Below, one piece after another: positions 1 to 64,000 of a stretch of DNA of 64,000 nucleotides; positions within the stretch are counted from its first letter, which is position 1, and each line of letters starts with the position of its first letter. Made by a program: the position numbers and the translations under genes. The stretch covers positions 68,699 through 132,698 of the forward strand of contig DATIYM010000020.1 in the NCBI GenBank assembly GCA_035517615.1, read 5' to 3'. Source of the stretch: Gemmatimonadales bacterium (GTDB taxonomy: Bacteria; Gemmatimonadota; Gemmatimonadetes; Gemmatimonadales; GWC2-71-9). The notes beneath the pieces are model-generated. The model did no database searches. It had not been told where the DNA came from and was given only the letters and a program-made list of their open reading frames with translations.

Positions 1-2112
1 GCGATCTCGATCTTCGCCCTGGCCGTTGCCTGGGGTCTGCGCGGCTACGTTCTCCGGCAAGACAACGGCACCCCCGAAATGCGGCGCATTTCCGACGCGA
101 TTCAGGAGGGCGCGGAAGCGTTCCTACGTCGCCAGTACCGGACCATCGCGACGCTCTCCATCGCGCTGGGCGCGGTCATTTACGTCCTGTACGCGTTCAT
201 CCGGAAGCCCCATGGGGACGAGCCCAGCGCCTCCGCCCTCGCGCTGACCACGACGATCTCGTTCCTGTTCGGCGCGACGTGTTCGGGGGTCGCCGGGCTC
301 GTGGGGATGTACGTCGCCGTGCGGTCCAACATCCGGAGCGCTAGTGCGGCGCGGAACAGTCTGAATAAGGCGATGCAGGTCGCCTTGCGCGGCGGCGCGG
401 TCAGCGGACTCTTCGTCGTGGCGATGAGCCTCTTCGGCGTCGGCATCCTCTACTACATCCTGAACACCATCGGCTTCGCCCCCACCAAGATCCCGCTCAT
501 GATCGTCGGCTACGGCTTCGGCGCGTCGTTCGTCGCGCTGTTCGCGCAGCTGGGCGGCGGAATCTATACCAAGGCCGCGGATGTCGGCGCGGACCTGGTG
601 GGCAAGGTCGAAGCCGGGATCCCCGAAGATGACCCACGCAATCCCGCCGTCATCGCGGACCTGGTGGGCGACAACGTCGGCGATTGTGCGGGCCGCGGCG
701 CCGACCTGTTCGAGTCGACAGCGGCCGAAAACATCGGCGCCATGATTTTGGGCTCGGGCCTGGCGCTCGCCAACCCGGGTGCCTTCCGCCCCGATCAGAT
801 CGTGGGCGTGATGCTCTTCCCGCTGGTCGCCCGGGCGTTCGGGCTGATCGCGTCGATCATCGGCGTGCTGATCGTCAAGGCACGCGAAGACGAAGATCCG
901 ATGCAGGCGTTGAATCGCGGCTACATGATCACCGCGGTGCTCGCCGCGATCGGCTTCGTCGGTGGCACGTACTGGCTGCTCAATCCTCCCGGACAGCCCG
1001 ACGCATGGTGGCATTTCGCCCTGTGCGGCATCATCGGCATCGCCATGTCGATCGCGTTCGTCTACATCACGCAGTACTACACGGAATACCGCTACCGTCC
1101 CGTCAAATCGATTGCCGCCGCGTCGGTCACGGGACCCGCGACCAACATCATCGCGGGATTCGCGGTCGGCCTCGAGTGCACCGCACTGCCGGTGTTCACG
1201 ATCTCGATCGCGATCATCGCGTCCTACCACCTCGGAGCGTCGAGCGGCCTCCAGCATTCCGGGCTGTTCGGCACCGCGGTCGCCACCATGGGGATGCTCG
1301 GCACGGCCGCGTACATCCTCGCGATGGACACGTTCGGCCCGATCACGGACAACGCGGGCGGCATCATCGAAATGTCTCACCAGCCCGAAGAGATCCGGCG
1401 CCGTACCGATCGGCTCGATGCGGTCGGGAACACCACCAAGGCGCTGACCAAAGGGTACGCGATCGGCTCTGCCGCCCTCGCGGCCTTCCTGCTCTTCTCC
1501 GCGTACCTCGACGAAGTCGCCGCGCTCGGCTCGCCGCTCGCCGCGGTCGACATCTCGAAGCCCGAGGTGTTCGTGGGCGGGCTGCTGGGCGCGATGCTCG
1601 TGTTCTGGTTCTCGGCGCTCGCGATCGGCGCGGTGACCAAGGCAGCGGTGGACGTCATCAAGGAAGTGCGCCGTCAGTTCAAGGCCGATCCCGGAATTCT
1701 CCAGGGCACGTCGCGGCCGGACTACGGCACCGCGGTCGATATCGTGACCGTCGGCGCGTTGAAGGCCATGGTGGCGCCCGGGCTGCTCGCGGTCGGTATG
1801 CCGATCGCCGTCGGACTGTTTTTCAAAATCTTCCATCTCGGCGCCGAGACCGTGGCGGCATTCCTGATGGTGGGGACGATCGCCGGCATTCTCATGGCTA
1901 CGCTGCTGAACAATGGCGGTGGCGCCTGGGATAACGCCAAGAAGTTCATCGAGATGGGCGAGTACGGCGGCAAGGGAAGCGACGCCCACAAAGCCGGCGT
2001 GGTCGGCGATACGGTGGGCGATCCGTTCAAGGACACCGCCGGGCCGTCGCTGCACGTGTTGATCAAGCTGCTCAGTACCGTGACGCTGGTGTTGGCTCCA
2101 CTGTTCGTATGA
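1..2112 (+). CDS. hppA: Membrane-bound H+-translocating pyrophosphatase, K+-independent type (5' end lies outside the window)
   Basis: ORF 79..2112 stays open in the same frame back to nt 1 (AISIFALAVAWGLRGYVLRQDNGTPE precedes the listed Met, a typical HppA N-terminal region). Polytopic hydrophobic profile. Motifs GGGIYTKAADVGADLVGKVE, DNVGDCAGRGADLFES, GGAWDNAKK and DTVGDPFKD. GNTTKA (Lys variant) matches the K+-independent class. Confidence 0.95.
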   Translation, partial: AISIFALAVAWGLRGYVLRQDNGTPEMRRISDAIQEGAEAFLRRQYRTIATLSIALGAVIYVLYAFIRKPHGDEPSASALALTTTISFLFGATCSGVAGLVGMYVAVRSNIRSASAARNSLNKAMQVALRGGAVSGLFVVAMSLFGVGILYYILNTIGFAPTKIPLMIVGYGFGASFVALFAQLGGGIYTKAADVGADLVGKVEAGIPEDDPRNPAVIADLVGDNVGDCAGRGADLFESTAAENIGAMILGSGLALANPGAFRPDQIVGVMLFPLVARAFGLIASIIGVLIVKAREDEDPMQALNRGYMITAVLAAIGFVGGTYWLLNPPGQPDAWWHFALCGIIGIAMSIAFVYITQYYTEYRYRPVKSIAAASVTGPATNIIAGFAVGLECTALPVFTISIAIIASYHLGASSGLQHSGLFGTAVATMGMLGTAAYILAMDTFGPITDNAGGIIEMSHQPEEIRRRTDRLDAVGNTTKALTKGYAIGSAALAAFLLFSAYLDEVAALGSPLAAVDISKPEVFVGGLLGAMLVFWFSALAIGAVTKAAVDVIKEVRRQFKADPGILQGTSRPDYGTAVDIVTVGALKAMVAPGLLAVGMPIAVGLFFKIFHLGAETVAAFLMVGTIAGILMATLLNNGGGAWDNAKKFIEMGEYGGKGSDAHKAGVVGDTVGDPFKDTAGPSLHVLIKLLSTVTLVLAPLFV

Positions 2113-2120
2113 CCGGACAG

Positions 2121-2172
2121 CGGGAAGCGAGAAGCGGGAAGCGTAACCGCATCCGCTTCTCGCTTCCCGTTT
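2121..2172 (+). terminator. Intrinsic terminator-like hairpin after hppA
   Basis: Perfect 17-bp inverted repeat cgggaagcgagaagcgg (2121-2137) / ccgcttctcgcttcccg (2153-2169), followed by ttt. It starts 9 nt after the hppA stop codon. Confidence 0.7.
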
Positions 2173-2191
2173 CTCGGTTCCCGCGTTTCAC

Positions 2192-3667
2192 ATGATGCGC
2201 CTGCTCCGCCGCAAGCCGATCTCGGAGCTGCTCGCCGAGACCGACACATCGCTCAAACGCTCGCTGGGCGCCGGCGACCTGATCATGCTCGCGATCGGGG
2301 CCGTGATCGGCGCGGGAATCTTCGGATCAGTCGGCACGGCCGCGGCCGGTCAGTACGACGCGGCGGGCAATCTGGTGCGGAGCGGGGCGGGCCCCGCACT
2401 GGTCCTGTCGTTTCTGCTGCTCGGCGTGTGCTGCGCGCTCGCCGGTCTGTGTTACGCCGAGTTGTCGGCGATGATACCGCAGGCCGGGAGCGCGTACGCG
2501 TACACCTACGCGACGCTGGGCGAGATCGTCGCCTGGCTCATCGGCTGGGACCTGATTCTCGAGTACGCCGTTGGCAATGTCGCGGTCGCCATTTCCTGGG
2601 GCGACTACCTCGAGTCGCTGTTACGGTCGTTCCACATCGTCTTTCCCGCGTGGCTCACGACCGGCTACCGCACGGCATTGCTGTCACCCGATCCCGCGAT
2701 CCACGGGCTGCTGGACTCCGCGCCCCACGTGGCCGGGATTGCGTTACTGGTCAACGTACCGGCATTCACGATCGTGATGCTGATTACGTGGCTGCTCCTG
2801 CTCGGCGCGCGCGAGAGCGCCACCGCCAACAACATCATGGTGACGATCAAGCTCCTGGTGCTCGCGCTGTTTGTCGTGGCCGGCCTGCGACACCTGAAGC
2901 CGGCGTACTATCACCCGTTCGCTCCGAATGGATTTCGCGGCATCCATCAGGGTGCCGCGATCGTGTTCTTCGCCTATATCGGCTTCGATGCGATCTCGAC
3001 GGCCGCGGAGGAAACCAGGAACCCGCAGCGCAACCTGCCGCTCGGCATCCTCGGCGGTCTCGCGATCTGTACCATCATCTACATGATCGTGGGGACCGTG
3101 CTCACGGGCCTGGTGCCGTACACGAAGCTGGGCGTGGCGGATCCGCTCGCCGCGGCGCTGCACGCCGCTAATCTGACCACCGTCGAGTGGATCGTGTCGC
3201 TCGGCGCGATCGTCTCCATGACCGCCGTGCTGCTCGTGTTTCAGTACGGCCAGCCGCGCATCTTCTTCGCGATGGCGCGCGACGGACTGCTGCCGGCCTG
3301 GGCCGCCAAGGTGCATCCGAAGCACCGGGTGCCGCACATCACGACGCTCGTGACCGGCATCTTTGTGGCCCTGTGGGCGTTGATCGGCGACGCGGGCGAA
3401 ACCTACGACCTGACCAACATCGGGACCCTGTTCGCGTTCGCGCTCGTCTCGATCGGCGTGCTCGTGCTGCGGTACACCGATCCGGATCGGCCGCGCCCGT
3501 TCCGTGTGCGCGCCGTCTGGTTCGTCTCCATCGCGTCCGCGTTACTGTGCGTTTTCGTGATGGGCGGGTTGCCGCACCAGGCGTGGGAGCGCTTCGGCAT
3601 CTGGCTGGTGCTGGGAATGGCGTTGTACTTCGGGTGGGGATACCGGCACTCGGTGATCAATAATTAA
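2192..3667 (+). CDS. APC-superfamily amino acid permease (cationic amino acid transporter-like)
   Basis: 491-aa polytopic protein. N-terminal LKRSLGAGDLIMLAIGAVIGAGIFGSVG and the later FFAYIGFDAISTAAEETRNPQRNLP are typical of the amino-acid permease family. Confidence 0.85.
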   Translation: MMRLLRRKPISELLAETDTSLKRSLGAGDLIMLAIGAVIGAGIFGSVGTAAAGQYDAAGNLVRSGAGPALVLSFLLLGVCCALAGLCYAELSAMIPQAGSAYAYTYATLGEIVAWLIGWDLILEYAVGNVAVAISWGDYLESLLRSFHIVFPAWLTTGYRTALLSPDPAIHGLLDSAPHVAGIALLVNVPAFTIVMLITWLLLLGARESATANNIMVTIKLLVLALFVVAGLRHLKPAYYHPFAPNGFRGIHQGAAIVFFAYIGFDAISTAAEETRNPQRNLPLGILGGLAICTIIYMIVGTVLTGLVPYTKLGVADPLAAALHAANLTTVEWIVSLGAIVSMTAVLLVFQYGQPRIFFAMARDGLLPAWAAKVHPKHRVPHITTLVTGIFVALWALIGDAGETYDLTNIGTLFAFALVSIGVLVLRYTDPDRPRPFRVRAVWFVSIASALLCVFVMGGLPHQAWERFGIWLVLGMALYFGWGYRHSVINN

Positions 3668-3696
3668 TAATCAATGGTCAATGAACATTGATTATT
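3666..3696. terminator. AT-rich bidirectional hairpin between convergent genes
   Basis: Perfect 11-bp inverted repeat aataatcaatg (3666-3676) / cattgattatt (3686-3696) with a 9-nt loop. It lies in the only AT-rich patch between the permease stop (3667) and the kinase stop (3706). Confidence 0.6.
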
Positions 3697-3705
3697 GAAT
3701 CTTGA

Positions 3706-4617
3706 TCATGCGTTATTGCGCAGCTCGACCGCCATTCGCAGCGCCGCCACCGCGGGATCCACCATCAGCAACACGGGCTGCGCACGTGCCGACAGGCTTC
3801 CCAGCGCCTCCCAGAATGCTGTAGCGAGGGGGGAGCGAGGGTTGAGCAGGCTGCCCGCGACCGCAACGGGAATCGGATCGGCTCCGGGGAAGTAGCGCTC
3901 GAGCGAGACGACAAGCGCGGCCAGCTCGCGCCCCGCGTCGTTCACGGCCCGGCGCGCGACCGCTTCGCCATCTTCCGCGGCGTTGAGCACGTGGGGAGCG
4001 AGCGCCGCGATCTGGGTTGGGGTCGCGGTCTGCGCCCAGCGCACCAGGGCGTCGAAGCGCTCGAGCCCGAGCGCGCTCAACAGGCGCGCGGAGAGCGTCG
4101 AGCCTTCGGCTAGCCCGTCGATGGTCCGCGCCGCCTCTGAGAGCGCGCGACGCCCCAGCCAGTAGCCGCCGCCTTCGTCGCCAATCTGCCACCCGTAGCC
4201 CCCCGCTCGGTACACACGACCCTCGGCATCGCGCGCGTACGCGATCGAGCCCGTGCCGGCGCTCACCACCACGCCCGGGCCCCGGCCGAACACGGCGATG
4301 AGCGCAACTTCCCCATCCGGTACGACTCGCACTGCTTGCGCCACGCCTGCGTCGACGAGCGCGCTCGCGAGCTCCGCCTGCTCCTGGACCCGGCCTGCTC
4401 CAGCGGCCCCGACCACCGCGGCGGCCCCGGGGAGTGCGCTGCCGGCTGCCGTCGCGGCTCGGCGCGCGGTATGAGCGATGATCGCCGCGGAAACGGCCGC
4501 GCCACTCGGGCGAACGGCCGCCGGCGGGCCTTCGGCGCGCGCGCGAATCACGAGGTCAGCTCCCGCGATGACGACCTCCGAGTGTGATGCGCCGGCGTCG
4601 ATGCCGAGGAAGATCAT
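3706..4617 (-). CDS. BadF/BadG/BcrA/BcrD-type ATPase, N-acetylglucosamine / N-acetylmuramic acid kinase-like
   Basis: The listed ORF 3706..5187 is over-extended. The homologous part starts at ATG 4617 (MIFLGIDAGASHSEVVI...), with the sugar-kinase motifs GIDAG, VVSAGTGSIAYA and GGYGWQIGDEGGGYWLG. The ATGA overlaps the stop of the upstream symporter (4614-4617). Confidence 0.8.
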   Translation of the reverse strand: MIFLGIDAGASHSEVVIAGADLVIRARAEGPPAAVRPSGAAVSAAIIAHTARRAATAAGSALPGAAAVVGAAGAGRVQEQAELASALVDAGVAQAVRVVPDGEVALIAVFGRGPGVVVSAGTGSIAYARDAEGRVYRAGGYGWQIGDEGGGYWLGRRALSEAARTIDGLAEGSTLSARLLSALGLERFDALVRWAQTATPTQIAALAPHVLNAAEDGEAVARRAVNDAGRELAALVVSLERYFPGADPIPVAVAGSLLNPRSPLATAFWEALGSLSARAQPVLLMVDPAVAALRMAVELRNNA

Positions 4618-6050
4618 GCGCGGACCGTAGAGGCGAGTAGACCAGTCGCGAGCGTGATCGCGGTGCCAAGCGGCACGTACCATGGCCAGGCGAGCGATGG
4701 CAGCCAGCGGATCGGAAATCCCGGGATCACGGCGCCAAGGACGATGGGAGTCATGAGCAAGACACTCACCCCGATTGCCATGATCGCGTCGCGCTGCCGC
4801 GCGCGTGACGAGATCCCACCGAGGATATACGTCCCGAGCAATGCGCCATACGTGATTGAGGCAATGCTGAGCGCGAGTTGAACCACGGGCGTGTTCTGCT
4901 GCCGCAGCGCGAGCGCGCCCGAGACCAGCACGGCAGTCCAGAGGACCGTCAGCCAACGCCCGACGCCGAGCAGGTGCGCGGGATCGGTCCGGCCGGTGAG
5001 TGGCGCGTAAAAATCGTGAGTCGAGGCCGAAGCGAGCGAGTTCACCGCCGAAGCGTGGCTGCTCATCGCGGCGGCGAGAATTCCGGCGATCACGAGGCCG
5101 GCAAGACCGGCGGGAAGCTGGGTGATCACGAAGCTCGGATAAATGGCATCGCTCCGCATGTCCGGGTGGTCGGCGCCCGCGAGCCACAGGCTCGTGCCTA
5201 CGAGAAGAAACAGGGCAAACTGCAGAATGATGAACACCCCGGAGCCGATCAATGCCCGCTGCGCATCGCCCAGCCGTCGCGCCGCGAGCAGCCGCTGCAC
5301 GATCAGATGGTCGGTGCCATGCGACGCCGCCGAGAGTAACGCGCCGCCGATCATGCCACCCCAGATCGTGTACACGGCCGTGAACGAAACGCGCGGATCG
5401 ATGGCAACCAGCTTACCGGCGTTCCACGCGCGGCTGAATGCCCCGATGCCTCCCGCGAGGTGCGTCGCCACGATCACCGTGGCGATCCCTCCCAGCACAT
5501 ACACGCACAGCTGAATCACATCGACCCAGACGACTGCCCGCAGGCCTCCCGACCAGGTGTAGATCAACGTCACGAGACCTATGGCGAGAATTCCCAACGA
5601 AAAGTTCCAGCGCGTCACGAGCGCGAGCGGGATCGCGGTGGCGAACACCCGCACACAATCTGCCAGGGCGCGCGTCACGAGAAATACTCCCGACGCCACG
5701 CGCCGGGCGTGCGGGCCGAAGCGCCGCTCGAGCCGCTGGTACGCCGTGTCCTGCGTGCCCTCGAAGTATCCGGGGAGCAAGAGGGCGGCGACCCCGATTC
5801 GGCCCACCAGGTACCCGAAGCCGATCTGGAGAAACGTGAGATTGCCGCGCGCGCCAATCCCCGGAATCGAAATCACCGTGACTGCGGACGTTTCCGTCGC
5901 GACCACCGAGAGCATCAACGCCCACCACGGCAGCCCCCGGTGGCCGAGGAAGTAGTCGGTCGCGTCGCGCTGCTTCCCGGCAAAGAACAGCCCCGCCACG
6001 AGCACGGCGAGGCAGTACGCGACGATGACCGCGATGTCGAGTGGGCGCAG
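4614..6050 (-). CDS. Sodium:solute symporter (SSS) family transporter; start codon unresolved
   Basis: 463-aa listed ORF (GTG 6005) with SSS features (YFLGHRGLPWWALMLSVVATETSAVTVISIPG). The frame stays open upstream to a stop at 6072-6074 and encodes LDIAVIVAYCLAV, the missing half of TM1. That stretch contains no ATG, GTG or TTG. I extended the call to CTG 6050, which follows an AGGAGGAGGGGGGGG run. Confidence 0.75.
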   Translation of the reverse strand: MRPLDIAVIVAYCLAVLVAGLFFAGKQRDATDYFLGHRGLPWWALMLSVVATETSAVTVISIPGIGARGNLTFLQIGFGYLVGRIGVAALLLPGYFEGTQDTAYQRLERRFGPHARRVASGVFLVTRALADCVRVFATAIPLALVTRWNFSLGILAIGLVTLIYTWSGGLRAVVWVDVIQLCVYVLGGIATVIVATHLAGGIGAFSRAWNAGKLVAIDPRVSFTAVYTIWGGMIGGALLSAASHGTDHLIVQRLLAARRLGDAQRALIGSGVFIILQFALFLLVGTSLWLAGADHPDMRSDAIYPSFVITQLPAGLAGLVIAGILAAAMSSHASAVNSLASASTHDFYAPLTGRTDPAHLLGVGRWLTVLWTAVLVSGALALRQQNTPVVQLALSIASITYGALLGTYILGGISSRARQRDAIMAIGVSVLLMTPIVLGAVIPGFPIRWLPSLAWPWYVPLGTAITLATGLLASTVRA

Positions 6051-6073
6051 CGGCGGTTCCCCCCCCTCCTCCT

Positions 6074-6104
6074 AAAGCAAAGGGCCCGCGCCGTACGCGG
6101 GCCC
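6074..6104 (-). terminator. Intrinsic terminator-like hairpin after iscA, immediately upstream of the SSS gene
   Basis: On the minus strand: GGGCCCGCG-UACGG-CGCGGGCCC (9-bp GC stem; plus-strand coordinates 6082-6090 / 6096-6104), followed by UUUGCUUU. Confidence 0.6.
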
Positions 6105-6133
6105 CGCAAGCCAACCGTTACCAGGAGGAACGA

Positions 6134-6493
6134 TCAAACCGTAAACGAGGATCCGCAGCCACAGCCCCCCGTCGCATTCGGATTCTCGAACGCGAACCCG
6201 GACTCCTGGAAGTCGCTCTTGTAGTCGATCGTGACGCCGTTCAGGTATTGCGCGCTGAAGCTGTCCACGAAGCAGCGCACCCCGCCCGTCTCGATCACGA
6301 GATCGTCTTCCATGGGCTTGTCTTCGATGTTGAGGCTGTACTTGAAGCCGGAACAGCCCCCCGGCATGACGCCGACGCGCAGCCCCGCCTGCTCGGGGGC
6401 CACGTTCTCGTCCTTCATGAACTTGAGCACTTCGGCCCCGGCCCGGTCGGTCAGGGTAAGCGTAATTGGGGTGGTCCCCTGCGTAGTCGCCAT
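6134..6493 (-). CDS. erpA: Iron-sulfur cluster insertion protein, IscA/ErpA/HesB family
   Basis: Start moved to ATG 6493 (MATTQGTTPITLT...), which is preceded by AGGAGG. Family motifs GGCSGFKY and the C-terminal CGCGSSF. Confidence 0.85.
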   Translation of the reverse strand: MATTQGTTPITLTLTDRAGAEVLKFMKDENVAPEQAGLRVGVMPGGCSGFKYSLNIEDKPMEDDLVIETGGVRCFVDSFSAQYLNGVTIDYKSDFQESGFAFENPNATGGCGCGSSFTV

Positions 6494-6565
6494 TGCGATC
6501 CTCCTGTCTGACAGCAACTTAGACGCCTCGAATCGGCGTGTCAACTCTCGCCCTCGGAGTGCTTC

Positions 6566-8326
6566 ATGCGGCTCAGTTTAGCCGATTGGTGCGTGGTGAT
6601 CCTGTATTTCCTTTTCAACGTCGCCATCGGCCTCTACTACAAGAGCCGGGCGGGACGCGATACGGGGGAATTCTTCCTCTCGGGTCGCAATGTGCCCTGG
6701 TGGCTCGCGGGCACTTCGATGGTGGCGACCACGTTCGCCGCGGACACACCGCTCGCGGTCACGGGCATGGTGGCGAGGAACGGCATCGCCGGAAACTGGC
6801 TGTGGTGGACGTTCGTGGCGAGCGGCATGCTCACCGTGTTCTTCTATGCGCGGCTGTGGCGGCGCTGCGGCGTGATGACCGACGTGGAGTTCTCGGAAAT
6901 TCGCTATGCCGGTCCACCGGCCGCGTTCCTCCGCGCCTTTCGCGCCCTGTACCTCGGCATACCGATCAACTGCATCATCCTCGGCTGGGTGAATCTCGCC
7001 ATGGTGAAGATCGTCTCGCTCGTGTTCGGGATCGGCAAGACCGAGGCGCTGCTCGTCGTTCTCGGACTGATCGTGCTCACCTCGACGATCTCCACGCTCT
7101 CGGGGTTGTGGGGGGTGCTGGTCACCGACCTGTTCCAGTTCGTGATCAAAATGGGAATGGTGATCGTGCTCGCCGTCGTTGCGGTCGCGGCCGTGGGTGG
7201 CATCGACGCCATGAAGGCGAAGCTCACGACTCTTTCGGGCGCGCACGGCTCGGTACTGAGCTTTGTCCCGGACGTGGGTTCGGCCTGGATGCCGATGATC
7301 ACGTTCCTGGTCTACATCTCGCTCAACTGGTGGGCCACGTGGTACCCGGGAGCGGAGCCTGGCGGCGGCGGGTACGTCGCACAGCGGATGTTCAGCGCGA
7401 AAGACGAAAAGAACTCGCTGCTCGCGACGCTGTGGTTCAACATCGCGCACTATGCCGTCCGGCCCTGGCCCTGGATTCTCGTGGCGCTCGCGTCGCTGAT
7501 TCTGTTCCCGAACCTCGCGGACCCGGAGACCGGGTACGTGCGCGTCATGATCGACTATCTGCCTTCATCGCTCCGTGGTCTGATGGTCGCGGCCTTCGCC
7601 GCGGCGTACATGTCCACCATCGCGACCCAGCTCAACTGGGGCGCGAGCTATCTGGTGAACGATTTCTACCGGCGCTTCGTGCGCCGCGACGCCGCCGAGC
7701 GGCACTACGTGCGCGCCTCCCAGGCCGCCACTGTGTTGCTCACCGTCATTTCGGCCGTTGTCACGCTCTACATGGGGTCGATCGCCGCCGCCTGGAAGCT
7801 GCTCATCGTCACGGGAGCGGGAACGGGTGCGGTACTGCTGTTGCGCTGGTACTGGTGGCGGATCAACGCCTGGAGCGAAGTCGCCGCCATGATCTCGGCG
7901 TTTGTCGTTTCGGTGCTGCTCCAGACCGTGGGCCATCTCGATTCCGACAACCCGGTCGATTTCGCCTGGATGATGATCATCACGGTCGCGATCACGACCG
8001 TGGTGTGGCTCGCCGTCACATTCCTCACGCCTCCCGAGCGGGACGAAACGCTGGTGGCGTTCTACCGGCGCACCCGTCCGTCGCGCGCGGGATGGGGGCC
8101 GATCGCGGCCAAGGCGCCGGATGTCATCGCCTCGGCGGACGGGATCGCCAACCTGATCGATTGGATCGCGGGCTGCGTGCTGATCTACGGCGTGCTCTTC
8201 GGTGTGGGAAAGCTGCTGCTGCACGAATTCGGCGCGGGCGTCGCACTGCTCGCGCTCGGAGTCCTCGCGGGCGGCTACATCTATCGTGATTTGTCCCGAC
8301 GCGGATGGCAAACGGTCGTGGAGTAG
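6566..8326 (+). CDS. Sodium:solute symporter (SSS) family transporter
   Basis: 586-aa polytopic protein. N-terminus DWCVVILYFLFNVAIGLYYKSRAGRDTGEFFLSGRNVPWWLAGTSMVATTFAADTPL is typical of SSS transporters. Confidence 0.85.
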   Translation: MRLSLADWCVVILYFLFNVAIGLYYKSRAGRDTGEFFLSGRNVPWWLAGTSMVATTFAADTPLAVTGMVARNGIAGNWLWWTFVASGMLTVFFYARLWRRCGVMTDVEFSEIRYAGPPAAFLRAFRALYLGIPINCIILGWVNLAMVKIVSLVFGIGKTEALLVVLGLIVLTSTISTLSGLWGVLVTDLFQFVIKMGMVIVLAVVAVAAVGGIDAMKAKLTTLSGAHGSVLSFVPDVGSAWMPMITFLVYISLNWWATWYPGAEPGGGGYVAQRMFSAKDEKNSLLATLWFNIAHYAVRPWPWILVALASLILFPNLADPETGYVRVMIDYLPSSLRGLMVAAFAAAYMSTIATQLNWGASYLVNDFYRRFVRRDAAERHYVRASQAATVLLTVISAVVTLYMGSIAAAWKLLIVTGAGTGAVLLLRWYWWRINAWSEVAAMISAFVVSVLLQTVGHLDSDNPVDFAWMMIITVAITTVVWLAVTFLTPPERDETLVAFYRRTRPSRAGWGPIAAKAPDVIASADGIANLIDWIAGCVLIYGVLFGVGKLLLHEFGAGVALLALGVLAGGYIYRDLSRRGWQTVVE

Positions 8327-9529
8327 CTACAGCTCCGGGTGCGTGAGCGCGTCCACGACCAGATCGGCCACGTGCGGGCGGACACGACGGATGGTGTTGT
8401 TGGTGCGCGTCGGGTTGACGCGATTGGTCAGCAGGATGATGAACAAGTCGCGATCGGGGTCGATCCACAGTGACGTGCCCGTGAATCCGGTGTGGCCGAA
8501 CGACCGGGGCGAGAGGCGCATCCCGGCTGACGACGCCGAATCGCGCGGCTCGTCGGGCGTGTCCCACCCGAGGGCGCGCGAGGAGCCTGGCGGGAGATTC
8601 TGGCGCCGCGTGAATTCCGCGATCGTTTCGGCGTGAATGAGCTGGAGCGTGTCCCATGAGCCGCCGCCGAGCATCAGCTCGGCGAACCGCGCGAGGTCGG
8701 GAGCATTCGAGAACAGGCCCGCGTGGCCGGACACGCCGCCCAGCCGGCCCGCGTTTTCGTCGTGCACTTCACCGCGCAGCATCCGATGACGAAATACCGT
8801 GTCGGCTTCCGTCGGTGCAATGTGGGATCGCCAGGATGCAGGCGGCAGAAAGCGGGTGGACCCCATGCCGAGCGGCCGGAACACCCGCTGCGTGACGAAC
8901 GAATCGAGCGGCTCTCCCGAGAGCCGTTCGACGATCTGCATCAGCAGGATGGCGCTCAGATCCGAGTACACGTATTGCTCGCCCGGCGGCGTCACGAGTG
9001 GCGTCGTATCCACGAGCGCCAGCGCCGTCTCACGCGAGCCCGCTTCGCTGTAGAGCGGCCGCCACGCGGGAAGTCCCGCCGAGTGCGTGAGCAGGTGACG
9101 CACGGTCACGCGATCCTTGCCGGCCCCCCGGAACTCGGGGAGATACTGCTGCACCGGCGCGTCGAGCTCGAGCTTTCCCTGATCGACGAGCAGCATGCAC
9201 GCCGTCGTGGTCGCGATGACCTTCGTGAGCGACGCGAGATCGTAGATCGTCGTGACCTCAACGGGCCGGGGATCGTCCACGCTGTACTGGCCCACCGCCG
9301 CGAGCAGCGCGATCCGTCCGTGCCGTCCCACGGCGACCACGGCCCCCGGAAACGCGCCGCTCTCCGCTTCCACCCGCAGGTACCACACGACGAGGCCAAG
9401 CCGCGTGCTGTCGAACCCGACCGCTGTGGCCGGCGCGGCGGGCACGCCTTCGCCGCGCGGCGGCGAGGACCGGTGCAGGCAGCCGGACACGCAAACGGCC
9501 AGGAGGACAGCGGTCACGCCTGACTTCAC
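8327..9529 (-). CDS. Serine hydrolase of the beta-lactamase/transpeptidase-like family (AmiE/YbbE-like candidate), lipoprotein
   Basis: Start moved to GTG 9529 (VKSGVTAVLLAVCVSGC, lipobox). The GTGA overlaps the nagZ stop. Motifs S-x-x-K (ASLTKV), YSD and HTGFTG. Adjacent to nagZ and namZ, as amiE is in Bacillus. Confidence 0.75.
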   Translation of the reverse strand: MKSGVTAVLLAVCVSGCLHRSSPPRGEGVPAAPATAVGFDSTRLGLVVWYLRVEAESGAFPGAVVAVGRHGRIALLAAVGQYSVDDPRPVEVTTIYDLASLTKVIATTTACMLLVDQGKLELDAPVQQYLPEFRGAGKDRVTVRHLLTHSAGLPAWRPLYSEAGSRETALALVDTTPLVTPPGEQYVYSDLSAILLMQIVERLSGEPLDSFVTQRVFRPLGMGSTRFLPPASWRSHIAPTEADTVFRHRMLRGEVHDENAGRLGGVSGHAGLFSNAPDLARFAELMLGGGSWDTLQLIHAETIAEFTRRQNLPPGSSRALGWDTPDEPRDSASSAGMRLSPRSFGHTGFTGTSLWIDPDRDLFIILLTNRVNPTRTNNTIRRVRPHVADLVVDALTHPEL

Positions 9530-11289
9530 GGGCTCGAATCCGGCACGACGACGCCGTGCCCCACGGGGTAGTCGGGCGGAATTCGAATCGGCAGGTGGCC
9601 GGCGATCGGGACTCGGCCCAGCAACGCGAGACCGACTGCGCGCTCCGACACCCGCACACCGCTCCAGGCGATCAGGTACGACTTGACCGATGGCGTCTGA
9701 TCGAGCAGGTACGGACTGCCGAGCGAGACGAGCACGGTGGCGCGCGTCGAATCGGTAGCCATGATGAGGTGCGCCAGCGAATCGGGGAGCGCGATCGTGC
9801 CTTTCCACGAGAGTGGGCGGACGTTGGCGACGAACACCGTGCGGGCGCTCCGGGCGATCACCGCGCGCGCCGAGTCATACGAAGCGGTCCCGGACATGGG
9901 CCAGAGGCGGAAATATTCGACGGTGTCGCCGCCGCGGCGCAGCTCGTCGACAATGCGCTGGCCAACATTACCGTTCAACTCGTCCGCATAGGCCACGAGC
10001 GATAGCCGGCTGCGTCTCGAGCGCAGCGCGTGCAGTGGGCCGCCGATGTCCCGGACCAGGGTGAGCGCGCGTACGGCAAGGTCTTTCGCCTCATCCTGAT
10101 ACTGGCGGCTGCCCACGATCGCCATGAGCGAGTCGAAGGGGGCGTAGCGCTGTCTGAACAATCCCAGGCGCCGCTTGACGAGCAGCACGCGGCGCACCGA
10201 CGCATCGAGCCGCTGGGCGGGAATCCGTGCGGACAGGACCGCGTCGGTAACCGCCGCAACCGCCGAGTCGGGATCGGATGGCATGAGCAGCAGATCCGAT
10301 CCCGCGAGCAGCGCGCGGATCGCGGCCTCGCCGGCGCCATAGCGCGAGGAGATCGAGCCCATCATCAGCGCGTCCGTGACCACGAGCCCCTGGAAATGCA
10401 GTGAGTCGCGCAGCAGTCCGGTCAGGACGGCGGGCGAGAGGGTCGCGGGTTCGTTCGAGCCGGTGAGCGCGGGAAACGCGATATGCGCGCTCATGACGAC
10501 GCCCGCGCCCGCGCTGATTCCCGCCCGGAACGGGACCAGCTCGAGCGAATCGAGCCGCCGGAAGTCGGCGGTGATCACGGGCAGTCCAATGTGCGAATCC
10601 TGCCGCGTATCGCCATGTCCCGGAAAGTGCTTGAGCGTGGCCAGCATGCCGTGCTCCTGGAGGCCGCGCACGTACTCCTGCACCAGCACGCCGACGCGCG
10701 CCGGGTTCTCGCCGAACGAACGGACGTTGATGATCGGGTTCAGCGGATTGTTGTTGATGTCGGCGTCGGGTGCGAAGTTCACGTGAATGCCTACCGCACG
10801 CCCCTCGACGGCCGCGGCCTCGCCGATCTCGTATGCATCATGCGGGTTGCCGGTGGCGCCGACCGCCATGATCATCGGGAACGATGTGCCGCCCGAGAGC
10901 CGCATCCCCGCGCCCCACTCGAGATCCGCGGAAACGAGCAGCGGCAGGGGCGAGCGCCGCTGCAGCGCGTTCAGCTTGGCCGCGATATCGAAGGGTGATC
11001 CTGACGAGACGATCAGCCCGCCCACTTCGAGCGAATCCACCCAGCGCACCGCGACCTGGAACTCCGAATCGTCGAACGCCGTGTATGCTCCCGACAGCCA
11101 CGGCATCACGAGCTGCGCTACCTTCTGGCGCGTACTGAGGCGCGACAGCATCGCTTCGACGTCGGGCGACGAGTCTGTTCCCCCCGCACTCAGAGCCGGA
11201 GTGACGACCTCGCTCGGCTGCGCCGCGGGCTTGGCCCGCGCGCTGCAGGCCGCGATGGCGATGAGGAGGAGGATATAGTGCGTTCGCAT
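9526..11289 (-). CDS. nagZ: Glycoside hydrolase family 3 beta-N-acetylhexosaminidase (NagZ-like), lipoprotein
   Basis: Start moved to ATG 11289 (MRTHYILLLIAIAACS, lipobox). GH3 motifs VSADLEWG, KHFPGHGDT and VVTDALMM. Confidence 0.85.
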   Translation of the reverse strand: MRTHYILLLIAIAACSARAKPAAQPSEVVTPALSAGGTDSSPDVEAMLSRLSTRQKVAQLVMPWLSGAYTAFDDSEFQVAVRWVDSLEVGGLIVSSGSPFDIAAKLNALQRRSPLPLLVSADLEWGAGMRLSGGTSFPMIMAVGATGNPHDAYEIGEAAAVEGRAVGIHVNFAPDADINNNPLNPIINVRSFGENPARVGVLVQEYVRGLQEHGMLATLKHFPGHGDTRQDSHIGLPVITADFRRLDSLELVPFRAGISAGAGVVMSAHIAFPALTGSNEPATLSPAVLTGLLRDSLHFQGLVVTDALMMGSISSRYGAGEAAIRALLAGSDLLLMPSDPDSAVAAVTDAVLSARIPAQRLDASVRRVLLVKRRLGLFRQRYAPFDSLMAIVGSRQYQDEAKDLAVRALTLVRDIGGPLHALRSRRSRLSLVAYADELNGNVGQRIVDELRRGGDTVEYFRLWPMSGTASYDSARAVIARSARTVFVANVRPLSWKGTIALPDSLAHLIMATDSTRATVLVSLGSPYLLDQTPSVKSYLIAWSGVRVSERAVGLALLGRVPIAGHLPIRIPPDYPVGHGVVVPDSSP

Positions 11290-12504
11290 CAGCTTGTGAT
11301 GCTCTCCCTGGGCGCGTGTCTGATCGCGCCGTCTCACGGTTCGGAACCCGTGCGGCCGGGCATAACCGTCTTGCTCGCCGATTCGACGCGGCTCGTGGCT
11401 GGGAAGCGCGTTGGATTGCTGAGCAATCAGACAGGGGTGGACGGGGCAGGACAGCGTGATGTGGACCTGCTCCGGTCCAGCTCGATCCATCTGGTTCAAC
11501 TCTTCAGCCCCGAGCATGGATTTGGCGGCACCCTGGACCGCCCCGTCACGAATTCAATCGATTCTGGCAGCGGTTTACCAATCTATAGTCTCTATGCAGG
11601 ACCACATACACCTGCGCCTCCGCTCCATGGCCTCGACGCCGTCCTGATCGATCTCCAGGATATCGGCGCGCGCTACTACACCTACGCCGCGAGCGCTGTG
11701 ATCCTGATGCAGCAGGCCGCGCGAGTCGGGATTCCCGTGGTCGTGCTCGATCGGCCTGATCCGATCGGCGGCGTCCTGGTGCAGGGCAACGTACGGGCAT
11801 CGCCTGCGCCCGCCACAACGCTGATCAGCTTCCTTCCGGTCCCGATGCGTCCCGGGATGACGCTCGGCGAGTTGCTGCGGTTCGCGAACGACACGCTGCG
11901 AATTCATGCGCGACTCACGGTCGTGCCCATGACGGGCTGGCACCGCGACATGTATTTCGACGAGACGGGGCTGCCGTGGGTGAACCCGTCGCCTGCGATG
12001 CCGAATCTGGAGAGCGCCATCCATTATCCCGGCACCTGCCTGTTCGAGGGAACGAATCTCTCGGTGGGGCGGGGAACGGCGCTGCCGTTTCAGATCGTGG
12101 GCGCGCCGTGGCTCCGCGCGGATGCGATCCTCGACCGATTCCGGGAGGCCGGGGATCGCAGGAGCGATGTGTTTCGTGGAGTGGAGCTTTCAGCGGACAC
12201 CGTCACGCCGGTATCGCCGAGCGACAAGAAGTACGGCGGTGTGCGGATCAATGTTATTCGCCTGCGTGTGACTGATCGCGGCACCTACGACCCGACCCGC
12301 ACCGCGCTCGCGTTGCTTGTCGCGATCCGGGCCAGCGCTCCGGATTCATTCGCATTCAGCGCACAGCACTTCGATCTCCTGGCGGGTGGACCCGAGCTGC
12401 GCCAGGCGCTCGCACAGGGGCGAACGGGCGCAGCGATCTGGCACGATTGGGAGGCGCCGCTGGCAAAGTTCCGTAAAGTTCGACAGAGGTATCTCCTTTA
12501 CTGA
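11278..12504 (+). CDS. namZ: DUF1343 family protein, exo-beta-N-acetylmuramidase NamZ-like
   Basis: GKRVGLLSNQTGVD, LFSPEHGF and DLQDIGARYYTY are typical of DUF1343 (YbbC/NamZ). GTG 11278 sits 5 nt after GGAGGAGG. ATG 11299 is an alternative start. Confidence 0.8.
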   Translation: MRSHQLVMLSLGACLIAPSHGSEPVRPGITVLLADSTRLVAGKRVGLLSNQTGVDGAGQRDVDLLRSSSIHLVQLFSPEHGFGGTLDRPVTNSIDSGSGLPIYSLYAGPHTPAPPLHGLDAVLIDLQDIGARYYTYAASAVILMQQAARVGIPVVVLDRPDPIGGVLVQGNVRASPAPATTLISFLPVPMRPGMTLGELLRFANDTLRIHARLTVVPMTGWHRDMYFDETGLPWVNPSPAMPNLESAIHYPGTCLFEGTNLSVGRGTALPFQIVGAPWLRADAILDRFREAGDRRSDVFRGVELSADTVTPVSPSDKKYGGVRINVIRLRVTDRGTYDPTRTALALLVAIRASAPDSFAFSAQHFDLLAGGPELRQALAQGRTGAAIWHDWEAPLAKFRKVRQRYLLY

Positions 12505-12610
12505 CTCCTGCTCGCCGCTCGCGGGCGAGGCTTAACTGCTTGCTCGACGCGCACTTCTCGGGCTCGGCGCCCTTCCGCCCATTTCCACCGGCGGTTAGGT
12601 TCTCCCCGCA

Positions 12611-13306
12611 ATGAACTTGATTCCCCAGGCCGTCCGCAGGAACGCGACTAACCTGCTCAACCCGCTCGTGCTGTTGTTGATCCGGATGCACGTGCGTCCC
12701 AACGCCATCACCACCGTTGGCACGCTCGTCGTCATCGCCTCGGGTGTGGCATTCGCGTTGGGCCGGGCGCACTGGGGCGGATTCCTGCTGTTGTTCAGCG
12801 GTATTTTCGACATGCTGGACGGCCGCGTGGCGCGCGACGGCGCCGCCGGAACGACGTTTGGCGCGTTTTACGACTCGACGCTGGACCGCGTCGGCGAATC
12901 GGCCCTGTATACGGGGATCGCGGTCTTCTTTCTGAATGGCGGTGTCGCGCCGAACCTGATGGCGACGGGAGTCATCGTGGCGTGCGTGGCGCTCGCCGGC
13001 TCGCTGATGGTGTCGTACACGCGGGCCCGCGCCGAAGGGCTTGGGCTCGAGTGCAACGTCGGCGTTGCGCAGCGGGCGGAACGGCTGCTCCTCTTGGGCG
13101 TACCAACGCTGGCATTGGGGAGTGGGCCCCACGGCACGCTCCTCTTCTGGATCACCGCCGTGCTCGCCGCCGCGACCATGATCACGGTGGCGCAACGCGT
13201 GATCCACGTCGCGCGCCTCACGGGGACCGAACTCGGACGCGCGCCGCGTCCCAGAGATACGCTGCCCGGCCACGCGCCGGCGTTGCAATCACGGAAAGGA
13301 ACCTGA
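12611..13306 (+). CDS. CDP-alcohol phosphatidyltransferase (phosphatidylinositol-phosphate synthase candidate)
   Basis: Complete motif D-G-x2-A-R-x8-G-x3-D-x3-D in FDMLDGRVARDGAAGTTFGAFYDSTLDRVGE. Multi-TM protein. It ends 1 nt before the inositol-1-phosphate synthase gene. Confidence 0.85.
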   Translation: MNLIPQAVRRNATNLLNPLVLLLIRMHVRPNAITTVGTLVVIASGVAFALGRAHWGGFLLLFSGIFDMLDGRVARDGAAGTTFGAFYDSTLDRVGESALYTGIAVFFLNGGVAPNLMATGVIVACVALAGSLMVSYTRARAEGLGLECNVGVAQRAERLLLLGVPTLALGSGPHGTLLFWITAVLAAATMITVAQRVIHVARLTGTELGRAPRPRDTLPGHAPALQSRKGT

Positions 13307-13307
13307 C

Positions 13308-14636
13308 GTGCCCAAGCGCTCGTCGCGTCGAGAAATCGCTCCGGCCAACGGGAAACTCGGCGTCATGCTCGTCGGCCTCGGAGCCGTCTCGACGACCTTC
13401 GTCGCCGGGGTCGAAAACATCCGCTGCAAGAAAGCCCTGCCGATCGGCTCGCTGTCGCAGATGGGGACCATTCGCCTCGGCAAGCGCGACGAGAATCGGT
13501 CGCCCAAGATTCACGAATTCGTGCCGCTCGCCGAGCTGGAAGATCTCGTGTTCGCGGCGTGGGATCCGATTCCGGACGATGCGTACACCGCGGCGGTGAA
13601 GGCCGGGGTGCTCGACCGCCCGCACCTCGAGCCGATCGCCGACTTCCTCAAGCGGCTGCGGCCCATGCCGGCGGCGTTCGACCAGCAATACGTGAAGCGG
13701 CTCCAGGGCACGAACGTGAAGCGTGGCAAAAGCAAACGCGATCTCGCGGAGCAGCTGCGCGAAGACATCCGCCAATTCCGCAAGACTGCGGAGCTCGATC
13801 GCATCGTGGTGATCTGGGCGGCGTCGACCGAGATATTCCTGACGCAGGGTCCGGCGCATCAGTCGGTGCAGGCCTTCGAGAAGGCGATGGAGCAGAACGA
13901 TCCCTCGATCGCCCCGTCGATGCTCTACGCCTATGCGGCCCTCATGGAGAACGTCCCGTTTGCGAACGGCGCACCGAATCTCACCGTCGACATTCCGGCG
14001 CTGGTGCAGCTCGCGGAACAGCGCGGCGTGCCGATTGGCGGGAAGGACTTCAAGACCGGCCAGACCATGATGAAGACCGTGCTGGCGCCGGCGTTCAAAG
14101 CGCGGATGCTCGGGCTGTCCGGCTGGTACTCGACCAACATTCTGGGCAACCGCGACGGCGAGGTGCTGGACGATCCCGAGTCGTTCAAGACCAAGGAAGA
14201 ATCCAAGCTCGGCGTGCTCGAATACATCCTGCAGCCGTCCATATATCCAGAGCTGTATGGCAACGTGTTCCACAAGGTCCGGATCAACTACTACCCACCG
14301 CGCGGCGACAACAAGGAGGGCTGGGACAACATCGACATCTTCGGGTGGCTCGGTTACCCGATGCAGATCAAGGTCGATTTTCTCTGCCGCGATTCGATTC
14401 TCGCCGCCCCGATCGTGCTCGATCTCGCGCTGTTCTTCGATCTCGCGCAGCGTGCCAAGATGTCGGGGATTCAGGAGTGGCTGTCCTTCTATTTCAAGAG
14501 CCCGCAGACCGCGGCCGGCCTCTATCCCGAGCATGACCTCTTCATCCAGCAGACCAAGCTCAAGAACACGCTGCGCTGGATGATGGGCGAGGAGCAGATC
14601 ACGCACCTCGGAATCGAGTACTACGAGAAGGTGTGA
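13308..14636 (+). CDS. ino1: myo-Inositol-1-phosphate synthase
   Basis: 442 aa. Characteristic MIPS stretches GPAHQSVQAFEKAM, GKDFKTGQTMMKTVLAP and YSTNILGNRDGEVL. Confidence 0.9.
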   Translation: MPKRSSRREIAPANGKLGVMLVGLGAVSTTFVAGVENIRCKKALPIGSLSQMGTIRLGKRDENRSPKIHEFVPLAELEDLVFAAWDPIPDDAYTAAVKAGVLDRPHLEPIADFLKRLRPMPAAFDQQYVKRLQGTNVKRGKSKRDLAEQLREDIRQFRKTAELDRIVVIWAASTEIFLTQGPAHQSVQAFEKAMEQNDPSIAPSMLYAYAALMENVPFANGAPNLTVDIPALVQLAEQRGVPIGGKDFKTGQTMMKTVLAPAFKARMLGLSGWYSTNILGNRDGEVLDDPESFKTKEESKLGVLEYILQPSIYPELYGNVFHKVRINYYPPRGDNKEGWDNIDIFGWLGYPMQIKVDFLCRDSILAAPIVLDLALFFDLAQRAKMSGIQEWLSFYFKSPQTAAGLYPEHDLFIQQTKLKNTLRWMMGEEQITHLGIEYYEKV

Positions 14637-15070
14637 CTCTCGCCCAACTCGCCGTCACCGCCGTTGGAGTGGCAGGGATCGCGGGGGTGCTGTGGTATTT
14701 CCTCTTCTCGAAGGGTCGGGCGGTCGCCGCCGCGGCGCGGAACGGGACGCAGGAGATCCGCGTTGTGGTGAAGGGCGGGTACACGCCCGACACCGTGGTG
14801 GTCGAGGCGGGAAAGCCCGTGCGGCTGCAGTTCTATCGCGACGAAACGGCTGACTGCTCCGAACGCCTCGTCTTCCCCGATTTCGACGTCGACGTGGCGC
14901 TGCCCGCGTTCGAGACCACAACGATCGAGTTCACGCCGCAGGAGGCCGGTGAATTCGCGTTTCGCTGCGGCATGAACATGCTGAAGGGCTTGCTGGTGGT
15001 GGAGCCCGCGAGCCGCGATCGCCGTCCCACGGCATCACCGCATAAACTGCATCAGCATTCGACCGCATGA
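14633..15070 (+). CDS. Membrane-anchored cupredoxin-like domain protein (copA-associated)
   Basis: N-terminal TM segment followed by a small beta-rich domain with [13 protein letters not shown] 14633 overlaps the ino1 stop. ATGA overlap with copA. Confidence 0.65.
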
Positions 15071-17625
15071 GTAAAGCCCGCATATCGCTGCCGATCGAAG
15101 GCATGAGCTGCGCGAGCTGCGCCGCGACCGTTCAGGAAGCGTTGAGCAGCGCCCCCGGCGTCACCGGCGCCACGGTGAACTACGCCACGGGAAAGGCTTC
15201 GGTCGAGTACGACGATGCCGAGACCCGGGTCGGCGATCTGATCCGCAGCGTGCGCTCGAGCGGCTACGACTGCGGCATGGCCAACGTCACGTTCGGCGTC
15301 GAAGACTTGCACTACGCGCCGAGCGTGGCGCCGCTCGAGCAGGCGCTGGCGCGCGTAGCGGGTGTGCAGCGCGCCGCGGCCAATCAGGCGACGGAGTCGG
15401 TCACGGTGGACTATGTGGCGGGGACCACGACGGCCGGGGACCTCGAGCGCGCGGTCCAGGACGCCGGGTTCCGCATCGCCGCCCCGATTCCCACTGAAGA
15501 CCCGCTCGAGCGCGAACGCGTGGCGCGGCAGCGGGAGATTGACGCGCTCACCGGTAAATTCGTCGTCGCGGCCATTGCGGCGGTGGTCGCGATGATCGGA
15601 TCGATGCTGCTCATGACCGACGCCAATGGCCCCGGAACCATGCAGCAGTACGATCTCCTCGACCGGATCCTGATGCCGTTTGCCGTCCCGTTGCGAGCAC
15701 TCATCGATCCGCACTCCGCCATCGATCCGTCACTGTTGCGCATCGCGCTCGCGATCGTCACGCTGCCGGTGGTGCTCTGGTCCGGGCGCCAGTTCTATCG
15801 CGGCGCGTGGAGCGGCTTCAGGCATCGCACCGCCGACATGAACACCCTGATCGCGGTCGGGACCGGTGCCGCATATCTGTATTCTCTCGCCGCGACCGCC
15901 AGCCCCGCGCTGTTCACGAACGCGGGCCTGCCGGCCGACGTGTACTACGAGTCCGTTGCGGCGATCATCGCGCTCATTCTTCTGGGCCGGCTGCTCGAAG
16001 CCCGGGCCAAGGGCCGGACCTCGGAAGCCATCCGCCGGCTCGCGACCCTGCGGCCCAGCATCGCGCATGTGCGCCGCGACGGCCGCGAGGAAGACGTCCG
16101 GATCGAAGCTGTGGTCACCGGCGACGAAGTGGTCGTGAAACCCGGCGAGAAGATCCCGATCGATGGCGTGGTGATCGAAGGCGAGTCGCCCGTGGACGAG
16201 TCGATGTTGACGGGCGAGCCGATCCCCGCAATGAAGCGCCTCGGGGACGAGCTGATTGGCGGCACCGTCAACACGAGCGGCGCGGTGGTGATGCGCACGA
16301 CGCGCGTCGGGAAAGCGACGGCCCTCGCCCAGATCATCGAGCTGGTCGAGTCGGCCCAGGCCACCAAAGCGCCGATCCAGCGTCTGGCTGACCGCCTGGC
16401 GGGCGTGTTTGTCCCGATCGTCATCGCGCTCGCGATCGCGACGTTCGTGGTCTGGTTCGATTTCGGTCCCGCGCCGGCGCTCGTGTTCTCGACCGTCGGC
16501 CTCGTGACGGTGCTGATCATCGCCTGCCCGTGCGCGCTCGGGCTCGCCACGCCCACGGCCCTGCTCGTGGGAACGGGGAAGGCGGCGGAGTACGGCATTC
16601 TGATCCGCAGCGGCGATGCGCTCGAGAAGCTGGCCCGCGTCCGCACGGTGCTCCTCGACAAGACCGGAACCCTCACCGAGGGAAAGCCCGCGGTCACGCA
16701 TATCGTGGCGGCGCGGCGGCCGGATGGCACCCCGATTCCGCCAGCCGAGGTCCTCAAGTGGGCCGCGTCGGTGGAGCAGCGCTCCGAGCATCCCCTCGCC
16801 AAGGCCGTGCTGAAAGCCGCGTCCGACAAACGCATCGAGCTCGTGGCGGTCGAGAAATTCGCGACCATGGAAGGGCGCGGCGTGCGCGGGACAGTAGACC
16901 GCCGCATCGTGGAGGTGATTTCGCTGCGTCACGCGCGTGAGCGCAGTCTCGAGCTGGGCACGCTCGGCCAGGATGCCGATCGCCTCGCCGGCCAGGGTAA
17001 GAGCCCGGTCATCGTGGTCGTAAACAACACGGTCTATGCCGTCATCGCGATTTCCGATCCGTTGAAGCCGACCTCGCGTGCTGCCGTTGCGCTCTTGAAG
17101 AAGCGCGGCCTCGAGGTCGTGATGGTCTCGGGAGATTCCCGGAAGGGCGCCGAGGCGGTCGCGAAGGAAGTGGGGATCGATACCGTTGTGCCGGAAGTGC
17201 TGCCGTCGCAGAAAGCGGACTTCGTCCGGAAGATGCAGGAGCGAAAGCGCGTGGCCATGGTCGGCGACGGATTGAACGATGCCCCCGCGCTTGCCCAAGC
17301 CGATGTCGGCATCGCGCTCGGCACCGGCACCGACATTGCCATGGAAGCATCCGACGTGACCCTGATCCGGGGCGACCTGCGGGGCGTTGCGGTCGCGTAC
17401 GATCTGGCGCGACGGACCATGCGTACGATTCGCGAGAATCTCTTCTGGGCGTTCATATACAACATGGTCGGCATTCCGATTGCGGCCGGCGTGTTGTATC
17501 CGTTTTTTGGGATCCTGTTGTCTCCCGTCATCGCGAGCGCCGCGATGGCCTGGTCCAGCTTGAGCGTGGTCCTGAACAGCCTGACTCTGCGCCGCTTCAA
17601 GCCCGCGTTGGCGGGAGGACAATGA
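15067..17625 (+). CDS. copA: Copper-translocating P1B-type ATPase
   Basis: N-terminal HMA domain with GMSCASCA, then a second HMA-like domain that lacks CxxC. CPC motif ([12 protein letters not shown]), DKTGTLT and [10 protein letters not shown]. Confidence 0.95.
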
Positions 17626-17626
17626 C

Positions 17627-17917
17627 GTGCGCTACTTCCATCGCTCCCAGCTTTCCACGGAGCTCGTGCTCGGCGCGGCCAAGCAATTCTTCGGCGCCCG
17701 CATGGTGCCGGCACAGGAAGCGCCCCGGCGGCGCGCCTACTCCGGGTCGCTCGGCAAGGTGGCAGTTACCGCGCGGCCGGAAGGCGGCCATTACACCTAC
17801 GTAGAAGTGGCGACTGATCAGGCGGGGGAATCGGAGCTGGACCGCCTGGCGCGGCGGTTTCTGGCCGAGCTGCACCGGCAGGCCGAGCCAGGGCACCAGC
17901 TGCGGGGTGCCTACTAG
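17627..17917 (+). CDS. Hypothetical protein (96 aa) coupled to copA
   Basis: GTG start 1 nt after the copA stop, with balanced composition. I recognise no motif. Confidence 0.4.
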   Translation: MRYFHRSQLSTELVLGAAKQFFGARMVPAQEAPRRRAYSGSLGKVAVTARPEGGHYTYVEVATDQAGESELDRLARRFLAELHRQAEPGHQLRGAY

Positions 17918-18129
17918 CCGGCGAGTTTAGCCGTGTAACCCGCGCGTTCCACCGCGGCGACGAGTTGGCCCGTGGTTACGCTGTCATCCTCGAAATCGAC
18001 GTCCGCCTCTCCCGAGCCCAGATCCACCACTGCCGAGTACACGCCCGCCGTACCGCGCAGGGCGCGCTCCACTTTGGCCTGGCAGTGGCCGCACGTCATG
18101 CCGCTCACCCGCAACTTGATATTCGCCAT
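17914..18129 (-). CDS. copZ: Copper chaperone, heavy-metal-associated domain
   Basis: 71 aa, MANIKLRVSGMTCGHCQAKVERAL (MxCxxC HMA fold). Confidence 0.9.
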   Translation of the reverse strand: MANIKLRVSGMTCGHCQAKVERALRGTAGVYSAVVDLGSGEADVDFEDDSVTTGQLVAAVERAGYTAKLAG

Positions 18130-18189
18130 TGTCCGATCGTCTCCCGCGCTTGCCTTCGCCGCTCTCGACCCCGAGCTTCCCCGTCCACT

Positions 18190-19272
18190 ATGATTGATAA
18201 CATGGCTTCACGCGCCCTTGCTCCCGCTCCGGCGTCGACCTCGACGGCCACGGCCATTCCGGCCGGGCTCACGCGCGAGCAGTTGCTGGAAATGTACCGC
18301 TACCTGCGCCTGACACGCTCGCTCGAGGAACGGCTCACGGCGCTGTACCGTCAGGGGAAGGTGATCGGCGGATTGTTCCGCTCGCTGGGGCAGGAGGGCG
18401 AGTCGGTTGCCTCCGCGTACGCGCTCGAGCGAGGGGAGCACAAGGATTTTCTTTCACCGCTGATCCGGAATCTCGGCGCGATGCTCGTGATGGGCGCGCG
18501 GCCGGTCGAGATTCTCCGGCAGTACATGGCGAAAGCGACCTCCCCCAGCGTGGGCCGCGAGCTGAACGTGCATTTCGGTGATCTCGTGCTGGGGTTTCTC
18601 GGCCAGATCTCGCACCTTGGAGACATGATTCCCGTGATGGCGGGGATCGCACTCTCGTTCAAGATGCGTGGGGAGGCGCGTGTCGCGTTGGTGTACATCG
18701 GGGATGGAGGCATGTCGACCGGCACGTTCCACGAAGGGCTGAGCTTTGCGGCGGTGCAGCGCGTGCCGCTCGTGGTGATCGGCGAGTACAACCAGTGGGC
18801 GTATTCCACTCCGCCGGAACGACAGTTCGCGGCGCAGCATCTCGCCGACCGGGTGCAGGCATACGGGATTCACGCCGAGACCGTGGACGGGAACGACGTA
18901 CTGGGCGTGTACGCCACGACCAAAGCGGCGGTCGCGCGCGCGCGCAGCGGCTTCGGGGTGCAGTTCGTCGAAGTGAAGACCTACCGTCGCAAGGGACACG
19001 CGGAGCACGACAATCAGAGCTACGTTCCGTCCGGCGAGATCGATCGCTGGGCGCGGGAGAATGACCCGATCGATCGATACGTGAAACGCATCGTGGAGCG
19101 TGGTTGGGCGCCGGCCGCCGCGTTGCATGAGATCGATCGCGCCGTCGCCGCCGAGATCGAGACCGCCCTCGTGTCCTGCATCGACGACCCGCCTCCGGAC
19201 GCCGCATCGGCGCTTCCGGGCGTCCTCGCGCACCCGGACGCCGCGCCGCTGCTCTGGTACCGGCGACTCTAG
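18190..19272 (+). CDS. 2-Oxoacid dehydrogenase E1 component, alpha subunit (TPP-dependent; branched-chain/pyruvate type)
   Basis: Start moved to ATG 18190, because the listed ORF start overlaps copZ in antisense. E1-alpha features include the YIGDGGMSTGTFHEGLSFAA TPP motif and YRRKGHAEHD. Confidence 0.85.
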   Translation: MIDNMASRALAPAPASTSTATAIPAGLTREQLLEMYRYLRLTRSLEERLTALYRQGKVIGGLFRSLGQEGESVASAYALERGEHKDFLSPLIRNLGAMLVMGARPVEILRQYMAKATSPSVGRELNVHFGDLVLGFLGQISHLGDMIPVMAGIALSFKMRGEARVALVYIGDGGMSTGTFHEGLSFAAVQRVPLVVIGEYNQWAYSTPPERQFAAQHLADRVQAYGIHAETVDGNDVLGVYATTKAAVARARSGFGVQFVEVKTYRRKGHAEHDNQSYVPSGEIDRWARENDPIDRYVKRIVERGWAPAAALHEIDRAVAAEIETALVSCIDDPPPDAASALPGVLAHPDAAPLLWYRRL

Positions 19273-20252
19273 TGCCCGAGGTGACCTATCTCGAGGCTCT
19301 GCGCCAGGGCCTGCGGGAGGAGATGGAGCACGACGAGCGCGTCTTCATCCTCGGTGAGGATGTCGGGCTGTATGGCGGCGCGTTCAAGGTGACCGAAGGA
19401 TTTCTCGAGCGCTTCGGGGAATCGCGGGTGATCGATACGCCGATCGCCGAGGCAGCCATCGTTGGCGCGGCGGCGGGCGCGGCACACATGGGACTCCGCC
19501 CGGTCGCCGAGATGCAGTTCATCGATTTCATTTCCTGTGCCTACGACATGTTGACGAACTACGTGGCGACGGCGCGCTACCGGGCCGGGCTGCCGACGCC
19601 CATCGTGGTACGGGGACCGTGCGGGGGATACGTCCGGGGTGGTCCGTTTCACTCGCAGAACGTGGAGGCGGCCTTCTTCCACACGCCGGGCCTGAAGATC
19701 GTCTATCCCGCGACCGCGCGAGATGCGAAGGGTCTGATCAAGAGCGCCGTGCGTGATGACGATCCGGTGCTCTATTTGGAACACAAATGGTTGTACCGGC
19801 GGATCAAGGAGACGCTGCCGGAGCAGGAGGAGGTGCTCACACCGATCGGTGCCGCGCGCCTGGCGCGGGAAGGGAAGGACCTTTCCATCATCACCTACGG
19901 CGCGACGGTGTGGAAGTCGCTCGAGGCGGCGACCGAGCTCGCGACCACCGACGGCATCTCGGTGGAGGTGCTCGACCTCCGGACACTGCTGCCGCTCGAC
20001 GACGCGAGCATCATGGCGAGCGTGCGCAAGACCAATAAGGTTCTCATCGTGCACGAGGACACGCGGACCGGAGGGCTCGCGGGGGAAATCACCGCCCGAA
20101 TCAACGAGCAGGCGTTCGAGTGGCTCGATGGTCCAATCATGCGCGTGACCGCGCACGACGTGCCGCTCCCGTACGCGCCCACACTCGAGGACTTCGTGCT
20201 GCCGCAGACGCAGGATATCGTGAAGGCGGCGCGATGGCTCGCCAAATACTAG
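19272..20252 (+). CDS. 2-Oxoacid dehydrogenase E1 component, beta subunit
   Basis: LGEDVGLYGGAFKVTEGF, DTPIAEAAIVGAAAGAA, IVVRGPCGG. The GTG overlaps the upstream TAG by 1 nt. Confidence 0.9.
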   Translation: MPEVTYLEALRQGLREEMEHDERVFILGEDVGLYGGAFKVTEGFLERFGESRVIDTPIAEAAIVGAAAGAAHMGLRPVAEMQFIDFISCAYDMLTNYVATARYRAGLPTPIVVRGPCGGYVRGGPFHSQNVEAAFFHTPGLKIVYPATARDAKGLIKSAVRDDDPVLYLEHKWLYRRIKETLPEQEEVLTPIGAARLAREGKDLSIITYGATVWKSLEAATELATTDGISVEVLDLRTLLPLDDASIMASVRKTNKVLIVHEDTRTGGLAGEITARINEQAFEWLDGPIMRVTAHDVPLPYAPTLEDFVLPQTQDIVKAARWLAKY

Positions 20253-20264
20253 CACGGGTTTGCT

Positions 20265-21584
20265 ATGGCTCGCATTGAAGTGTTGATGCCCCAGATGGGG
20301 GAGTCCATCGCCGAGGGCACCGTCTCGAAGTGGCTCAAGCAGGTGGGCGACGCGGTCGAGCGCGATGAGCCCCTGTTCGAGATCTCGACCGACAAGGTGG
20401 ACGCGGAGATTCCGTCGCCGGCGGCCGGCGTGCTCGCGGAGATGAAGGTGCAGCAGGGACAGACGGTGCCCGTGCAGACGCTCGTCGCGGTGATTGAGAC
20501 TGACAAGGGCGCGACCGTCGCTGCGGCGCCCGCTCCGGCGGCAGCCCCCTCCGCAGCGGCGCCCCCGCCGCGGGCGCCGGCCGCTCCGGGGGTCGCCGCC
20601 TCTGCGGTCGCTCCACAGCCCGTCGCTCCGTTGGCAGTCGCGCCACCCGCCACCGACACCGCCGAAGACCGGCTGCGCAAGAAATCGACGCCCCTGGTAC
20701 GCAAGATCGCCGCCGAGCATCACGTCGACATTGGCGCGATCCCGGGAAGTGGCCTGGGCGGACGTGTCACGAAGCAGGACATCCTGAGTTTCATCGACCA
20801 GCGCCCCACGCGCCCAGCCGCCGCCTCACCGGTAGCCGCTGCACCATCAGCCGCTGCACCATCAGCCGCCGTCGAGCCATGGCCCGGCGACCGTGTCGAG
20901 CCGTTCTCGAAAATCCGGAAGATCACGGCGGATCACATGATCATGTCGCGCCGCATCTCGGCGCACGTGACGAGCTTTTTCGAGGTCGACTACACCCGCG
21001 TGGCGGAGCTGCGCGCGAAGCACAAGGCGTCGTATCTCGAGCGCGGCGTCAAGCTCACGTTTCTCGCGTTCATCGCCAAGGCTTGCGGCGAACAGCTCCG
21101 CAAGCATCCCATCGTGAATGCCGCGGTGGCGGGAGAGCAAATCATCTACCGGGCGGACGTGAACATCGGGATCGCCGTCGCGCTCGACTGGGGGCTGATC
21201 GTCCCGGTGGTGAGGCATGCCGATGAGCTCTCGCTCATCGGTCTCGCGCGCGCGATCAACGATCTCGGCGAGCGGGCCCGCACCAAGAAACTGTCTCCCG
21301 ATGATGTGCAGCGGGGCACGTTCACGATCACGAACCCCGGCGTGTTCGGGTCGTACGCGGGCGCGCCGATCATCAATCAACCCCAGGTCGCGATTCTCGG
21401 CGTCGGTGCCATCGAGCGCCGTCCCAAAGTCGTCGTGCTGGACGGATCGGAAGCGCTGGCGATACGCACCATGGGCATGGTGTCGATGTCGTACGATCAC
21501 CGGGTGGTGGACGGCGCCGACGCCGATCGCTTCCTCGCCGACGTGAAGGTCCTGCTCGAGAATTTCCCCGAAGGCGCCGTGTGA
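20265..21584 (+). CDS. Dihydrolipoamide acyltransferase (E2) with one lipoyl domain
   Basis: Lipoyl-lysine motif EISTDKVDAEIPSP, an Ala/Pro linker, a peripheral-subunit-binding domain (PLVRKIAAEHHVDIGAIPGSGLGGRVTKQDI) and the catalytic SYDHRVVDGA. Confidence 0.9.
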   Translation: MARIEVLMPQMGESIAEGTVSKWLKQVGDAVERDEPLFEISTDKVDAEIPSPAAGVLAEMKVQQGQTVPVQTLVAVIETDKGATVAAAPAPAAAPSAAAPPPRAPAAPGVAASAVAPQPVAPLAVAPPATDTAEDRLRKKSTPLVRKIAAEHHVDIGAIPGSGLGGRVTKQDILSFIDQRPTRPAAASPVAAAPSAAAPSAAVEPWPGDRVEPFSKIRKITADHMIMSRRISAHVTSFFEVDYTRVAELRAKHKASYLERGVKLTFLAFIAKACGEQLRKHPIVNAAVAGEQIIYRADVNIGIAVALDWGLIVPVVRHADELSLIGLARAINDLGERARTKKLSPDDVQRGTFTITNPGVFGSYAGAPIINQPQVAILGVGAIERRPKVVVLDGSEALAIRTMGMVSMSYDHRVVDGADADRFLADVKVLLENFPEGAV

Positions 21585-21925
21585 GCACCCGCGATTCGCT
21601 TCCCCGCGTGCTCACGGCGTCGCGGGTCCGGGTGCCGCCCACGAGCGAGGCCGATTACCTTGCGGTCCTCCGGCAGCTCGCCCAGTTCGCCGTGGCGCGG
21701 GGGCAGCGGATCTGGGTGTTTCGCAGCGCCAAGGATCCGCAGCTGTTCATCGAGTTCTCCGAGAGCCCGACCGAGATGTCGCACCGCGCGCAGGCCTCGA
21801 GATTGCCGGAAGAGCTGAAGCTCGAGCGGCAGCTCCAGAAGATTGCCACCTACGCTCCCGACGCGTGGGAGCTGTGGACCGAAGTCCCGCTCGCGCTCCC
21901 GGAAGAACCCGAGCCGGAACTCTGA
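21581..21925 (+). CDS. Hypothetical protein (114 aa) coupled to E2
   Basis: GTGA overlap with the E2 stop. High third-position GC and a protein-like composition. No motif recognised. Confidence 0.45.
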   Translation: MSTRDSLPRVLTASRVRVPPTSEADYLAVLRQLAQFAVARGQRIWVFRSAKDPQLFIEFSESPTEMSHRAQASRLPEELKLERQLQKIATYAPDAWELWTEVPLALPEEPEPEL

Positions 21926-21931
21926 GGGCGC

Positions 21932-22201
21932 ATGGCGCGACGCACTATCGTTGTCAACGGCGAAACGTGGGACGTGTACCCCTCGGGGCGCGTGACCATT
22001 TACAACAAGGATCAATTCGGGCTGGAGTTCGAGTACGGCACGGGGCCCGAGCGCAAACGGCGCTTCACGCGCTATTCGCCGGTCGGCAGCCGGATGCCCG
22101 ATGCGTCGCTGCAGGAGTTGTCGGAGCACGAGCTGCGATCGCTGTTCGCCCAGTCTCAGCCCGCATGGACATCCCCGGAGGGCTCCTACGGCGTACGTTG
22201 A
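21932..22201 (+). CDS. Hypothetical protein (89 aa)
   Basis: ATG 21932. Third-position GC is clearly higher in this frame than in the overlapping PHP-frame ORF across 22101-22199. No motif recognised. Confidence 0.5.
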   Translation: MARRTIVVNGETWDVYPSGRVTIYNKDQFGLEFEYGTGPERKRRFTRYSPVGSRMPDASLQELSEHELRSLFAQSQPAWTSPEGSYGVR

Positions 22202-23045
22202 CCTTCACTGCCACTCCACCGCGTCTGACGGGGAGTCGCTACCGGCGGACGTCGTGCGGCACGCGCAACGCGCCGGCTTGTCGGCGATCGCGCTCACCGA
22301 CCACGACACGACCGATGGCGTCGCCGAGGCCGCGCGCGCCGGCGCGCCGCTCGGCGTGCGGGTCATCTGTGCCTGCGAATTCAGCACGCGGGCGCCGTGG
22401 GGCGAGATGCACGTGCTCGGCTACTTTCTCACCGCGGAAGACGATCGGCTTCAGTCCTTTCTGGTCGAGACGCGGGCGGCGCGGCGCCGGCGCGGCGAGC
22501 AGATGGTCGAGAAGCTTCGGCAGCTCGGGCTCGATATCGCCCTTTCCGACGTGGCGGCGCGTGCCGGGGCCGGCGCCGTGGGCCGGCCTCATGTAGCTCG
22601 CGCGCTCGTCGATCGAGGGATCACGCGGGATATCAACGAGGCGTTCGAACGGTTCATTGGGAAGGGACGGGCGGCGTTCGTGGAGAAGCCGCTCCCCACG
22701 CTCGACCACGTGACCGCGCTGGTGCGTGAAGGGGGTGGGCTGTCGGTCGCGGCTCACCTCGGCGATCACGGCACCGAGCCCCAGATTCGCCAGTTCGTCG
22801 AGCAGGGCCTCGATGGCGTCGAGGTCCGCCACCCCAGCCATTCGGTGGCGACCGAGGCCCGGCTCACCCGCATCGCGAATCGCCTCGATCTCGTGATCAG
22901 CGGCGGCTCGGACTGGCACGGAGAAACAGAGTTCGGGACGTCGCACGCCGCTCTCGGAGGTCTCGACATCCCGTCCGCGTGGCTCGAGCGACTCGAGGCG
23001 CGGCGCGATCAACCTTCCACTTCCGTCGCGAAGGGAACCGCATGA
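22101..23045 (+). CDS. PHP-domain phosphoesterase (TrpH/YciV-like); true start uncertain
   Basis: The conserved core begins at VDLHCHSTASDG (nt 22197) and continues ALTDHDT... The only canonical in-frame start is ATG 22101, which overlaps the upstream gene by 101 nt. Confidence 0.7.
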   Translation: MRRCRSCRSTSCDRCSPSLSPHGHPRRAPTAYVDLHCHSTASDGESLPADVVRHAQRAGLSAIALTDHDTTDGVAEAARAGAPLGVRVICACEFSTRAPWGEMHVLGYFLTAEDDRLQSFLVETRAARRRRGEQMVEKLRQLGLDIALSDVAARAGAGAVGRPHVARALVDRGITRDINEAFERFIGKGRAAFVEKPLPTLDHVTALVREGGGLSVAAHLGDHGTEPQIRQFVEQGLDGVEVRHPSHSVATEARLTRIANRLDLVISGGSDWHGETEFGTSHAALGGLDIPSAWLERLEARRDQPSTSVAKGTA

Positions 23046-23482
23046 GCGAATTGCTGCCGGTCGGGTCGAAGGCTCCCGTGTTCGCGGCGCAGGCCTCCGA
23101 TGGTCGGACGTATCGTCTGGAGGACCTGCTCGCCCATCAGCACGTGGCACTCGTGTTCTATCCCGGCAACGATACCCCCGGGTGAAACCGTCAACTCTCC
23201 GCCGTGCGCGATGAGCTGACGTTGTTCACGGGTCGTGGGATTCAGCCGTTCGGGGTCAACCCGGCAGGGCTGGACAGCCACGAGAAATACGTGAAGAAAA
23301 TGAACTTCAATTTCCCGCTGCTCACCGATCCCGATCGCTCCATCGCGCGGGCGTATCATGCGCTGAAGGACGACGACAAGGGCATTCAGCGTACCGTGTA
23401 CGTCGTCAAGCGCGACGGCACGATCGCCTTTGCCCAGCGCGGCGCCCCGCCGGTGAACGACATCGTGGCCGCCGTCGAATAG
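23042..23482 (+). CDS. Bcp/PrxQ-type peroxiredoxin with in-frame TGA at the peroxidatic Cys position (predicted selenocysteine, U48)
   Basis: Listed ORFs 22979..23185 and 23204..23482 are in the same frame, interrupted only by TGA 23183-23185. The merged product reads MSELLPVGSKAPVF...VALVFYPGNDTPG-U-NRQLSAVRDELTLF...NFPLLTDPDRSIARAY, which matches the Bcp pattern FYPxxxTPGCTxxxxxxRD...FxLLSD. The ATGA overlaps the PHP gene stop. Confidence 0.75.
23186..23221 (+). promoter_or_regulatory. Candidate bacterial SECIS hairpin
   Basis: Begins 3 nt after the TGA. cgucaacuc (23189-23197) pairs with gagcugacg (23213-23221): 9 positions with one A-C mismatch. An inner 3-bp helix closes a CGUGC apical loop about 20 nt from the UGA. 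Confidence 0.5.
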
Positions 23483-23488
23483 CGACCC

Positions 23489-24214
23489 GTGCCCCCGGAT
23501 TTTCGTGGCAAGACGGTTCTGGTCACGGGGGTTGGCCGGGTGGGCCAGGTGGGGCACGCGGTGGCGCAGGCGCTGGGCAAGGCCGGAGCGAACCTGGTCA
23601 TCGCGGACATGAATGCGACGGCGGTGGACGACCGCGCGCGGGAGCTCGCGCAGAGCGGCGTCGCCGTGCGCGGCGCGGCCGGGGATCTCACCAAGTCCGA
23701 AACCGCCCGGAGCGCCGTCGCACTCGCATCGAGCACGTTCGGCGGGCTGGATGCGTTAATCAACGTCGCGGGCGGCTTCACGTACTTCGGCTCGACACTC
23801 GACGCCGCGCCCGAGATCCTCGACCGAGAGCTGACCATCAATCTCAAGACGGCCTTTGTCGTTGCCCAAGCCGCGCTCCCGGCGCTGCTCGCGCGCGGCG
23901 GAGGTTCGATCACGAACTTCGCCTCGGCCGCGGTCTTGAGAGGCGATCCGCAGATGGCGCCGTATCTCGCGGCGAAATCGGGCGTCGCCGGCCTCACCCG
24001 CGGCCTTGCCCGCGAATTCGGCCCACGAGGCGTACGGGTCAATGCGGTGGCCCCGGGCACGCTGCGTACCGCCGACAACCAGCGCGACATGCGGGAAGGC
24101 AACGTGCAGTGGGTCGAGCTGGCCGACCTCGTGGCCGTCGTCCTGTTCCTGGCGAGCGACGAGGCGCGCGCCGTCTCGGGCGCGATCATCCCGGTCGGCG
24201 CGGGAGCGTTCTGA
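23489..24214 (+). CDS. Short-chain dehydrogenase/reductase (SDR)
   Basis: TGVGRVGQVGHAVA Rossmann-type N-terminus, NVAGG and YLAAKSGVAGLTR (YxxxK). Confidence 0.8.
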   Translation: MPPDFRGKTVLVTGVGRVGQVGHAVAQALGKAGANLVIADMNATAVDDRARELAQSGVAVRGAAGDLTKSETARSAVALASSTFGGLDALINVAGGFTYFGSTLDAAPEILDRELTINLKTAFVVAQAALPALLARGGGSITNFASAAVLRGDPQMAPYLAAKSGVAGLTRGLAREFGPRGVRVNAVAPGTLRTADNQRDMREGNVQWVELADLVAVVLFLASDEARAVSGAIIPVGAGAF

Positions 24215-24215
24215 C

Positions 24216-24947
24216 GTGCAGCTCGAGGGTCGTCGCGCGCTCGTCACCGGGGCGGCGCGAAGGGTCGGGCGCGCCCTGGCCGTCGGATTGGCTCGAGCCG
24301 GCTGCGACGTCGCCGTTCACTACCATGGCTCATCCAACGAGGCCGAAGCCACCGCACGGGCGATCGAGGAGGTGGGACGGCGGGCGGAGCTGGTCCGGGC
24401 GGACCTGCGCGACCCCCGCGCTGCCCAGGCCATCGCGGGGACAGCCGCGCGTACCCTGGGCGGGCTCGAGATCCTGGTGAATTCGGCCGCCATCATGACG
24501 CAGCAGCGGGTGGACGCGGTCACCCCGGAGAGCTGGGACGAGACGTTCGACTTGAACCTGCGGGCCGTGTTCTTCGTTTCGCAGGGAGCGATCGCGCATC
24601 TGCGGCCGGTGCGCGGCCGCATCGTCAACATCGCGGATGTGGCGGCGTTCGAGCCCTGGCCCGAGTACGTGCCGCACTGTGTGAGCAAAGCGGGCGTCGT
24701 GATGTTGACGAAAGGACTGGCGCGCGCGCTGGCCCCGGATATCGCGGTAAACGCCGTCGCCCCGGGAGCGGTCCTCGTCCCCGAATCATGGAGCGGCGCG
24801 GCGCGCGACCACGTCGTCGATACGACCCCGCTCAAGCGTCTGGGCACCCCTGAGGACGTCGTCCAGGCGGTGCGCTATCTCCTCGAAGGCGGCGATTACG
24901 TGACCGGAACGACCCTCGTCGTGGACGGCGGAAGGCTGCTCAGATGA
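24216..24947 (+). CDS. Short-chain dehydrogenase/reductase (SDR; pteridine-reductase-like)
   Basis: Start moved to GTG 24216 (VQLEGRRALVTGAARRVGRA). NSAA and YCVSKAGVVMLTK (YxxxK). Confidence 0.8.
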   Translation: MQLEGRRALVTGAARRVGRALAVGLARAGCDVAVHYHGSSNEAEATARAIEEVGRRAELVRADLRDPRAAQAIAGTAARTLGGLEILVNSAAIMTQQRVDAVTPESWDETFDLNLRAVFFVSQGAIAHLRPVRGRIVNIADVAAFEPWPEYVPHCVSKAGVVMLTKGLARALAPDIAVNAVAPGAVLVPESWSGAARDHVVDTTPLKRLGTPEDVVQAVRYLLEGGDYVTGTTLVVDGGRLLR

Positions 24948-24981
24948 CCAGGAACATCGAGCCGTTCTATTATTAGGGACC

Positions 24982-25977
24982 ATGACTCAGAACCCAACCA
25001 GTTACGACGTGATCATCGTTGGCGCCGGGCCGGCTGGCTTGTGCGCCGCTCTATATGCCGGGCGCGGGATGCTAAGAGCGCTCGTGATCGAGCGCGGGGC
25101 TCCGGGCGGCGAGCTGCTCAACACCGATCTCATCGAGGACTATATCGGCTTCGAGAGCATCAAGGGGGTCGAGCTGGCCCAGAAGATGGCCGAGCACGCG
25201 CGCAAATTCGGGGCTGAATTCCTGACCGACACCGTGGAGCGCATCCAGCGGCTGCCGGACGGAGGCTTCGAGATCGCCACGGCGCGCGAGCGAGTGTTCC
25301 GCGCACCGGCCGTGATCCTCACGGCTGGCGGTACACCCGTAAAGCTCGGCGTGCCGGGTGAAAAAGAATTCGCAGGGCAGGGGGTGTCGTACTGCGCCGT
25401 ATGCGACGGTGCGTTCTTCAAGGGCGAAGTGCTCGCCGTCATCGGCGGTGGCGACGCGGCCGTGGAAGAGGCGGACTACCTCACCCGGTATGGGAGCAAG
25501 GTCTACATCGTCCATCGGCGGCATGAATTCCGCGCGTCGAGGATCATTCAGGAGCGCGCACTCGCGAATCCGAAAATCGAGGTGGTTTGGAACAAACGCG
25601 TGCTCGAGATCGTGGGACGCACGCAGATGGTCGGCGACGAGCTTCCCGGGGTGAAGCATCTCGCGCTCGAGGACACGCTCACGGGCGCACACTCGCAGCT
25701 CACGGTAGGCGGCGTGTTCATCTTCATTGGCTTCAAGCCGAACACCGGCATGCTGACGGAGCACTTCCGCCACGATGTGGGGGGCCACTTCATCACGGAT
25801 GAACGAATGATGACGTCGATTCCGGGGCTGTTCGCCGCCGGCGACGTCCGGAGTCAGCTGACCCGCCAGATCACGACGGCGGTTGGTGATGCCACGACCG
25901 CCGCGCTCGCGGTCGAGAAGTACCTCGCGGTGCTGCGCGAGAAGGGCAAGACCGAGGCGGCCGCGATCGTCTCATGA
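24982..25977 (+). CDS. trxB: Thioredoxin-disulfide reductase
   Basis: VIIVGAGPAGLCAALYA FAD motif, redox-active CAVCDG, and GGGDAAVEEA NADPH motif. Confidence 0.9.
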   Translation: MTQNPTSYDVIIVGAGPAGLCAALYAGRGMLRALVIERGAPGGELLNTDLIEDYIGFESIKGVELAQKMAEHARKFGAEFLTDTVERIQRLPDGGFEIATARERVFRAPAVILTAGGTPVKLGVPGEKEFAGQGVSYCAVCDGAFFKGEVLAVIGGGDAAVEEADYLTRYGSKVYIVHRRHEFRASRIIQERALANPKIEVVWNKRVLEIVGRTQMVGDELPGVKHLALEDTLTGAHSQLTVGGVFIFIGFKPNTGMLTEHFRHDVGGHFITDERMMTSIPGLFAAGDVRSQLTRQITTAVGDATTAALAVEKYLAVLREKGKTEAAAIVS

Positions 25978-26621
25978 ACGTCGTGCAGATCCCGAACGGG
26001 CAGCTGGTCCAAAACTGCTATCTCGTGGTTGACGAAGCCGCTCAGGTCGGGGCGATCATCGATCCCGGAGAAGACGTGGATCTCATCATGCGGCAGGTGG
26101 CCGCCGCCCGCATGACACCGCTCGCCATCTGGATCACCCACGCGCACGTCGATCACGTGCTCGGAACCGGCAAAATACGCGAGCGCATCGGCAACCCGTC
26201 CCTGCCCATCGCGCTCCATCCCGCGGACCGGCTGCTGTACGATCACATCGTGGAACAGGCGCTCGCATTCGGCATGCAGGCCGATCGCTTGCCGCCTCCG
26301 GATCGCGATTTCGTGCCGGGGGAAGTGCTCGAGCTCGGGAGTCTCGCGTTTCAGGTTCGTTGGACGCCGGGACATTCACCGGGGAGCGTCTCGCTGGCCG
26401 GGCATGGTGTGGTATTCACGGGAGACGTGTTGTTCCAGGGCTCGATCGGCCGCACGGACCTGTTTGGGGGGGATTACGACACGCTGATGCGCAGTATCGA
26501 GCGGGAGTTGCTCGCGCTGCCGGATGATACCATCGTGTACAGCGGCCATGGACCCGAAACCACGATTGGGCGCGAACGCCGGCACAATCCATTCCTCACC
26601 GGCGCCGCCCGGCCGGTCTGA
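25974..26621 (+). CDS. MBL-fold metallo-hydrolase (glyoxalase II / hydroxyacylglutathione hydrolase-like)
   Basis: THAHVDH metal motif, TPGHSPGS and the C-terminal GHGPETTIGRERRHNPFL. ATGA overlap with trxB. Confidence 0.85.
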   Translation: MNVVQIPNGQLVQNCYLVVDEAAQVGAIIDPGEDVDLIMRQVAAARMTPLAIWITHAHVDHVLGTGKIRERIGNPSLPIALHPADRLLYDHIVEQALAFGMQADRLPPPDRDFVPGEVLELGSLAFQVRWTPGHSPGSVSLAGHGVVFTGDVLFQGSIGRTDLFGGDYDTLMRSIERELLALPDDTIVYSGHGPETTIGRERRHNPFLTGAARPV

Positions 26622-26736
26622 CGACCGTCCCACGTGCCTGCGCTGCGGTGGCATCGTGCAGCGCAAACCGTGGGGCTGCAAGAATCCCTGTCCGCAGTGC
26701 GGCTTTCTCTACCCGCTGGGGGACTGTTCTGACTGA
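26548..26736 (+). CDS. Possible small zinc-ribbon protein (start uncertain)
   Basis: C-terminal TCLRCGGIVQRKPWGCKNPCPQCGFLYPLGDCSD contains CxxC...CxxC and has high third-position GC. It fills the 130-nt gap after the MBL gene. The nearest in-frame starts (ATG 26548, TTG 26563) overlap the MBL gene. Confidence 0.3.
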   Translation: MDPKPRLGANAGTIHSSPAPPGRSDDRPTCLRCGGIVQRKPWGCKNPCPQCGFLYPLGDCSD

Positions 26737-26751
26737 CAGCCGCCGGTCGAG

Positions 26752-27630
26752 GTGAGTCATCTCCTCGCCCTCGCGCTCCTCGCGATCGACACCCTCGTGC
26801 GCGCCTGGCGCATTCAACTCGCGGTGTGGGCGTCCGGGGGCACGCTCGATTTCGTGAGCGCCGTACGGCTCAACCTCTACGGTGAAGCGGCATCCGCGCT
26901 CACGCCGAATCGGCTTGGAGGCGAGCCGGCCCGCTTTCTGGGACTCAACGAAGCCCGCGTGCGTCCGGTAAAGAGCCTCGTCGCGATCGGTGTGGAAGTG
27001 ACCGCCGAATGGCCCGTGTTCGTCCTGCTCGGCGTGTTGCTCGTCGCTTATTACGTGCCGGACTGGCACATTGCCGCGCGTCACTGGCTCCGCCGGCATC
27101 GCGCGGAGCAGCTGGTGGCGGTGGAAGTCGTGGCGCTGCTCGTGCTGCTCGTGATTTACGCATTGCAACGCATGGCGCGCGCGGGCATGATCCGGCATCG
27201 CGTGCGCCGCCAGTGGCGCGTGGCGCTGGCGCACGTGCGTCGCGCGCCGGTGTGGGCGTTAGCGCTGGGCATGATCCTGACGGCTATCAGTATCGCCGCC
27301 CGGTCCTTGATCCTCCCCGCACTGGCCATGGATCTGCGGCCCCGACCGCCGTTCGCGCCGATGTTCTTCGGCGCGCTGGCATTGTTGCACGCGCCTCTGG
27401 TCCTGCCGCTCCCGTCGGGCGGCGGCGGCATTGAGGTCGCGTTTCTCTCGGGGTTCGCGGGGGACTTCGGGGAGCATCAGGTGGGGATGCTCGTGCTGTG
27501 GCGGTTCTACACGACCATCCTGCTCGCCGTGCTCGGCGGCATCGCGCTGATTCGGAGCGTCGGCTACCGAGCGGCCACGGAGCTGTTCAAGGTCGGCTGG
27601 GTACGCCGCCGCAAAGAGCCCAAGGCCTGA
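26752..27630 (+). CDS. Lysylphosphatidylglycerol-synthase-TM-region-like (UPF0104, flippase-like) membrane protein
   Basis: Polytopic protein. LYGEAASALTPNRLGGEPARF and PSGGGGIEVAF resemble the LPG_synthase_TM family. Confidence 0.65.
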   Translation: MSHLLALALLAIDTLVRAWRIQLAVWASGGTLDFVSAVRLNLYGEAASALTPNRLGGEPARFLGLNEARVRPVKSLVAIGVEVTAEWPVFVLLGVLLVAYYVPDWHIAARHWLRRHRAEQLVAVEVVALLVLLVIYALQRMARAGMIRHRVRRQWRVALAHVRRAPVWALALGMILTAISIAARSLILPALAMDLRPRPPFAPMFFGALALLHAPLVLPLPSGGGGIEVAFLSGFAGDFGEHQVGMLVLWRFYTTILLAVLGGIALIRSVGYRAATELFKVGWVRRRKEPKA

Positions 27631-27636
27631 GCGCGC

Positions 27637-28179
27637 TTACCTCGTCGGCTCGACTCGCAAGCTATCGTTGAATCGATTGAAGTATTCCGTCATGCCGATC
27701 ACGAGCGTGATCTCGACGATCTGCCCGTCGTCCCACGCGCTCCGCAGTCTCGCGAACAGCTCATCCGTCACGTCGTGGCCGGAATGATGCACGACGTCGG
27801 CATACTCGAGTGCGGTACGCCATCCGGGCTCGAGCGCTTGCAGCGCATCCGCCTCGCCCCGATCCTGAATGGCGTCGAGCAGCTCCGCGCTTGCTCCTTT
27901 CCGTCCTGCCAGGACAGTGTGCGAATTCAGTCAGTAGCGGCAGTGGTTGACGTGCGAGAGCCGTACCCACAGCAGCTCCTTCAGCAGTGCGGGGACGGTC
28001 CCTTCATTCATCACGGTGCGGAAATGCGCGATCATCGTTTGCAGGTGGAGCGGCCGGATCGCCACCGTGCGAAACATGTTGGGGACGTTCCCCCTCTCTC
28101 TGAGATACGTCTCAAAGATGGGCCTGACGTCTTCCGGGGCCGCATCGGGGGCGAGGGGCGGGATTCGGGGTGCGTTCAT
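27637..28179 (-). CDS. Carboxymuconolactone decarboxylase / AhpD-family protein with in-frame TGA in the CxxC motif (predicted selenocysteine, C-R-Y-U, U83)
   Basis: Listed ORF 27931..28251 ends ...LSHVNHCRY at TGA 27931-27933. The same frame continues for 97 codons to TAA 27637-27639, reading LNSHTVLAGRKG...WRTALEYADVV...VTDELFARLRSAWDDGQIVEITLVIGMTEYFNRFNDSL, the normal C-terminal half of the CMD/AhpD fold. The result is the family motif CxxCxxxH with U at the second Cys. Start set at ATG 28179 (GGAG upstream); ATG 28251 is also possible. Confidence 0.75.
27901..27917 (-). promoter_or_regulatory. Candidate bacterial SECIS hairpin
   Basis: Minus strand, 13 nt after the UGA: CUGUCCU-GGC-AGGACGG (7 bp including one G-U pair). 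The G-rich apical loop lies about 21-23 nt from the UGA. Confidence 0.45.
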
Positions 28180-28369
28180 GGGCTGTGGCTCCGCGGGGTT
28201 CGCGACTGGGGGTGCCTGGCGCATTATCGTGAGGCGGGGGAGAGCCGTCAAACGGGCTGCAGAACGCGCGGGCCGCCGTATTCTGCGGTAGAAAACGTCC
28301 CATCCTGAACGGCTTTGCTACGCGTTTCAGGGCTGGCCCGCGCTTTGCCTTTCAGGAGGTCGCATCGTT

Positions 28370-28457
28370 CTCCGTCCAGGGCAAACCACGGGTGACCGTG
28401 GGACGCAAAGCCACAGGGTCTCGACGCAATCCGTTGAGACAGCCTAGCCGCCGGGAG
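28370..28457 (+). promoter_or_regulatory. c-di-GMP-I (GEMM-I) riboswitch aptamer candidate in the pilin leader
   Basis: CAGGGCAAACC (28377-87). A perfect 6-bp hairpin CCACGG-GUGA-CCGUGG with a GNRA tetraloop (28386-28401). GGGACGCAAAGCC (28400-12). A 9-bp P3-like hairpin GUCUCGACG-CAAUC-CGUUGAGAC (28418-40). A closing CUCCG / CGG(G)AG P1. This closely parallels my recollection of the V. cholerae Vc2 aptamer: CAGGGCAAACC..GAAA..GGGACGCAAAGCC. Confidence 0.6.
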
Positions 28458-28499
28458 TCGGATCGAAGCGGGCAGTCCGCTTCGGCCCAACACGCTCTC

Positions 28500-28538
28500 A
28501 CGCCCTGCTGAATGGGGCGGAGGGCGTTTGCGTTTTCC
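28500..28538 (+). terminator. Terminator-like expression platform between the aptamer and the pilin RBS
   Basis: ACGCCCU (28500-06) pairs with AGGGCGU (28521-27) and is followed by UUGCGUUUUCC. An alternative partner GGGCG lies at 28515-19. AAGGAGG sits 5 nt before ATG 28562. Confidence 0.45.
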
Positions 28539-28561
28539 TACACTCACTCAAGGAGGAACGC

Positions 28562-28981
28562 ATGTTGGGTCGTCGCGGCTTCACACTCATCGAGCTGCTC
28601 ATCGTGGTGGTCATCATCGGCATTCTCGCCGCCATCGCGATCCCGAAATTCGCCAACACGAAGGAAAAGGCGTACATCGCCTCGATGAAGTCCGACCTTC
28701 GGAACCTGGTTACCGCCGAAGAGGCCTATTTCGCCGACTCAGTGAAGTACTCGACCCAGGTGTCCTGCGCCAATCCGCCCGCCGCGGGTAAGGTGGCGTT
28801 CTGCACGACGACCGGAAACACGCTGGGCACGCCGACGGTGGGCACGGGCACGCAGGCGGGGTGGACGGCGAGCATCACGAACCTCAACACCACGAAGAGC
28901 TGCGCGATCTACGTGGGGGCAGTGACCCCCGCGGCCCCGGGGCAAACTACCGATCCGGAGGGCGCGCCGGTCTGCCGATAA
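28562..28981 (+). CDS. pilA: Type IV pilin (prepilin-type N-terminal cleavage/methylation domain)
   Basis: MLGRRG|FTLIELLIVVVIIGILAAIAIPKF is the class III signal, followed by a hydrophobic alpha-1 helix. 139 aa. Confidence 0.9.
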   Translation: MLGRRGFTLIELLIVVVIIGILAAIAIPKFANTKEKAYIASMKSDLRNLVTAEEAYFADSVKYSTQVSCANPPAAGKVAFCTTTGNTLGTPTVGTGTQAGWTASITNLNTTKSCAIYVGAVTPAAPGQTTDPEGAPVCR

Positions 28982-29008
28982 TCCTCCTGGCTGGGTAAGT
29001 CGGTCTCA

Positions 29009-29044
29009 TCGAGCGGCGGCCGGTTCGGCGCCGCTCGACGTTTT
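29009..29044 (+). terminator. Intrinsic terminator after pilA
   Basis: tcgagcggcg(g)cc / ggcgccgctcga: a 12-bp GC-rich stem with one bulge and a 5-nt loop, followed by cgtttt. Confidence 0.7.
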
Positions 29045-29062
29045 ATCCCTTACATTCTTGCC

Positions 29063-30553
29063 ATGCCCGACTCGTGGCTCGATACGGACGGCCCCCGTGC
29101 GGAGCGCACCAGCGCTCCCGCGCGGGCATTTCGCATCGAACGCGATCCGCTGGGCGAGCTCGCGGTCCCCGTGGACGCGCTGTATGGCATTCAGACCGAG
29201 CGCGCGCGGCAGAATTTCCCGATCTCCGGGCTGCTCCCGCTGGCGCGGTTCGTCACCGCCGTCGTCGCGATCAAGAAAGCCGCGGCACTCACCCATCGGG
29301 AAACGGGCCGCCTCGAGCGCCGGCTCGCCGACGCGATCGTGCAGGCGGCGGACGAGGTGCTCGGGGGGGAACACCGTGATCAGTTCGTGGTCGATCCCTA
29401 TCAGGCCGGGGCGGGCACCTCGCACAACATGAACTGCAACGAGGTGCTCGCCAATCGCGCCAACGAGCTGCTCGGCGGCCGCCGTGGCGAATACATGCCG
29501 GTTCATCCGAACGATCACGTCAACATGGCGCAGTCCACGAACGACGTGATCCCCACGGCGATTCGCCTCGCCGCCCTGCTCGAAATGGCGGCCTTGCTGG
29601 AAGCGCAGGAACAGCTCGCCAGGGCGTTCCTCGCCCGGGGCCAGGCATTCGATTCGATCCTCAAATCCGCTCGCACCCATTTGCAGGACGCCACTCCGAT
29701 TCGGCTCGGCCAGGAATTCACGGCGTACGGACGCATCTGCGAGCGCAGTCGCGAGCGAGTGGCCCGTGCCGCCGATCCGCTGCGCGAGCTGGGCATTGGC
29801 GGCAGCGCGGTCGGCACCGGGCTCAATGTCGAGCCAGCGTACCCGAAGCTCGTGGTGCGGCATCTCCAGGAAATCACCGGGCTCACGCTCCGCGAGGGAT
29901 CCGACCGAGTCCAGCTGATGCAGTCTCTGGGAGATGTGACGGGGTTCTCGGGTGCGCTTCGCGCCTACGCCGCGGACTTGGGCAAAATCGCAAGCGATAT
30001 CCGGCTGCTCGCGTCGGGTCCCCGCACCGGGTTCGCCGAAATCAATCTGCCTCCCGTGCAACCGGGATCGAGCATCATGCCGGGAAAAGTGAACCCTTCG
30101 ATCGCCGAGATGGTGAACATGGTGTGCTATCAGGTGATCGGAAATGACGTGTGCGTAGGCGTGGCGGCTGAAGCGGGACAGCTCGAGCTCAACGTGATGA
30201 TGCCGGTGATCGCGCACAACCTCCTGTTCACCATGATGATTCTCGCGAACGCGACCCGCGTCTTCGCCGAGCGCTGCGTCTCCGGGATCACGGCCGACGC
30301 GGAGCAGTGCGCCTACTGGCTCGAACGCAGTCCCGCCATCGTAACCGCCCTCGCGCCGCGGATCGGCTACGCCGAAGCGGCGCGGCTCGCCAAGGAAGCG
30401 GTGGCTCAGAACGTCACGGTCCGGGAGCTGGTCAGGCGCAAGGGCTTGCTCAGTGATGCCGAACTCGACCAGGTGCTCGACCTCCGTGCTATGACTGAAC
30501 TTGGGGTACCTGGAGCCCGGCCCCCAAAGCCTGCGGGCGACGCCGGGCATTGA
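29063..30553 (+). CDS. aspA: Aspartate ammonia-lyase (class II fumarase/aspartase family)
   Basis: Signature GSSIMPGKVNPSIAEMVNMVCYQVIGND is closer to aspartase than to FumC. TGxNxN and SxNDVxPT motifs are present. Confidence 0.8.
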   Translation: MPDSWLDTDGPRAERTSAPARAFRIERDPLGELAVPVDALYGIQTERARQNFPISGLLPLARFVTAVVAIKKAAALTHRETGRLERRLADAIVQAADEVLGGEHRDQFVVDPYQAGAGTSHNMNCNEVLANRANELLGGRRGEYMPVHPNDHVNMAQSTNDVIPTAIRLAALLEMAALLEAQEQLARAFLARGQAFDSILKSARTHLQDATPIRLGQEFTAYGRICERSRERVARAADPLRELGIGGSAVGTGLNVEPAYPKLVVRHLQEITGLTLREGSDRVQLMQSLGDVTGFSGALRAYAADLGKIASDIRLLASGPRTGFAEINLPPVQPGSSIMPGKVNPSIAEMVNMVCYQVIGNDVCVGVAAEAGQLELNVMMPVIAHNLLFTMMILANATRVFAERCVSGITADAEQCAYWLERSPAIVTALAPRIGYAEAARLAKEAVAQNVTVRELVRRKGLLSDAELDQVLDLRAMTELGVPGARPPKPAGDAGH

Positions 30554-30583
30554 AACCCGACTTATCGCATCGCATATTGAGGC

Positions 30584-31039
30584 ATGCGAATCACCACCTG
30601 GGGTGAATACGGCCTGATCGTCTCCGTGAGCCTGGCACGGCGGGCGGGAGAAGGTCCGGTCGCCGCTCGGGAGTTGGCTGAGCAGGAGCGGCTGCCCCAT
30701 GATTACGTCGAACAGATCCTGCTGCGCCTGCGGCGTGCGGGTCTGGTGGAGTCGGTTCGGGGAGCCAAGGGCGGCTACCAGCTCGCCCGCTCGCCCGAGC
30801 ATGTCACCGTCAAAGACGTCATTTCCGCCTCAGAGCACGTCACCTTCGAAGTCAACTGCGACGCCCATCCTGTCGACCCGCACCGATGTAGCCGGGACGC
30901 GTCGTGCAGCATCCGGCCGGTGTGGCGGATGCTCGAACAGCGTGTCAACGAGCTGCTGTCGAGCATTTCGCTCGCCGACCTGACGACGCACGACGAGCCG
31001 ACCGTCTATCAGATTACTGGAGTAATGGTCGGGAACTAG
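30584..31039 (+). CDS. Rrf2-family transcriptional regulator (IscR/CymR-like, three clustered Cys)
   Basis: MRITTWGEYGLIVSVSLA...LVESVRGAKGGYQLAR winged helix-turn-helix. A C-x9-C-x6-C cluster (CDAHPVDPHRCSRDASC). Confidence 0.85.
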   Translation: MRITTWGEYGLIVSVSLARRAGEGPVAARELAEQERLPHDYVEQILLRLRRAGLVESVRGAKGGYQLARSPEHVTVKDVISASEHVTFEVNCDAHPVDPHRCSRDASCSIRPVWRMLEQRVNELLSSISLADLTTHDEPTVYQITGVMVGN

Positions 31040-31071
31040 CCTCACTACAACATCGTTTTTTTTCTGATCCC

Positions 31072-31096
31072 AAACCCGACTGGCGACGTCGGGTTT
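31072..31096 (+). terminator. Hairpin between the Rrf2 gene and the rhodanese gene (terminator or attenuator candidate)
   Basis: aaacccgac (31072-80) pairs with gtcgggttt (31088-96) around a 7-nt loop. A T8 run lies 8 nt upstream (31056-63). Confidence 0.4.
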
Positions 31097-31128
31097 CGAT
31101 CTCGTATTTGGATCACAGGGGAGACACT

Positions 31129-31980
31129 ATGGTGGACTACGCGCATCCGGAGGTGCTGGTCTCGACAGCATGGGTCGGCGAGCATCTCCATGATCCCGAC
31201 ATCCGGCTGATCGAAGTCGATGTCGACACGACGGCATACGATTCGGGCCACATCGAGGGAGCGGTGGGCTGGAACTGGCAGTCACAGCTCAACGACCGGC
31301 TGCGGCGCGACATTCCCGACGCGCGCGCATTTGCGGACCTACTGAGCGCGGCTGGAGTGACGCCGAAGACTGCGGTCGTGCTGTACGGAGACAACAACAA
31401 CTGGTTCGCCGCGTTCGCATTCTGGCTGCTGCAGCTGTACGGCCACAAGCGCGTGCGGCTGATGAACGGTGGACGCGCGAAGTGGGTTGCCGAGCAGCGC
31501 GCGCTCGTCACCGCGCCAGCCAACGTAGCGCGCACGAACTATCCCGCGCCAAAGCGGGCCAACACCGCGCTGCGCGCCAAGCGCCCGGATATCGAGCGGG
31601 CGCTGCGCGGCAAGTCGATCGGTCTCGTGGATGTGCGTTCGCCCGCCGAATTCGTGGGCGATATCGTTGCTCCGCCAGGAATGACCGAAACCGCACAACG
31701 CGCGGGCCACATTCCCGGCGCGCACAACGTGCCCTGGGCTCAGGCGGTGGCTCCCGATGGCACATTCAAACCGCGCGAAGAGTTGGAGCGCTTGTATCGT
31801 CAGGCGGGCGTGCTCGACCGTGACGAGGTCATCGCGTACTGCCGCATCGGCGAACGCTCGAGCCACACGTGGTTCGCGCTCAAATACCTGCTCGGCGTGG
31901 ACAAGGTCCGAAATTATGATGGCTCGTGGACCGAGTGGGGCAATCTGATCGGGGCGCCAATTGTGAAGGGGAGCGAGTGA
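31129..31980 (+). CDS. sseA: Two-domain rhodanese, thiosulfate/3-mercaptopyruvate sulfurtransferase (SseA-like)
   Basis: Start moved to ATG 31129 (GGGGAG upstream). HIEGAVGWNW, HIPGAHNVPW and the active-site loop CRIGERSS. Confidence 0.85.
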   Translation: MVDYAHPEVLVSTAWVGEHLHDPDIRLIEVDVDTTAYDSGHIEGAVGWNWQSQLNDRLRRDIPDARAFADLLSAAGVTPKTAVVLYGDNNNWFAAFAFWLLQLYGHKRVRLMNGGRAKWVAEQRALVTAPANVARTNYPAPKRANTALRAKRPDIERALRGKSIGLVDVRSPAEFVGDIVAPPGMTETAQRAGHIPGAHNVPWAQAVAPDGTFKPREELERLYRQAGVLDRDEVIAYCRIGERSSHTWFALKYLLGVDKVRNYDGSWTEWGNLIGAPIVKGSE

Positions 31981-32930
31981 AAACGGCGGCGGATCGGCGG
32001 ACCGGCGGACCGGCGGTCCGTGGAGACTTCATCGAGCCGATATTGTGGAGTCTTGTTGGGAACACGCCGTTGCTCCCGCTCGATCCGCCGATCCGCCCAT
32101 CCGCCGGTCCGCCCGTCTTTCTCAAGGCCGAGTGGTTCAATCCGGGCGGCAGCGTCAAGGATCGGCCGGCCCTGTTCATTTTGCGTGATGGAGTGGCGCG
32201 ACGCGCGCTGCCGGGAAAGCGCCTGCTCGATGCCACGAGCGGGAATACCGGCATCGCGTACGCGATGCTCGGAGCCGCGGCCGGCATTGGCGTGACGCTG
32301 TGTGTGCCGGCAAACGCCAGCGTTGAGCGCAAGGTGCTGCTCGAGGCCTACGGCGCCGACGTCATCTACACCGATCCACTCGAGGGGACGGATGGCGCGA
32401 TCCGCCGCGCGCAGTCGCTTGCGGCCGCGGAGCCCGACCGCTACTGGTACGCCGACCAGTACAACAATCCCGCGAACCCGGAAGCGCACGCGATCACCAC
32501 CGCTCAGGAGATCTGGCGTCAGACCGAAGGCCGCGTCACGCGGCTCGTCGCCGGACTGGGCACGACCGGAACGCTCATGGGAACGGGTCGGCGGCTGCGC
32601 GAGCTGAGCCCGAACATCGAGTTGGTCGCGGTCCAGCCCGAGGGGCCGTTTCACGGGCTCGAAGGTCTCAAGCATCTGGCTACCGCCATCGTCCCCGGCA
32701 TCTACAATCCCTCGATTCCCGACCGCACGGAGTTCGTCGCCACCGAGGCTGCCGAAGCCATGGTGCGCCGACTGGCGCGTGAGGCCGGGCTATTTGTGGG
32801 CTGGTCAGCCGGTGCCGCCGTGGTCGCGGCCGAGCGGCTTCCGGGCTCCGCGCTGACCGTCGTGATTGCCCCCGATTCGGGCATGCGCTACCTGAGCGAG
32901 CGCGAGCGGGTCGAGGGCACCGCGCTATGA
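31977..32930 (+). CDS. cysM: PLP-dependent cysteine synthase, CysM-like (thiocarboxylate-dependent candidate)
   Basis: The GTGA start overlaps the sseA stop. LVGNTPLL, NPGGSVKDRPA (PLP lysine), ATSGNTGIAYA. Confidence 0.85.
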   Translation: MKTAADRRTGGPAVRGDFIEPILWSLVGNTPLLPLDPPIRPSAGPPVFLKAEWFNPGGSVKDRPALFILRDGVARRALPGKRLLDATSGNTGIAYAMLGAAAGIGVTLCVPANASVERKVLLEAYGADVIYTDPLEGTDGAIRRAQSLAAAEPDRYWYADQYNNPANPEAHAITTAQEIWRQTEGRVTRLVAGLGTTGTLMGTGRRLRELSPNIELVAVQPEGPFHGLEGLKHLATAIVPGIYNPSIPDRTEFVATEAAEAMVRRLAREAGLFVGWSAGAAVVAAERLPGSALTVVIAPDSGMRYLSERERVEGTAL

Positions 32931-33379
32931 CGCTGTTCCTGGACGCGAACTTCGTCGCGGCAATTCGCCGCCAGGGCGAAGCGGACTATCCACGAGAGAC
33001 CTGTGGCCTGATGGCGGGATCAAAGCGAGGCGAGAGCACGCGCGTGACGCGTCTCGTTCCCGTGACCAACACCCGGACCGATTCGGCGCACAATCGCTAT
33101 CTTATCGACCCAGAAGAATACCGGCGGGCGCAGATCGAGCTCGACGCCGCGGGTCTCGAGATCGTCGGTATCTATCATTCGCACCCCGACCACCCGGCGC
33201 AGCCATCCGAGTTCGATCGGGAACATGCGCTGCCGTGGTGGAGCTATGTGATTGTGAGAGTCGCGGCGGGACATGCGCAGGAGGTTCGCAGTTGGCGACT
33301 CGTGGACGATCGTTCGATGTTTCAAGAGGAATCCATAACGCAAGACGAACGGAAGGTTGCATGGCAGTCACCGTCCTGA
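32927..33379 (+). CDS. mec: JAMM/MPN+ metallopeptidase (Mec-like)
   Basis: ETCGLMAG plus the HSHPDHPAQPSEFD JAMM motif (E...HxHx7Sx2D). ATGA overlap with cysM. Confidence 0.85.
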   Translation: MTLFLDANFVAAIRRQGEADYPRETCGLMAGSKRGESTRVTRLVPVTNTRTDSAHNRYLIDPEEYRRAQIELDAAGLEIVGIYHSHPDHPAQPSEFDREHALPWWSYVIVRVAAGHAQEVRSWRLVDDRSMFQEESITQDERKVAWQSPS

Positions 33380-34815
33380 TCCCCACTCCACTCCGTCCGT
33401 TTGTAAACGGAAAAGACGCCGTCCAGCTGGAAGGCGGCAGCGTACGCGAGCTGCTCGAGCGGCTCACGCGCGACCATGCCGAGCTCGGCCGCCATCTATT
33501 TGCCGAAGACGGGCGGCTGCGGAGCTTCGTGAACGTGTACGTGAACGATCGGGACATCCGCCATCTGGCGCAGCAGGACACGCGCGTGAGCGCGGGCGAT
33601 ACGGTGTCGATCATCCCCAGCATCGCGGGTGGGGCGGGAACGATCAGCGTCACGCGCAAGCCCGCCGCGGCCCGGTCGCTTCCCAAGCTTTCGCACGAAG
33701 AAATTCTGCGCTATTCGCGCCATCTCATTCTCCCCGACGTGGGACTCGAGGGCCAGCGCAAACTCAAGGCGGCTCGCGTTCTGCTCATCGGCGCCGGTGG
33801 ACTCGGCTCGCCTGCCGCCCTGTATCTGGCCGCGGCGGGCGTCGGCACGATTGGCCTCGTGGACTTTGACGTCGTGGACTCGACCAATCTCCAGCGTCAG
33901 ATCGTGCACGGCACATCGACGGTGGGCGTGTCCAAACTCGAATCGGCGCGGCGCCGCATCAGGGATTTGAATCCGAACGTGCAGGTCGAGGGATTCGAGA
34001 CGCGGCTTACCTCCGAGAACGCGCTCGACATCATCAAGGATTTCGACATCGTCGCCGACGGAACGGACAATTTCGCCACCCGCTATCTCGTGAACGATGC
34101 CTGCGTGCTGCTCGGCAAACCGAACGTGTACGGCTCGATTTTCCGCTTCGAGGGACAGGCGTCGGTGTTCTATGCCAAACAAGGGCCGTGCTATCGCTGC
34201 CTCTATCCCGAGCCGCCGCCTCCGGGACTCGTCCCGTCCTGCGCGGAGGGCGGCGTGCTGGGGGTGCTGCCCGGAATCGTGGGCTCGATTCAGGCGCTCG
34301 AAGCGATCAAACTGGTGATCGGCAACGGCGAGACCCTCATCGGTCGACTGGTGCTGTTCGACGCGCTGCGGCTCAAGTTCCGCGAGCTGAAGCTCGAAAA
34401 GGATCCCAATTGCCCCATCTGCGGCCGGAATCCGACGATCACCTCGCTCATCGACTACGAGGCGTTCTGCGGCGTCACGCCGGAGCCTGGGTATCCCGGC
34501 GCCGAGGTGACCGCGCTCGATCTGAAGGAAGAGATCGACGCCGGCAAGCCGATCGTGGTGCTCGACGTACGCGAGCCGCACGAAGCGGAAATCGCGACCA
34601 TCGAGGGCGCCAAGCTCATTCCGCTTGGTGAGCTCCCCGATCGGTTACGTGAACTCGATGACCACGCCGAGATCGTCACTCATTGTCATCATGGTGCCCG
34701 CGCCGCCAAGGCGCTCGAGATTCTCCGGGCCGCGGGATTCCAGAAGGCCCGAATGCTGGCGGGTGGGATCGACGCGTGGGCGGTAAATGTGGATCCGGAG
34801 ATGCCTAGGTACTAA
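33361..34815 (+). CDS. Fusion protein: CysO/MoaD/ThiS-like beta-grasp sulfur carrier (aa 1-91, ends GG) + MoeB/ThiF E1-like adenylyltransferase + C-terminal rhodanese (MoeZ-like)
   Basis: ATG 33361 (GGAAGG upstream). The N-terminal 91 aa read MAVTVLIPTPLRPF...GDTVSIIPSIAGG (GG codons at 33628-33633). The frame continues without a stop into LSHEEILRYSRHLILPDVGLEGQRKLKAARVLLIGAGGLGSP, CYRC, CAEGGVLG, CPIC and the rhodanese loop CHHGARA. Confidence 0.8.
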   Translation: MAVTVLIPTPLRPFVNGKDAVQLEGGSVRELLERLTRDHAELGRHLFAEDGRLRSFVNVYVNDRDIRHLAQQDTRVSAGDTVSIIPSIAGGAGTISVTRKPAAARSLPKLSHEEILRYSRHLILPDVGLEGQRKLKAARVLLIGAGGLGSPAALYLAAAGVGTIGLVDFDVVDSTNLQRQIVHGTSTVGVSKLESARRRIRDLNPNVQVEGFETRLTSENALDIIKDFDIVADGTDNFATRYLVNDACVLLGKPNVYGSIFRFEGQASVFYAKQGPCYRCLYPEPPPPGLVPSCAEGGVLGVLPGIVGSIQALEAIKLVIGNGETLIGRLVLFDALRLKFRELKLEKDPNCPICGRNPTITSLIDYEAFCGVTPEPGYPGAEVTALDLKEEIDAGKPIVVLDVREPHEAEIATIEGAKLIPLGELPDRLRELDDHAEIVTHCHHGARAAKALEILRAAGFQKARMLAGGIDAWAVNVDPEMPRY

Positions 34816-34850
34816 AGACGTCGAGAAAAAGACGTCGAGAAAAAGACATC
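34816..34850. repeat. Tandem 14-nt direct repeat (2.5 copies)
   Basis: agacgtcgagaaaa occurs at 34816-29 and 34830-43, then the partial copy agacatc. Each full unit contains the palindrome GACGTC. Confidence 0.8.
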
Positions 34851-34877
34851 CGCCACTACCCTCGGGCGCCTCACCTC

Positions 34878-34963
<86 letters not shown>

Positions 34964-34978
34964 CGAAGGGAACGGGAA

Positions 34979-35008
34979 AAGATAGACGGCGGTATAACTG
35001 CAAGTCAA
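34979..35008 (-). promoter_or_regulatory. Sigma-70-like promoter candidate for tRNA-Leu
   Basis: Minus strand: TTGACT (35008-35003), 18-nt spacer, TATCTT (34984-34979). It lies about 15 nt upstream of the tRNA 5' end. Confidence 0.4.
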
Positions 35009-35016
35009 CTATTGGC

Positions 35017-35045
35017 TTGACCACCTCCTGGCGGGTTTCTATCTT
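35017..35045 (+). promoter_or_regulatory. Sigma-70-like promoter candidate for smpB
   Basis: TTGACC (35017-22), 17-nt spacer, TATCTT (35040-45). This would leave only a very short leader before GTG 35058. Confidence 0.35.
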
Positions 35046-35057
35046 GCCGATCTCTCG

Positions 35058-35516
35058 GTGGACAAGCTCTCCATAGCCCGGAATCCGCGGGCGCGACACG
35101 ACTATCATCTCCTGGAAACCTGGGAGGCCGGCCTCGTCCTCACGGGCACGGAAGTGAAATCGCTGCGTGATCGGAAGGCGAGTCTGGGCGAGGCGTACGC
35201 GCACGTCCAGAACGGAGAAGTCTGGCTCGAGGGCATGACGATCTCCCCGTACGGACCGGGTAGCTATAACAACCCTCCCCCGGCACGCTCGCGCAAGTTG
35301 TTGCTGCACAAACGCGAGATCCGCAAACTGATCGGGGGAACGACGCAACGGGGTCTGACACTGGTCCCGCTCGAGCTGTACTTCAAGGATGGAGTAGCGA
35401 AAGTGGCCATCGCGCTCGCCCGCGCCAAGAAGGTTCACGATAAGCGCGACGAGTTGAAGCGTCGCGCGATCGATCGCGAGCTGGCGCGCGCGTTTCGCAA
35501 CCGGGGCAAATCGTGA
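35058..35516 (+). CDS. smpB: SsrA-binding protein
   Basis: IARNPRARHDYHLLETWEAGLVLTGTEVKSLR...LLLHKREIRKL are typical SmpB motifs. Confidence 0.9.
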   Translation: MDKLSIARNPRARHDYHLLETWEAGLVLTGTEVKSLRDRKASLGEAYAHVQNGEVWLEGMTISPYGPGSYNNPPPARSRKLLLHKREIRKLIGGTTQRGLTLVPLELYFKDGVAKVAIALARAKKVHDKRDELKRRAIDRELARAFRNRGKS

Positions 35517-36694
35517 TGCTGGTCCTGCTCGCGGCGCTTCTCGCCCCCGCGCAGATCGCGATTGCCACGCCGCGGGGCCAAACGCTCGTTCCGGTAACCA
35601 CGGAGCGGGGCGGGGCCGCGGTGCCGCTGCCTCCACTCATTTCGGCGCTCAATCTCACCACGACGCTCGACGGCTCCGAGGCCACCGTAGGGTTGGACGG
35701 TGCGATTTTCATCTTCCAGCTGGGCATGCCGTTCGTGCGCGCGCGCGGGGCCATCTATTCCATGTCGATCGGTCCCTATCTCGCGCGCGACACGCTGTTC
35801 CTCCCGCTCGACTGGGTGGCGGTAACGATTCCTCAGGTGCTTAAGGGCCGCTACCGCTGGGACGATGCCACGGCACGGCTCGAGGAGCTGCCCCAGCCGG
35901 CCGCGAGCGCGGTGTCGGCCGTGCTGTCGAACGCGCCCAACCCGCTCACCGGACTCAGGCTCAGACACATCATTCTCGTCGACCCCGGCCATGGCGGCGC
36001 GGACCCCGGCAACCCGGGGCTCTATTTCCCTGGTGGACTGGTCGAGAAAGACATCACGCTGAACGTCGCCAAGCTGCTGCGGGCCGAACTGCTGCGTCGC
36101 GGGCTCGAAGCGCGCCTGACGCGGACGCGCGACACGTTGATCGATCTGGCCGATCGCGGCGCGTTGTGCAGCGGCGACTGCGACTTGTTCGTCAGCATCC
36201 ACGTGAATTCAATGCCGCGGGGTCAGCACCAGTCGGCGGCGAGCGGCGTCGAGACCTACTTTCTGTCCGATGCGAAAACCGAAGATCAGCGCCGCGTGGC
36301 GCAGATGGAAAACGACGCCATCCGTTTCGAGACCGATGGGTCGAATGCGTCCACGGGTGACCTGGGGTTCATCCTCCGCGATTTGCAGGCCAACGAATAC
36401 CTCCGCGAATCGGCCCGGCTCGCGCAGCTCGTGCAACAGCGCGTGAGTCTCGTGCACCCGGGCGGGGATCGCGGCGTGCAGCAGGCGGGATTCATGGTGC
36501 TCACCACGGCGCGGCGCCCGGCGATCCTGGTCGAGACCGGCTTCGCCACCAACCGGACCGATGCCGCGTTCCTCGCGTCGAGCCTCGGGCAGCACAAGGT
36601 GGCCAGCGCGGTGGCCGACGGGATCGTCGCGTATCTCCTCGAGTTCGAGCGTAAACTCTCCGGAATGACCGCCGCGGGCCGGGCGCCGCAGTGA
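35513..36694 (+). CDS. N-acetylmuramoyl-L-alanine amidase (Amidase_3, AmiC-like) with an N-terminal AMIN-like domain
   Basis: ILVDPGHGGADPG, DLFVSIHVNS, GVETYFLS and PAILVETGFATN. Signal peptide MMLVLLAALLAPAQIA. Confidence 0.85.
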   Translation: MMLVLLAALLAPAQIAIATPRGQTLVPVTTERGGAAVPLPPLISALNLTTTLDGSEATVGLDGAIFIFQLGMPFVRARGAIYSMSIGPYLARDTLFLPLDWVAVTIPQVLKGRYRWDDATARLEELPQPAASAVSAVLSNAPNPLTGLRLRHIILVDPGHGGADPGNPGLYFPGGLVEKDITLNVAKLLRAELLRRGLEARLTRTRDTLIDLADRGALCSGDCDLFVSIHVNSMPRGQHQSAASGVETYFLSDAKTEDQRRVAQMENDAIRFETDGSNASTGDLGFILRDLQANEYLRESARLAQLVQQRVSLVHPGGDRGVQQAGFMVLTTARRPAILVETGFATNRTDAAFLASSLGQHKVASAVADGIVAYLLEFERKLSGMTAAGRAPQ

Positions 36695-38187
36695 GCGCGG
36701 TCCGGCGTGCAGGCCTTTGTCTCCTGCTCGCGCTCGGCACCCAGACCGGATGCGTGTACTTCAACGCGATGTGGAGCGTGAACCACTATGCCGGCCAGGC
36801 GCGGAGCGCGGAGCGCGCGGGCCGCAACGATGAAGCGCGCGCCGCTTGGTCGGAGACCGCGATCCGCGCGGAGTCGCTCGTGGCTCGCCATCCGCACAGC
36901 CGCTACGTCCCGAAGGCGCTCGTGCTGCAGGGAGAAGGGCTGGCCGCGAGCGGTGGATGCGATCGCGCGATGGTCCCGCTCACCCGAGTCCTCGCCACCG
37001 TGTCGAACACCGAGCTGCGCGAACGTGCCGCGCTCGCCGCTGCCGGATGCTCGCTCGAGCGCAGCGACATCGCGGGCGCCGACAGCCTTGCGGGAATGGT
37101 CGTAGGCTCGTCCGACCGGGGGCGCGCGTCACGGGCATATTTCCTCGCGGGGCGCGTGGCCGAACTGCGAGGCGATCTGCGCGTCGCCGAGCATGCATAC
37201 GCCGGCTCCGCCGATCCGAACGCACGCGTCTCGCGCGCGCATGCGCTACTCGCGCTCGGCGAGCCGTGGACCGGGGTATTCGACACCCTGCTCGGGTCGC
37301 ACGTGTCGGAAACGGAGTGGGCCAATCTCCTGGACCACGTTAGCCGCACCACGTCCGCAGACAGCGCCAGCGCCGTCCTGGACCAGGTGCTCACGCGCAC
37401 CCGACTGGGCGCGGGATCCCGGGCGCGGCTGCTCGTAGCGGATGGGAATCGGCTGTTCGCCGCCACCGCGTGGACCAGCGCTGCGACCCGCTACAAGACG
37501 GCGGCGGGGCTCGTGCCCGATTCCGTCATCGGGCACGAGGCGGTGGTCCGTGGGATGTGGGTGCGAGCGGTAACGTCGCGCACGGTGCCCGACTTGCGAG
37601 CGGTTCGCGCAGACTTGTCGCGCCTGATTCCGAGTCTGGACGGAGGCACCGCCCAGCTCGCGAGAACGCTCGACGGCGTTCTCGGTCGCGTGCTGCTCGA
37701 GGATGACGCATCCGACGTGGCGCGGTTACAGGCGGCGGAGGTCGCGCGTGATTCGCTGCACGCGCCGGAGCTTGCGGGAACGATGTTCCTGGATTTCGCA
37801 CGCGACCGCCCCAACTCGCTCTTTGCCGCGAAGGCGCTCCTCGCGGCCGCCCCGCTGCGTCCCGATGTGCGCGATTCGATCTTCGACGTCCTGGCGGTGA
37901 CCTATGCCGGATCCCCGTACACGCTGGCGTGGCAGGGTGAGCCGAGCCCGGCGTACGCGGCGGCCGAGGATTCGCTTGCCATCGCGCTGGGCGGCGCGGC
38001 GCCGGAGCTGCCGCTCGCGGTTGGTGTGCCGGTTCCCGTGCCCGGCCGGCGCGGGCCACCGCTCGATTCGTTTGGCGAAGCAACTCCCGCGGCGGATGCG
38101 GTTCCTGGCCCCCCCGTGCAACGGGCCGGCGATCCCAAGCCGGGACGAAAGCGCGGCGCGCAGCCGCCGCCCGCGGACCTCCAATGA
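36691..38187 (+). CDS. Hypothetical lipoprotein with TPR-like helical repeats and a Pro-rich tail
   Basis: Lipobox LLLALGTQTGC. Ala/Arg-rich helical repeats. No catalytic motif recognised. Confidence 0.5.
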   Translation: MSAVRRAGLCLLLALGTQTGCVYFNAMWSVNHYAGQARSAERAGRNDEARAAWSETAIRAESLVARHPHSRYVPKALVLQGEGLAASGGCDRAMVPLTRVLATVSNTELRERAALAAAGCSLERSDIAGADSLAGMVVGSSDRGRASRAYFLAGRVAELRGDLRVAEHAYAGSADPNARVSRAHALLALGEPWTGVFDTLLGSHVSETEWANLLDHVSRTTSADSASAVLDQVLTRTRLGAGSRARLLVADGNRLFAATAWTSAATRYKTAAGLVPDSVIGHEAVVRGMWVRAVTSRTVPDLRAVRADLSRLIPSLDGGTAQLARTLDGVLGRVLLEDDASDVARLQAAEVARDSLHAPELAGTMFLDFARDRPNSLFAAKALLAAAPLRPDVRDSIFDVLAVTYAGSPYTLAWQGEPSPAYAAAEDSLAIALGGAAPELPLAVGVPVPVPGRRGPPLDSFGEATPAADAVPGPPVQRAGDPKPGRKRGAQPPPADLQ

Positions 38188-39023
38188 GCGCGATCGAGTT
38201 CCTCGGCGCGACGTTCCAGAATCCGGTCCTGCTGGCCGCGGGCACCGCTGGGTTCGGCCGGGAGGTGGAGCGCGTGGTCGCCCTCGAACGCCTCGGTGGC
38301 CTGATCACGAAGGCCGTGACGCCCGAGCCGCGCCGCGGCCACCCGAGCCCGCGGGTCGCGGAATTCCGCGGAGGCATGCTCAACGCGATCGGGCTCGCCA
38401 ATCCAGGGATCGAGGCGGTCCTGCAACATGAGCTGCCCTGGCTCGCCGCGCACGTCAAACGGGCTCGTGTCATCGTGAACGTCGCCGGCGCCACGGTAGA
38501 CGATTACGTCTGTGTGCTCGGTCGATTGAGCGCCGCGCCCGGAGTCGTAGCCTTCGAGATCAACGCGTCCTGCCCCAACACCAAAGCCGGTGGCCTCGAG
38601 TTCGGGGCCAGTCCCACGGCACTGGGTGAGCTGGTGGGACGCTGCCGCGCGGCCACGCCCCGTCCGCTCATCGTGAAGCTGTCGCCCGTGCTACCCGACA
38701 TCGCGGCGATGGCGGAAGTTGCCGCGCACGAGGGGGCGAATGCCGTGAGCGTTGTGAATACCTTTCCAGGCGAGAGTGGCGGACGACTCGGAAATGGAGT
38801 GGGAGGCGTGAGCGGACCCGCACTACTGCCGCTGGGCGTGTTGGCGGTACACCGGATTGCCGGCCGACTCGACCTGCCGATCATCGGCATGGGGGGAATC
38901 CGGACCGGGCAGGATGCCCGGGAGTATCTCGACGCGGGAGCGACGCTGGTGGCGATCGGCACGGCCGCGCTGGCCGATCCGCGCGTTCCGGAACGGGTCG
39001 TGCGCGAGTTGACCAGTGGCTGA
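38184..39023 (+). CDS. pyrD: Dihydroorotate dehydrogenase, class 1
   Basis: FQNPVLLAAGTAGFG, GGLITKAVTPEPRRG, MLNAIGLANPG and INASCPNT (Cys catalytic base). Confidence 0.85.
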   Translation: MSAIEFLGATFQNPVLLAAGTAGFGREVERVVALERLGGLITKAVTPEPRRGHPSPRVAEFRGGMLNAIGLANPGIEAVLQHELPWLAAHVKRARVIVNVAGATVDDYVCVLGRLSAAPGVVAFEINASCPNTKAGGLEFGASPTALGELVGRCRAATPRPLIVKLSPVLPDIAAMAEVAAHEGANAVSVVNTFPGESGGRLGNGVGGVSGPALLPLGVLAVHRIAGRLDLPIIGMGGIRTGQDAREYLDAGATLVAIGTAALADPRVPERVVRELTSG

Positions 39024-39693
39024 GCTGATCGTGGCGCTCGACGTTCCGAGCGCGTCTCGTGCCCTCGAGCTCGCCGACCAGTTGGACGAGCTGCAGTGGG
39101 TGAAGATCGGTCCCGTCCTGTTTGTGCGTGAGGGTCCGGCCATCGTGCGGCAGCTCATCGCCCGAGGCATCCGGGTCTTTCTCGATCTCAAGTGGCATGA
39201 CATCCCGAGCACTGTGGCGGATGCCGTCGCGGCCGCGCGCGAGCTCGGTGTGTCGCTCGCGACGGTGCACTGCTTCGGGGGCCGCGCGATGTTGGAGGCG
39301 GCCGTGCGTTCGGGCGGCGACGCGCTCCCGCTCGTGGGCGTGACGGTGTTGACCTCCCATCACTCCGCCGATCTCGCGGCGGTGCTGGGGCGCGGCGTGC
39401 CCGATGTTGGTTTTGAGGCTGAGCGGCTGGCGCAGCTCGCGATCGCCGCCGGTCTCCGGGGCGTCGTGGCTTCGGGGCATGAGCTTGGCATTCTGCGATC
39501 GGCACTTGGCACCGAGCCCTGGATCGTCGTCCCGGGAATTCGCCCAACGGGAGAATCGCGCGACGATCAGGCGCGTACCATTACCGCCGCCGAAGCCGTG
39601 CGCCGCGGTGCGTCGCACCTGGTCGTCGGGCGGCCCATCACGGCGGCGCCGAATCCATCGCGGGTGTATCGAGAGCTCGTGAACGCGCTGTGA
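39016..39693 (+). CDS. pyrF: Orotidine-5'-phosphate decarboxylase
   Basis: LIVALDVPS, KIGPVLF, FLDLKWHDIPSTV and the C-terminal VVGRPIT. Confidence 0.85.
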   Translation: MAELIVALDVPSASRALELADQLDELQWVKIGPVLFVREGPAIVRQLIARGIRVFLDLKWHDIPSTVADAVAAARELGVSLATVHCFGGRAMLEAAVRSGGDALPLVGVTVLTSHHSADLAAVLGRGVPDVGFEAERLAQLAIAAGLRGVVASGHELGILRSALGTEPWIVVPGIRPTGESRDDQARTITAAEAVRRGASHLVVGRPITAAPNPSRVYRELVNAL

Positions 39694-40103
39694 GAACGCT
39701 GGCCGCGCTGCTCGCGCTCGTGTGCATGGACTCCCGGCTCTCGGGTCAGGCCACGCTGCCCGACGCCGCTCAGCAGGCGGCGACGGCCTGGACGGCTCAC
39801 AACCCCGAGGCGCTGGTCGGCTCGAGTAGCCGCGTGGCCCTGGAAATTCCCGGCGCGGATCCTTCCGGCCCGCTTCCTCCGGCCCAGGCGATCGAACTGC
39901 TGCGGCGCTATCTCAGGCCGGCGCGCGAACAGGGCGTGTCGATCCGGACGGTCAAAGAAGACGCTCCGGGGTCCGGATTTGTCGTGCTCGAACGCGCGTA
40001 TTCGCTGGCCGGGACAAGCGACGTGCGGCGGGAGACGCTGCTGCTGCGGTACCGCAAGGCTGGCGCCGACTGGCAGCTCACCGAATTGCGGGCAGCGCCG
40101 TAA
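39690..40103 (+). CDS. Hypothetical secreted protein (137 aa)
   Basis: Signal-like N-terminus MRTLAALLALVCM. GTGA overlap with pyrF. No motif recognised. Confidence 0.45.
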   Translation: MRTLAALLALVCMDSRLSGQATLPDAAQQAATAWTAHNPEALVGSSSRVALEIPGADPSGPLPPAQAIELLRRYLRPAREQGVSIRTVKEDAPGSGFVVLERAYSLAGTSDVRRETLLLRYRKAGADWQLTELRAAP

Positions 40104-40123
40104 ATCCATTGCATGGCAAGCCC

Positions 40124-40152
40124 TTGCGTGGCCTTCTGAGCCCGTCTATAAT
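40124..40152 (+). promoter_or_regulatory. Sigma-70-like promoter candidate for the rpmJ-rplQ (alpha) operon
   Basis: TTGCGT (40124-29), 17-nt spacer, consensus TATAAT (40147-52). It lies 43 nt upstream of the rpmJ start. Confidence 0.5.
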
Positions 40153-40194
40153 GCGTGACTCGGAAAGAAAATCCCGCACAAACGGAGCGACGGA

Positions 40195-40311
40195 TTGAAG
40201 GTTCGTACCAGCGTCAAGCCGATCTGTGAGCACTGCAGGGTGATCAGACGGCGGGGAGTCATTCGCGTGATTTGCAAGCGCAATCCCAAACACCGCCAGC
40301 GGCAGGGTTGA
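40195..40311 (+). CDS. rpmJ: 50S ribosomal protein L36
   Basis: Not in the ORF track because it is too short. TTG 40195 (GGAG 9 nt upstream) gives [38 protein letters not shown], 38 aa, with the canonical L36 zinc-ribbon sequence. Confidence 0.9.
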
Positions 40312-40317
40312 CGATCA

Positions 40318-40701
40318 ATGGCCCGTATCGCCGGTGTCGATCTACCGCGTGAAAAGAAGGTGCTGTACGCCCTCCCGTACATCTTCGGTATCGGTTCGAG
40401 CAACGCCAAGCGGCTGCTCGCGGAAACGGGGGTGAATCCCGACACTCGCGTGCGCGACCTGCGCGACGCCGAAGTTGCACGGTTGCGGCAGGTGATCGAG
40501 CGGGACTACAAAGTGGAAGGCGCGCTGCGCACCGAAGTGGCGATGAACATCAAGCGCTTGATGGACATCGGCACGTACCGGGGCACGCGGCATCGTAAGG
40601 GGCTGCCCGTTCGCGGGCAGCGGACCCACACCAACGCGCGCACGAAGAAGGGACCGCGGCGCGCCATCGCGGGCAAGAAAAAGCCCCTGCTCAAAAAGTA
40701 A
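40318..40701 (+). CDS. rpsM: 30S ribosomal protein S13
   Basis: [26 protein letters not shown]...[28 protein letters not shown]. Confidence 0.97.
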
Positions 40702-41094
40702 ATGGCCCAAGCGAAACCAGCAGGCGCCAAGCGCGCCAAGAAAGTCGTCGAGGCGGAAGGCATCGCGCATATCACGGCTACGTTCAACAATACGCTGATC
40801 ACGATCACCGACATGCACGGGAACGGCATCACATGGGGTTCCTCGGGTAAAGCCGGCTTTCAGGGTTCGAAAAAGTCGACGCCCTTTGCGGCGACCGTTG
40901 CGGCCGAGCAGGCGGCGCGCGAGGCCCTGAATCTTGGCGTACGCCGGGTGCATGTGCGTGTGCAGGGTCCGGGTTCCGGGCGGGAGTCGGCGATTCAGGC
41001 GCTCGCCACCGCGGGCCTGCAGATCCGCTCGATTCGCGACGTCACGCCCATTCCCCATAACGGGTGCCGGCCGCCCAAGAAGCGGCGGGTCTGA
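40702..41094 (+). CDS. rpsK: 30S ribosomal protein S11
   Basis: [18 protein letters not shown]...[13 protein letters not shown]...[23 protein letters not shown]. Confidence 0.97.
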
Positions 41095-41095
41095 C

Positions 41096-41731
41096 GTGGC
41101 GCGCTATACCGGTCCTGTGTGCCGCTTGTGCCGCCGCGAGGGCACGAAGCTCTTTCTCAAGGGAACGCGCTGCCTCACGGAGAAGTGCGCCGTCGAGCGG
41201 CGGGCCTATCCGCCGGGGCAGCATGGGCAGTCGGGCGGCCGGCGTCGCAAGGCGTCGGAATACGCCAAGCAGCTGCGTGAGAAACAGAAGGTCCGGCGCA
41301 TTTACGGGATCTCGGAGCGGCAGTTCCGCAACATTTTCAATCGCGTGCTGAAAGAACCGGGGGTCACCGGCGAGGCACTGCTCGTGGCGCTCGAGAGCCG
41401 CCTCGATAATCTCGTGTACCGGCTGGGCTTTGCCGTTTCGCGCAAGCAGGCGCGCCAGCTCGTGCGGCACCGTCACATCGCGGTCAACGGCCGGATTCTC
41501 GACGTACCCTCCTATCGGGTCAAGCCCGGCGACGAGGTCAAAGTCGTGGAGGCGAGCCGGGAGTTGGCGCAGGTCAGGGCGGCGCTCGAACAGTCGGTGC
41601 GAGGCCAGCCTGTTTCATGGATCCAAGTGGACACCGAGAAGGCGCTGGGAAGGATGACGGAGCGGCCAACGCGTGACGCCATCCCCATCGCTGCGCAAGA
41701 ACAGTTAATCGTCGAGCTCTATTCCAAGTGA
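41096..41731 (+). CDS. rpsD: 30S ribosomal protein S4
   Basis: Start moved to GTG 41096 (VARYTGPVCRLCRREGTKLFLKG). S4 domain RLDNLVYRLGFAVSRKQARQLVRHRHIAVNG. Confidence 0.95.
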   Translation: MARYTGPVCRLCRREGTKLFLKGTRCLTEKCAVERRAYPPGQHGQSGGRRRKASEYAKQLREKQKVRRIYGISERQFRNIFNRVLKEPGVTGEALLVALESRLDNLVYRLGFAVSRKQARQLVRHRHIAVNGRILDVPSYRVKPGDEVKVVEASRELAQVRAALEQSVRGQPVSWIQVDTEKALGRMTERPTRDAIPIAAQEQLIVELYSK

Positions 41732-42792
41732 TCACTACTCTCGATTTGACGGGACTCGTTCATCCGCACCTGGTCGAAATGACCAAGCGGGAGGACAACC
41801 CGAATGCAGCCGAGTTCCGCCTCCAGCCCCTGGAGCGCGGGTACGGATACACGCTGGGCAATTCGCTCCGTCGCATGCTGCTCTCCTCGCTGCGCGGCGC
41901 CGCGGTCTGGGCGTTTCGTCTGGAGGGCGTCGTGCACGAGCACCAGACCATTCCCGGCGTGGTGGAAGACGTGCATCAGATCATTCAGCGCTTGAAGCAG
42001 CTGACGCTGGTGCTCGCGCCTGAAGCCGAAGAAGCCGTGCTCCACGTGCGCCGCCAAAAGGGGGGGGCAGTGTACGCGCGCGACATCGAGCCGAACAGCG
42101 CGGTCACGATCGTCAATCAAGACCTGTTGCTGTTCACCCTGCAGGACGACCGCGAGTTGTCCGGCGAGTTTTACGTCAACAAGGGTCGTGGCTACGTCGA
42201 AGCGGAGCAGCACCCGCTCGACCGCTCCATGCCGGTCGACGTGGTGCGAGTGGATTCGATTTACAATCCGGTGCGCCGTGCGAACTTCACGGTCGCCGAG
42301 ACCCGCGTCGGCCAGCGGACCGACTACGACCGTCTCACGCTCACGGTCGAGACGAACGGAACGATCTCGCCCGAGGATGCGGTCGCGTATGCCGCGGCAC
42401 TCGCCCAGGAGCACTTCCGTTTCTTCGTCGATTTCGGCAAGGTCCCCACGGTTGCGGCGCCGTCCGCGGGCAACGGGGGGGCGTCGAGCCATCTGCGCGA
42501 GGTTCTGAACCGCAGCATCGACGATGTCGGCCTCTCGGTGCGCTCGGTCAACTCGCTCAAGAACTCGAACATCCGGACCCTGGGCGATCTCGTGCAGTAC
42601 CGCGAAGAAGACCTGCTCAAGGTCAAAAACGTGGGCGAGAAGGCCCTGGGCGAGATCGCCGAATTGCTCCGGCGTGAAGGGCTGAACTTCGGAATGCGCA
42701 CGGAAGAGGTCGATGGCGAATTCCGTGTGGTCGATCCCGGAACGACGCCGCAGGCGCAGCCGACGGATGGCGTTCCGGTCGAGGGGGAGTAG
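41728..42792 (+). CDS. rpoA: DNA-directed RNA polymerase alpha subunit
   Basis: PLERGYGYTLGNSLRRMLLSSL in the N-terminal domain. C-terminal-domain motif LSVRSVNSLKNSNIRTLGDLV. Confidence 0.95.
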   Translation: MITTLDLTGLVHPHLVEMTKREDNPNAAEFRLQPLERGYGYTLGNSLRRMLLSSLRGAAVWAFRLEGVVHEHQTIPGVVEDVHQIIQRLKQLTLVLAPEAEEAVLHVRRQKGGAVYARDIEPNSAVTIVNQDLLLFTLQDDRELSGEFYVNKGRGYVEAEQHPLDRSMPVDVVRVDSIYNPVRRANFTVAETRVGQRTDYDRLTLTVETNGTISPEDAVAYAAALAQEHFRFFVDFGKVPTVAAPSAGNGGASSHLREVLNRSIDDVGLSVRSVNSLKNSNIRTLGDLVQYREEDLLKVKNVGEKALGEIAELLRREGLNFGMRTEEVDGEFRVVDPGTTPQAQPTDGVPVEGE

Positions 42793-43148
42793 TGCGCCAC
42801 CGCGCCAAGGCTCGGCAGCTCTCCCGTACCGCGAGCCACCGCAAGGCGCTGCTCGCGAACATGGCCACGAGCCTGTTCCGGCACGACGGCATTGTGACCA
42901 CCGAGGCCAAGGCCAAGGAGCTGCGGCCGTACGCGGAGCGGCTGATCACGCTGGCGCGGCGGGGCGACCTCCACGCGCGCCGGCTGGTCGAGGCACGGCT
43001 CAAGGATCGAGACGTGGCGCACCGGTTGTTCAAAGACCTGGGACCGCGGTTCGCCTCGCGGCCCGGGGGGTACACGCGGATCATCAAGTTGGGCCATCGC
43101 TCGGGCGACGGCGCCGAGTTGGCTCGGATTGAATTACTGGGTGAGTGA
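42792..43148 (+). CDS. rplQ: 50S ribosomal protein L17
   Basis: MRHRAKARQLSRTASHRKALLANMATSLFRHDGIVTTEAKAKELRPYAERLITLA. Confidence 0.95.
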   Translation: MRHRAKARQLSRTASHRKALLANMATSLFRHDGIVTTEAKAKELRPYAERLITLARRGDLHARRLVEARLKDRDVAHRLFKDLGPRFASRPGGYTRIIKLGHRSGDGAELARIELLGE

Positions 43149-43170
43149 ACCGACCACAGGCCGCCGGAGA

Positions 43171-43213
43171 GAAAAAAGGGGGGGACCCAAAAGGGTCCCC
43201 CTTCCTTATTTTA
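43171..43213. terminator. Bidirectional intrinsic terminator between rplQ and rpmB
   Basis: GGGGGACCC (43180-88) - AAAA - GGGTCCCCC (43193-43201), flanked by an A-run upstream and a T-rich run downstream. It is therefore usable on both strands. Confidence 0.85.
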
Positions 43214-43402
43214 TCACGCCTTCACGACGCGATTGGACTTGAGGCAGCTCGTGCAGACCCGAAGACGCCGCGTCGCGCCGTCCACCCGTGCGCGCACACG
43301 TTGCAGGTTCGGATACCAGCGGCGGGGGGTTTTGTTGTTGGCGTGACTGACGTTATGCCCAGTTACCGGGCCTTTGCCGCAGATGTCACACACTCGAGCC
43401 AT
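43214..43402 (-). CDS. rpmB: 50S ribosomal protein L28
   Basis: Start moved to ATG 43402: [34 protein letters not shown]... Confidence 0.92.
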
Positions 43403-43426
43403 AGGGACCGTATCCAACGAGAATGA

Positions 43427-45388
<1,962 letters not shown>

Positions 45389-45405
<17 letters not shown>

Positions 45406-48400
45406 GCTGAAGCGCATTCTGTTGCTCGGCTCCGGTCCGATCGTGATCGGACAGGGAGCGGAATTCGATTACTCCGGCACGCAGGCCGTCAAGGCGCTGC
45501 GTGAGGAGGGCTGCACGGTCATTCTCGTGAATTCGAATCCCGCCACGATCATGACCGATCCCGAGCTTGCCGACCGCACCTACATCGAGCCGGTGACGCC
45601 CGAATGGGTTCGCCTCGTGATCGAGCGGGAGCGGCCCGACGCGCTCCTGCCTACGATGGGTGGTCAGACCGCCCTGAACGTCGCGATGGCGCTCTCGCGG
45701 GACGGGACCCTCGAGCGGTTCGGGGTCGAGCTGATCGGTGCCAACGCGCGTGCGATTCAGATGGCCGAGGATCGGGCGGAGTTCGCGGCGGCGATGCGGC
45801 GCATCGGCCTCGCCGTTCCGGCCGGCCAGACGGTCTCCACCGTCGCGCAGGCGCTCGAGGCGGTTGGCGAGCTTGGCTATCCCGCCGTGATCCGTCCATC
45901 GTTCACCCTGGGCGGGACCGGGGGTGGGATCGCGTTCAACCGTGCGGAGTTCGAGGAAGCCGCGGATCGCGCGCTCGAGCTATCGCCGGTGCACACCACG
46001 CTGATCGAGCGCAGCGTGCTCGGGTGGAAGGAATTCGAGCTGGAAGTGATGCGCGACGGTCGCGACAACGTGGTGATCGTCTGCTCGATCGAGAACGTCG
46101 ATCCCATGGGGGTGCACACCGGCGACTCGATCACCGTCGCGCCCGCCATGACGTTGACCGACCGCGAATATCAGCGGATGCGCGACTCGGCCATCGCCAT
46201 CATTCGCGAGATCGGCGTGGAAGCGGGGGGATGCAACATCCAGTTCGCCGTGAATCCCGCGGACGGCGAGATGCTCGTGATCGAAATGAACCCGCGGGTC
46301 TCGCGCAGCTCCGCCCTCGCGTCCAAGGCGACGGGCTTTCCCATCGCGCGCATCGGGACGAAGCTCGCGCTCGGGTATACGCTCGACGAGCTCCCCAACG
46401 ACATCACGCGCACCACGCCCGCGTCGTTCGAGCCCGTGCTCGATTACGTCGTGGTGAAAGTGCCGCGGTTCGCGTTCGAGAAGTTCCCCACGGCCGACTA
46501 CCGGCTCACGACGCAGATGAAATCCGTCGGCGAAGCGATGGCGATCGGTCGCACGTTCAAGGAGGCGTTCCAGAAGGGCCTGCGCGCGCTCGAAGCGGGC
46601 CGGTCGGGATGGGTCACGAGTCAGACACTCGCCGATGACCGGCTCACGAGCGACTCGCCTGAAGACCTGCGGGTCGCGCTCCGCACGCCGACTCCGGAGC
46701 GGGTATTTCAGATCAAGCGCGCGCTCAAGGCGGGCCTGTCCGTCGATGTGATCGCACAAGCGTCCGGCATCGACCCGTGGTTCCTGTACCAGCTCGAGGA
46801 GCTGATCGCGGCGGAAGACTGGTTCCGTCGCCTCGACGTGACTGGCGCGCCGGAACTGAGACGCATGAAGCGGCTGGGCTTTTCCGACGCGCAGCTGGCG
46901 GCGCTCCGCGGCACGACGGAAGCGGAGCTGCGGGAACTGCGCTGGCGCGTGGGCGTGCATCCCGCATACAAGACGGTGGACACCTGCGCTGGGGAATTCC
47001 CGTCGTCTACGCCATACCTCTATTCATCGTATGACGACGAAAACGAATCCGAACCGCTGGGCGACCGCGCGATCGTGATTCTCGGCAGCGGTCCGAATCG
47101 GATCGGGCAGGGAGTGGAGTTCGACTACTGCTGCGTTCGCGCTGCACTCGCGTTCCGGGAGCTCGGCTACCGCACGATCATGATCAACTCGAACCCGGAG
47201 ACGGTTTCGACCGACTTCGACATTTCGGACAAGCTGTATTTCGAGGCGCTCACGCTCGAAGACGTGCTCGAGATCGTCCGCTGGGAGCGGCCCAAAGGCG
47301 TCGTGGTCCAGTTCGGCGGTCAAACGCCGCTCCGGCTCACCAAGCCCCTCGAAGCGGCCGGCGTGTCGATCTTGGGCACGTCGCCGGACGCGATCGATAT
47401 CGCCGAGGATCGTGAGCGGTTCGAGGCGCTGGCCCGACGCCTGGGCGTGAACCAGCCGGCCAACGGCACCGCGCGTTCGGTCGAAGAGGCCGTGAAAATT
47501 GCGAATCGGATTCACTATCCGGTGCTGATTCGTCCGTCCTACGTGCTGGGCGGGCGAGCCATGGAGATCGTGTACGACGAGGGGTTCCTGCGGGACTACT
47601 TTCAGCGCGCGGTGCGCGTGGCGCCCGAGCACCCGGTGCTGATCGATCGCTTCCTGGAAGACGCCTTCGAAGGCGACGTCGACGCCATTTGCGATGGAGA
47701 GCGCTGCGTCATTGGCGGGGTGATGCAGCATATCGAAGATGCCGGGGTCCACTCGGGCGACTCGGCCTGCGTACTCCCCCCCTACCTCATCGGCGACCGT
47801 CAGGTCGAGGAGATGCGGCGCCATACCAAGGCGTTCGCCCGGGCGCTCGGAGTCGTGGGACTCGTGAATGTGCAGTACGCCATCAAGGACGGCGTCATCT
47901 ACGTGCTGGAAGTGAACCCCCGGGCATCGCGAACCGTTCCCTTCGTCAGTAAGGCTACAGGCGTGCCCCTAGCCAAGCTTGCCGCGGCGGTGATGGTCGG
48001 TCGCAGTCTGGACGAACTGGGCCTGCCCGATGACCTTCCCGTCCCGGGGGTGGCGGTCAAGGAGGCGGTGTTCCCGTTCACCAAGCTGCCCGGCGTAGAT
48101 ACGTTGCTCGGGCCGGAAATGCGGTCTACCGGCGAAGTGATGGGGTTCGCCGATAGTTTCGGCATGGCGTTCGCGAAGGCGCAGATTGCCGCGGAAGGAA
48201 GTCTCCCGCTCTCGGGGGCGATATTCGTGACGGTGAATGATTCCGATAAGCCGACCGTCGCGCCCATCGTGCGCCGGTTTCACGAAATGGGATTCCGGAT
48301 TCTCGCCACGGACGGCACGCAGAAGTACCTGCGCGCACGCGGGATCCCCGCCGAGCGGGTCGGGAAAGTCCACGAGGAGCGGCCGAACGCGATCGACTTG

Positions 48401-48685
48401 ATCGTGTCGGGGGAGATTCAGCTGCTCATCAATACGCCGCTCGGCAAGTTCACGCAGGCCGACGATTATGCAATCCGGCGCGCCGCTCTGGTGCACCGTG
48501 TGCCTTATACCACGACGATGTCCGCCGCGAGTGCCGCAAGCGACGCGATCCTCGCGTTGCGTTCGCGGGCGGGCAGCGTGAGGAGTCTCCAGGAATGGCA
48601 CGAAAAAACAGCTCTTCCAAAGCTCGAGGGTCCGGGAAGAACGGTGGCGGGTCTCGGAAACAGGCAGGCCGTCACGGGGCGGTAG
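45389..48685 (+). CDS. carB: Carbamoyl-phosphate synthase large subunit
   Basis: 1098 aa. [30 protein letters not shown]. Two ATP-grasp halves and the MGS-like C-terminal domain. No carA is adjacent. Confidence 0.97.
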
Positions 48686-49626
48686 CGGCCGCGCCGGCCA
48701 AAGCCGCGGCGAAATCCGAGTCGAAGCCCGCGGCCGCGCCGCCGCCGGCGAAAATCAAGTTTCGCGGCAAGATGCTCGAGAACGAGCCGCTGGCCCGGTA
48801 CACCACGTACCGCATCGGCGGTCCGGCGCGCTATCTGCTGACCCCCGGCGAGGTCGAAGACGTCGAGAAAGCGCTGCGATTCGCGGAGGAGAAAGGGGTC
48901 CCCTGGATCGTGCTCGGACTCGGTTCGAACGTGCTCGTGAAGGACGGCGGCTTCCCCGGGCTCGTGATCAAAATGGGCAAGGGGATGGACAAGTTCGAGA
49001 TGAAGGGCGCCACGGCGATCGTCGGCCCGGGCATGCCTACGCCGATTCTCGCGCGGCGGACCGCGGAAGCGGGTTTCGTGGGCGTGGAGCGATTCATCGG
49101 GATTCCGGGAACGGTGGGCGGCGGCGTCTACATGAACGCGGGGGCGCACGGCGCCGAGTTCGCGGAGGTCGTCACCGAGGTGACGGTGATGGATCCCAAG
49201 GGCAAGATCAAGCAGCTCGCCCGCAAACAGATTCCGTTCAAGTATCGCACGAGCGGCCTGGGCCAGGTGATCGTGCTCGAGGCGAAACTCGGGCTCGGCG
49301 AGGAGGTGCCCGCGAAGTTGAAAGAGATTCAAAGCCGCCTGTTGCGGTGGCGCAAGGCGGGGACGCCGTTCGACCAGCCGTGTTGCGGGTCGGTGTTCAA
49401 AAATCCGTCTGCGACGAGGACGGCGGGAATGCTCATCGAGGAAGCCGGCCTGAAGGGCTTCCGGATCGGCGGGGCGCACGTATCGATCCTGCATGCGAAT
49501 TACATCGTGAACACCGGGAACGCGACTGGATCTGACGTGCTCAAGGTCATCGATCACGTGCGCAAGACCGTGTCGAAAAAGCTGGACGTGGAGCTCGAGC
49601 TTGAAGTGAAAGTGATCGGCGTCTGA
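48595..49626 (+). CDS. murB: UDP-N-acetylenolpyruvoylglucosamine reductase with a basic Lys/Ala/Pro-rich N-terminal extension
   Basis: The MurB core begins at [21 protein letters not shown] (about nt 48778). Codons 48686-48771 have high third-position GC in this frame, and the only in-frame start upstream of ATG 48772 is ATG 48595 (AGGAG upstream). That start overlaps the carB tail by 91 nt. Confidence 0.8.
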
Positions 49627-49628
49627 GC

Positions 49629-50249
49629 GTGGCCGCTCGGGATTATTTCGTGCACGAGTCGAGCTACGTCGACGACGGCGCCCAGATCGGGTCGGGCACG
49701 AAAATCTGGCATTTCTGCCATGTCATGCCGAGGGCGGTGATCGGGGAACGCTGCAATCTGGGCCAGAACGTGGTCGTCATGCCGGGCGCGCGGCTCGGCA
49801 ACAACGTGAAGGTCCAGAACAACGTCTCGATCTACGAAGGGGTCGAGCTCGAAGACGACGTATTCTGCGGCCCATCCTGTGTCTTTACGAATGTGCGCAC
49901 CCCGAGAAGCCACGTCTCGCGCAAACACGTCTACGAGCACACGCTCGTGCGCCGCGGCGCCGCGATCGGGGCGAATGCCACGATCGTCTGCGGGGTCACG
50001 CTCGGGGAGTACGCGTTTATCGGTGCGGGCGCCGTGGTCACGTCGGACGTGCCGGGTTTCGCGTTGATGGTGGGCGTGCCCGCACGCCGGGTGGGGTGGA
50101 TGTGCCAGTGCGGCGAGCAGCTGCGGCTCGCGTCCGGAGCGGCGACTTGTGCCGTCTGCGGGGCGCGCTACGCCGAGAGCGCGGGAACGCTGCGGCAGAC
50201 CGCGCCTCCGGTACAACCCGCCGCCATCGCCGGCCGGTCGGCCGGCTAG
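49629..50249 (+). CDS. wbpD: Left-handed beta-helix N-acetyltransferase, WbpD/WlbB-like (UDP-2-acetamido-3-amino-2,3-dideoxy-glucuronate N-acetyltransferase)
   Basis: [19 protein letters not shown]...[28 protein letters not shown]...[19 protein letters not shown]...[19 protein letters not shown] closely parallels P. aeruginosa WbpD. Confidence 0.8.
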
Positions 50250-50259
50250 CGCACCCCTG

Positions 50260-51378
50260 GTGAACGTTCCGCTGCTCGATCTCGTCGCGCAGTACCGCTC
50301 GATACGAGACGAGGTCCTTCCGGCGCTTCAGGCGGTCATCGAATCGCAGCAGTTCATCATGGGTCCCGCCGTGGGACAGCTCGAGACCGCCGTCGCGGCG
50401 CTGTCGCACGCGCGGTTCGGGATTGCGTGCGCCAGCGGGACCGACGCGTTGCTCCTGCCGCTCAAGGCGCTTCAGTTCGTTGCCGGCGACGAGGTCATCA
50501 CTACGCCGTTCACGTTCTTCGCCACCGCGGGGGCGATCCACAACGCGGGCGGCCGGCCCGTGTTCGTGGACATCGAGCCGGATACGTTCAATCTCGATCC
50601 GCGAGCGGTGGACGCCGCCGTCACCCCGCGGACCCGCGTGATCCTTCCCGTTCACCTCTACGGACAAATGGCGGCGATGGAGCGCGTGCTCGCGACGGCG
50701 AGCCGCGCGGGCGGAGTGAAGGTGCTGGAAGACGCCGCCCAGGCGATCGGCGCGCGCCGCTCGATCGACGGCGAGTGGCGGATGGCGGGTGAGCTTGGCT
50801 GGGTCACCGGGTATTCGTTCTTTCCGAGCAAGAATCTGGGCGCCTGGGGCGACGCGGGGATGATGGTCACTTCGGACGAACGTACGGCCGAGCGGCTGCG
50901 CAAACTGCGCCTGCATGGCGGCGCCAAGCAATATCACCATGAGGAAGTGGGCACCAACTCCCGGCTCGACACGATGCAGGCCGCGGTGCTGCTGGCCAAG
51001 CTGCCGCATCTCGCGGCTTGGTCGGCCCGGCGCCGCGAGCATGCCGCCTACTACAGCGCCGCGCTTCAGGACGTGGCGGGCGTGCGGCCTCCGGTGATTG
51101 CCGCGAATAACGAGCACATCTTTCATCAGTACACGCTGCGCGTGGAGCGCCGCGATCAGCTGCAGGAGCATCTCAAGGCGCGCGGCATCGGCAGCGCGGT
51201 CTACTATCCGCTGCCCCTGCACCTGCAGCCCTGCTTCGCGGATCTGGGCTATCGCCGTGGACAATTCCCCGAGGCGGAGCGCGCAGCGGCCGACGTGCTG
51301 TCGCTGCCCGTTTATCCCGAGCTCACGCGCGCGCAGCTCGACTACGTGATCGACGCGATCGCGGGCTTCTACGCATGA
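50260..51378 (+). CDS. wbpE: DegT/DnrJ/EryC1-family PLP aminotransferase, WbpE-like
   Basis: Start moved to GTG 50260 (VNVPLLDLVAQYRSI). FFPSKNLGAWGDAG (PLP lysine). NSRLDTMQAAVL. Confidence 0.8.
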   Translation: MNVPLLDLVAQYRSIRDEVLPALQAVIESQQFIMGPAVGQLETAVAALSHARFGIACASGTDALLLPLKALQFVAGDEVITTPFTFFATAGAIHNAGGRPVFVDIEPDTFNLDPRAVDAAVTPRTRVILPVHLYGQMAAMERVLATASRAGGVKVLEDAAQAIGARRSIDGEWRMAGELGWVTGYSFFPSKNLGAWGDAGMMVTSDERTAERLRKLRLHGGAKQYHHEEVGTNSRLDTMQAAVLLAKLPHLAAWSARRREHAAYYSAALQDVAGVRPPVIAANNEHIFHQYTLRVERRDQLQEHLKARGIGSAVYYPLPLHLQPCFADLGYRRGQFPEAERAAADVLSLPVYPELTRAQLDYVIDAIAGFYA

Positions 51379-52385
51379 GCCGGATTCGTCTGGGCGTGGT
51401 CGGGGCGGGCGCGTGGGGGCGGAATCATGTGCGCACGGTGGCGGCGCTGGCGGAGGCTGAGCTTGCCGGCGTGTGCGACACCGATGCGAAAGTCCGGGAA
51501 CGCGTGGCGCGGGCGTACCCGGGAGTGTTCGTCACGAGCGAGTTGCCGGCGCTGCTCGAGCGGGTTGACGGCGTCGTGATTGCCTCGCCGGCCACGACCC
51601 ATGCTAGCGTGGCGCTCGCGTGTATCGCGCACGGCACGCCGTGCCTGGTCGAGAAGCCATTCGCGCTCTCGGCCGCCGATGCGGCACGCGTGGCGCGCGA
51701 GGCTGCGGCGCAGCATACGCCCGTTGTGGCGGGCCACTTACTCCTGTTTCATCCGGCGATCGAGCGGCTGCGTTCATTGCTCGACGCGGGCGAGCTTGGT
51801 AAGATCTTTTACCTGTACGGGTTACGGGTTAACCTCGGCCAGGTTCGGGCCGACGAAAATGCGCTGTGGAGCTTCGGTCCGCACGATGTGTCTGTGGCAC
51901 TCTACTTGCTCGGCGAGACTCCAGTCCGGGTAGCCGCGCAAGGCCGAGGCTATCTCCAGCCCAAGGTCGAAGACGTCGTCTTCGTCACTATGGATTTTGC
52001 GAGCGGTGTGCTGGGCCAAATGCAGCTATCGTGGCTCGACCCGCACAAGGAGCGAAAACTCACCGTGGTTGGGGCGCGCAAGATGGTCGTGTTCGACGAC
52101 ATGGAGGCGCGGGAAAAGCTGCGCATCTATGATAAGGGCGTGGACCGGCCGCCCGAGTACCGTTCCTACGGTGAAAGCCTCGCGATTCGCGAAGGTGACA
52201 TTTTCATCCCCAAGATTCCCAATGTCGAGCCGCTCGCGGCGGAGCTGGCGCATTTCGTCCGAGTGGTCCAGCGCGCGGAGCCGCCCCGGCCCGGCGCGGC
52301 CGCGGAAGACGCCGTGCACGTCGTGCGGGTGCTCGAAGCCGCGACGCGTTCGCTTGCACGCGGAGGAGTTCCAGAGGCCGTATGA
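51375..52385 (+). CDS. wbpB: Gfo/Idh/MocA-family oxidoreductase, WbpB-like
   Basis: IRLGVVGAGAWGRNHVR Rossmann motif and CLVEKPFA. Sits between the wbpE-like and wbpA-like genes. Confidence 0.75.
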   Translation: MSRIRLGVVGAGAWGRNHVRTVAALAEAELAGVCDTDAKVRERVARAYPGVFVTSELPALLERVDGVVIASPATTHASVALACIAHGTPCLVEKPFALSAADAARVAREAAAQHTPVVAGHLLLFHPAIERLRSLLDAGELGKIFYLYGLRVNLGQVRADENALWSFGPHDVSVALYLLGETPVRVAAQGRGYLQPKVEDVVFVTMDFASGVLGQMQLSWLDPHKERKLTVVGARKMVVFDDMEAREKLRIYDKGVDRPPEYRSYGESLAIREGDIFIPKIPNVEPLAAELAHFVRVVQRAEPPRPGAAAEDAVHVVRVLEAATRSLARGGVPEAV

Positions 52386-53737
52386 GTTCTGCTTCTGCCC
52401 CCGCAGTGATGGCACAGTCCCCGAGTGATGTGTTGCTCACGAAAGCTCACGATCATACGGCGCTGATCGGGATTGTCGGGCTGGGCTACGTGGGACTTCC
52501 GCTGGCGATGGAGTTTGCGCGCGCCGGATTTCGCGTGCTCGGATTCGACGTGAGTACCCGGGTGGTCGACGGCCTCAACGCCGGGCGCTCGCACGTCCAG
52601 GACGTTCCGTCGGCCGACCTCGCGCGCTGGACCAGCGCGCGGCAATTCACCGCCACCACGGACCTGCTGCGTCTGAAAGAGCCGGACGTCGTATCGATCT
52701 GCGTTCCCACGCCGCTCTCCAAGACCAAGGACCCGGACGTCAGCTACGTGCTCGCGGCAACCGAGTCCGTCAAGCAGACGCTCCGGCGCGGCCAGCTGAT
52801 CGCACTCGAATCGACCACGTACCCGGGGACGACACGGGAACTGATGCTGCCCGCGCTCGAGAGCACCGGTCTCAAGGTGGGAGTCGATTTCTTCCTCGCG
52901 TTTTCGCCCGAGCGCGTGGATCCCGGCAATCCGAAGTGGAACACGCACAATACCCCCAAGGTCGTGGGCGGCATTACCGAGGCGTGCCGCCGCGTGGCCA
53001 TGGCGGTCTACCAGCCGGCCATCGAGCGCCTCGTCCCCGTCTCGTCCACGGAGGCCGCGGAGCTCGTCAAGATTCTCGAGAACACGTTCCGCTCGGTGAA
53101 TATCGGGCTCGTCAATGAGATGGCGATCGTGTGCGACAAGCTCGGCGTGAACGTGTGGGAAGTCATCGACGCGGCCGCCACGAAGCCGTTCGGGTTCATG
53201 AAGTTCACGCCGGGTCCGGGCGTGGGCGGTCACTGCATTCCGCTGGATCCGCATTACCTCGCGTGGAAGATGCGGACCCTGAACTACCGCACCCGCTTCA
53301 TCGAGCTCGCGGGCGAGATCAACGCCGCGATGCCGGAGTACTGGGTCGGACGCGTGGTGGACCACCTGAACGAGCACGGCAAAGCCGCGCGCGGCAGCCG
53401 CGTGCTCGTGTTGGGCGTCGCCTACAAGAAGGATATCGGCGATATCCGCGAGAGCCCCGCGCTCGACGTGGTGCGGCTCTTGGAACGCCGCGGCGCCGTG
53501 GTCTCCTACCACGACCCCCACGTCGCCGTCCTCAAGGAAGAGGATATCGACCTCAAGTCCGTGCCGTTGAACGCGCAGACGCTCGAGGCCGTGGATTGCG
53601 TGATCATCGTGACTGATCACGCGGGAGTGGATTACGGTCTCGTGGCCCGACACGCGAAGGTCGTGGTCGACACGCGGAATGCGCTCCCGCGTTCGCGCCG
53701 GGATGGCGGCGCCGACGGCGGAGGAACGAGCGCGTGA
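52382..53737 (+). CDS. wbpA: UDP-N-acetyl-D-hexosamine 6-dehydrogenase (WbpA/WecC-like nucleotide-sugar dehydrogenase)
   Basis: IGIVGLGYVGLPLAMEFA. GVGGHCIPLDP catalytic Cys. LGVAYKKDIGDIRESPA. Confidence 0.85.
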   Translation: MSSASAPAVMAQSPSDVLLTKAHDHTALIGIVGLGYVGLPLAMEFARAGFRVLGFDVSTRVVDGLNAGRSHVQDVPSADLARWTSARQFTATTDLLRLKEPDVVSICVPTPLSKTKDPDVSYVLAATESVKQTLRRGQLIALESTTYPGTTRELMLPALESTGLKVGVDFFLAFSPERVDPGNPKWNTHNTPKVVGGITEACRRVAMAVYQPAIERLVPVSSTEAAELVKILENTFRSVNIGLVNEMAIVCDKLGVNVWEVIDAAATKPFGFMKFTPGPGVGGHCIPLDPHYLAWKMRTLNYRTRFIELAGEINAAMPEYWVGRVVDHLNEHGKAARGSRVLVLGVAYKKDIGDIRESPALDVVRLLERRGAVVSYHDPHVAVLKEEDIDLKSVPLNAQTLEAVDCVIIVTDHAGVDYGLVARHAKVVVDTRNALPRSRRDGGADGGGTSA

Positions 53738-55053
53738 AGGTTGCCGTTGTCGGAACGGGGTATGTCGGGCTCGTGGTTGGTTCCTGCCTCGCGGAGACCG
53801 GCAACGATGTCATCTGCGCCGATCTCGATGCGGGGAAGATCGCGAACCTGCGGGAGAATCGGCTGCCCATCTACGAACCGGGGCTCGAGCCGATCGTCAT
53901 CCGAAACCAGCGGGTGGGGCGGCTCCAGTTTACCACCGACATCGGAACGGCCATCGAGCGATCGGATGTGATCTTCATCGCGGTCGGGACGCCCCAGGAC
54001 GAGGATGGCTCGGCCGATCTCCAGCATGTGCTCGATGTGGCGCGGGCCATCGGTCGTCACATGAACGGCGCCAAGACGATTGTCACGAAGAGCACGGTTC
54101 CGGTCGGTACGGCGGAGCGGGTGCGGGCGGAGATCGCCCGTCTCACGAAGTGCCCGTTTCACATCTGCTCCAACCCGGAGTTCTTGAAGGAAGGGGCCGC
54201 GGTCGAAGACTTCATGAAGCCCGACCGGGTGGTCATCGGGGTCGACTCTCCCGAAGCGAGCCAGATCATGGGCGAGCTGTACGCGCCGTTCGTCCGCACC
54301 GGCAATCCGATCATCTTCATGGATATCCCCTCGGCCGAGATGACCAAGTACGCGGCGAACGCGATGCTCGCGACCCGCATCTCGTTCATGAATCAGATCG
54401 CGCAGCTGTGCGAAGTCGCGGGCGCCGACGTGACTCGCGTACGCAAGGGGCTGGGGACGGATCGCCGGATCGGGCCCGCATTCCTGTTCCCAGGGCCCGG
54501 GTACGGGGGCTCGTGCTTTCCCAAGGACGTGCAAGCGCTGATCCGGACCGGGGAGGAGCGCGGCGTACCGCTCGAGATCCTGAGGGCGGTCGAATCGGCC
54601 AACCAACGGCAGAAACTCGTGCTGTTCGAAAAGCTGCAGCGCCACTTCAATGGCTCGCTCGCCGGATCGACGATTGCGGTCTGGGGGCTCGCGTTCAAGG
54701 CCGAGACCGACGACGTACGCGAAAGCCCGGCGCTGGTGCTCATCGAGGCGTTGCTCGAGGCCGGCGCGAAAGTCCGGGTCCACGATCCCGCGGCGATCGA
54801 GTCCGCCCGGCGTCACCTCCAACATCGCGTGGTATACGCCGCCCATGCCTACGAGGCGCTGGAAGGCGCCACGGCGCTCGCGATCCTGACTGAATGGCTC
54901 GAGTACCGCAATCCTGACTTCGACCGCATCAGAGGGCTGCTCTCGCGTCCCCTGATCGTCGACGGGCGGAATCTCTATGATCCGGACCGCATGGCCCGAC
55001 TGGGATTCACCTACGACAGTATCGGACGGCGACTCGCGTGCGCCTCCTCGTAA
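53734..55053 (+). CDS. ugd: UDP-glucose 6-dehydrogenase
   Basis: [62 protein letters not shown]. Confidence 0.9.
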
Positions 55054-55970
55054 CCGGCGCCGCGGGATTTCTCGGGTCGCATCTCTGCGACCGCTTGATT
55101 GCCGCCGGGCACCGCGTAGTGGGGGTAGACAACTTCATCACGGGATCGCAGGCCAATCTCGCCCACCTGAAGCACAATCCGAATTTTCAGTTCGTGGTGC
55201 ACGACGTCACCAACTTCATCGATGTCTCGGGTCCACTCGACGGCGTGTTGCACTTCGCGAGCCCCGCGAGTCCGGTGGACTACCTGGAGTATCCGATTCA
55301 GACGCTCAAAGTGGGCTCGCTGGGCACGTACCGGGGCCTCGGGTTATCCAAGGCGAAGAACGCGAGGTTCCTGCTGGCCTCGACCTCCGAGGTGTACGGC
55401 GACCCGCTGGTGCATCCGCAGCCTGAGAGCTATTGGGGTAACGTCAATCCCGTGGGTCCGCGCGGCGTGTACGACGAAGCCAAACGCTTCGCCGAGGCCA
55501 TGACGATGGCATACCATCGCTTCCACGGCGTCGACACGCGCATCGTGCGGATCTTCAACACCTATGGGCCGCGCATGCGGCCCCACGATGGACGGGTGGT
55601 CTCGAACTTCATCGTACAGGCGTTGCAGGGCGAGCCGCTCACCGTCTACGGCGACGGGTCGCAAACCCGCTCGTTCTGTTATGTCGACGATCTCATCGAC
55701 GGGATCGTGCGGTTGTTCGAACGCGGCGAGGCCGAGCCCACCAACATCGGGAACCCGAACGAGTTTACCGTTCGGCAGTTGGCGGAACAGGTCCTCCGGC
55801 TCACGGGTTCACGGAGCCAGATCGTCGAGCGTCCCCTGCCCACCGACGATCCCAAAGTCCGCAAACCCGATATCCGGCGCGCCTGCACGACGCTGGGATG
55901 GGAGCCCCGTGTGGCGCTCGAGGAGGGTCTCACGCGGACCATCGAGTATTTCCGAACCACAATTCGCTAA
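55038..55970 (+). CDS. uxs: UDP-glucuronate decarboxylase (UDP-xylose synthase)
   Basis: [49 protein letters not shown]. Confidence 0.9.
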
Positions 55971-56074
55971 AAGTTCCACGCCGACCTTCGGGGCTCTCGC
56001 CCGGCAGGCCATTCGTTCCGCCATTCCCTGTCTATATTAGAACCGGCCTTTTCGGCACGGGATGAGGCGTACCA

Positions 56075-56881
56075 ATGGACGTGAGCCCCGAACACCTCGT
56101 CGAGCAAGCGCTGGAACGGTTCCAGCTGCAGGACTACTATGGTGCCATCCACCTTCTCGAAGAGGTGGTCGCCACCGGCCGCGCATTTGCCGACGCGCAT
56201 CATTTGCTGGGATTGTCGTATTCGCTGGTCGGCCAGTCGGAACAGGCGCTCTCGCAATTCGATCGCGCGCTCGAGCTCAATCCGCGCTACGTCGAAGCGC
56301 TGATTCATCGCGCCATCGTCCTGAACGAGGTGGGGCGGGAGGACGAAGCCGACGCCATGTTGCGGCGGGCGGCCCACGCGGGGGCCGAGTACCGCCAGGG
56401 CTTTCCGGCGCACGTCGCCGCAAAGCTCGCAAACCAGCACGCCGCGCTGGCGGACGCGTATGTCGAGGCTGGCGGCCTCAACCAGGCCGTCGGCCAGTAC
56501 CGGGAAGCGCTCGATCTTGGACCATCGTTCCACGATTTGAGGTATAAGCTCGGGCGCGTGCTCCTCGAGGCGGGACGAGCACTCGATGCGCGGGACGAAT
56601 TCACCGCGATCGTGCGCGAACGGCCCAGTTATCTCGACGCCGCCGCCATGCTGGGTCTCGCGTGCTACCTCGCCGGCGACGGACTGTCGGCGCGCGCCGT
56701 CTGGGAGGAATGCCGCGAACGGCATCCCGAAGACCCGCGGGTGGAAGCCTATCTCGCCATGTTGGCCCGGAGTGACGAAGCCCCTCCCACGGTGGCCGCC
56801 GGTCACGGGGCTCCGCGCGCCGGGAATGGGGGCGGCGGACCGCTCCACTCGCCGAAGGGACCGCGCAGGAACACGCCGTGA
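56075..56881 (+). CDS. TPR-repeat protein
   Basis: Repeated TPR-like units (YYGAIHLLEEVV..., AHHLLGLSYSLVGQSEQALSQFDRALELNPRYVEAL). Confidence 0.65.
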   Translation: MDVSPEHLVEQALERFQLQDYYGAIHLLEEVVATGRAFADAHHLLGLSYSLVGQSEQALSQFDRALELNPRYVEALIHRAIVLNEVGREDEADAMLRRAAHAGAEYRQGFPAHVAAKLANQHAALADAYVEAGGLNQAVGQYREALDLGPSFHDLRYKLGRVLLEAGRALDARDEFTAIVRERPSYLDAAAMLGLACYLAGDGLSARAVWEECRERHPEDPRVEAYLAMLARSDEAPPTVAAGHGAPRAGNGGGGPLHSPKGPRRNTP

Positions 56882-57789
56882 AGTGCTTCACCGCCGTGGT
56901 GGTGCTCGTTGGCCTCGCCTGTGCCAAGAGCGCCGCCGACCACGAAGAGCTGGGTGATCGCGCGTATGCCGCTGGATCGTACCGCGACGCTCTCGCCGAA
57001 TACCAGCTGGGATTGCGAGCGCAACCCACCGCTGATCTGCACGCCAAAGCAGCGGCGGCCGCGTTGCATGCGGAGGACTGGGGGCTCGCCTCGGCTGAAT
57101 ACCGGGCCCTGGCCGAGCAGGACCACTCGAGGTTGGGTGAAGCGGCCGCGGGGATCGACCGGGTGGCACGGGCGGCCCTTGCAGCCAAGGACCGGGCCGA
57201 TCTGGGGACCGCCTTGCGCGACATGCTCGCCATCTCCCCATCGCGTCCGCTGGGGCGCTATGCCCGTGTGGCAGCGCTCGATGCCGCGGATCGAGGAGAT
57301 ACCGCCGCGGCGCTCAAACTGCTCCCCAAGGCGGTTGCCAGCGCTTCGGACGGGCGCAACGCAGACTCGCTGCTATACATCTATGGTATGGCAGCCGCCC
57401 GGGGTCGGGACTGCGGCACGGCCGTGCCTGCCTTCGAGGGGGTACTGCGCCGCCAGCACGAGCCGGCGGTGTCCGACGGCGCGCGCGAAGGGCTGGCCCT
57501 CTGCGCGTTGCAGGAGGGCCAAAGTCGCTTGTCTCAAGGGCAGCCTGCGGAAGCCGCAGCCTGGTTCAAGCGCGCCACCGCGCCCGGCGCTCGGTCCGAC
57601 GTGGCGCGGGCGGCGTACCTCGGTTTGGGCGACGTTCAGCTGGCACAGGGAGACATTCCCGCAGCACTCGAGAGCTATCAGCAGGCGCTGGTAGGCGGCA
57701 ATCCGGGAGACAGCATCACGGTGCGAGCACAGGAGAAAATCAACGCCTTGGGACGAGCTGAGCCTCCGAGCCCGACCAAGCAACTATGA
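56878..57789 (+). CDS. TPR-like lipoprotein, hypothetical
   Basis: Lipobox VVLVGLAC. Ala-rich helical repeats. GTGA overlap upstream and ATGA overlap downstream. Confidence 0.55.
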   Translation: MKCFTAVVVLVGLACAKSAADHEELGDRAYAAGSYRDALAEYQLGLRAQPTADLHAKAAAAALHAEDWGLASAEYRALAEQDHSRLGEAAAGIDRVARAALAAKDRADLGTALRDMLAISPSRPLGRYARVAALDAADRGDTAAALKLLPKAVASASDGRNADSLLYIYGMAAARGRDCGTAVPAFEGVLRRQHEPAVSDGAREGLALCALQEGQSRLSQGQPAEAAAWFKRATAPGARSDVARAAYLGLGDVQLAQGDIPAALESYQQALVGGNPGDSITVRAQEKINALGRAEPPSPTKQL

Positions 57790-58601
57790 GATTCCGGCGC
57801 GTAGGTCCCACGTTGGCGGTGACGGCACTTGCCGCATGCTTCGCGCATCGGGCTCCGCAGCAGAGCCGGGTCATGCACGGGGACGCAATGCTCGATCTGA
57901 CCGAAGCCCGCGCGGATTTCAGGCGCGGCGACTTCAGCAAGGCGCAGCTCGAGCTGCGTCGAGTGCAGTTCGAGCTGGCCGCGTCTCAGCCCGAGGTCGC
58001 GGAAGTCCGCTACCTCATCGCCGAATGCGATTTTCAGTTGGGCGACCATTCGGCCGCGGCGCTCGAGTTTCGGAAGGTGGCCGACGAGTACCCGAGCAGC
58101 CCATTTGCGGCGCTCTCGCTGTTACGGTCCGGCGATGCCAATCTGCGTCTCTGGCGCCGCCCGGAGCTCGACCCGACACCCGGTCAGACGGCGCTCGCCA
58201 CCTATCAGGAGCTGCAGGGCCGGTTTCCGGGCACCCCTGCCGCCACCCGGGCTCAGCTCCACGTCCGGCAGTTGAACGAGTGGTTCGCGGAGAAGGACTA
58301 CAAGACCGGGATGTTCTACTTCCGCCGGCATGCCTACGACGCGGCGATCATCTATTTCAAGGACATCATCGCCACGTTCCCGAGCGCGAAGCAGGTTCCC
58401 GATGCGCTGCTGCGACTCGTGGACAGCTATCATGCAATCGGGTATGCTGCCGAAATGCGCGAAGCGTGCGATAACATGCGTCGCTACTACCCCAAGACCT
58501 CGGGGCTCGACCACCACTGCCCCCCCTCCCTCACCGCTCCCTCGTCCGCACCGCCCGCCGCCGCTGAAGTCGGCCTCGATTCGACTGCACACACGCAATA
58601 G
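57786..58601 (+). CDS. bamD: Outer-membrane protein assembly factor BamD (YfiO-like TPR lipoprotein)
   Basis: Signal ending ALAAC. YLIAECDFQLGDH and YKTGMFYFRRHAYDAAIIYFKDIIATFPSAKQVPDALLRLVDSY are typical of BamD. Confidence 0.8.
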   Translation: MRFRRVGPTLAVTALAACFAHRAPQQSRVMHGDAMLDLTEARADFRRGDFSKAQLELRRVQFELAASQPEVAEVRYLIAECDFQLGDHSAAALEFRKVADEYPSSPFAALSLLRSGDANLRLWRRPELDPTPGQTALATYQELQGRFPGTPAATRAQLHVRQLNEWFAEKDYKTGMFYFRRHAYDAAIIYFKDIIATFPSAKQVPDALLRLVDSYHAIGYAAEMREACDNMRRYYPKTSGLDHHCPPSLTAPSSAPPAAAEVGLDSTAHTQ

Positions 58602-58602
58602 C

Positions 58603-59160
58603 GTGGAGGCGTTGTTCGGGGGTTCGTTCGACCCGGTGCATGTGGGCCATCTGATCGTTGCCGAAGCGGCCGCCGAGGTGCTGGGCGTACCGGTCCGCTT
58701 CGTTCCCGCGCGCGAGCAGCCGCTCAAGCGGAATGCAGCGGCTTCGGCCGGGCAGCGCGCCGCCATGCTCGACCTGGCCATTGCCGGCAATGCGCGGTTC
58801 TCGGTCGACCGAATCGAACTCGAGCTGCCGCCGCCCTCCTATACCGTCCGGACGCTGCGGGCGCTGTCACAACGAGAACCGGGAAACCGGTTTGCGTTAC
58901 TCTTAGGGGCGGACGCCGCTCGGGAGCTTCCCCAGTGGTGGGAGGCCGACGCGCTGAGCGGGCTTGCGGAGGTGATCGGGCTGACCCGTCCCGGCGCTCC
59001 AGTTCCCGTCGGGGGACCAATCAGTCGGACCGTGCCGGTCCCGGCCATCGATATTTCTGCCAGTACGATTCGGGAGCGGGTCGCCCGGGGCGGCTCGATT
59101 CGCTATCTCGTACCCGACGCGGTCCGCGAGTATATCGCGGCGCAAGGGTTGTATCGTTAG
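58603..59160 (+). CDS. nadD: Nicotinate-nucleotide adenylyltransferase
   Basis: Start moved to GTG 58603 (VEALFGGSFDPVHVGHL). The ISASTIRE motif is present. Confidence 0.88.
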   Translation: MEALFGGSFDPVHVGHLIVAEAAAEVLGVPVRFVPAREQPLKRNAAASAGQRAAMLDLAIAGNARFSVDRIELELPPPSYTVRTLRALSQREPGNRFALLLGADAARELPQWWEADALSGLAEVIGLTRPGAPVPVGGPISRTVPVPAIDISASTIRERVARGGSIRYLVPDAVREYIAAQGLYR

Positions 59161-59167
59161 GAGACAG

Positions 59168-62476
<3,309 letters not shown>

Positions 62477-62491
62477 ACCCCGTACAATGAA

Positions 62492-62565
62492 GAACGCGGA
62501 AGGCGGAACGCGGAACGTAAGCCCGCCCTCCATTCCGCGTTCCGAGTTCCGAGTCCGCGTTGTTC
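62492..62565. repeat. Long imperfect inverted repeat built from tandem heptamers, downstream of secA
   Basis: Left arm GAACGCG-GAAGGCG-GAACGCG-GAACG (62492-62517). Right arm TTCCGCG-TTCCGAG-TTCCGAG-TCCGCGT (62533-). The core is a perfect 12-bp pairing of cggaacgcggaa (62504-15) with ttccgcgttccg (62533-44). Confidence 0.7.
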
Positions 62566-62604
62566 CGGTACGGCTACGTCCTTGTTTCGCCCTACTTTCG
62601 TCTC

Positions 62605-63288
62605 GTGCCGCTACATCTGTCGGAGCACCCGACCCCCGATCGCCCTCGCGAGCGCCTCTGGACGGCCGGCCCGGCTGCGTTGACTGGGCAAGAGCTTCTG
62701 GCCATAGTCCTAGGTACGGGATGCAAGGGACACGACGCGCTCGCGGTGGCTGGGGCGCTCCTGAGCAGGGTGGAGGGCTCGCTGCGTCGCCTGGCAACCC
62801 GTCCGGCGGCGGAGTTGGCGGGGATCGCCGGGGTGGGGCGGAGCAAGGCGGCGCGGATTGCCGCGGCGCTCGAGCTGGGGCGCCGCGTCGGTGCCGAGGT
62901 CGCGCCACCTCCCGAGCGCATCCGGACGCCGGCGGACGTCCACCGCTACTATGCGGCCCGGTTCCGCGATCTCGCAGTCGAGGAGTTTCATGTGCTGGCA
63001 CTCGGGAGCCAGAGTCACGTGAAGGGTGATCTCCTGATCACCCGAGGGATTCTGAACAGCTCGCTGGTGCACCCTCGCGAGGTGTTCCGGGCCGCCATCG
63101 CCGAAGCCGCGGCGGGGATCATCGTCGTGCACAACCATCCGAGCGGCGACCCGACGCCCTCGGCCGATGACCGTGCCGTCACCCGGCAGCTGGTCGACGC
63201 GGGCCGGCTGCTCGACGTACCGGTGCACGATCATGTCATTGTTGGAGGCGAGCGCTACATGAGCTTCGCGGAGGCGGGGCTGTTGTGA
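62605..63288 (+). CDS. radC: RadC-family JAB-domain protein (UPF0758)
   Basis: Start moved to GTG 62605 (VPLHLSEHPTPDRPRERL...ELLAIVLGTG). JAB motif HNHPSGDPTPSADD. Confidence 0.85.
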   Translation: MPLHLSEHPTPDRPRERLWTAGPAALTGQELLAIVLGTGCKGHDALAVAGALLSRVEGSLRRLATRPAAELAGIAGVGRSKAARIAAALELGRRVGAEVAPPPERIRTPADVHRYYAARFRDLAVEEFHVLALGSQSHVKGDLLITRGILNSSLVHPREVFRAAIAEAAAGIIVVHNHPSGDPTPSADDRAVTRQLVDAGRLLDVPVHDHVIVGGERYMSFAEAGLL

Positions 63289-64000
63289 CCAGCGTGGTCG
63301 CGGTACTCGCGCCCGAGCTGGCGCGCGCCGTGTCGGCGCAGCGCGAGCGGCTCGACTTGGACCTCGTGACGCGCGCGTACCGCGTGAGCGCCGAGGCGCA
63401 CCACGGGCAGAAACGCCGTTCGGGAGAGGACTTCGTCTCCCACAGCGTGGCGGTCGCCACGATTCTCGCCGAGCAGCAGATGGATTCGACCACCATCGCG
63501 GCGGCCCTGCTGCACGATGTGGTCGAGGACTCGGATGTCCCGCTCGAGCAGATCCGGCAGGACTTCGGCGCCGAAGTCGCGACGCTCGTCGATGGCCTGA
63601 CCAAGCTGTCTTCGCTCACGTTCCGCTCGAGCGCGGAAGAGCAGGCGGAGAACTACCGCAAGCTGCTCCTCTCGGTCGCCAAGGACGCGCGTGTCATCAT
63701 CATCAAGCTCGCCGACCGGCTGCACAACATGCGGACCCTCGAGCATCTCGAGCCGGAGAAGCAGCGCCGCATCGCGCTCGAGACCCGGGAGATCTACGCC
63801 CCGCTGGCCCACCGCTTCGGCATGGCGGGCGTCAAAGCGGAGCTCGAGGACCTGGCCTTCAAGTTCCTCGAGACGGACGACTACCGGCAGCTGTCGCGTC
63901 AGGTACGAGCCAAGAAGGCCGAACGGCAGCGCACGATCGACCGCCTCCAGGTCCCCCTGGTCGAGGAGCTCACCCGGGCGGGGCTCGAAGGGTTCGAGGT
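63285..64000 (+). CDS. Bifunctional (p)ppGpp synthetase/hydrolase RelA/SpoT homologue (3' end outside the window)
   Basis: Not in the ORF track because the frame is open to the window end. The GTGA start overlaps the radC stop. HD hydrolase domain: AHHGQKRRSGEDFVSHSVAVATILA, LLHDVVEDS and IKLADRLHNMRTL. Confidence 0.9.
   Translation, partial: MTSVVAVLAPELARAVSAQRERLDLDLVTRAYRVSAEAHHGQKRRSGEDFVSHSVAVATILAEQQMDSTTIAAALLHDVVEDSDVPLEQIRQDFGAEVATLVDGLTKLSSLTFRSSAEEQAENYRKLLLSVAKDARVIIIKLADRLHNMRTLEHLEPEKQRRIALETREIYAPLAHRFGMAGVKAELEDLAFKFLETDDYRQLSRQVRAKKAERQRTIDRLQVPLVEELTRAGLEGFE

Follow-up and report, generated by a model that had tools for sequence, protein, structure and literature searches.

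An in-frame TGA at the peroxidatic position of a peroxiredoxin gene in soil Gemmatimonadales: a predicted selenocysteine enzyme with a SECIS-like hairpin

Does the TGA that divides a peroxiredoxin-like gene of a Gemmatimonadales bacterium end translation, or is it decoded as selenocysteine (Sec)? The window analysed here is a stretch of 64,000 nucleotides (GenBank assembly GCA_035517615.1, contig DATIYM010000020.1, positions 68,699 to 132,698 of the forward strand), in which two adjacent ORFs share one frame with this codon between them (Table 1). An earlier sequence-only reading had proposed that the two ORFs form a single Bcp/PrxQ-type peroxiredoxin gene in which Sec takes the place of the catalytic Cys, and translation confirmed that the frame, the TGA and the ORF coordinates are in the sequence as it described them. 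Its prediction of a selenoprotein is supported by the alternation of TGA with Cys codons, by selection on both halves of the gene and by the hairpin that follows the TGA. We put the probability that this segment is one intact AhpC/TSA (BCP/PrxQ-like) gene with Sec as the peroxidatic residue at roughly 0.9.

Table 1 Features of the predicted Sec-peroxiredoxin locus (positions in the window)
Feature	Position	Strand	Details
Predicted Sec-peroxiredoxin gene, 146 residues, BCP/PrxQ-like	23042..23482	+	Sec at residue 48; stop TAG 23480-23482
ORFs	22979..23185 and 23204..23482	+	One frame; sole separator TGA 23183-23185
UGA, predicted Sec codon	23183..23185	+	Peroxidatic-Cys position, motif P41-x3-T45-x2-U48
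SECIS-like core hairpin	23195..23215	+	CUC-UC-CGC-[CGUGC]-GCG-AU-GAG; 21 nt; RNAalifold consensus
Apical loop CGUGC	23203-23207	+	G23204, U23205; 17 nt after UGA
Extended hairpin	23189..23221	+	MFE fold, -13.3 kcal/mol
Frozen synonymous stretch	23186..23217	+	Codons +1 to +10/11 past UGA
ATGA overlap, peroxiredoxin start / upstream PHP-domain gene stop	23042..23045	+	Direct reading
Thioredoxin-disulfide reductase (TrxR) gene	24982..25977	+	TIGR01292, 347.5 bits vs equivalog cutoff 343.45

Translation of the gene yields 146 residues with one internal stop and a terminal TAG. When a Cys is placed at the UGA, residues 7–130 align to positions 1–123 of the 124 in the AhpC/TSA profile PF00578 with a score of 108.8 bits (cutoff 26), an end-to-end match that bears out the proposal of a complete product. 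The active-site motif PxxxTxxC/U is present as P41, T45 and U48, and R117 is invariant in the alignments. The protein scores below every NCBIfam equivalog cutoff; as those for Bcp (NF006960; 61.8 bits vs 140) and PrxQ (NF053650; 57.8 bits vs 260) are both missed, its family membership holds at the superfamily/class level only. The window protein lacks Cys altogether, including the resolving Cys that typical BCP/PrxQ proteins of the atypical 2-Cys type carry at CP+5. The sequence-only reading had applied a family pattern with this second Cys (CTxxxC), which did not hold here: the clade has CNRQLSA. Cys is likewise absent from 152 of 154 Sec forms. Without a Cys, the window protein would be a "1-Sec" enzyme, analogous to 1-Cys enzymes. 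There is no thioredoxin-like UxxC or UxxU motif, the residues around the predicted Sec being T-P-G-U-N-R-Q with no Cys at U+3.

The protein modelled was the Cys orthologue P0001, which is 78% identical to the window protein (pLDDT 92.3). Cys48 of the model lies at the start of helix 46–57 (helix α2), and strands from both sides of the TGA position form one domain. BCP/PrxQ proteins (3DRN, 5ENU, X. campestris PrxQ) and M. tuberculosis AhpE (1XVW, 1XXU, 4X1U) provide both its best structural matches (TM 0.83–0.88 for 5ENU, 3DRN and 1XVW) and the nearest PDB entries by sequence; however, the identity is only 22–31%, and those enzymes use Cys where the window enzyme is predicted to use Sec. AhpE, a 1-Cys enzyme, also resembles the window protein in having a single redox-active residue, which implies that an external reductant is needed.

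To place the TGA among its relatives, we compared orthologues at 160 loci, drawn from genomes of Gemmatimonadales and from soil metagenomes. The codon in the catalytic column is TGA in 155 of the 160 loci and TGC or TGT in five, so that TGA and Cys codons alternate among orthologues, and Cys codons are the only ones that do so. In all full-length homologues the TGA aligns to the invariant Cys of TPG-C-NRQL, as expected if it occupies the position of the family's catalytic Cys. The Cys forms are nested among the Sec forms, with identities of up to 88%. TGA is therefore conserved across an order-level clade in place of the catalytic Cys codon. Independently decayed halves, which would have pointed to a pseudogene, were sought among the 143 unique TGA forms and none was found, with zero additional stops and zero frame changes. 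The pN/pS ratio in these forms is 0.316 upstream and 0.308 downstream of the TGA, and this equal purifying selection indicates that the downstream half is translated. A genome-wide reassignment of TGA was also considered and was rejected because neighbouring genes, those for TrxR and an SDR protein, terminate at TGA with full-length profile matches.

The hairpin had been placed at 23189–23221, and this part of the proposal holds for the MFE fold of the window sequence, while only the inner 21 nt (23195–23215) proved to be conserved. The core alone folds with −5.4 kcal/mol, compared with −13.3 kcal/mol for 23189–23221. The outer 5-bp stem (23189–23193 with 23217–23221) occurs only in the window and the sequences nearest to it; its pairs are broken in 19–50 of 77 sequences, and its covariation is not above that of shuffles (63/500). 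The 21-nt core, on the other hand, has the same sequence in 153 of 155 TGA forms, and all 8 distinct Cys forms depart from it (Fisher p ~1e-12). The hairpin is lost whenever TGA becomes TGC or TGT and is thus tied to the TGA state. The sole freely variable base of the core is a Y at 23212, within the internal loop, and a C-to-U change in the hairpin of the strain variant L163 retains a U-G pair. Because the core is invariant, covariation is unable to support its pairing. Synonymous change is suppressed throughout this region: pS is 0.105 in codons +1 to +10 vs 0.54–0.56 elsewhere in the gene, a roughly five-fold drop, and the codon entropy of the frozen stretch is ~0 bits vs 1.1–1.5 bits in equally conserved flanking codons. 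The frozen stretch includes a 9-nt spacer, AACCGUCAA, and the hairpin gives no explanation for the constraint on it.

The bSECIS model, as quoted in PMC13188914, combines an upper stem of 4–16 bp with loop and spacing rules. The window hairpin agrees with the latter, having a loop of 5 nt whose second and third bases are G and U, a 17-nt spacing and an MFE of −13.3 kcal/mol, and the G/U apical loop that the sequence-only reading had located at SECIS distance from the UGA is thus confirmed. The stem conforms in part: the conserved portion consists of 3+3 bp with a 2x2 internal loop between the two halves, which is short and at the weak end of the model, and the extra outer pairs in the window are unconserved. 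Thermodynamic stability is not evidence here, because single-sequence folding of 23183–23245 gave z = −0.31 relative to shuffles and 16–24% of synonymous recodings of the same peptide fold equally well. No Rfam SECIS family was matched in a gathering scan of the window or a permissive scan of 23100–23320, and the SECIS core did not turn up a second time in the window or in the sequence of the surveyed loci.

These features could also be accommodated by read-through of another kind, in which the hairpin stimulates decoding of the UGA by a suppressor or near-cognate tRNA that inserts Cys, Trp, Gly or Arg independently of SelA, SelB and SelD, or in which an atypical recoding route operates. The frozen stretch begins at the UGA, which could mean tuning of the termination context instead of SelB binding, and no Sec machinery was seen in the window or in the loci around this gene. 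The searches covered the window, 10 kb past each of its ends and 1.32 Mb of loci, and returned none of selA, selB, selD and tRNA-Sec. ARAGORN reported tRNA-Leu only in the window and all loci, SelA, SelB and AIRS domains are absent from the precomputed Pfam calls for the window and 10 kb on each side, and tblastn with E. coli SelA, SelB and SelD sequences, run with no positive control, gave no match in the 1.32 Mb. As all of the searched sequence surrounds one gene, the lack of matches does not amount to a negative result for the genome. Non-Sec read-through is, moreover, difficult to reconcile with a UGA located exactly at the redox-active Cys and replaced by Cys codons alone, the classic Sec/Cys signature, and an enzyme with Trp, Gly or Arg as its peroxidatic residue would be inactive. 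The hairpin geometry and the G-U loop match the bSECIS model, and TGA is a normal stop in the neighbouring genes. We consider this explanation improbable.

Alternatively, the TGA could be a genuine stop that ends a 47-aa peptide, with re-initiation at GUG 23204 in the hairpin loop producing a 92-aa C-terminal fragment, the two pieces then assembling or acting separately. Gene callers yield exactly these two products, and the GTG at 23204–23206 is invariant in the TGA forms. However, the GUG is not preceded by a Shine-Dalgarno sequence, the upstream CUCUCC being pyrimidine-rich, and the six codons from TGA to GTG specify NRQLSA, residues that the Cys forms also have there and translate. The frame is preserved across the TGA in 155 of 155 TGA forms, both pieces belong to one β-sheet domain, and neither would contain the catalytic residue. 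A split gene is accordingly even harder to credit than non-Sec read-through. Finally, in a single sequence, a lone in-frame stop in an otherwise intact gene could pass for a recent nonsense mutation or a miscalled base. A pseudogene or a sequencing or assembly error at 23183–23185 nevertheless has a negligible probability and is refuted by the orthologue survey: the TGA recurs in 155 of 160 loci, which come from different species and samples, five independent assemblies of the source organism reproduce it, and the half after it shows no secondary lesions and is held by purifying selection to the same degree as the upstream half.

Selenocysteine insertion at the UGA is therefore the reading that we favour, and E. 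coli fdhF offers a reference for how it might proceed. The SECIS of fdhF is a hairpin that directly follows the UGA, inside the coding region, with G23 and U24 in its loop (U of UGA = 1), and it sits at the mRNA entrance of the ribosome when the UGA is in the A site. The window hairpin likewise lies in the coding sequence right after the UGA and carries G22 and U23 in its loop. It differs from the fdhF element in having no sequence similarity to it, a shorter stem (3+3 bp with the 2x2 internal loop) and a UGA–hairpin spacer that is also frozen. With the UGA in the ribosomal A site, the hairpin at 23195–23215 would begin 12 nt downstream and, by analogy with fdhF, would be positioned at the mRNA entrance. 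SelB, loaded with GTP and Sec-tRNA(Sec), could then bind the apical G-U loop of the hairpin, outcompete RF2 and insert Sec. In the folded protein, Sec48 at the start of helix α2 would be activated by Thr45 and Arg117 and would attack the peroxide to form a selenenic acid. Because the window protein has no Cys, recycling would have to use an external thiol. This may be thioredoxin, kept reduced by the TrxR whose gene lies 1.5 kb downstream, or else glutaredoxin or a low-molecular-weight thiol, in the manner of 1-Cys enzymes like M. tuberculosis AhpE.

The surroundings of the gene are conserved. The start codon shares an ATGA with the stop codon of the PHP-domain gene before it, as the sequence-only reading had noted, and starts of the form ATGAGC or ATGAGT recur among the orthologous loci. 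Of the 72 loci with enough sequence, 71 have the PHP gene upstream in the same orientation. Translation of the peroxiredoxin is probably coupled to that of the PHP gene. The TrxR gene forms part of this conserved cluster: it follows the peroxiredoxin gene in the same orientation in 57 of the 60 loci with enough sequence. TrxR is the likely electron supply for the peroxiredoxin.

Sec-containing peroxiredoxins (Prx; PF00578 / COG1225; TxxU motif) are an established family (PMC1088965, PMC5029168, PMC13188914), as the sequence-only reading had recognised, so the general picture is unchanged and the window gene adds a member. The gene shares with this family the AhpC/TSA fold, Sec in place of the peroxidatic Cys in PxxxTxxU (here P41-T45-U48), a small hairpin directly after the UGA with a G in its apical loop, and widespread Cys homologues. 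It departs from the family in the absence of a second Cys, in a SECIS that is invariant at the nucleotide level across the clade, and in its lineage, uncultured soil Gemmatimonadales, of which no mention was found in the searchable Sec papers. A literature search returned no paper linking Gemmatimonadetes or Gemmatimonadota to Sec, and the supplements of three surveys offered nothing beyond the name of G. aurantiaca in a list of genomes.

For annotation, the consequence is that the gene is split by callers, as had been anticipated, into fragments of 47 aa and 92–100 aa in almost all of the 160 related sequences (47 aa and 92 aa in the window), dozens of the 92–100 aa fragments being present in databases. 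As a result, current databases do not show the catalytic residue of this conserved antioxidant enzyme. If Sec insertion does occur, a working Sec machinery and a selenium requirement would extend across a dominant aerobic soil lineage that has not been discussed in Sec surveys. A broader proposal, which we advance tentatively and regard as doubtful, is that Sec decoding is near-universal, and so far undescribed, in uncultured soil Gemmatimonadales, with the 1-Sec peroxiredoxin as the main and possibly only selenoprotein and with a SECIS that is frozen in sequence, including the 9-nt spacer. No other credible in-frame TGA gene was found in the window, and recurrent matches in the loci corresponded to antisense frames or gene junctions. 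Were the proposal correct, recognition by SelB and the ribosome would read more than the apical loop, and one of the most abundant soil bacterial orders would have a hidden selenium requirement. The SECIS is unusually constrained in sequence, which makes it useful for studies of SelB recognition, and the series from Sec to Cys forms, in which intact, relic and erased SECIS forms are all present, constitutes a natural experiment.

A further comparison is provided by PrxU, a peroxiredoxin from Eubacterium acidaminophilum that contains selenocysteine (Sohling et al. 2001, cited in PMC13188914). The window protein resembles PrxU in having Sec at the peroxidatic site, but it scores 35.3 bits against the cutoff of 270 of the PrxU model NF040737 and is therefore not a PrxU equivalog; it also has 146 residues, whereas the model spans 233 positions. 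PrxU is of the AhpC/Prx1 type, and its source organism is a strict anaerobe. The NCBIfam description of NF040737 gives PrxU as thioredoxin-dependent.

The open reading frames 22979..23185 and 23204..23482 share one frame with TGA 23183–23185 as their sole separator, and translation through this codon yields a complete 146-residue product, as the sequence-only reading had proposed; the start codon also shares bases with the stop of the PHP-domain gene that precedes it (ATGA). When the TGA was read as Cys, the translation matched PF00578 (AhpC/TSA) over the entire domain (Pfam; 108.8 bits against a cutoff of 26), and its closest relatives among solved structures are M. tuberculosis AhpE and the BCP/PrxQ enzymes. 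When the protein is aligned with full-length homologues from databases (147–154 aa, ≤78% identical), the TGA, at residue 48, occupies the column of the invariant peroxidatic Cys of TPG-C-NRQL, and Thr45 and Arg117 are likewise invariant. The CxxxxC pattern given earlier for the family proved inapplicable to this clade. The window protein contains no Cys, nor do 152 of 154 Sec forms (orthologues with TGA at the catalytic column). An AlphaFold model of the Cys-form orthologue P0001 (pLDDT 92.3) predicts a single thioredoxin-fold domain with strands contributed from both sides of the TGA, places residue 48 at the start of helix 46–57 and gives TM-scores of 0.83–0.88 against 5ENU, 3DRN and AhpE. 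Some Cys forms, which carry TGC or TGT at this column, have gained a second Cys at CP+6 (CNRQLSC in L077, P0010, P0013 and L175, the last with two Cys); this second residue could be a resolving Cys that arose once Cys had taken the place of Sec.

Features of the peroxiredoxin locus and of the surrounding window
Feature	Position	Strand	Details
Core hairpin	23195–23215	+	RNAalifold consensus CUC-UC-CGC-[CGUGC]-GCG-AY-GAG
Cluster 1: 2-oxoacid dehydrogenase E1-alpha, E1-beta, E2
Cluster 2: two small ORFs	21581–21925 and 21932–22201	+	114 and 89 aa, between E2 and PHP genes
Cluster 3: PHP phosphoesterase
Cluster 4: peroxiredoxin	ATG 23042 to TAG 23480–23482	+	146 sense codons + one TGA
Cluster 5: SDR
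Cluster 6: pteridine-reductase-like SDR
Cluster 7: thioredoxin reductase (TrxR)			TIGR01292, 347.5 bits (cutoff 343.45)
Cluster 8: MBL-fold hydrolase
HesB/IscA-like gene	6134–6493	−	PF01521
c-di-GMP-I riboswitch	28370–28455	+	Rfam RF01051, 52.2 bits (gathering score 35)
Type IV pilin-like protein	28562–28981	+	PF07963 N_methyl domain; directly downstream of riboswitch
Rrf2 regulator, rhodanese, PALP enzyme (CysM-like), JAB metalloprotease, ThiS/ThiF/rhodanese fusion	~30584–34815	+

Homology searches returned many matches of 92–100 aa, restricted to the C-terminal 63% of the protein and beginning with VRDE or MRDE, the expected appearance of split gene calls. We compared orthologous loci as DNA, 80 from species-representative genomes, each of them a MAG of Gemmatimonadales or Gemmatimonadaceae, and 80 from soil metagenomes. 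The catalytic column holds TGA in 155 of these 160 loci, TGC in four and TGT in one. Protein divergence among TGA forms reaches 46%, with a median identity of 76%. Cys forms are nested among them, such as L173, which shares 88% identity with L090, a TGA form; the suggested alternation of TGA and Cys codons was thus found. The two Gemmatimonadaceae Cys loci, L076 and L080, lie furthest from the TGA forms.

A decayed gene would be expected to have lost constraint in its halves independently. Across 143 unique full-length TGA forms, pN/pS was 0.316 for codons 1–47 (pS 0.562, pN 0.178) and 0.308 for codons +11 to +95 after the TGA (pS 0.537, pN 0.166), and none of the 143 contained a second stop or frame change. 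By this comparison of codons, the protein-level constraint on the two halves is equal, which rules out a pseudogene. A sequencing or assembly error was rejected likewise: an identical 92-aa C-terminal product recurs on 12 contigs, and the TGA was present in all five loci examined, from five samples (ERZ27256511, ERZ27256612, ERZ27256499, SRR8881005 and SRR8881010), with 0–4 SNPs elsewhere in the gene. All five had been split by gene callers into 47-aa and 92-aa products, as anticipated from the sequence. TGA is an ordinary stop in the window organism: it terminates the neighbouring SDR and TrxR genes, whose products match their profiles over the full length.

Directly after the TGA, codons +1 to +10 showed pS 0.105 and pN 0.003 (pN/pS 0.027), an approximately five-fold reduction in synonymous divergence. 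The codons AAC, CTC, TCC, GCC, GTG, CGC and GAG are each fixed in 76/76 TGA forms, whereas four-fold codons immediately beyond this stretch, conserved to the same degree, have codon entropies of 1.1–1.5 bits. Within the core hairpin, the sole freely variable base is Y at 23212, which falls inside the internal loop. At 23197, one strain variant of the window organism carries U instead of C, and a U-G pair is retained. Compared with the bacterial SECIS model as described in the Fig. 2 legend of PMC13188914, the loop agrees (5 nt, G at position 2, then U), as do the 17-nt spacing from the UGA and the folding energy of the window hairpin 23189–23221 (−13.3 kcal/mol), and the short, interrupted stem (3 + 3 bp) agrees in part only. 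This longer hairpin, proposed previously, is conserved in its core but not in its outer stem. Its fold was no more stable than shuffled sequences or synonymous recodings, and covariation was uninformative as the core is invariant; support for an RNA element is the frozen sequence, not folding energy. The freeze begins at the UGA itself, 9 nt before the hairpin, and so takes in a spacer that the hairpin does not account for (23186–23194, codons +1 to +3). In this spacer, CAA is used in 72/76 TGA forms, against a share of just 12% among the Gln codons of window genes. The Pro codon at −2 (23177–23179) is CCY in 69/76 forms, including the otherwise rare CCT in 20/76, and RNAalifold pairs its Y-G-G with CCG past the UGA, a pairing that would leave the stop codon inside a loop of 6 nt.

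The Cys forms serve as a control for the hairpin. All eight distinct ones (L076, L077, L080, L106, L146, L173, L174 and L175; the L106 protein is that of L171 and L172) have 1–6 substitutions in codons +1 to +10, and the 21-nt core carries at least one substitution in 8/8, compared with 2/155 TGA forms (Fisher p ~1e-12). One TGA form, L157, has a stem altered by a Leu-to-Arg change (CTC to CGC). Constraint on the core is thus tied to the TGA, as expected of a SECIS. A near-intact hairpin relic with 1–2 substitutions in the ten codons persists in L106/L171/L172 (TGT) and L173 (TGC), and points to recent Sec-to-Cys conversions.

The data show a UGA conserved at the catalytic position, translation past it and an RNA element linked to it, and we consider the gene a real selenoprotein gene with a probability of about 0.9. 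The SECIS hairpin of E. coli fdhF is the model on which the recoding analogy rests. By this analogy, the hairpin, which starts 12 nt past the U of the UGA, would remain folded at the mRNA entrance of the ribosome with the UGA in the A site, and its G-U loop would recruit SelB carrying Sec-tRNA(Sec). Sec48 would reduce peroxides through a selenenic acid and, because the protein lacks Cys, would depend on an external thiol for its regeneration; the most plausible candidate is thioredoxin, with the TrxR of the same cluster keeping it reduced.

Sec peroxiredoxins with a TxxU motif (PF00578/COG1225) are an established bacterial family, so that the class is known, as already recognised: 43 genes were reported from the Sargasso Sea (PMC1088965), 78 organisms with such a gene were identified in a survey of 5,200 genomes (PMC5029168) and a 2026 review lists the family with the motif PxxxTxxU (PMC13188914). 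The window gene shares this motif and architecture. Its product scores 35 bits against the PrxU cutoff of 270, so that it is no PrxU equivalog, and it falls under both the Bcp and PrxQ equivalog cutoffs; BCP/PrxQ and the 1-Cys enzyme AhpE are nearest in structure. Our literature search found no paper linking Gemmatimonadota to Sec. Beyond the routine are the near-universal conservation within an abundant order of soil bacteria, the systematic mis-annotation, the probable 1-Sec chemistry and a SECIS frozen in sequence together with its spacer.

No tRNA-Sec was found in the window, 10 kb past each end or 1.32 Mb of orthologous loci, all of which surrounds this gene, and queries with SelA, SelB and SelD proteins found no homologues there. 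The window and orthologous loci yielded neither other in-frame TGA genes nor a second copy of the core. No in-frame TGA candidate was flagged at the HesB/IscA-like gene, a type that includes selenoproteins in other bacteria (PMC5029168).

The peroxiredoxin gene lies within a conserved same-strand cluster. Where enough sequence was available, the PHP gene is upstream in 71/72 loci and TrxR downstream in 57/60. The two small ORFs, which have no Pfam or NCBIfam match, are kept at the same position in 65/80 and 70/80 loci. Elsewhere in the window, the cluster beginning with the Rrf2 regulator resembles a sulfur-carrier-protein cysteine biosynthesis pathway.

Follow-up and report, generated by a model that had tools for sequence, protein, structure and literature searches.

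The minus-strand gene that runs from position 28179 to position 27637 of the 64,000-nucleotide stretch of Gemmatimonadales DNA analysed here (the window) very probably encodes a 180-residue AhpD-like thiol/selenol oxidoreductase in which the UGA at codon 83 is translated as selenocysteine (Sec). An initial annotation of this DNA had proposed a gene of the AhpD/CMD family with Sec inside its CxxC motif, and our analysis supports this proposal through the conservation of the TGA among related loci, the constraint on the coding sequence downstream of it, a covarying hairpin, the alternation of Cys and Sec at the position concerned, and the conservation of fold and motif.

Gene layout and reading frame

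The AhpD-like gene (27637..28179, minus strand) is complete, as judged from its translation, its Pfam, NCBIfam and PDB matches, and a start Met that is shared by orthologs. Specifically, it opens at the ATG at 28177-28179 with the peptide MNAPRIPPL and comprises 180 sense codons, including that for Sec83, followed by a TAA stop codon at 27637-27639. The in-frame TGA (27931..27933, minus strand) lies directly 3′ of the codons for ...LSHVNHCRY. It forms codon 83 and is read here as Sec, the second redox residue of C80-R-Y-U83, with reference to the conserved TGA across loci and the Cys of homologs. Beyond the TGA the frame encodes LNSHTVLAGRKG...FNRFNDSLRVEPTR over 97 codons up to the TAA. Translation confirmed this continuation, and the coordinates initially assigned to the gene, the TGA, the TAA and the hairpin described below all proved correct. 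The high third-position GC that had been ascribed to the region past the TGA was also recovered, with values of 0.83 before the TGA and 0.75 after it, as compared to 0.69 and 0.43 when the region past the TGA is read in its two other frames.

Standard gene callers cut the AhpD-like gene off at codon 82. The further claim that no ORF is listed between 27640 and 27930 is approximately true, the exceptions being a 51-aa ORF with a GTG start (27637..27792), which lies in the same frame as the AhpD-like gene, and a 69-aa ORF (27761..27970) in a different minus-strand frame, both of which appear in the mechanical ORF list. When the window was scanned for pairs of high-GC3 ORFs split by a TGA, the AhpD-like gene was the sole example at the scan thresholds used, which the upstream part of the peroxiredoxin gene discussed below does not reach.

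We estimate the chance expectation of an open frame of 97 codons at ~10% in DNA of 66% GC, and the open frame and the hairpin, judged from the window sequence alone, do not surpass chance. What makes the TGA reading significant is instead homology, together with the evidence of 145 related loci. With respect to transcription, a consensus scan returned a sigma-70-like promoter match (TTGACG-17-GATAAT, 10/12; 28223..28251, minus strand) situated 44 nt upstream of the ATG; the element is putative, being a consensus match alone, with one found versus 0.2 expected.

Fold and active site of the read-through protein

For profile searches, the read-through protein was given C in place of U. It scored 35.1 bits against the Pfam CMD model PF02627 (cutoff 23) and 42.5 bits against TIGR00778 ahpD_dom, the AhpD core domain (cutoff 27.8). 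The ‘peroxidase-related enzyme’ model TIGR01926 aligned across the TGA over positions 2-175 of 178, with a score of 68.1 bits that lies below the curated cutoff of 81.8, and the best-scoring NCBIfam model, the ‘YciW-related (seleno)protein’ NF053654, likewise spanned the TGA over positions 3-172 of 179, with 78.9 bits against an equivalog cutoff of 310. The HMM search suggested in the initial annotation thus yields full-length coverage of family profiles across the TGA. Structural relatives point the same way. The solved structures 2oyo, 2prr, 6k40 and 2pfx in the PDB, described as AhpD proteins or as ‘uncharacterized peroxidase-related proteins’, can be aligned to residues 7-178, and the CxxC motifs fall on one another (E 2e-10 to 5e-7). 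The alignments to 2oyo and 2prr thus also run across the TGA, which supports the homology of the region past it to the family, as had been supposed.

For a view of the complete fold, an AlphaFold2 (AF2) model was made of the Cys ortholog P0001, which is 78% identical to the window protein and stands in for it here. The model (pLDDT 95.4) gave TM values of 0.85-0.87 to 2pfx, 6k40, 2prr and 2oyo, and its all-helical AhpD-like fold spans the full length of the chain. The helix that carries the redox motif comprises residues 81-93, and therefore extends across the TGA position, and five more helices come after it; a product of 82 residues would therefore be missing the greater part of the fold.

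The catalytic segment, located by homolog alignment, is Glu68...Cys80-Arg-Tyr82-Sec83-Leu-Asn-Ser-His87 (27919..27978, minus strand), corresponding to the pattern E-x11-C-x-Y-U-x3-H. The translation accordingly contains C80-R-Y-U83-L-N-S-H87, the rebuilt form of the CxxCxxxH signature anticipated in the initial annotation. Glu68, Cys80, Tyr82, position 83 and His87 are invariant across 31 homologs, and column 83 is an invariant Cys in the 30 Cys-form homologs. On the strength of these alignments, the predicted read-through product is a full-length AhpD-like “peroxidase-related” protein whose Glu/Cys/Tyr/Sec/His relay is intact.

Conservation of the TGA codon across related loci

A scan of genomes, with one genome per species, yielded 65 loci, all of them in Gemmatimonadales/Gemmatimonadota MAGs and with 53-82% protein identity, and 80 further loci were retained from a scan of soil metagenomes. 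The homologous codon is TGA in 63 of the 65 genome loci, the exceptions being L034 (TGC) and L041 (TGT), and in 79 of the 80 metagenome loci, with TGC in L135. In total, 142 of 145 loci carry TGA and three carry a Cys codon. Two of the TGA orthologs, L058 and L064, are located on the Gemmatimonadota chromosomes CP070666.1 and CP070792.1. Homologs from the protein database, among the matches listed, are all from Gemmatimonadales, are 177-181 aa long and 69-78% identical, and have Cys at column 83; no full-length Sec form is present among these listed matches.

In the 143 loci analysed, the frame stays open for 94-107 codons past the TGA position. Substitution patterns relative to the window are also closely similar in the two halves of the gene, with pN 0.157, pS 0.601 and pN/pS 0.26 downstream of the TGA and pN 0.141, pS 0.626 and pN/pS 0.23 upstream of it. 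At the protein level, identity amounts to 75% past the TGA and 77% ahead of it.

A SECIS-like hairpin downstream of the UGA

A bSECIS-like hairpin, CUGUCCU-GGC-AGGACGG, occupies positions 27917-27901 of the minus strand and is supported by covariation, by RNAalifold and by contrast with Cys forms of the gene. Its 5′ arm (27917-27911), GGC loop (27910-27908) and 3′ arm (27907-27901) form a stem of 7 bp that is separated from the UGA by exactly 13 nt. An alternative form, with 6 bp and a UGGCA pentaloop, would result from opening of the closing U-A/U-G pair. When 62 copies with the TGA were aligned ungapped, standard base pairing was seen in 99.5% of cells across the seven proposed pairs. Three of these pairs covary between U-A and C-G, in 23, 26 and 12 sequences, respectively. 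The covariation score is 0.411, versus 0.227 in shuffles, none of which (0/500) reach the observed value; slid controls are 35-61% paired, all far lower than the hairpin itself, and unconstrained RNAalifold gives exactly the same helix. Over all loci we found 16 distinct stem sequences, with a GGC loop that is invariant in 139 of 139 copies. The covariation couples synonymous changes in one arm with amino-acid changes in the other (Q/R, V/A and R/G), and therefore points to selection on the RNA.

Comparison with ten Cys forms, three from the scans and seven fetched via protein ids, provides further insight. These forms keep only 1-5 of the 7 pairs (mean 3.6, versus 6.97 in Sec forms), and the hairpin is missing in all ten, including those that encode the Sec-form peptides TVLARQ, TVLARR and TALARR. 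In the overall folding energy of the +3..+48 region the two groups are alike (-16.8 kcal/mol for Sec forms and -17.0 kcal/mol for Cys forms), and it is therefore the specific hairpin that accompanies the TGA. Thermodynamically the hairpin is unexceptional, with fold z-scores of -0.76 for a 39-nt segment and +0.70 for 71 nt. A flanking CCC/GGG lower stem was also considered and was discarded, since column 15 is free to vary although the G opposite it is invariant, and since RNAalifold folds the region without it. The 7-bp hairpin that the initial annotation had placed 13 nt past the UGA is therefore confirmed, as it is kept with compensatory changes and is missing in Cys forms. The statement that its loop spacing is about the same as in the peroxiredoxin gene is a fair one, the distance from UGA to apical loop being 20 nt in the AhpD-like gene and 17 nt in the peroxiredoxin gene.

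Bacterial SECIS elements lie within the coding region, directly after the UGA, and have a small apical loop containing guanosine (PMC1088965); the hairpin of the AhpD-like gene matches these published features in both its position and its small G-containing apical loop. As in bacterial SECIS elements such as that of Escherichia coli fdhF, the stem sequence varies while the pairing is kept. The hairpin differs from such elements in being very compact (7 bp with a GGC triloop) and in that no bulged U was identified in it. We take its 3-nt loop to be smaller than the loop of the classic fdhF element.

Companion peroxiredoxin gene and genomic context

A companion selenoprotein gene, also predicted in the initial annotation, encodes an AhpC/TSA-family peroxiredoxin (23042..23482, plus strand) and lies 4.5 kb from the AhpD-like gene. 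It was assigned by translation, Pfam (AhpC-TSA, 108.8 bits with U written as C) and TGA conservation. The translation places its TGA (23183-23185, plus strand) within ...DTPG-U-NRQ..., at the position of the peroxidatic Cys. The codon is TGA in 43 of the 43 loci that include the gene, among them L034 and L041, in which the AhpD-like gene has Cys, and this upholds the peroxiredoxin as a second TGA-containing selenoprotein gene. Third-position entropy is ~0 in codons +4..+8 after its UGA, and fold prediction gives a candidate hairpin at 23195-23215 (plus strand) that is bulged and has a CGU loop.

The AhpD-like gene and the peroxiredoxin gene are part of one cluster that is conserved across the order, with conservation in 43 loci. 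The cluster contains genes for a PHP-domain protein, the AhpC/TSA peroxiredoxin, two SDRs, a thioredoxin-reductase-like flavoprotein, an MBL-fold hydrolase, an LPG_synthase_TM membrane protein, the AhpD-like protein, an aspartase/fumarase-class lyase, an Rrf2 regulator, a rhodanese, a cysteine synthase, a JAMM protease and a MoeB/ThiS-like protein. Just upstream of it are 2-oxoacid dehydrogenase genes with a lipoyl-E2 (17965-21584). There is no ahpC adjacent to the AhpD-like gene; the AhpC/TSA-family Sec-peroxiredoxin gene lies 4.5 kb away in the cluster.

In terms of Sec machinery, selA, selB, selC (tRNA-Sec) and selD were not found in the 64-kb window using ARAGORN, Rfam, and NCBIfam/Pfam searches of 30 long ORFs, and searches of ~700 kb of flanks of related loci (with ARAGORN on 60 loci) likewise found no tRNA-Sec, selA, selB or selD. 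Motif scans for SelD, SelA and SelB over 768 kb returned two spurious out-of-frame matches and nothing else, and no mention of Sec use in Gemmatimonadota was found in the searchable literature. The presence of two independent, conserved TGA-interrupted redox genes in the same genomes does, in our view, represent strong indirect evidence of Sec decoding.

Alternative explanations

The in-frame TGA would have a trivial origin if the locus were a pseudogene, or if a sequencing or assembly error had converted a TGC or TGT Cys codon, such that an 82-residue fragment or nothing at all would be made. A change from TGC to TGA involves one base, gene callers stop at the TGA, and the full-length database homologs among the matches listed all have Cys here. 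Yet the same TGA is present in 142 of 145 independently assembled public loci, which stem from different studies and share 53-82% identity, purifying selection acts on the 97 codons downstream of it just as on the upstream half, and it is accompanied by a covarying hairpin that Cys forms lack. The sequencing error at 27931-27933 that the initial annotation had named as a possible objection is thus contradicted, and the combination of a conserved TGA with an open, constrained downstream half therefore excludes error, pseudogene and a functional truncated product alike; we consider the chance of a trivial origin to be negligible. Scarcely more credible is the production of two proteins, namely an 82-residue N-terminal protein and a C-terminal one from an internal start such as the GTG at 27792, an arrangement with which the same-frame mechanical ORF 27637..27792 would agree. 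Codons 84-129 precede this GTG and yet are conserved and constrained, the solved relatives and the AF2 model consist of one continuous 10-helix domain in which the CxxC helix (81-93) crosses the TGA, and the Cys forms are single 180-aa proteins.

A somewhat stronger, though still very improbable, competitor accepts that the UGA is recoded and holds that Sec is not the residue inserted, either because the hairpin stimulates decoding by a near-cognate Trp, Cys or Arg tRNA or because the genetic code is variant. Downstream hairpins are able to stimulate stop-codon read-through in general, and this reading would also fit the negative search for Sec machinery in the window and the flanks of related loci. 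It is opposed by the use of TGA as the stop codon of 21 of the 30 ordinary long high-GC3 genes in the window; reassignment is therefore not genome-wide, and the recoding is site-specific. Moreover, Cys is the only residue with which the recoded position aligns, as in the classic Sec/Cys pair, and the position lies inside a redox CxxC motif, the placement of the hairpin and its small G-containing apical loop fit bacterial SECIS elements (PMC1088965), and the same genomes contain a further gene in which TGA stands at the position of the peroxidatic Cys. Taken together, these observations favor translation of codon 83 as Sec. On the other side stand the negative search for Sec machinery in the window and ~700 kb of flanks, the lack of any mention of Sec use in Gemmatimonadota in the searchable literature, the unexceptional fold z-score and small loop of the hairpin, and scores below the TIGR01926 and NF053654 cutoffs.

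Proposed mechanism

With codon 83 read as Sec, the 7-bp GGC-loop hairpin would act as a bacterial SECIS that recruits SelB·GTP·Sec-tRNA(Sec) to the ribosome by the standard bacterial pathway, and the Sec delivered by SelB would be inserted at the UGA in place of termination. In the mature protein, the C80-x-x-U83 pair, backed by Glu68, Tyr82 and His87, presumably cycles between selenol/thiol and selenenylsulfide states, and in doing so the protein may reduce peroxides or a partner protein. We speculate that the likeliest partner is the Sec-peroxiredoxin of the same conserved cluster, which the AhpD-like protein would recycle, and that electrons could be supplied either by the flavoprotein reductase encoded in the cluster or by the lipoyl-E2 that belongs to the 2-oxoacid dehydrogenase genes. 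SelB binding, selenium incorporation, the substrate and the electron donor are all features that we infer for the AhpD-like protein.

Extending this line of thought, it is possible, albeit doubtful, that Gemmatimonadales possess an order-wide, all-selenium peroxide relay that runs from the flavoprotein or lipoyl-E2 through the CxxU AhpD-like protein to the Sec-peroxiredoxin. An alternative role would be that of a Bmp8-like reductive dehalogenase, suggested by similarity to the debrominase fold, with deiodinase-like chemistry. In the mycobacterial AhpC/AhpD system the donor is lipoamide, and the relay, if true, would be a selenium version of that AhpC/AhpD/lipoamide system.

Implications for annotation

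In abundant soil bacteria that make up an entire order, the AhpD-like gene and the neighboring peroxiredoxin gene probably carry wrong annotations, because gene callers truncate the former at codon 82 and because the listed database matches include no full-length Sec form despite orthologs up to 82% identical in public Gemmatimonadales genomes. The conservation described above indicates that Sec decoding is likely to be widespread in soil Gemmatimonadales, and the CxxU AhpD-like Sec forms of Gemmatimonadota seem to be unrecorded with respect to both taxon and annotation. The loss of the hairpin upon reversion from Sec to Cys represents a clean natural experiment on the co-evolution of SECIS and Sec. 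Knowledge of selenoprotein families and of the Sec insertion mechanism gains nothing new; the result is a sound correction of annotation that is biologically ordinary, and not the discovery of a new family.

Comparison with known selenoproteins and AhpD proteins

In 2005, 27 sequences from the Sargasso Sea were described as a new selenoprotein family, the ‘AhpD-like protein’ (COG2128, CxxU) (PMC1088965), and in the GOS survey ‘AhpD-like 1’, represented by 299 genes, ranked fourth in abundance among 51 selenoprotein families (PMC2398784). A 2026 review lists ‘AhpD-like protein, TIGR01926, CxxU’ together with a CMD-like CxxU family and with NF041238 (PMC13188914). The window protein belongs to the same fold family as this AhpD-like selenoprotein family (COG2128/TIGR01926) and has the same CxxU arrangement, with Sec second and with widespread Cys homologs. 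Also shared are a SECIS hairpin that directly follows the UGA and has G in its small apical loop and a co-occurrence with a Prx-like selenoprotein gene, which has been reported for the family as well (PMC1088965, PMC2398784, PMC13188914). The window clade differs in its TIGR01926 score (68.1 versus 81.8) and in its source, which is soil Gemmatimonadales and not marine plankton. Since the TIGR01926 alignment is full-length but scores under the curated cutoff, the window protein is best placed as a sister clade inside the broader AhpD-like group. It would therefore represent a new, apparently unannotated member clade of a selenoprotein family known since 2005. NF053654 ‘GroundWater_YciW’ and NF041238 AhpD_rel_CFYUT are also AhpD-related and are flagged by NCBI as including selenoproteins with a motif of the C-x-Y-U type; with scores of 78.9 versus 310 and 28 versus 175, respectively, the window protein is a relative of these families and not a member.

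With respect to structure, the nearest relatives are the single-domain ‘peroxidase-related’ proteins of 180-190 aa (2pfx, 6k40, 2prr and 2oyo), whereas similarity of the P0001 model to the M. tuberculosis AhpD structure 1lw1 is weak (E 0.37). The nucleophile of M. tuberculosis AhpD is, we presume, the second Cys (Cys133), which occupies the same position as Sec in the window protein. Unlike the AhpC/AhpD system, the window has no AhpC-type 2-Cys peroxiredoxin gene adjacent to the gene for this protein. The active site itself is closely comparable. A proton relay has been described for M. tuberculosis AhpD (Glu118, Cys130, His132, Cys133 and His137) and for Pseudomonas aeruginosa PA0269 (Glu36, Cys48, Tyr50, Cys51 and His55) (PMC3141380), and the spacing of the corresponding residues in the window protein is identical to both, following the pattern Glu-x11-Cys-x-(His/Tyr)-Cys-x3-His. 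Tyr82 corresponds to the PA0269 variant of this relay, and the window protein differs from both enzymes in that Sec replaces the second Cys.

Sec/Cys exchange in the AhpD-like gene

In a minority clade of related loci, the AhpD-like gene (window 27637-28179, minus strand) contains TGC or TGT, encoding Cys, in place of the predicted Sec codon (27931-27933), and the hairpin is lost in these Cys-form genes as well. This clade comprises L034 and L041 from the genome scan, the metagenome locus L135, and the further loci L146-L152. Both L034 and L041 retain the TGA of the peroxiredoxin gene, and the Sec/Cys exchange in the AhpD-like gene is therefore gene-specific rather than a reflection of loss of the Sec trait.

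The peroxiredoxin gene itself, a member of the AhpC/TSA family, is located at window 23042-23482 on the plus strand, with its TGA at 23183-23185 and a candidate hairpin at 23195-23215. The TGA occupies the position of the peroxidatic Cys, in the context DTPG-U-NRQ, and the codon is TGA in all 43 related loci. Across these loci the 30 nt 3' of the TGA are near-invariant, including at synonymous sites.

With respect to database entries, in the NCBI protein P0090 (103 aa) the ~60 N-terminal residues typical of the AhpD-like family run straight into its ~40 C-terminal residues; the likely cause is an erroneous gene model at an ortholog that contains the TGA.

Genomic neighbourhood

Gene order in window 27637-28981 was compared with that of the genome-scan loci L001-L065. 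The AhpD-like gene and its neighbours are co-directional in most related loci; in the window, L001 and L026, the AhpD-like gene alone is inverted. A promoter-like site matching the consensus (28251-28223) belongs to the inverted gene of the window. The window and L001 also share the insertion of a pilin-like gene between the AhpD-like gene and the lyase gene. The window copy of this type IV pilin-like gene (28562-28981, plus strand) encodes an N-terminal methylation motif and lies ~100 nt downstream of a c-di-GMP-I riboswitch (28370-28455, plus strand; RF01051, 52.2 bits versus a gathering score of 35).

Directly upstream of the PHP/peroxiredoxin cluster are the 2-oxoacid dehydrogenase complex genes for E1-alpha, E1-beta and lipoyl-E2 (window 17965-21584, plus strand), and one could imagine, purely as speculation, this complex as a lipoamide electron source for an AhpD-type protein. 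Elsewhere in the window, a conserved plus-strand cluster (30584-34815) encodes an Rrf2 regulator, a rhodanese, a cysteine synthase (PALP), a JAMM/Mov34 protease and a MoeB/ThiF-like protein bearing a ThiS-like extension at its N-terminus, an assemblage resembling a module for cysteine biosynthesis via a sulfur-carrier protein.

Follow-up and report, generated by a model that had tools for sequence, protein, structure and literature searches.

The locus analysed here raises the question whether expression of a single type IV pilin gene is wired directly to the second messenger c-di-GMP and, if so, in which direction such a switch would work. The gene belongs to a Gemmatimonadales-like soil bacterium, and the window, that is the whole stretch of 64,000 nucleotides (64 kb) that was analysed, had been proposed in an initial annotation to contain a c-di-GMP-I (GEMM-I) riboswitch-like leader in front of this gene. 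To our knowledge, surface behaviour and second messenger control are almost unexplored in Gemmatimonadota. The explanation that we favour, and to which we assign a probability of about 0.6, is a class I c-di-GMP riboswitch in the 5' untranslated region of a monocistronic orphan pilin gene, which would turn the gene OFF by transcription termination.

The gene itself (28562-28981, forward strand, as are all elements of the leader described below) codes for an orphan type IV pilin of 139 amino acids with a match to the N_methyl family PF07963 (E = 1.8e-8). Its N-terminus consists of the leader peptide MLGRRG followed by FTLIELLIVVVIIGILAAIAIPKF (FTLIELL) as in type IVa-like prepilins, and homologues, many of them named PilA, are present by the thousands in Gemmatimonadota metagenome bins, so that the earlier designation of the gene as a type IV pilin has been borne out. 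An alignment of 26 homologues has 61 invariant columns, including four cysteines. Downstream, a GC-rich hairpin followed by CGUUUUAUCCC (29009-29049), with a folding energy of approximately -24 kcal/mol and the tail CGUUUUAU, provides the gene with its own 3' terminator, and the transcription unit is therefore regarded as monocistronic. Upstream, the pilin gene is divergent from a CMD-family gene; the non-coding gap, previously given as 380 nt, amounts to 382 nt if the neighbour starts at 28179 as placed by gene callers and shrinks to 310 nt (28252-28561) with the mechanically derived open reading frame. Neither pilus machinery nor GGDEF/EAL genes have been found within the 64 kb. The rest of the window is of housekeeping character, with a proton pyrophosphatase, transporters, a 2-oxoacid dehydrogenase complex, thioredoxin reductase, a fumarase-class lyase, an Rrf2-rhodanese-PALP-JAB cluster, smpB, pyrD/pyrF, rpsD-rpoA, carB, secA and sugar-nucleotide enzymes.

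Does the leader contain a genuine aptamer? A covariance-model scan with 4227 Rfam families over both strands of the 64 kb matched RF01051 (c-di-GMP-I) at 28370-28455 (+) with 52.2 bits (E 2.5e-7 in this search), well above the gathering score of 35, which was the check that the initial annotation had named beforehand. The alignment is complete, covering model positions 1-87 of 87 without truncation, and it is the sole match to RF01051 in the window. The motifs on which the proposal had been built could be retrieved at their coordinates, namely CAGGGCAAACC at 28377-87, GGGACGCAAAGCC at 28400-12, the hairpin CCACGG-GUGA-CCGUGG at 28386-28401 and the 9-bp hairpin GUCUCGACG/CGUUGAGAC at 28418-40. 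The helices P1, P2 and P3 are arranged around a three-way junction: canonical P1 is formed by 28371-74 with 28452-55, whereby the RF03167 alignment displays P1 with a preceding unpaired G-C, a helix of two base pairs joins 28381-82 to 28405-06, P2 pairs 28386-91 with 28396-401, and P3 pairs 28409-25 with 28433-49. All helices are present in the covariance-model alignments, and P2, P3 and a P1 appear also in the minimum free energy (MFE) structure. P2 is capped by the GNRA-type tetraloop GUGA (28392-95), and the columns of the 11-nt tetraloop receptor are deleted in P3, which becomes a continuous helix. GEMM members with GYRA loops commonly are without the 11-nt receptor, so that the combination is a common one; GUGA loops are able to dock on CU:AG helix steps, and such steps occur in P3 of the window aptamer. 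A genuine GEMM-I aptamer that is part of the pilin transcript is thus very probable.

The nature of the ligand can be approached from the residues that line the binding pocket. In the structure of the Vc2 aptamer, A47 intercalates between the two ligand guanines. By alignment to the Rfam models, the ligand contacting residues G20, A47 and C92 (Vc2 numbering) correspond to G28380, A28407 and C28451, and the interhelical pair C44-G83 to C28404, located in GACGC, and to G28442, located in the AG bulge of P3, the latter assignment being derived from our own alignment to Vc2. These are class-defining positions, with G20 reading one guanine of the ligand, C92 forming a Watson-Crick pair with the other and A47 providing a further contact (PMC6140456, PMC4744006), and the universally conserved interhelical C-G pair is a feature of the GEMM-I class (PMC4744006). 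Integrating the RF01051 match, the RF03167 alignment and these residue roles (PMC6140456, PMC4744006), the aptamer was delineated as 28370-28456, and c-di-GMP is with good probability its ligand.

Equally, the helices have been assessed by comparison within the phylum. With a covariance model built from four Gemmatimonadota aptamers, 169 sources consisting of the window and 168 pilin loci (approximately 660 kb) were searched, and five distinct aptamers were recovered, the one of the window and those of the loci L178, L105, L057 and L102. In the alignment of the five, 80.7% of the cells are paired compared to 28-41% in controls with the partners slid by 1-3 columns, both sides have changed in 11 pairs, and compensatory pairs occur at five of the six positions of P2. 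As the leaders of orthologous pilin genes are without aptamer, the five sequences (n=5) had to be taken from different genes and the alignment was fitted by the model; covariation is consequently supportive of the helices, not decisive.

Where the transcript might start is pivotal for the assignment of the aptamer to the pilin mRNA. Riboswitch-less leaders of paralogous pilin genes have a common GGCA(C/T)-N5-TTGC approximately 60 nt 5' of the ATG, and a sigma54-type motif searched as regular expression is present at 49 of the 223 distinct pilin starts of this clade, 12.7-fold above background. One paralogue has as neighbours genes encoding a PilS/PilR-like histidine kinase and sigma54 activator. 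A weight matrix trained on 48 pilin paralogue promoters, with the window left out, identified the -24/-12 element TGGCCC-GCGCT-TTGCC (TGGCCCGCGCTTTGCC) at 28334-28349 (+) with a score of 21.0 bits, identical to the median of the training set and unsurpassed on the forward strand of the 64 kb, where the runner-up reaches 11.5 bits. No other site in 28200-28600 scores above 0 with the matrix, and between aptamer and ATG neither a sigma70-like site nor a sigma54 matrix score above 0 was found on the forward strand. TGGGGC...TTTGCG at 28513-31, considered as a further sigma54 site, has the wrong spacing. The promoter call is based on the paralogue-derived matrix together with position, and the simple pattern TGGC-N7-TTGC is not enriched in the window (2 found, 2.2 expected by chance). 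With the usual geometry of sigma54 promoters, transcription would most likely start near 28360, 6-10 nt 5' of the 5' strand of P1. A start downstream of 28457, which had been named beforehand as incompatible with a riboswitch, seems unlikely because of the strong promoter at 28334-49 and the lack of any promoter-like site from aptamer to ATG. The distance from the motif to the GFTLIE codons is 72-138 nt in the 48 paralogues versus 243 nt in the window-type leader, which makes the latter approximately 140-150 nt longer. Judged by these promoter-to-gene distances, aptamer and expression platform look as if inserted between promoter and ribosome-binding site; in an alignment to the closest riboswitch-less leader, L176, the part 5' of the Shine-Dalgarno sequence showed no convincing blocks of homology by which such an insertion could be delimited.

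The region between aptamer and start codon is densely filled with elements that can pair in more than one way. The switching strand, composed of the 5' leader and the P1 5' strand (28360-28377), folds either with 28452-28471 or with the 3' arm of a terminator (28515-28532). Equally, the P1 3' strand CGGGAGU (28452-28458) has an alternative partner in the 5' arm of the terminator (28494-99) in transcripts ending between 28500 and 28560. A stable hairpin follows (28460-28487, -17.8 kcal/mol, z = -3.3), the core of which, GAAGCGG/CCGCUUC at 28465-83, had been recognized correctly; it is nested inside the antiterminator described below, its 5' half can alternatively lengthen P1, and the 3' half can base-pair with the start codon region, whereby the duplex 28475-91 x 28563-80 (-23.6 kcal/mol) virtually equals the pairing of the hairpin's own arms, 28460-74 x 28475-91 (-23.8 kcal/mol). 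The intrinsic-terminator-like element (28492-28536) consists of the stem ACGCUCUC(A)CGCCCU / GGGGCGGAGGGCGU at 28492-28527 and the interrupted U-tract UUUGCGUUUU at 28527-36. Its presence and the U-tract agree with the earlier description, the extent of which was too short; the actual stem comprises 14 bp with one bulge (-24.9 kcal/mol, z = -4.1) and 0 of 200 shuffles were as stable, and it was missed by a simple terminator scanner because of the bulged A28500. Stem and U-tract resemble the 3' terminator of the pilin gene itself. Finally, UGCGUUUUCCU forms a hairpin with AAGGAGG(A)ACGCA over the ribosome-binding site (28529-28562, -11.1 kcal/mol, z = -2.4), with the Shine-Dalgarno sequence AAGGAGG at 28550-56 and the ATG at 28562 as previously assigned, and in the MFE structure of full-length RNA 28483-91 pairs with 28564-72, closing over the start codon in long transcripts.

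How these elements might compete was addressed by folding of successive transcript lengths, all starting at 28360, with nearest-neighbour energies that ignore tertiary contacts and kinetics. Up to approximately 28488 the MFE structure comprises the aptamer including P1, and from 28500 to 28560 it is an antiterminator, in which the 5' arm of the terminator (28494-99) is taken up by the P1 3' strand (28453-58; pair probability 0.59-0.91 for RNA ends 28527-28542) and its 3' arm (28515-32), together with 28502-06, by the P1 5' strand plus flanking nucleotides (28361-82). The attenuation platform with alternative pairing partner envisaged in the initial annotation has hence taken on a defined form, an antiterminator that uses both P1 strands and constitutes the MFE structure during transcription of the terminator. 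At length 28536 the antiterminator fold (-85.2 kcal/mol, pair probability 0.62-0.96) is followed by the best terminator fold with -81.8 kcal/mol and by canonical aptamer plus terminator with -78.0 kcal/mol. The gap between holo-like and apo-like structures is approximately 0 +/- 2 kcal/mol up to 28488 and subsequently 4-10 kcal/mol as the terminator arms emerge, a difference that the binding energy of a ligand with pM-nM affinity could overturn.

A high G+C content does not account for the complementarity of 5' strand and platform, because shuffled sequences and windows of the 64 kb rarely match it: 0 of 2000 dinucleotide-shuffled platforms attained the -26.7 kcal/mol of the best duplex, 0.15% did so when the strand was shuffled instead, and among 14-nt windows of the 64 kb a fraction of 9.4e-5 equals its 12 contiguous base pairs, 28366-77 x 28515-26 (-21.0 kcal/mol). 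Pairing of the P1 3' strand with the terminator 5' arm is, by itself, weak, with -9.8 kcal/mol, and 49% of windows do as well. In the full-length MFE structure, aptamer and terminator coexist, and a fold of the window leader with the terminator blocked by the formed aptamer was not found. Even without ligand, the OFF fold is the MFE structure of the full-length RNA (-110.0 versus -99.4 kcal/mol); regulation must therefore be kinetic. With respect to translation, the AUG and first codons are unpaired with a probability of 0.51-0.53 in the antiterminator fold versus 0.19-0.30 in the aptamer fold, and the Shine-Dalgarno hairpin forms in both states, with the Shine-Dalgarno sequence unpaired to 0.29 and 0.25, respectively.

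A cotranscriptional study of two GEMM switches can serve as guide to the direction of control, as in the OFF-switch Cd1 aptamer and terminator coexist and both compete with an antiterminator, whereas in the ON-switch pilM aptamer and terminator are mutually exclusive (PMC9262584). Because aptamer and terminator of the window leader coexist as in Cd1 (PMC9262584), we predict an OFF-switch, and the folding models give termination as its mode a modest preference. On this model, the aptamer would fold and bind c-di-GMP via G28380, A28407 and C28451 while the RNA end moves from 28455 to approximately 28494. Without ligand, P1 would open, 28453-58 would capture the terminator 5' arm 28494-99 and the P1 5' strand 28361-82 the terminator 3' arm 28502-32, so that the terminator would fail to form and the polymerase would continue into the pilin gene. 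Bound ligand would lock P1 together with its extension (28360-74 x 28452-71), the terminator arms 28492-28527 would pair together and transcription would stop near 28533-38, after the U-tract. In transcripts that escape, 28475-91 would be released by the ligand-bound fold and could base-pair across the start codon. At high c-di-GMP this pilin would consequently be turned OFF, with start codon occlusion as a secondary effect.

On the evolutionary side, the distribution of the element is narrow. In several soil assemblies, 12 contigs in total carry the identical pilin and leader. No aptamer is present in the leaders of pilins with 96% (L176), 90% (L167, L170, L177) and 86% (L173) identity or in those of 78-81% identical pilins (L007, L087-L091), and in these aptamer-less leaders the sigma54 motif lies at its usual distance. 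The only relative with an aptamer in the pilin leader is L178, the pilin of which is 92% identical; its platform is different, shorter and without U-tract terminator, and its competing folds, which differ little in energy and vary with the 5' end that is assumed, lean weakly towards ON. The window arrangement is lineage-specific, with the switch gained in one pilin paralogue. The remaining three aptamers adjoin pilin genes and precede other genes, GspH/FimT-like and PilV-like minor pilins (L105), a DUF882/M15 peptidase (L057) and a secreted protein without known domain (L102), by which the association of the aptamer with pilus loci is recurrent but sporadic. In a strain that has diverged by 2.5% (L004), the 479 nt of 28334-28812 contain 0 differences where approximately 12 are expected, the 82 nt just upstream (28252-28333) contain 6, and beyond 28812 the density of differences is normal. 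This variant-free tract, which starts exactly at the -24 element, may be a recent recombination tract, which is equally consistent with the data as constraint because the tract extends over 250 nt of coding sequence as well, synonymous sites among them.

Several alternative readings have to be weighed against these observations. An assignment of the same riboswitch as ON-switch, with c-di-GMP favouring read-through or translation of the pilin gene, would be in line with known pilus-associated cyclic dinucleotide riboswitches, which are ON-switches (PMC4744006, PMC9262584), and with L178, in which the Shine-Dalgarno sequence is a possible partner of the P1 5' strand and becomes more open upon enforced aptamer formation (0.50 versus 0.30-0.34). 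In the window, however, aptamer and terminator are compatible, being both part of the MFE structure, and the only strong competitor of the terminator requires both P1 strands, which renders an ON-switch unlikely. Still somewhat less probable is predominantly translational control, in which 28492-28527 would be a structural module and the ligand would expose or bury the start codon by exchange of the hairpin 28460-87 against the duplex 28475-91 x 28563-80. The near-identical energies of the two exchanging duplexes, the more accessible AUG and first codons in the antiterminator fold, the interruption of the U-tract and the aptamers of L178 and L057, which are without terminator and have start codons nearby, are compatible with such a mode. 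It is less readily reconciled with a stem and U-tract that look like the gene's own 3' terminator, with a highly non-random complementarity that targets the terminator 3' arm, not the Shine-Dalgarno sequence, and with an accessibility of the latter that barely differs between the states.

That a ligand other than c-di-GMP is recognized, such as 3'3'-cGAMP or the ligand of the GGC variant, might be suspected since the window scores slightly higher with RF03167 (c-di-GMP-I-GGC, 56.5 bits) than with RF01051, since P3 without 11-nt receptor resembles the RF03167 sublineage and since an aptamer of a neighbouring clade, L102, has an A at position 20. The score of 56.5 bits, obtained with permissive thresholds, is though below the gathering score of 59, and the comparison of sequences, based on the RF03167 model consensus and on general knowledge of the variant, separates the consensus GACGCGAA with its G at the position of A47 from GACGCAAA in the window and in L178, so that the window aptamer is not assigned to the GGC variant. 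Position 20 is A in cGAMP-sensing relatives (PMC6140456) and G28380 in the window, which excludes membership in GEMM-Ib, and C92 is retained. The specificity residues G28380, A28407 and C28451 accordingly place the window in the c-di-GMP set, and another ligand is highly improbable; the aptamer combines a shape like that of the RF03167 sublineage with the preserved parental binding site. Equally, the absence of the aptamer from the closest pilin paralogues might suggest a relic, or an element outside the pilin mRNA, without regulatory effect on the gene. We consider this hardly credible in view of a full-length model match with every contact residue intact, a promoter directly upstream and none downstream of the aptamer, the non-random complementarity to the platform and the lack of changes in the 2.5% diverged strain as opposed to the 6 differences just upstream.

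Returning to the termination OFF-switch as the preferred reading, a more specific and tentative scenario, which is possible and somewhat doubtful as a whole, would be that an OFF module of approximately 140-150 nt, consisting of aptamer, hairpin and terminator arm, has been recruited between sigma54 promoter and ribosome-binding site in one of many near-identical paralogues, with a 'double capture' antiterminator that allows the silencing of one alternative pilin at high c-di-GMP. If true, such a 'double capture' OFF-switch would follow a logic opposite to the known pilus riboswitches and demonstrate gene-by-gene gain of riboswitches in a paralogue family. The element is predicted to link one pilin paralogue of uncultured soil Gemmatimonadota directly to c-di-GMP, and the locus would be controlled at two levels, by sigma54/enhancer-dependent initiation and by attenuation through the riboswitch. 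A natural experiment on riboswitch gain is provided by close paralogues, some having the switch and others lacking it. Knowledge of the riboswitch class itself remains unchanged, as the class is already well known and GEMM-type switches upstream of pilus genes have been documented (PMC4744006, PMC9262584). New beyond the earlier observation are the ligand triad, the exclusion of the cGAMP and GGC variants, the sigma54 promoter, the extent of the terminator, the antiterminator involving both strands and the lineage-specific gain.

Among known systems, Cd1 from the flgB flagellar operon of C. difficile, a transcriptional OFF-switch of the same aptamer class, comes closest in logic, as in both cases aptamer and terminator coexist and compete with an antiterminator for which strands of the aptamer are required (PMC9262584; folds of the window leader), and as a surface motility organelle is controlled. 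The window element, which is predicted from sequence, differs from Cd1 by its target, a pilin instead of flagella, by a sigma54-type promoter, by capture of one terminator arm by each P1 strand, by a GUGA loop without 11-nt receptor and by its high-GC Gemmatimonadota host. With Vc2 of V. cholerae, the structural reference for GEMM-I, it shares the equivalents of G20, A47, C92 and C44-G83, the P1/P2/P3 architecture and the GNRA loop on P2, while its tetraloop is GUGA and not GAAA and P3 is continuous with the receptor columns (CUAA / UAU) deleted. As for the c-di-GMP-I-GGC family (RF03167), the overall shape of P3 and the junction sequence are alike, and L178 with 63.2 bits scores even higher than the window; both nevertheless deviate from its consensus as outlined above. 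Finally, C. difficile pilA1 (c-di-GMP-II) and Geobacter pilM (GEMM-Ib) likewise immediately precede type IV pilus genes (PMC4744006, PMC9262584), with pilA1 belonging to the unrelated aptamer class II and pilM reading cGAMP via A20, whereas the window element is class I with G20. Both of these are ON-switches, and the OFF logic predicted for the pilin of the window stands in contrast to the ON logic of the pilus switches of Clostridioides and Geobacter.

The window and the strain with 2.5% divergence elsewhere (L004) are identical over 479 nt at the pilin locus (window 28334-28812; 0 differences), a tract whose 5' limit falls exactly at the -24 element of the sigma54-type promoter (28334-28349, plus strand) and whose 3' limit lies in the middle of the pilin gene. 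This identity reflects either constraint or recent exchange between paralogous pilin genes, by recombination or gene conversion. Further upstream, the 7-mers TTGCAAA (14/48) and TTGCAGA (13 of the 48 loci) are enriched 20-170 nt ahead of the sigma54 motifs at paralogous pilin loci, and the window carries CTGCAGAAC at 28257-28265, approximately 70 nt upstream of the -24 element of its own pilin promoter. Sequences of this type may constitute the binding site of a PilR-like activator. Apart from the pilin promoter, the window holds a single match to TGGC-N7-TTGC (TGGCACTCTACTTGC; 51895-51909, plus strand), which is absent from the top five hits of the sigma54 matrix. The gene that follows it after approximately 490 nt (52382-53737) belongs to the UDP-glucose/GDP-mannose dehydrogenase family.

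Divergent from the pilin gene, a CMD/AhpD-family gene (PF02627; 27637-28251, minus strand) is interrupted by one in-frame TGA at 27931-27933, and gene callers break it into two ORFs of 82 and 51 aa. The context of this codon reads H-C-R-Y-TGA-L-N-S-H, providing, with TGA counted as U, a CxxU where the family has CxxC, and a 7-bp hairpin begins 16 nt past the TGA. In the comparison with the diverged strain, 17 of 21 differences fall on codon position 3 of the single read-through frame, including all five in the stretch from the TGA to the next potential start. The gene probably encodes a selenoprotein which the gene callers have split. A sigma70-like promoter facing this gene (TTGACG-17 nt-GATAAT; 28223-28251, minus strand; 10/12 matches) is consistent with a start at 28179, where the gene callers place it, rather than at 28251, where the mechanical ORF begins. 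Elsewhere in the window, a plus-strand cluster (30584-33379) resembles a cysteine pathway of the sulfur-carrier type, its products being an Rrf2 regulator, a rhodanese, a PALP enzyme and a JAB/MPN protein. In the region 34880-35516, an 84-nt class II tRNA on the minus strand (47.9 bits) directly precedes smpB.

Among other Gemmatimonadota pilin loci, c-di-GMP-I aptamers at L105 (875-976; 46.4 bits on the Rfam model RF01051) and L057 (3196-3301; 64.3 bits on the same model) are positioned directly 3' of major-pilin genes, yet ahead of other genes. These are minor pilins in L105, one GspH/FimT-like and one PilV-like, and in L057 a secreted DUF882/Peptidase_M15_2 protein, the ATG of which follows the aptamer by 7-11 nt. 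At a third locus, L102, a GEMM-I-like aptamer (2600-2700; 46.8 bits on our own covariance model) is located approximately 275 nt 3' of a tandem pair of pilin genes and is followed by a signal-peptide ORF (ATG at 2780) without a match in the Pfam search. The L102 aptamer, in which GACGCAGAG is also read, has A at the equivalent of position 20 (CAGA-GC-AAAG); A at position 20 is characteristic of the cGAMP-sensing GEMM-Ib riboswitches (PMC6140456).

Follow-up and report, generated by a model that had tools for sequence, protein, structure and literature searches.

The locus described here raises the question of how a small ubiquitin-like sulfur carrier can work when, in a soil bacterium (Gemmatimonadales), it forms the leading part of its own activating enzyme. 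It lies in a stretch of DNA of 64,000 nucleotides, called the window below. On balance, the operon probably serves protein-thiocarboxylate cysteine synthesis of the CysO/CysM/Mec+/MoeZ kind, in which the carrier would be synthesised at the N-terminus of the E1 and cut free, most probably by the adjacent JAMM enzyme.

First of all, five genes follow one another on the forward strand in the order Rrf2, tandem rhodanese, CysM, JAMM and carrier::E1::rhodanese fusion, as the initial annotation had proposed, and the Pfam matches and open reading frames place them, with their parts, as follows:

30550..30578 (+): candidate sigma-70-like promoter (consensus scan, 9/12 matches; a pattern match only, weak evidence)
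30584..31039 (+): Rrf2-family regulator, 151 aa (Pfam Rrf2, 2.3e-34)
31129..31980 (+): two-domain rhodanese of the thiosulfate sulfurtransferase (CysA2/SseA) type, 283 aa (Pfam Rhodanese, two stretches)
31977..32930 (+): CysM-type PLP-dependent cysteine synthase, 317 aa (Pfam PALP, 7.3e-63)
32927..33379 (+): JAMM/MPN+ metallopeptidase, 150 aa (Pfam Prok-JAB, 6e-31)
33361..34815 (+): fused gene of carrier, linker, E1 and rhodanese, 484 aa (ORF, Pfam domains)
33361..33633 (+): CysO-type beta-grasp carrier, residues 1-91, ending IIPSIAGG (Pfam ThiS, 5.1e-13)
33628..33636 (+): predicted scissile site, Gly90-Gly91 / Ala92 (AGG conservation, next-residue bias)
33634..33684 (+): linker, residues 92-108 (AGTISVTRKPAAARSLP), not conserved (MoeB homology begins at residue 109)
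33685..34428 (+): MoeB/ThiF-type adenylation (E1) domain with GAGGLGSP, two CxxC pairs and CAEGG (Pfam ThiF, 1.9e-85)
34513..34782 (+): C-terminal rhodanese domain, active-site loop CHHGAR (Pfam Rhodanese, 2.8e-17)

The tight overlaps claimed earlier are also found in the sequence: a GTGA at 31977-31980 joins the end of the rhodanese gene to the start of cysM, an ATGA at 32927-32930 joins the end of cysM to the start of the JAMM gene, and the JAMM gene and the fused ORF share 19 nt (33361-33379). The promoter match sits just 5′ of the Rrf2 gene. For the tandem rhodanese gene, previously given without coordinates, the metagenome gene calls set the ATG at 31129 and the length at 283 aa.

In the fused ORF, Pfam locates ThiS at residues 5-91, ThiF at 118-352 and Rhodanese at 385-474. 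The ThiS profile is matched from 1 to 76 of its 76 positions, so the carrier domain stops exactly at G91; the Gly-Gly codons, GGT GGG (33628-33633), are followed by no stop, and the frame runs on into ThiF and rhodanese, just as had been read before. In a PDB search, the carrier was aligned over its full length with M. tuberculosis CysO (3dwg_C, E 7.7e-15) and with the A. orientalis carrier 4n6e_B (E 4e-17), its AGG falling on the true C-termini of both, and it was nearest to CysO-type carriers, not MoaD or ThiS. Judged by the profile and these alignments, the first 91 residues, which had been described as a beta-grasp carrier ending IIPSIAGG, are a true CysO-family carrier. MoeB homology starts at fused residue 109, equivalent to MoeB residue 3, and the E1 domain matches MoeB (1jw9, 1.5e-61) and Uba4 (6yub, 2.3e-65) in the PDB. 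The motifs GAGGLGSP, CYRC/CPIC, CAEGG and CHHGAR, the pattern noticed at first reading, are all present, the E1 motifs being invariant in 79-80 of 80 loci and the Cys and Arg of the CHHGAR loop being kept in 79/80; by homology the E1 half has the MoeZ/Uba4 architecture. One related locus, L067, retains Rrf2 and an E1 that begins MTTLSHEE, exactly at the linker/E1 boundary, with no CysM, JAMM or carrier, and this start shows the E1 half to be an autonomous unit.

None of the enzymes of the operon has lost its catalytic motifs. The JAMM motif is intact (E24, H84-S85-H86 and S94, with D97 read from the sequence); E24, H84, S85, H86 and S94 are kept in 75-78 of 80 loci, and the PDB matches are 2kcq (1.2e-26) and PfJAMM1 (5ld9). 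CysM matches Salmonella CysM (2jc3, 5.7e-59) and M. tuberculosis CysM (3dwg_A, 4e-46); it is nearer to the enterobacterial than to the M. tuberculosis enzyme and has Lys at the position of Salmonella CysM Arg210, so that use of O-phosphoserine is unproven. The tandem rhodanese, whose active-site loop is CRIGERS, matches 1uar (E 9.7e-97) and the M. tuberculosis structures 3aax and 3hwi (E 3.9e-91). The Rrf2 protein has three Cys in its C-terminal half (IscR/CymR-like) and passes the cut-off of NCBIfam rrf2_super, while the CymR and IscR models score below theirs; among the related loci compared, Rrf2 stands at the operon head only in the Gemmatimonadales (L001-L006). It probably makes expression depend on Fe-S, redox or cysteine status. 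Since the NCBIfam equivalog models score below their cut-offs (MoeZ 522 vs 647 bits, cysM TIGR01138 303 vs 394, desampylase 85 vs 130, SAMP1 53 vs 60), the assignments rest on family-level homology and gene context.

The survey of related species-level loci, drawn from Gemmatimonadota, Acidobacteriota and other phyla, found the two parts fused in frame in 64 of 79 and split in 15; that is to say, the carrier::E1 fusion is the majority state among relatives. The JAMM gene lies upstream of the carrier, usually adjacent to it, in all 78 loci with upstream sequence, and CysM is there too in 73 of them; in four fused loci JAMM is present and CysM was not found within 6 kb. As gene order indicates, the CysM-JAMM-carrier::E1 triad is conserved across phyla. 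The rarity implied by the initial annotation did not hold: the arrangement is much less unusual, belonging to a large family whose architecture, together with the cleavage idea, is already published (PMC1779556, PMC2948915, PMC11237513).

The comparison of junctions bears directly on the question. AGG is present in 78/78 loci whose junction is complete. The linker beside it is hypervariable: it has about 4 to 36 residues, with many Ala, Pro and Glu, and 13-45 residues separate Gly-Gly from RYSR among relatives. For the linker in the window AF2 gives pLDDT 23-33, in a poor model with a shallow alignment behind it. Ser, Ala or Thr comes directly after Gly-Gly in 56 of 63 fused loci and in 56 of 70 representatives of fused clusters, counts that are not phylogenetically independent, and these residues make up 34% elsewhere in the linker. 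Pro never directly follows Gly-Gly in the 63 loci or the 70 representatives and is the commonest residue one position further on. Where carrier and E1 are split, the reading frame of the carrier stops 0-24 codons past Gly-Gly, with a tail in 14/15 relatives, and in the E1 tree the split forms lie within groups of fused ones at six or more places; therefore, removal of a tail would be needed in both states. A cut after Gly-Gly, which had been claimed as a requirement, is supported by this comparative evidence, from which cleavage itself is deduced.

The proposed pathway would run in four steps. The 484-aa precursor would be cut at Gly91/Ala92, most probably by the JAMM enzyme encoded immediately upstream, giving a carrier of 91 residues, whose Gly-Gly carboxylate is free, and an E1-rhodanese enzyme of 393 residues. 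The carrier would then be adenylated by the E1, and the adenylate converted to the thiocarboxylate by a persulfide on the rhodanese domain, for which the tandem rhodanese of the operon may supply sulfur from thiosulfate. In the third step, CysM would join the thiocarboxylate to aminoacrylate derived from O-phosphoserine or O-acetylserine. Finally, after an S-to-N acyl shift, the same JAMM would hydrolyse carrier-Gly-Gly-Cys, which frees both cysteine and the carrier. In this scheme, processing of the precursor and release of the product would be one and the same reaction, hydrolysis of the peptide bond that joins Gly-Gly to a small leaving residue.

It is unlikely that another protease (a housekeeping peptidase, or self-processing) makes the cut after Gly-Gly and that the JAMM performs the Mec+ step only. 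The presence of JAMM does not discriminate, since a Mec+ role alone would place it in the operon: M. tuberculosis has Mec+ though its CysO ends in free Gly-Gly, which explains a JAMM without any processing role (PMC3227635), and the protease of the D. radiodurans MoaD-MoaE fusion is encoded elsewhere in the genome, by the locus tags DR0402 vs DR2607 (PMC8832034). However, among proteases, trimming of capped or fused sulfur carriers has been demonstrated for JAMM enzymes alone (PMC6006322, PMC8832034, PMC4443979), the bond at issue is of the same chemical kind as that in the Mec+ substrate, the residues favoured after Gly-Gly are close to cysteine in size, and the linkage of JAMM to the carrier is unbroken in the 78 loci.

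It is also improbable that the cassette is not primarily for cysteine, and that the thiocarboxylate feeds Moco, thiolated tRNA or a thiocarboxylate natural product, or that SAMP/TtuB-like conjugation takes place with JAMM as deconjugase. Mycobacterial MoeZR is dual-purpose (PMC3227635), MoaD-MoeB(R) fusions have been filed under Moco synthesis (PMC11237513), there are weak matches to the SAMP1, UbaA and desampylase models, and the four fused loci without CysM nearby and the solitary E1 of L067 fit such a role. Against this, CysM stands directly beside JAMM and the fusion in the 73 loci from several phyla, the carrier is of the CysO type, and Pfam scanning and homologous contigs revealed no Moco, thiamine or tRNA-thiolation genes in the operon.

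A permanent beta-grasp domain, never released and used for regulation or docking while a separate free carrier transfers sulfur, is very doubtful. Ubl-ThiF fusions of Campylobacter-type thiamine operons co-occur with stand-alone ThiS, and a different role has been argued for their fused domain (PMC1779556); the visible portion of the present genome is 64 kb. But the Campylobacter-type Ubl is 'distinct from ThiS', whereas the present domain is a full-length CysO homologue, its AGG is invariant beside a hypervariable linker, repeated fission gives stand-alone carriers at the same position, and a second carrier is absent from the 64-kb window and occurs in the flanks of only one of the 80 related loci.

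A fusion created by loss of a stop after Gly-Gly through sequencing or assembly error has a negligible chance and was rejected: although the window comes from a metagenome assembly and in the NCBI annotation this gene lacks its carrier part (HUK21317.1, 390 aa), four separately assembled samples (ENA ERZ27256511 and ERZ27256612; JGI 3300032892 and 3300032783) carry the identical 484-aa protein with the same gene order around it, the alternative frames near it contain no nearby stop, and besides the 64 fused relatives, ThiS+ThiF+Rhodanese is found in 119/119 full-length calls among 120 listed homologues (78-100% identity), the lone exception, P0043, being NCBI's truncated call of this same gene.

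The proposed release by the adjacent JAMM, followed by cysteine synthesis, can now be set beside known systems. In M. tuberculosis, MoeZR thiocarboxylates CysO, and Mec+ hydrolyses CysO-Cys (PMC3227635). The likeness to this route asserted at first is borne out by homology to CysO, CysM and MoeB/Uba4: the same four families occur (carrier, PLP-dependent CysM, JAMM, and E1 with C-terminal rhodanese), in clustered genes and with a CysA2/SseA-type thiosulfate sulfurtransferase. In contrast, the carrier here is the N-terminal domain of the E1 rather than a free protein, which adds one processing step; CysM leans to the enterobacterial side; and the regulator is Rrf2, while neither ClpS nor the actinobacterial helical protein occurs here. 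M. tuberculosis moeZ is not known to be part of the cysO operon.

In QbsE/QbsD and PtmS2/PtmS1, residues past Gly-Gly are removed before adenylation, capped carriers requiring a JAMM protease such as QbsD from the same cluster (PMC6006322). The tails of 1-24 residues in the split relatives resemble such caps, but those of QbsE and PtmS2 are one or two residues, whereas here the carrier's own E1, an enzyme of 393 residues, takes the place of the cap, and the product would be cysteine of primary metabolism, not a siderophore or antibiotic. HcyS/HcyD is another pair of capped sulfur carrier and JAMM protease.

Head-to-tail fusion of a beta-grasp carrier with another protein of its pathway is also found in D. 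radiodurans DR2607/DRJAMM, M. tuberculosis MoaX and H. volcanii SAMP1-MoaE/HvJAMM1. In such MoaD-MoaE type fusions, activity depends on a cut behind the C-terminal Gly, and a JAMM has been shown to make it (PMC8832034, PMC4326299, PMC4443979): DRJAMM cuts the D. radiodurans fusion experimentally (PMC8832034), and MoaX must be cleaved to be active (PMC4326299). Here, unlike there, the partner is the activating E1 and not the sulfur-accepting synthase subunit, the product would be cysteine rather than molybdopterin, and the protease gene adjoins the fusion. Eukaryotic polyubiquitin and Ub-ribosomal protein fusions are processed by deubiquitinases, of which JAMM is one family. These too are linear beta-grasp fusions ending Gly-Gly-X and freed by a dedicated peptidase, but the conjugation cascade is absent here and the partner is the E1 itself, so the analogy is one of function, not of membership.

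Release of fused ThiS/MoaD by JAB was proposed in 2006, together with operon type 4c of Iyer et al. (ThiS/MoaD, E1-rhodanese, JAB and cysteine synthase), which includes the acidobacterium Solibacter usitatus (PMC1779556). Ubl-E1-TBP fusions in Thaumarchaeota were catalogued in 2010 (PMC2948915), and MoaD-MoeB and MoaD-MoeBR clusters 356.1-356.3 in 2024, with archaeal MoaD-MoeBR fusions more than 55% identical to acidobacterial proteins (PMC11237513). The domain order of these fusions is the one seen here (carrier, E1, with or without rhodanese); the three papers set out the architecture or the operon and regard the fusion as related to Moco, with no link to CysM plus JAMM, no junction analysis and no cleavage test. 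In summary, novelty is limited: the arrangement is common in several soil phyla and, as far as homology and gene context indicate, amounts to a modest variation on the cysteine route through CysO, CysM, Mec+ and MoeZ.

The fusion gene lies in an operon of five genes on the + strand (30584-34815), whose ends overlap or nearly abut:

30584-31039, + strand: Rrf2 regulator (Pfam Rrf2, 2.3e-34)
31129-31980, + strand: tandem rhodanese (PDB 1uar, 9.7e-97; M. tuberculosis thiosulfate sulfurtransferases 3aax/3hwi, 3.9e-91)
31977-32930, + strand: CysM-type PLP enzyme (PALP, 7.3e-63)
32927-33379, + strand: JAMM/MPN+ peptidase (Prok-JAB, 6e-31)
33361-34815, + strand: fused ORF of 484 aa (Pfam ThiS + ThiF + Rhodanese)

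The overlaps between the genes (GTGA, ATGA and 19 nt) were checked in the sequence and are as the initial annotation described them; the tandem rhodanese, for which it gave no coordinates, begins with the ATG at 31129. On the 3′ side, a tRNA-Leu(CAG) gene (34880-34963, - strand) lies within the 242 nt that separate the fusion gene from smpB, and marks the 3′ boundary of the operon. The + strand continues with smpB (35058-35516) and an N-acetylmuramoyl-L-alanine amidase gene (35513-36694), the position of which is kept in related Gemmatimonadetes, including the locus L067 described below; both are common housekeeping genes, and nothing points to a functional connection with the operon. On the 5′ side, a c-di-GMP-I riboswitch aptamer (28370-28455, + strand; Rfam RF01051, 52 bits against a gathering score of 35) is located about 100 nt upstream of a type IV pilin-like ORF (28562-28981, + strand, 139 aa) with an N-terminal methylation motif (Pfam N_methyl), which suggests that the pilin gene may be controlled by c-di-GMP.

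In the fused ORF, Pfam finds a ThiS domain (residues 5-91), which matches the profile right to its end, followed by ThiF (118-352) and Rhodanese (385-474). The codons of Gly90-Gly91 are 33628-33633 and the frame continues without a stop, that is to say, 393 residues follow G91 in the same frame and Gly-Gly is internal, not a free end. The carrier domain can be aligned over its whole length with M. tuberculosis CysO (3dwg_C, E 7.7e-15) and with the carrier of A. orientalis (4n6e_B, E 4e-17); in both alignments, its AGG coincides with the real C-terminus. Judging by these alignments, it is a true CysO-family protein, and the proposal that the N-terminal 91 aa form a beta-grasp carrier is borne out by the ThiS profile and the CysO alignment alike. 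Because the homology to E. coli MoeB begins at residue 109 of the fused protein (MoeB residue 3), the linker proper consists of residues 92-108. The active-site residues of E1 and rhodanese are conserved across related loci. An AlphaFold2 model built on a 30-sequence alignment of fused homologues, all of those available being at least 78% identical, has a mean pLDDT of 56 and a pTM of 0.35, with the linker and much of E1 below 50, and is too poor for judging domain docking.

The fusion reported in the initial annotation is correct. The identical 484-aa protein, in the same gene order, was assembled in four separate samples, and the three-domain architecture was found in 119 of 119 full-length calls among 120 listed homologues (78-100% identity), the exception being P0043, NCBI's truncated call of this very gene. 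The four identical assemblies and the fused homologues refute the fusion as an artefact, and the same assemblies, with the frame open past 33633, show that no stop after Gly-Gly was lost or gained by sequencing error. A programmed frameshift or hidden stop after Gly-Gly was also rejected, since neither alternative frame has a nearby stop and the in-frame fusion recurs in 64 loci; so was an internal start for a separate E1, the linker containing no ATG, GTG or TTG codon.

The NCBI call of the fusion gene (HUK21317.1, 'MoeB', 390 aa, window 33643-34815) starts at an ATC codon within the linker; therefore, the carrier domain is dropped from the annotation, and the genome is seemingly without a carrier. 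This call looks like an annotation artefact, and other records of the carrier-E1 fusion family may be affected by the same mis-start. Hundreds of Gemmatimonadota and Acidobacteriota genomes may thus be scored as lacking the CysO carrier, or even this cysteine route, because the carrier is concealed in a gene named MoeB and is trimmed by the start-codon call in at least one NCBI record. The fusion should be allowed for when the metabolism of these phyla, which dominate in soil, is reconstructed.

In a species-level scan with one genome per species, 591 relatives were found, and the best 80 of the 591 were examined. They belong to Gemmatimonadota, many Acidobacteriota lineages, Eisenbacteria, Dormibacterota, Armatimonadota, Bacteroidota, KSB1 and Chloroflexota, together with one bin labelled archaeal. 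Among these best 80, the JAMM gene is upstream of the carrier in 78 of the 78 loci with upstream sequence, usually adjacent, and CysM is beside JAMM in 73 of the 78, while Rrf2 and the tandem rhodanese occupy their operon position in Gemmatimonadales loci only. The survey of fused and split orthologues, which the initial annotation had called for, gave within the same best 80 one uninterrupted carrier-E1 frame in 64 of 79 loci and the split state, with a stop 0-24 codons after Gly-Gly, in 15 of 79. Among the 15 split carriers, 14 have tails of 1-24 residues (e.g., K, TA, MY, ARK and NAKD) and only one ends exactly at Gly-Gly. In the neighbour-joining tree built from the E1 domains, split forms branch among fused ones at six or more points; therefore, fusion and fission occurred repeatedly. 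When residues 1-140 were compared with 1.84 billion cluster representatives, 70 of the best 150 were fused. By the locus counts, the fused form is the commoner state in this family. No second carrier gene is present within the 64-kb window, and one was found in the flanks of 1 of 80 related loci.

L067, a syntenic locus of Gemmatimonadetes AG14 (5636-7227), consists of Rrf2, E1-rhodanese, SmpB and amidase in that order. Its E1-rhodanese has 380 aa, starts with MTTLSHEE at the exact linker/E1 boundary and overlaps the Rrf2 stop; the tandem rhodanese, CysM, JAMM and carrier domain are absent, and the flanking genes are the same as in the window. The locus reads as a clean loss of the cysteine module with E1 left behind, and its gene set therefore marks the E1 half as an autonomous unit and the other four parts as one module.

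Fused loci of about 60% identity (L062, L059, L050 and L058) carry the labels Methanomassiliicoccales archaeon, Heliobacteriaceae and Bacteroidetes/Chitinophagaceae, which would reflect either horizontal transfer of the cassette or binning contamination of the MAGs; a transfer from Acidobacteria to Archaea has been proposed (PMC11237513). In L062, the fused locus of the MAG labelled archaeal, CysM and JAMM lie upstream, which agrees with the archaeal MoaD-MoeBR clusters described in the same study. Among the homologous proteins, Gly-Gly is immediately followed in P0190 (486 aa) by a rhodanese-like segment in place of E1, P0176 (190 aa) has a second beta-grasp-like stretch after Gly-Gly, and P0164 (192 aa) matches the carrier in two stretches; the latter two look like tandem carrier domains.

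Adenylation and thiocarboxylation require a free C-terminal carboxylate, as established for ThiS, MoaD and CysO (PMC3227635). The claim that the carrier must be released from the fusion gains comparative support from the junction, where AGG is invariant across relatives, the sequence beyond it is hypervariable, the distance between Gly-Gly and the RYSR motif of E1 varies from 13 to 45 residues, and the linker is rich in Ala, Pro and Glu. Gly-Gly is directly followed by Ser, Ala or Thr in 56 of the 63 fused loci and likewise in 56 of the 70 cluster representatives that are fused, compared with 34% for these residues elsewhere in the linker; Pro never directly follows Gly-Gly, and is the commonest residue one position on. 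This constraint is the pattern expected of a scissile bond read by a peptidase, and the counts are supportive, not proof, because they are not phylogenetically independent. The preferred residues are similar in size to cysteine, the leaving group of the known Mec+ reaction. Of the 80 loci, 75-78 retain the JAMM residues E24, H84, S85, H86 and S94, and D97 is present as read from the window sequence. From the junction patterns, we infer cleavage after Gly-Gly, most probably by JAMM. Several systems of this kind have been described: capped carriers depend on JAMM proteases, for example QbsD (PMC6006322), DRJAMM cuts the MoaD-MoaE fusion of D. radiodurans (PMC8832034), HvJAMM1 cuts linear SAMP1 fusions (PMC4443979), and M. 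tuberculosis MoaX is active only if cleaved (PMC4326299).

On the observed gene structure, domain identities, motif conservation and cassette conservation, the following route can be proposed. First of all, the adjacent JAMM would cut the precursor between Gly91 and Ala92. The freed carrier would be adenylated by E1, and persulfide sulfur would be delivered by the rhodanese domain of E1, which could plausibly be loaded by the tandem rhodanese of thiosulfate-sulfurtransferase type; even for M. tuberculosis, the origin of the sulfur has not been established (PMC3227635). CysM would then join the thiocarboxylate to the aminoacrylate derived from O-phosphoserine or O-acetylserine, and finally the same JAMM would free cysteine from the carrier-Cys adduct, so that the carrier is regenerated. 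A product other than cysteine, or protein conjugation, is possible as a side function, given that MoeZR is dual-purpose, that four loci are without CysM and that E1 alone is retained in L067; however, the tight CysM linkage argues for cysteine as the main role. It is less likely, but conceivable, that another protease processes the precursor, with JAMM confined to the Mec+ role, since JAMM would be expected in such an operon anyway. A permanent, uncleaved beta-grasp domain, as in Campylobacter-type Ubl-ThiF fusions, is unlikely: the domain is of CysO type, Gly-Gly is invariant, fission variants exist, and the 64-kb window has a single carrier.

If JAMM-dependent cleavage is confirmed, this would be a natural and abundant bacterial case of a Ubl that is translated in one chain with its own E1 and then freed by JAMM, one JAMM would be both maturase and product-releasing hydrolase of a cysteine pathway, and the family would stand between sulfur-carrier chemistry and eukaryotic ubiquitin-precursor processing. 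It is a more doubtful proposal that the fusion is a zymogen-like control device, beyond an accident of gene order, with the JAMM cut as the regulated point of commitment in a cysteine pathway that withstands oxidative stress. Before the cut, the carrier would be held by its tether and might dock onto the other subunit of the E1 dimer. It would be inactive because its C-terminus is blocked, and E1 might be inactive too, its Ubl site being occupied; the cut would supply the two strictly 1:1 and already assembled. This would be the bacterial parallel to the processing of ubiquitin precursors, with an E1 that is 'self-loading'.

The operon type is not new. Iyer, Burroughs and Aravind (2006, row 4c) listed ThiS/MoaD, E1-rhodanese, JAB and cysteine synthase operons, including that of the acidobacterium Solibacter usitatus; Makarova and Koonin (2010) noted Ubl-E1 fusions 'shared with bacteria' (PMC2948915); and a 2024 fusion catalogue assigned MoaD-MoeB and MoaD-MoeBR fusions, with >55% identity to acidobacterial proteins, to Moco synthesis (PMC11237513). 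The literature searched yielded these catalogues and general hypotheses, no experimental paper on a CysO-MoeZ fusion, and none linking the fusion to CysM and JAMM, analysing the junction or testing cleavage. The reading in the initial annotation is well supported by comparative evidence but less novel than it first appeared; the present analysis adds an examination of the junction, the recurrence of fusion and fission with tails kept after Gly-Gly, the module loss in L067 and the annotation problem hiding the carrier.

In summary, the system is a widespread, already catalogued and experimentally uncharacterised variant of the CysO/CysM/Mec+/MoeZ pathway. The CysO-type Gly-Gly carrier of that pathway is present, but its Gly-Gly is internal; JAMM has an intact E...HxH...S..D motif, and its gene adjoins and overlaps the fusion gene; the MoeZ-type E1 with C-terminal rhodanese has conserved active-site motifs, and has the MoeZ architecture but not equivalog status, because the NCBIfam MoeZ model scores 522 bits against a cut-off of 647. 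CysM, a good family-level match, scores 303 bits with NCBIfam cysM, under the cut-off of 394; at the position compared with regard to the use of O-phosphoserine or O-acetylserine, its Lys232 aligns with Arg210 of Salmonella CysM, and among the 72 loci in which this position aligned, 69 have Lys and 3 have Arg. SAMP/TtuB-type models also match under cut-off (SAMP1 53 against 60 bits, UbaA 340 against 450, desampylase 85 against 130). As the equivalog models MoeZ, CysM, desampylase and SAMP1 are all under their cut-offs, the system can be assigned to the pathway by family and architecture but not by proven orthology, and the match to the M. tuberculosis route claimed at the outset holds at that level and not at the equivalog cut-offs. 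In Campylobacter-type Ubl-ThiF fusions, the Ubl is distinct from ThiS, a separate ThiS is in the operon and the context is thiamine, whereas here the domain is truly homologous to ThiS/CysO and carries Gly-Gly, the window holds one carrier, and the neighbours are CysM and JAMM, not thiG/thiC. The order of carrier, E1 and optional rhodanese in MoaD-MoeB(R) fusions (PMC11237513, PMC2948915) is also found here, and, as in the JAMM-processed carriers QbsE, PtmS2 and MoaD-MoaE, residues after Gly-Gly, 393 in this case, would block adenylation.
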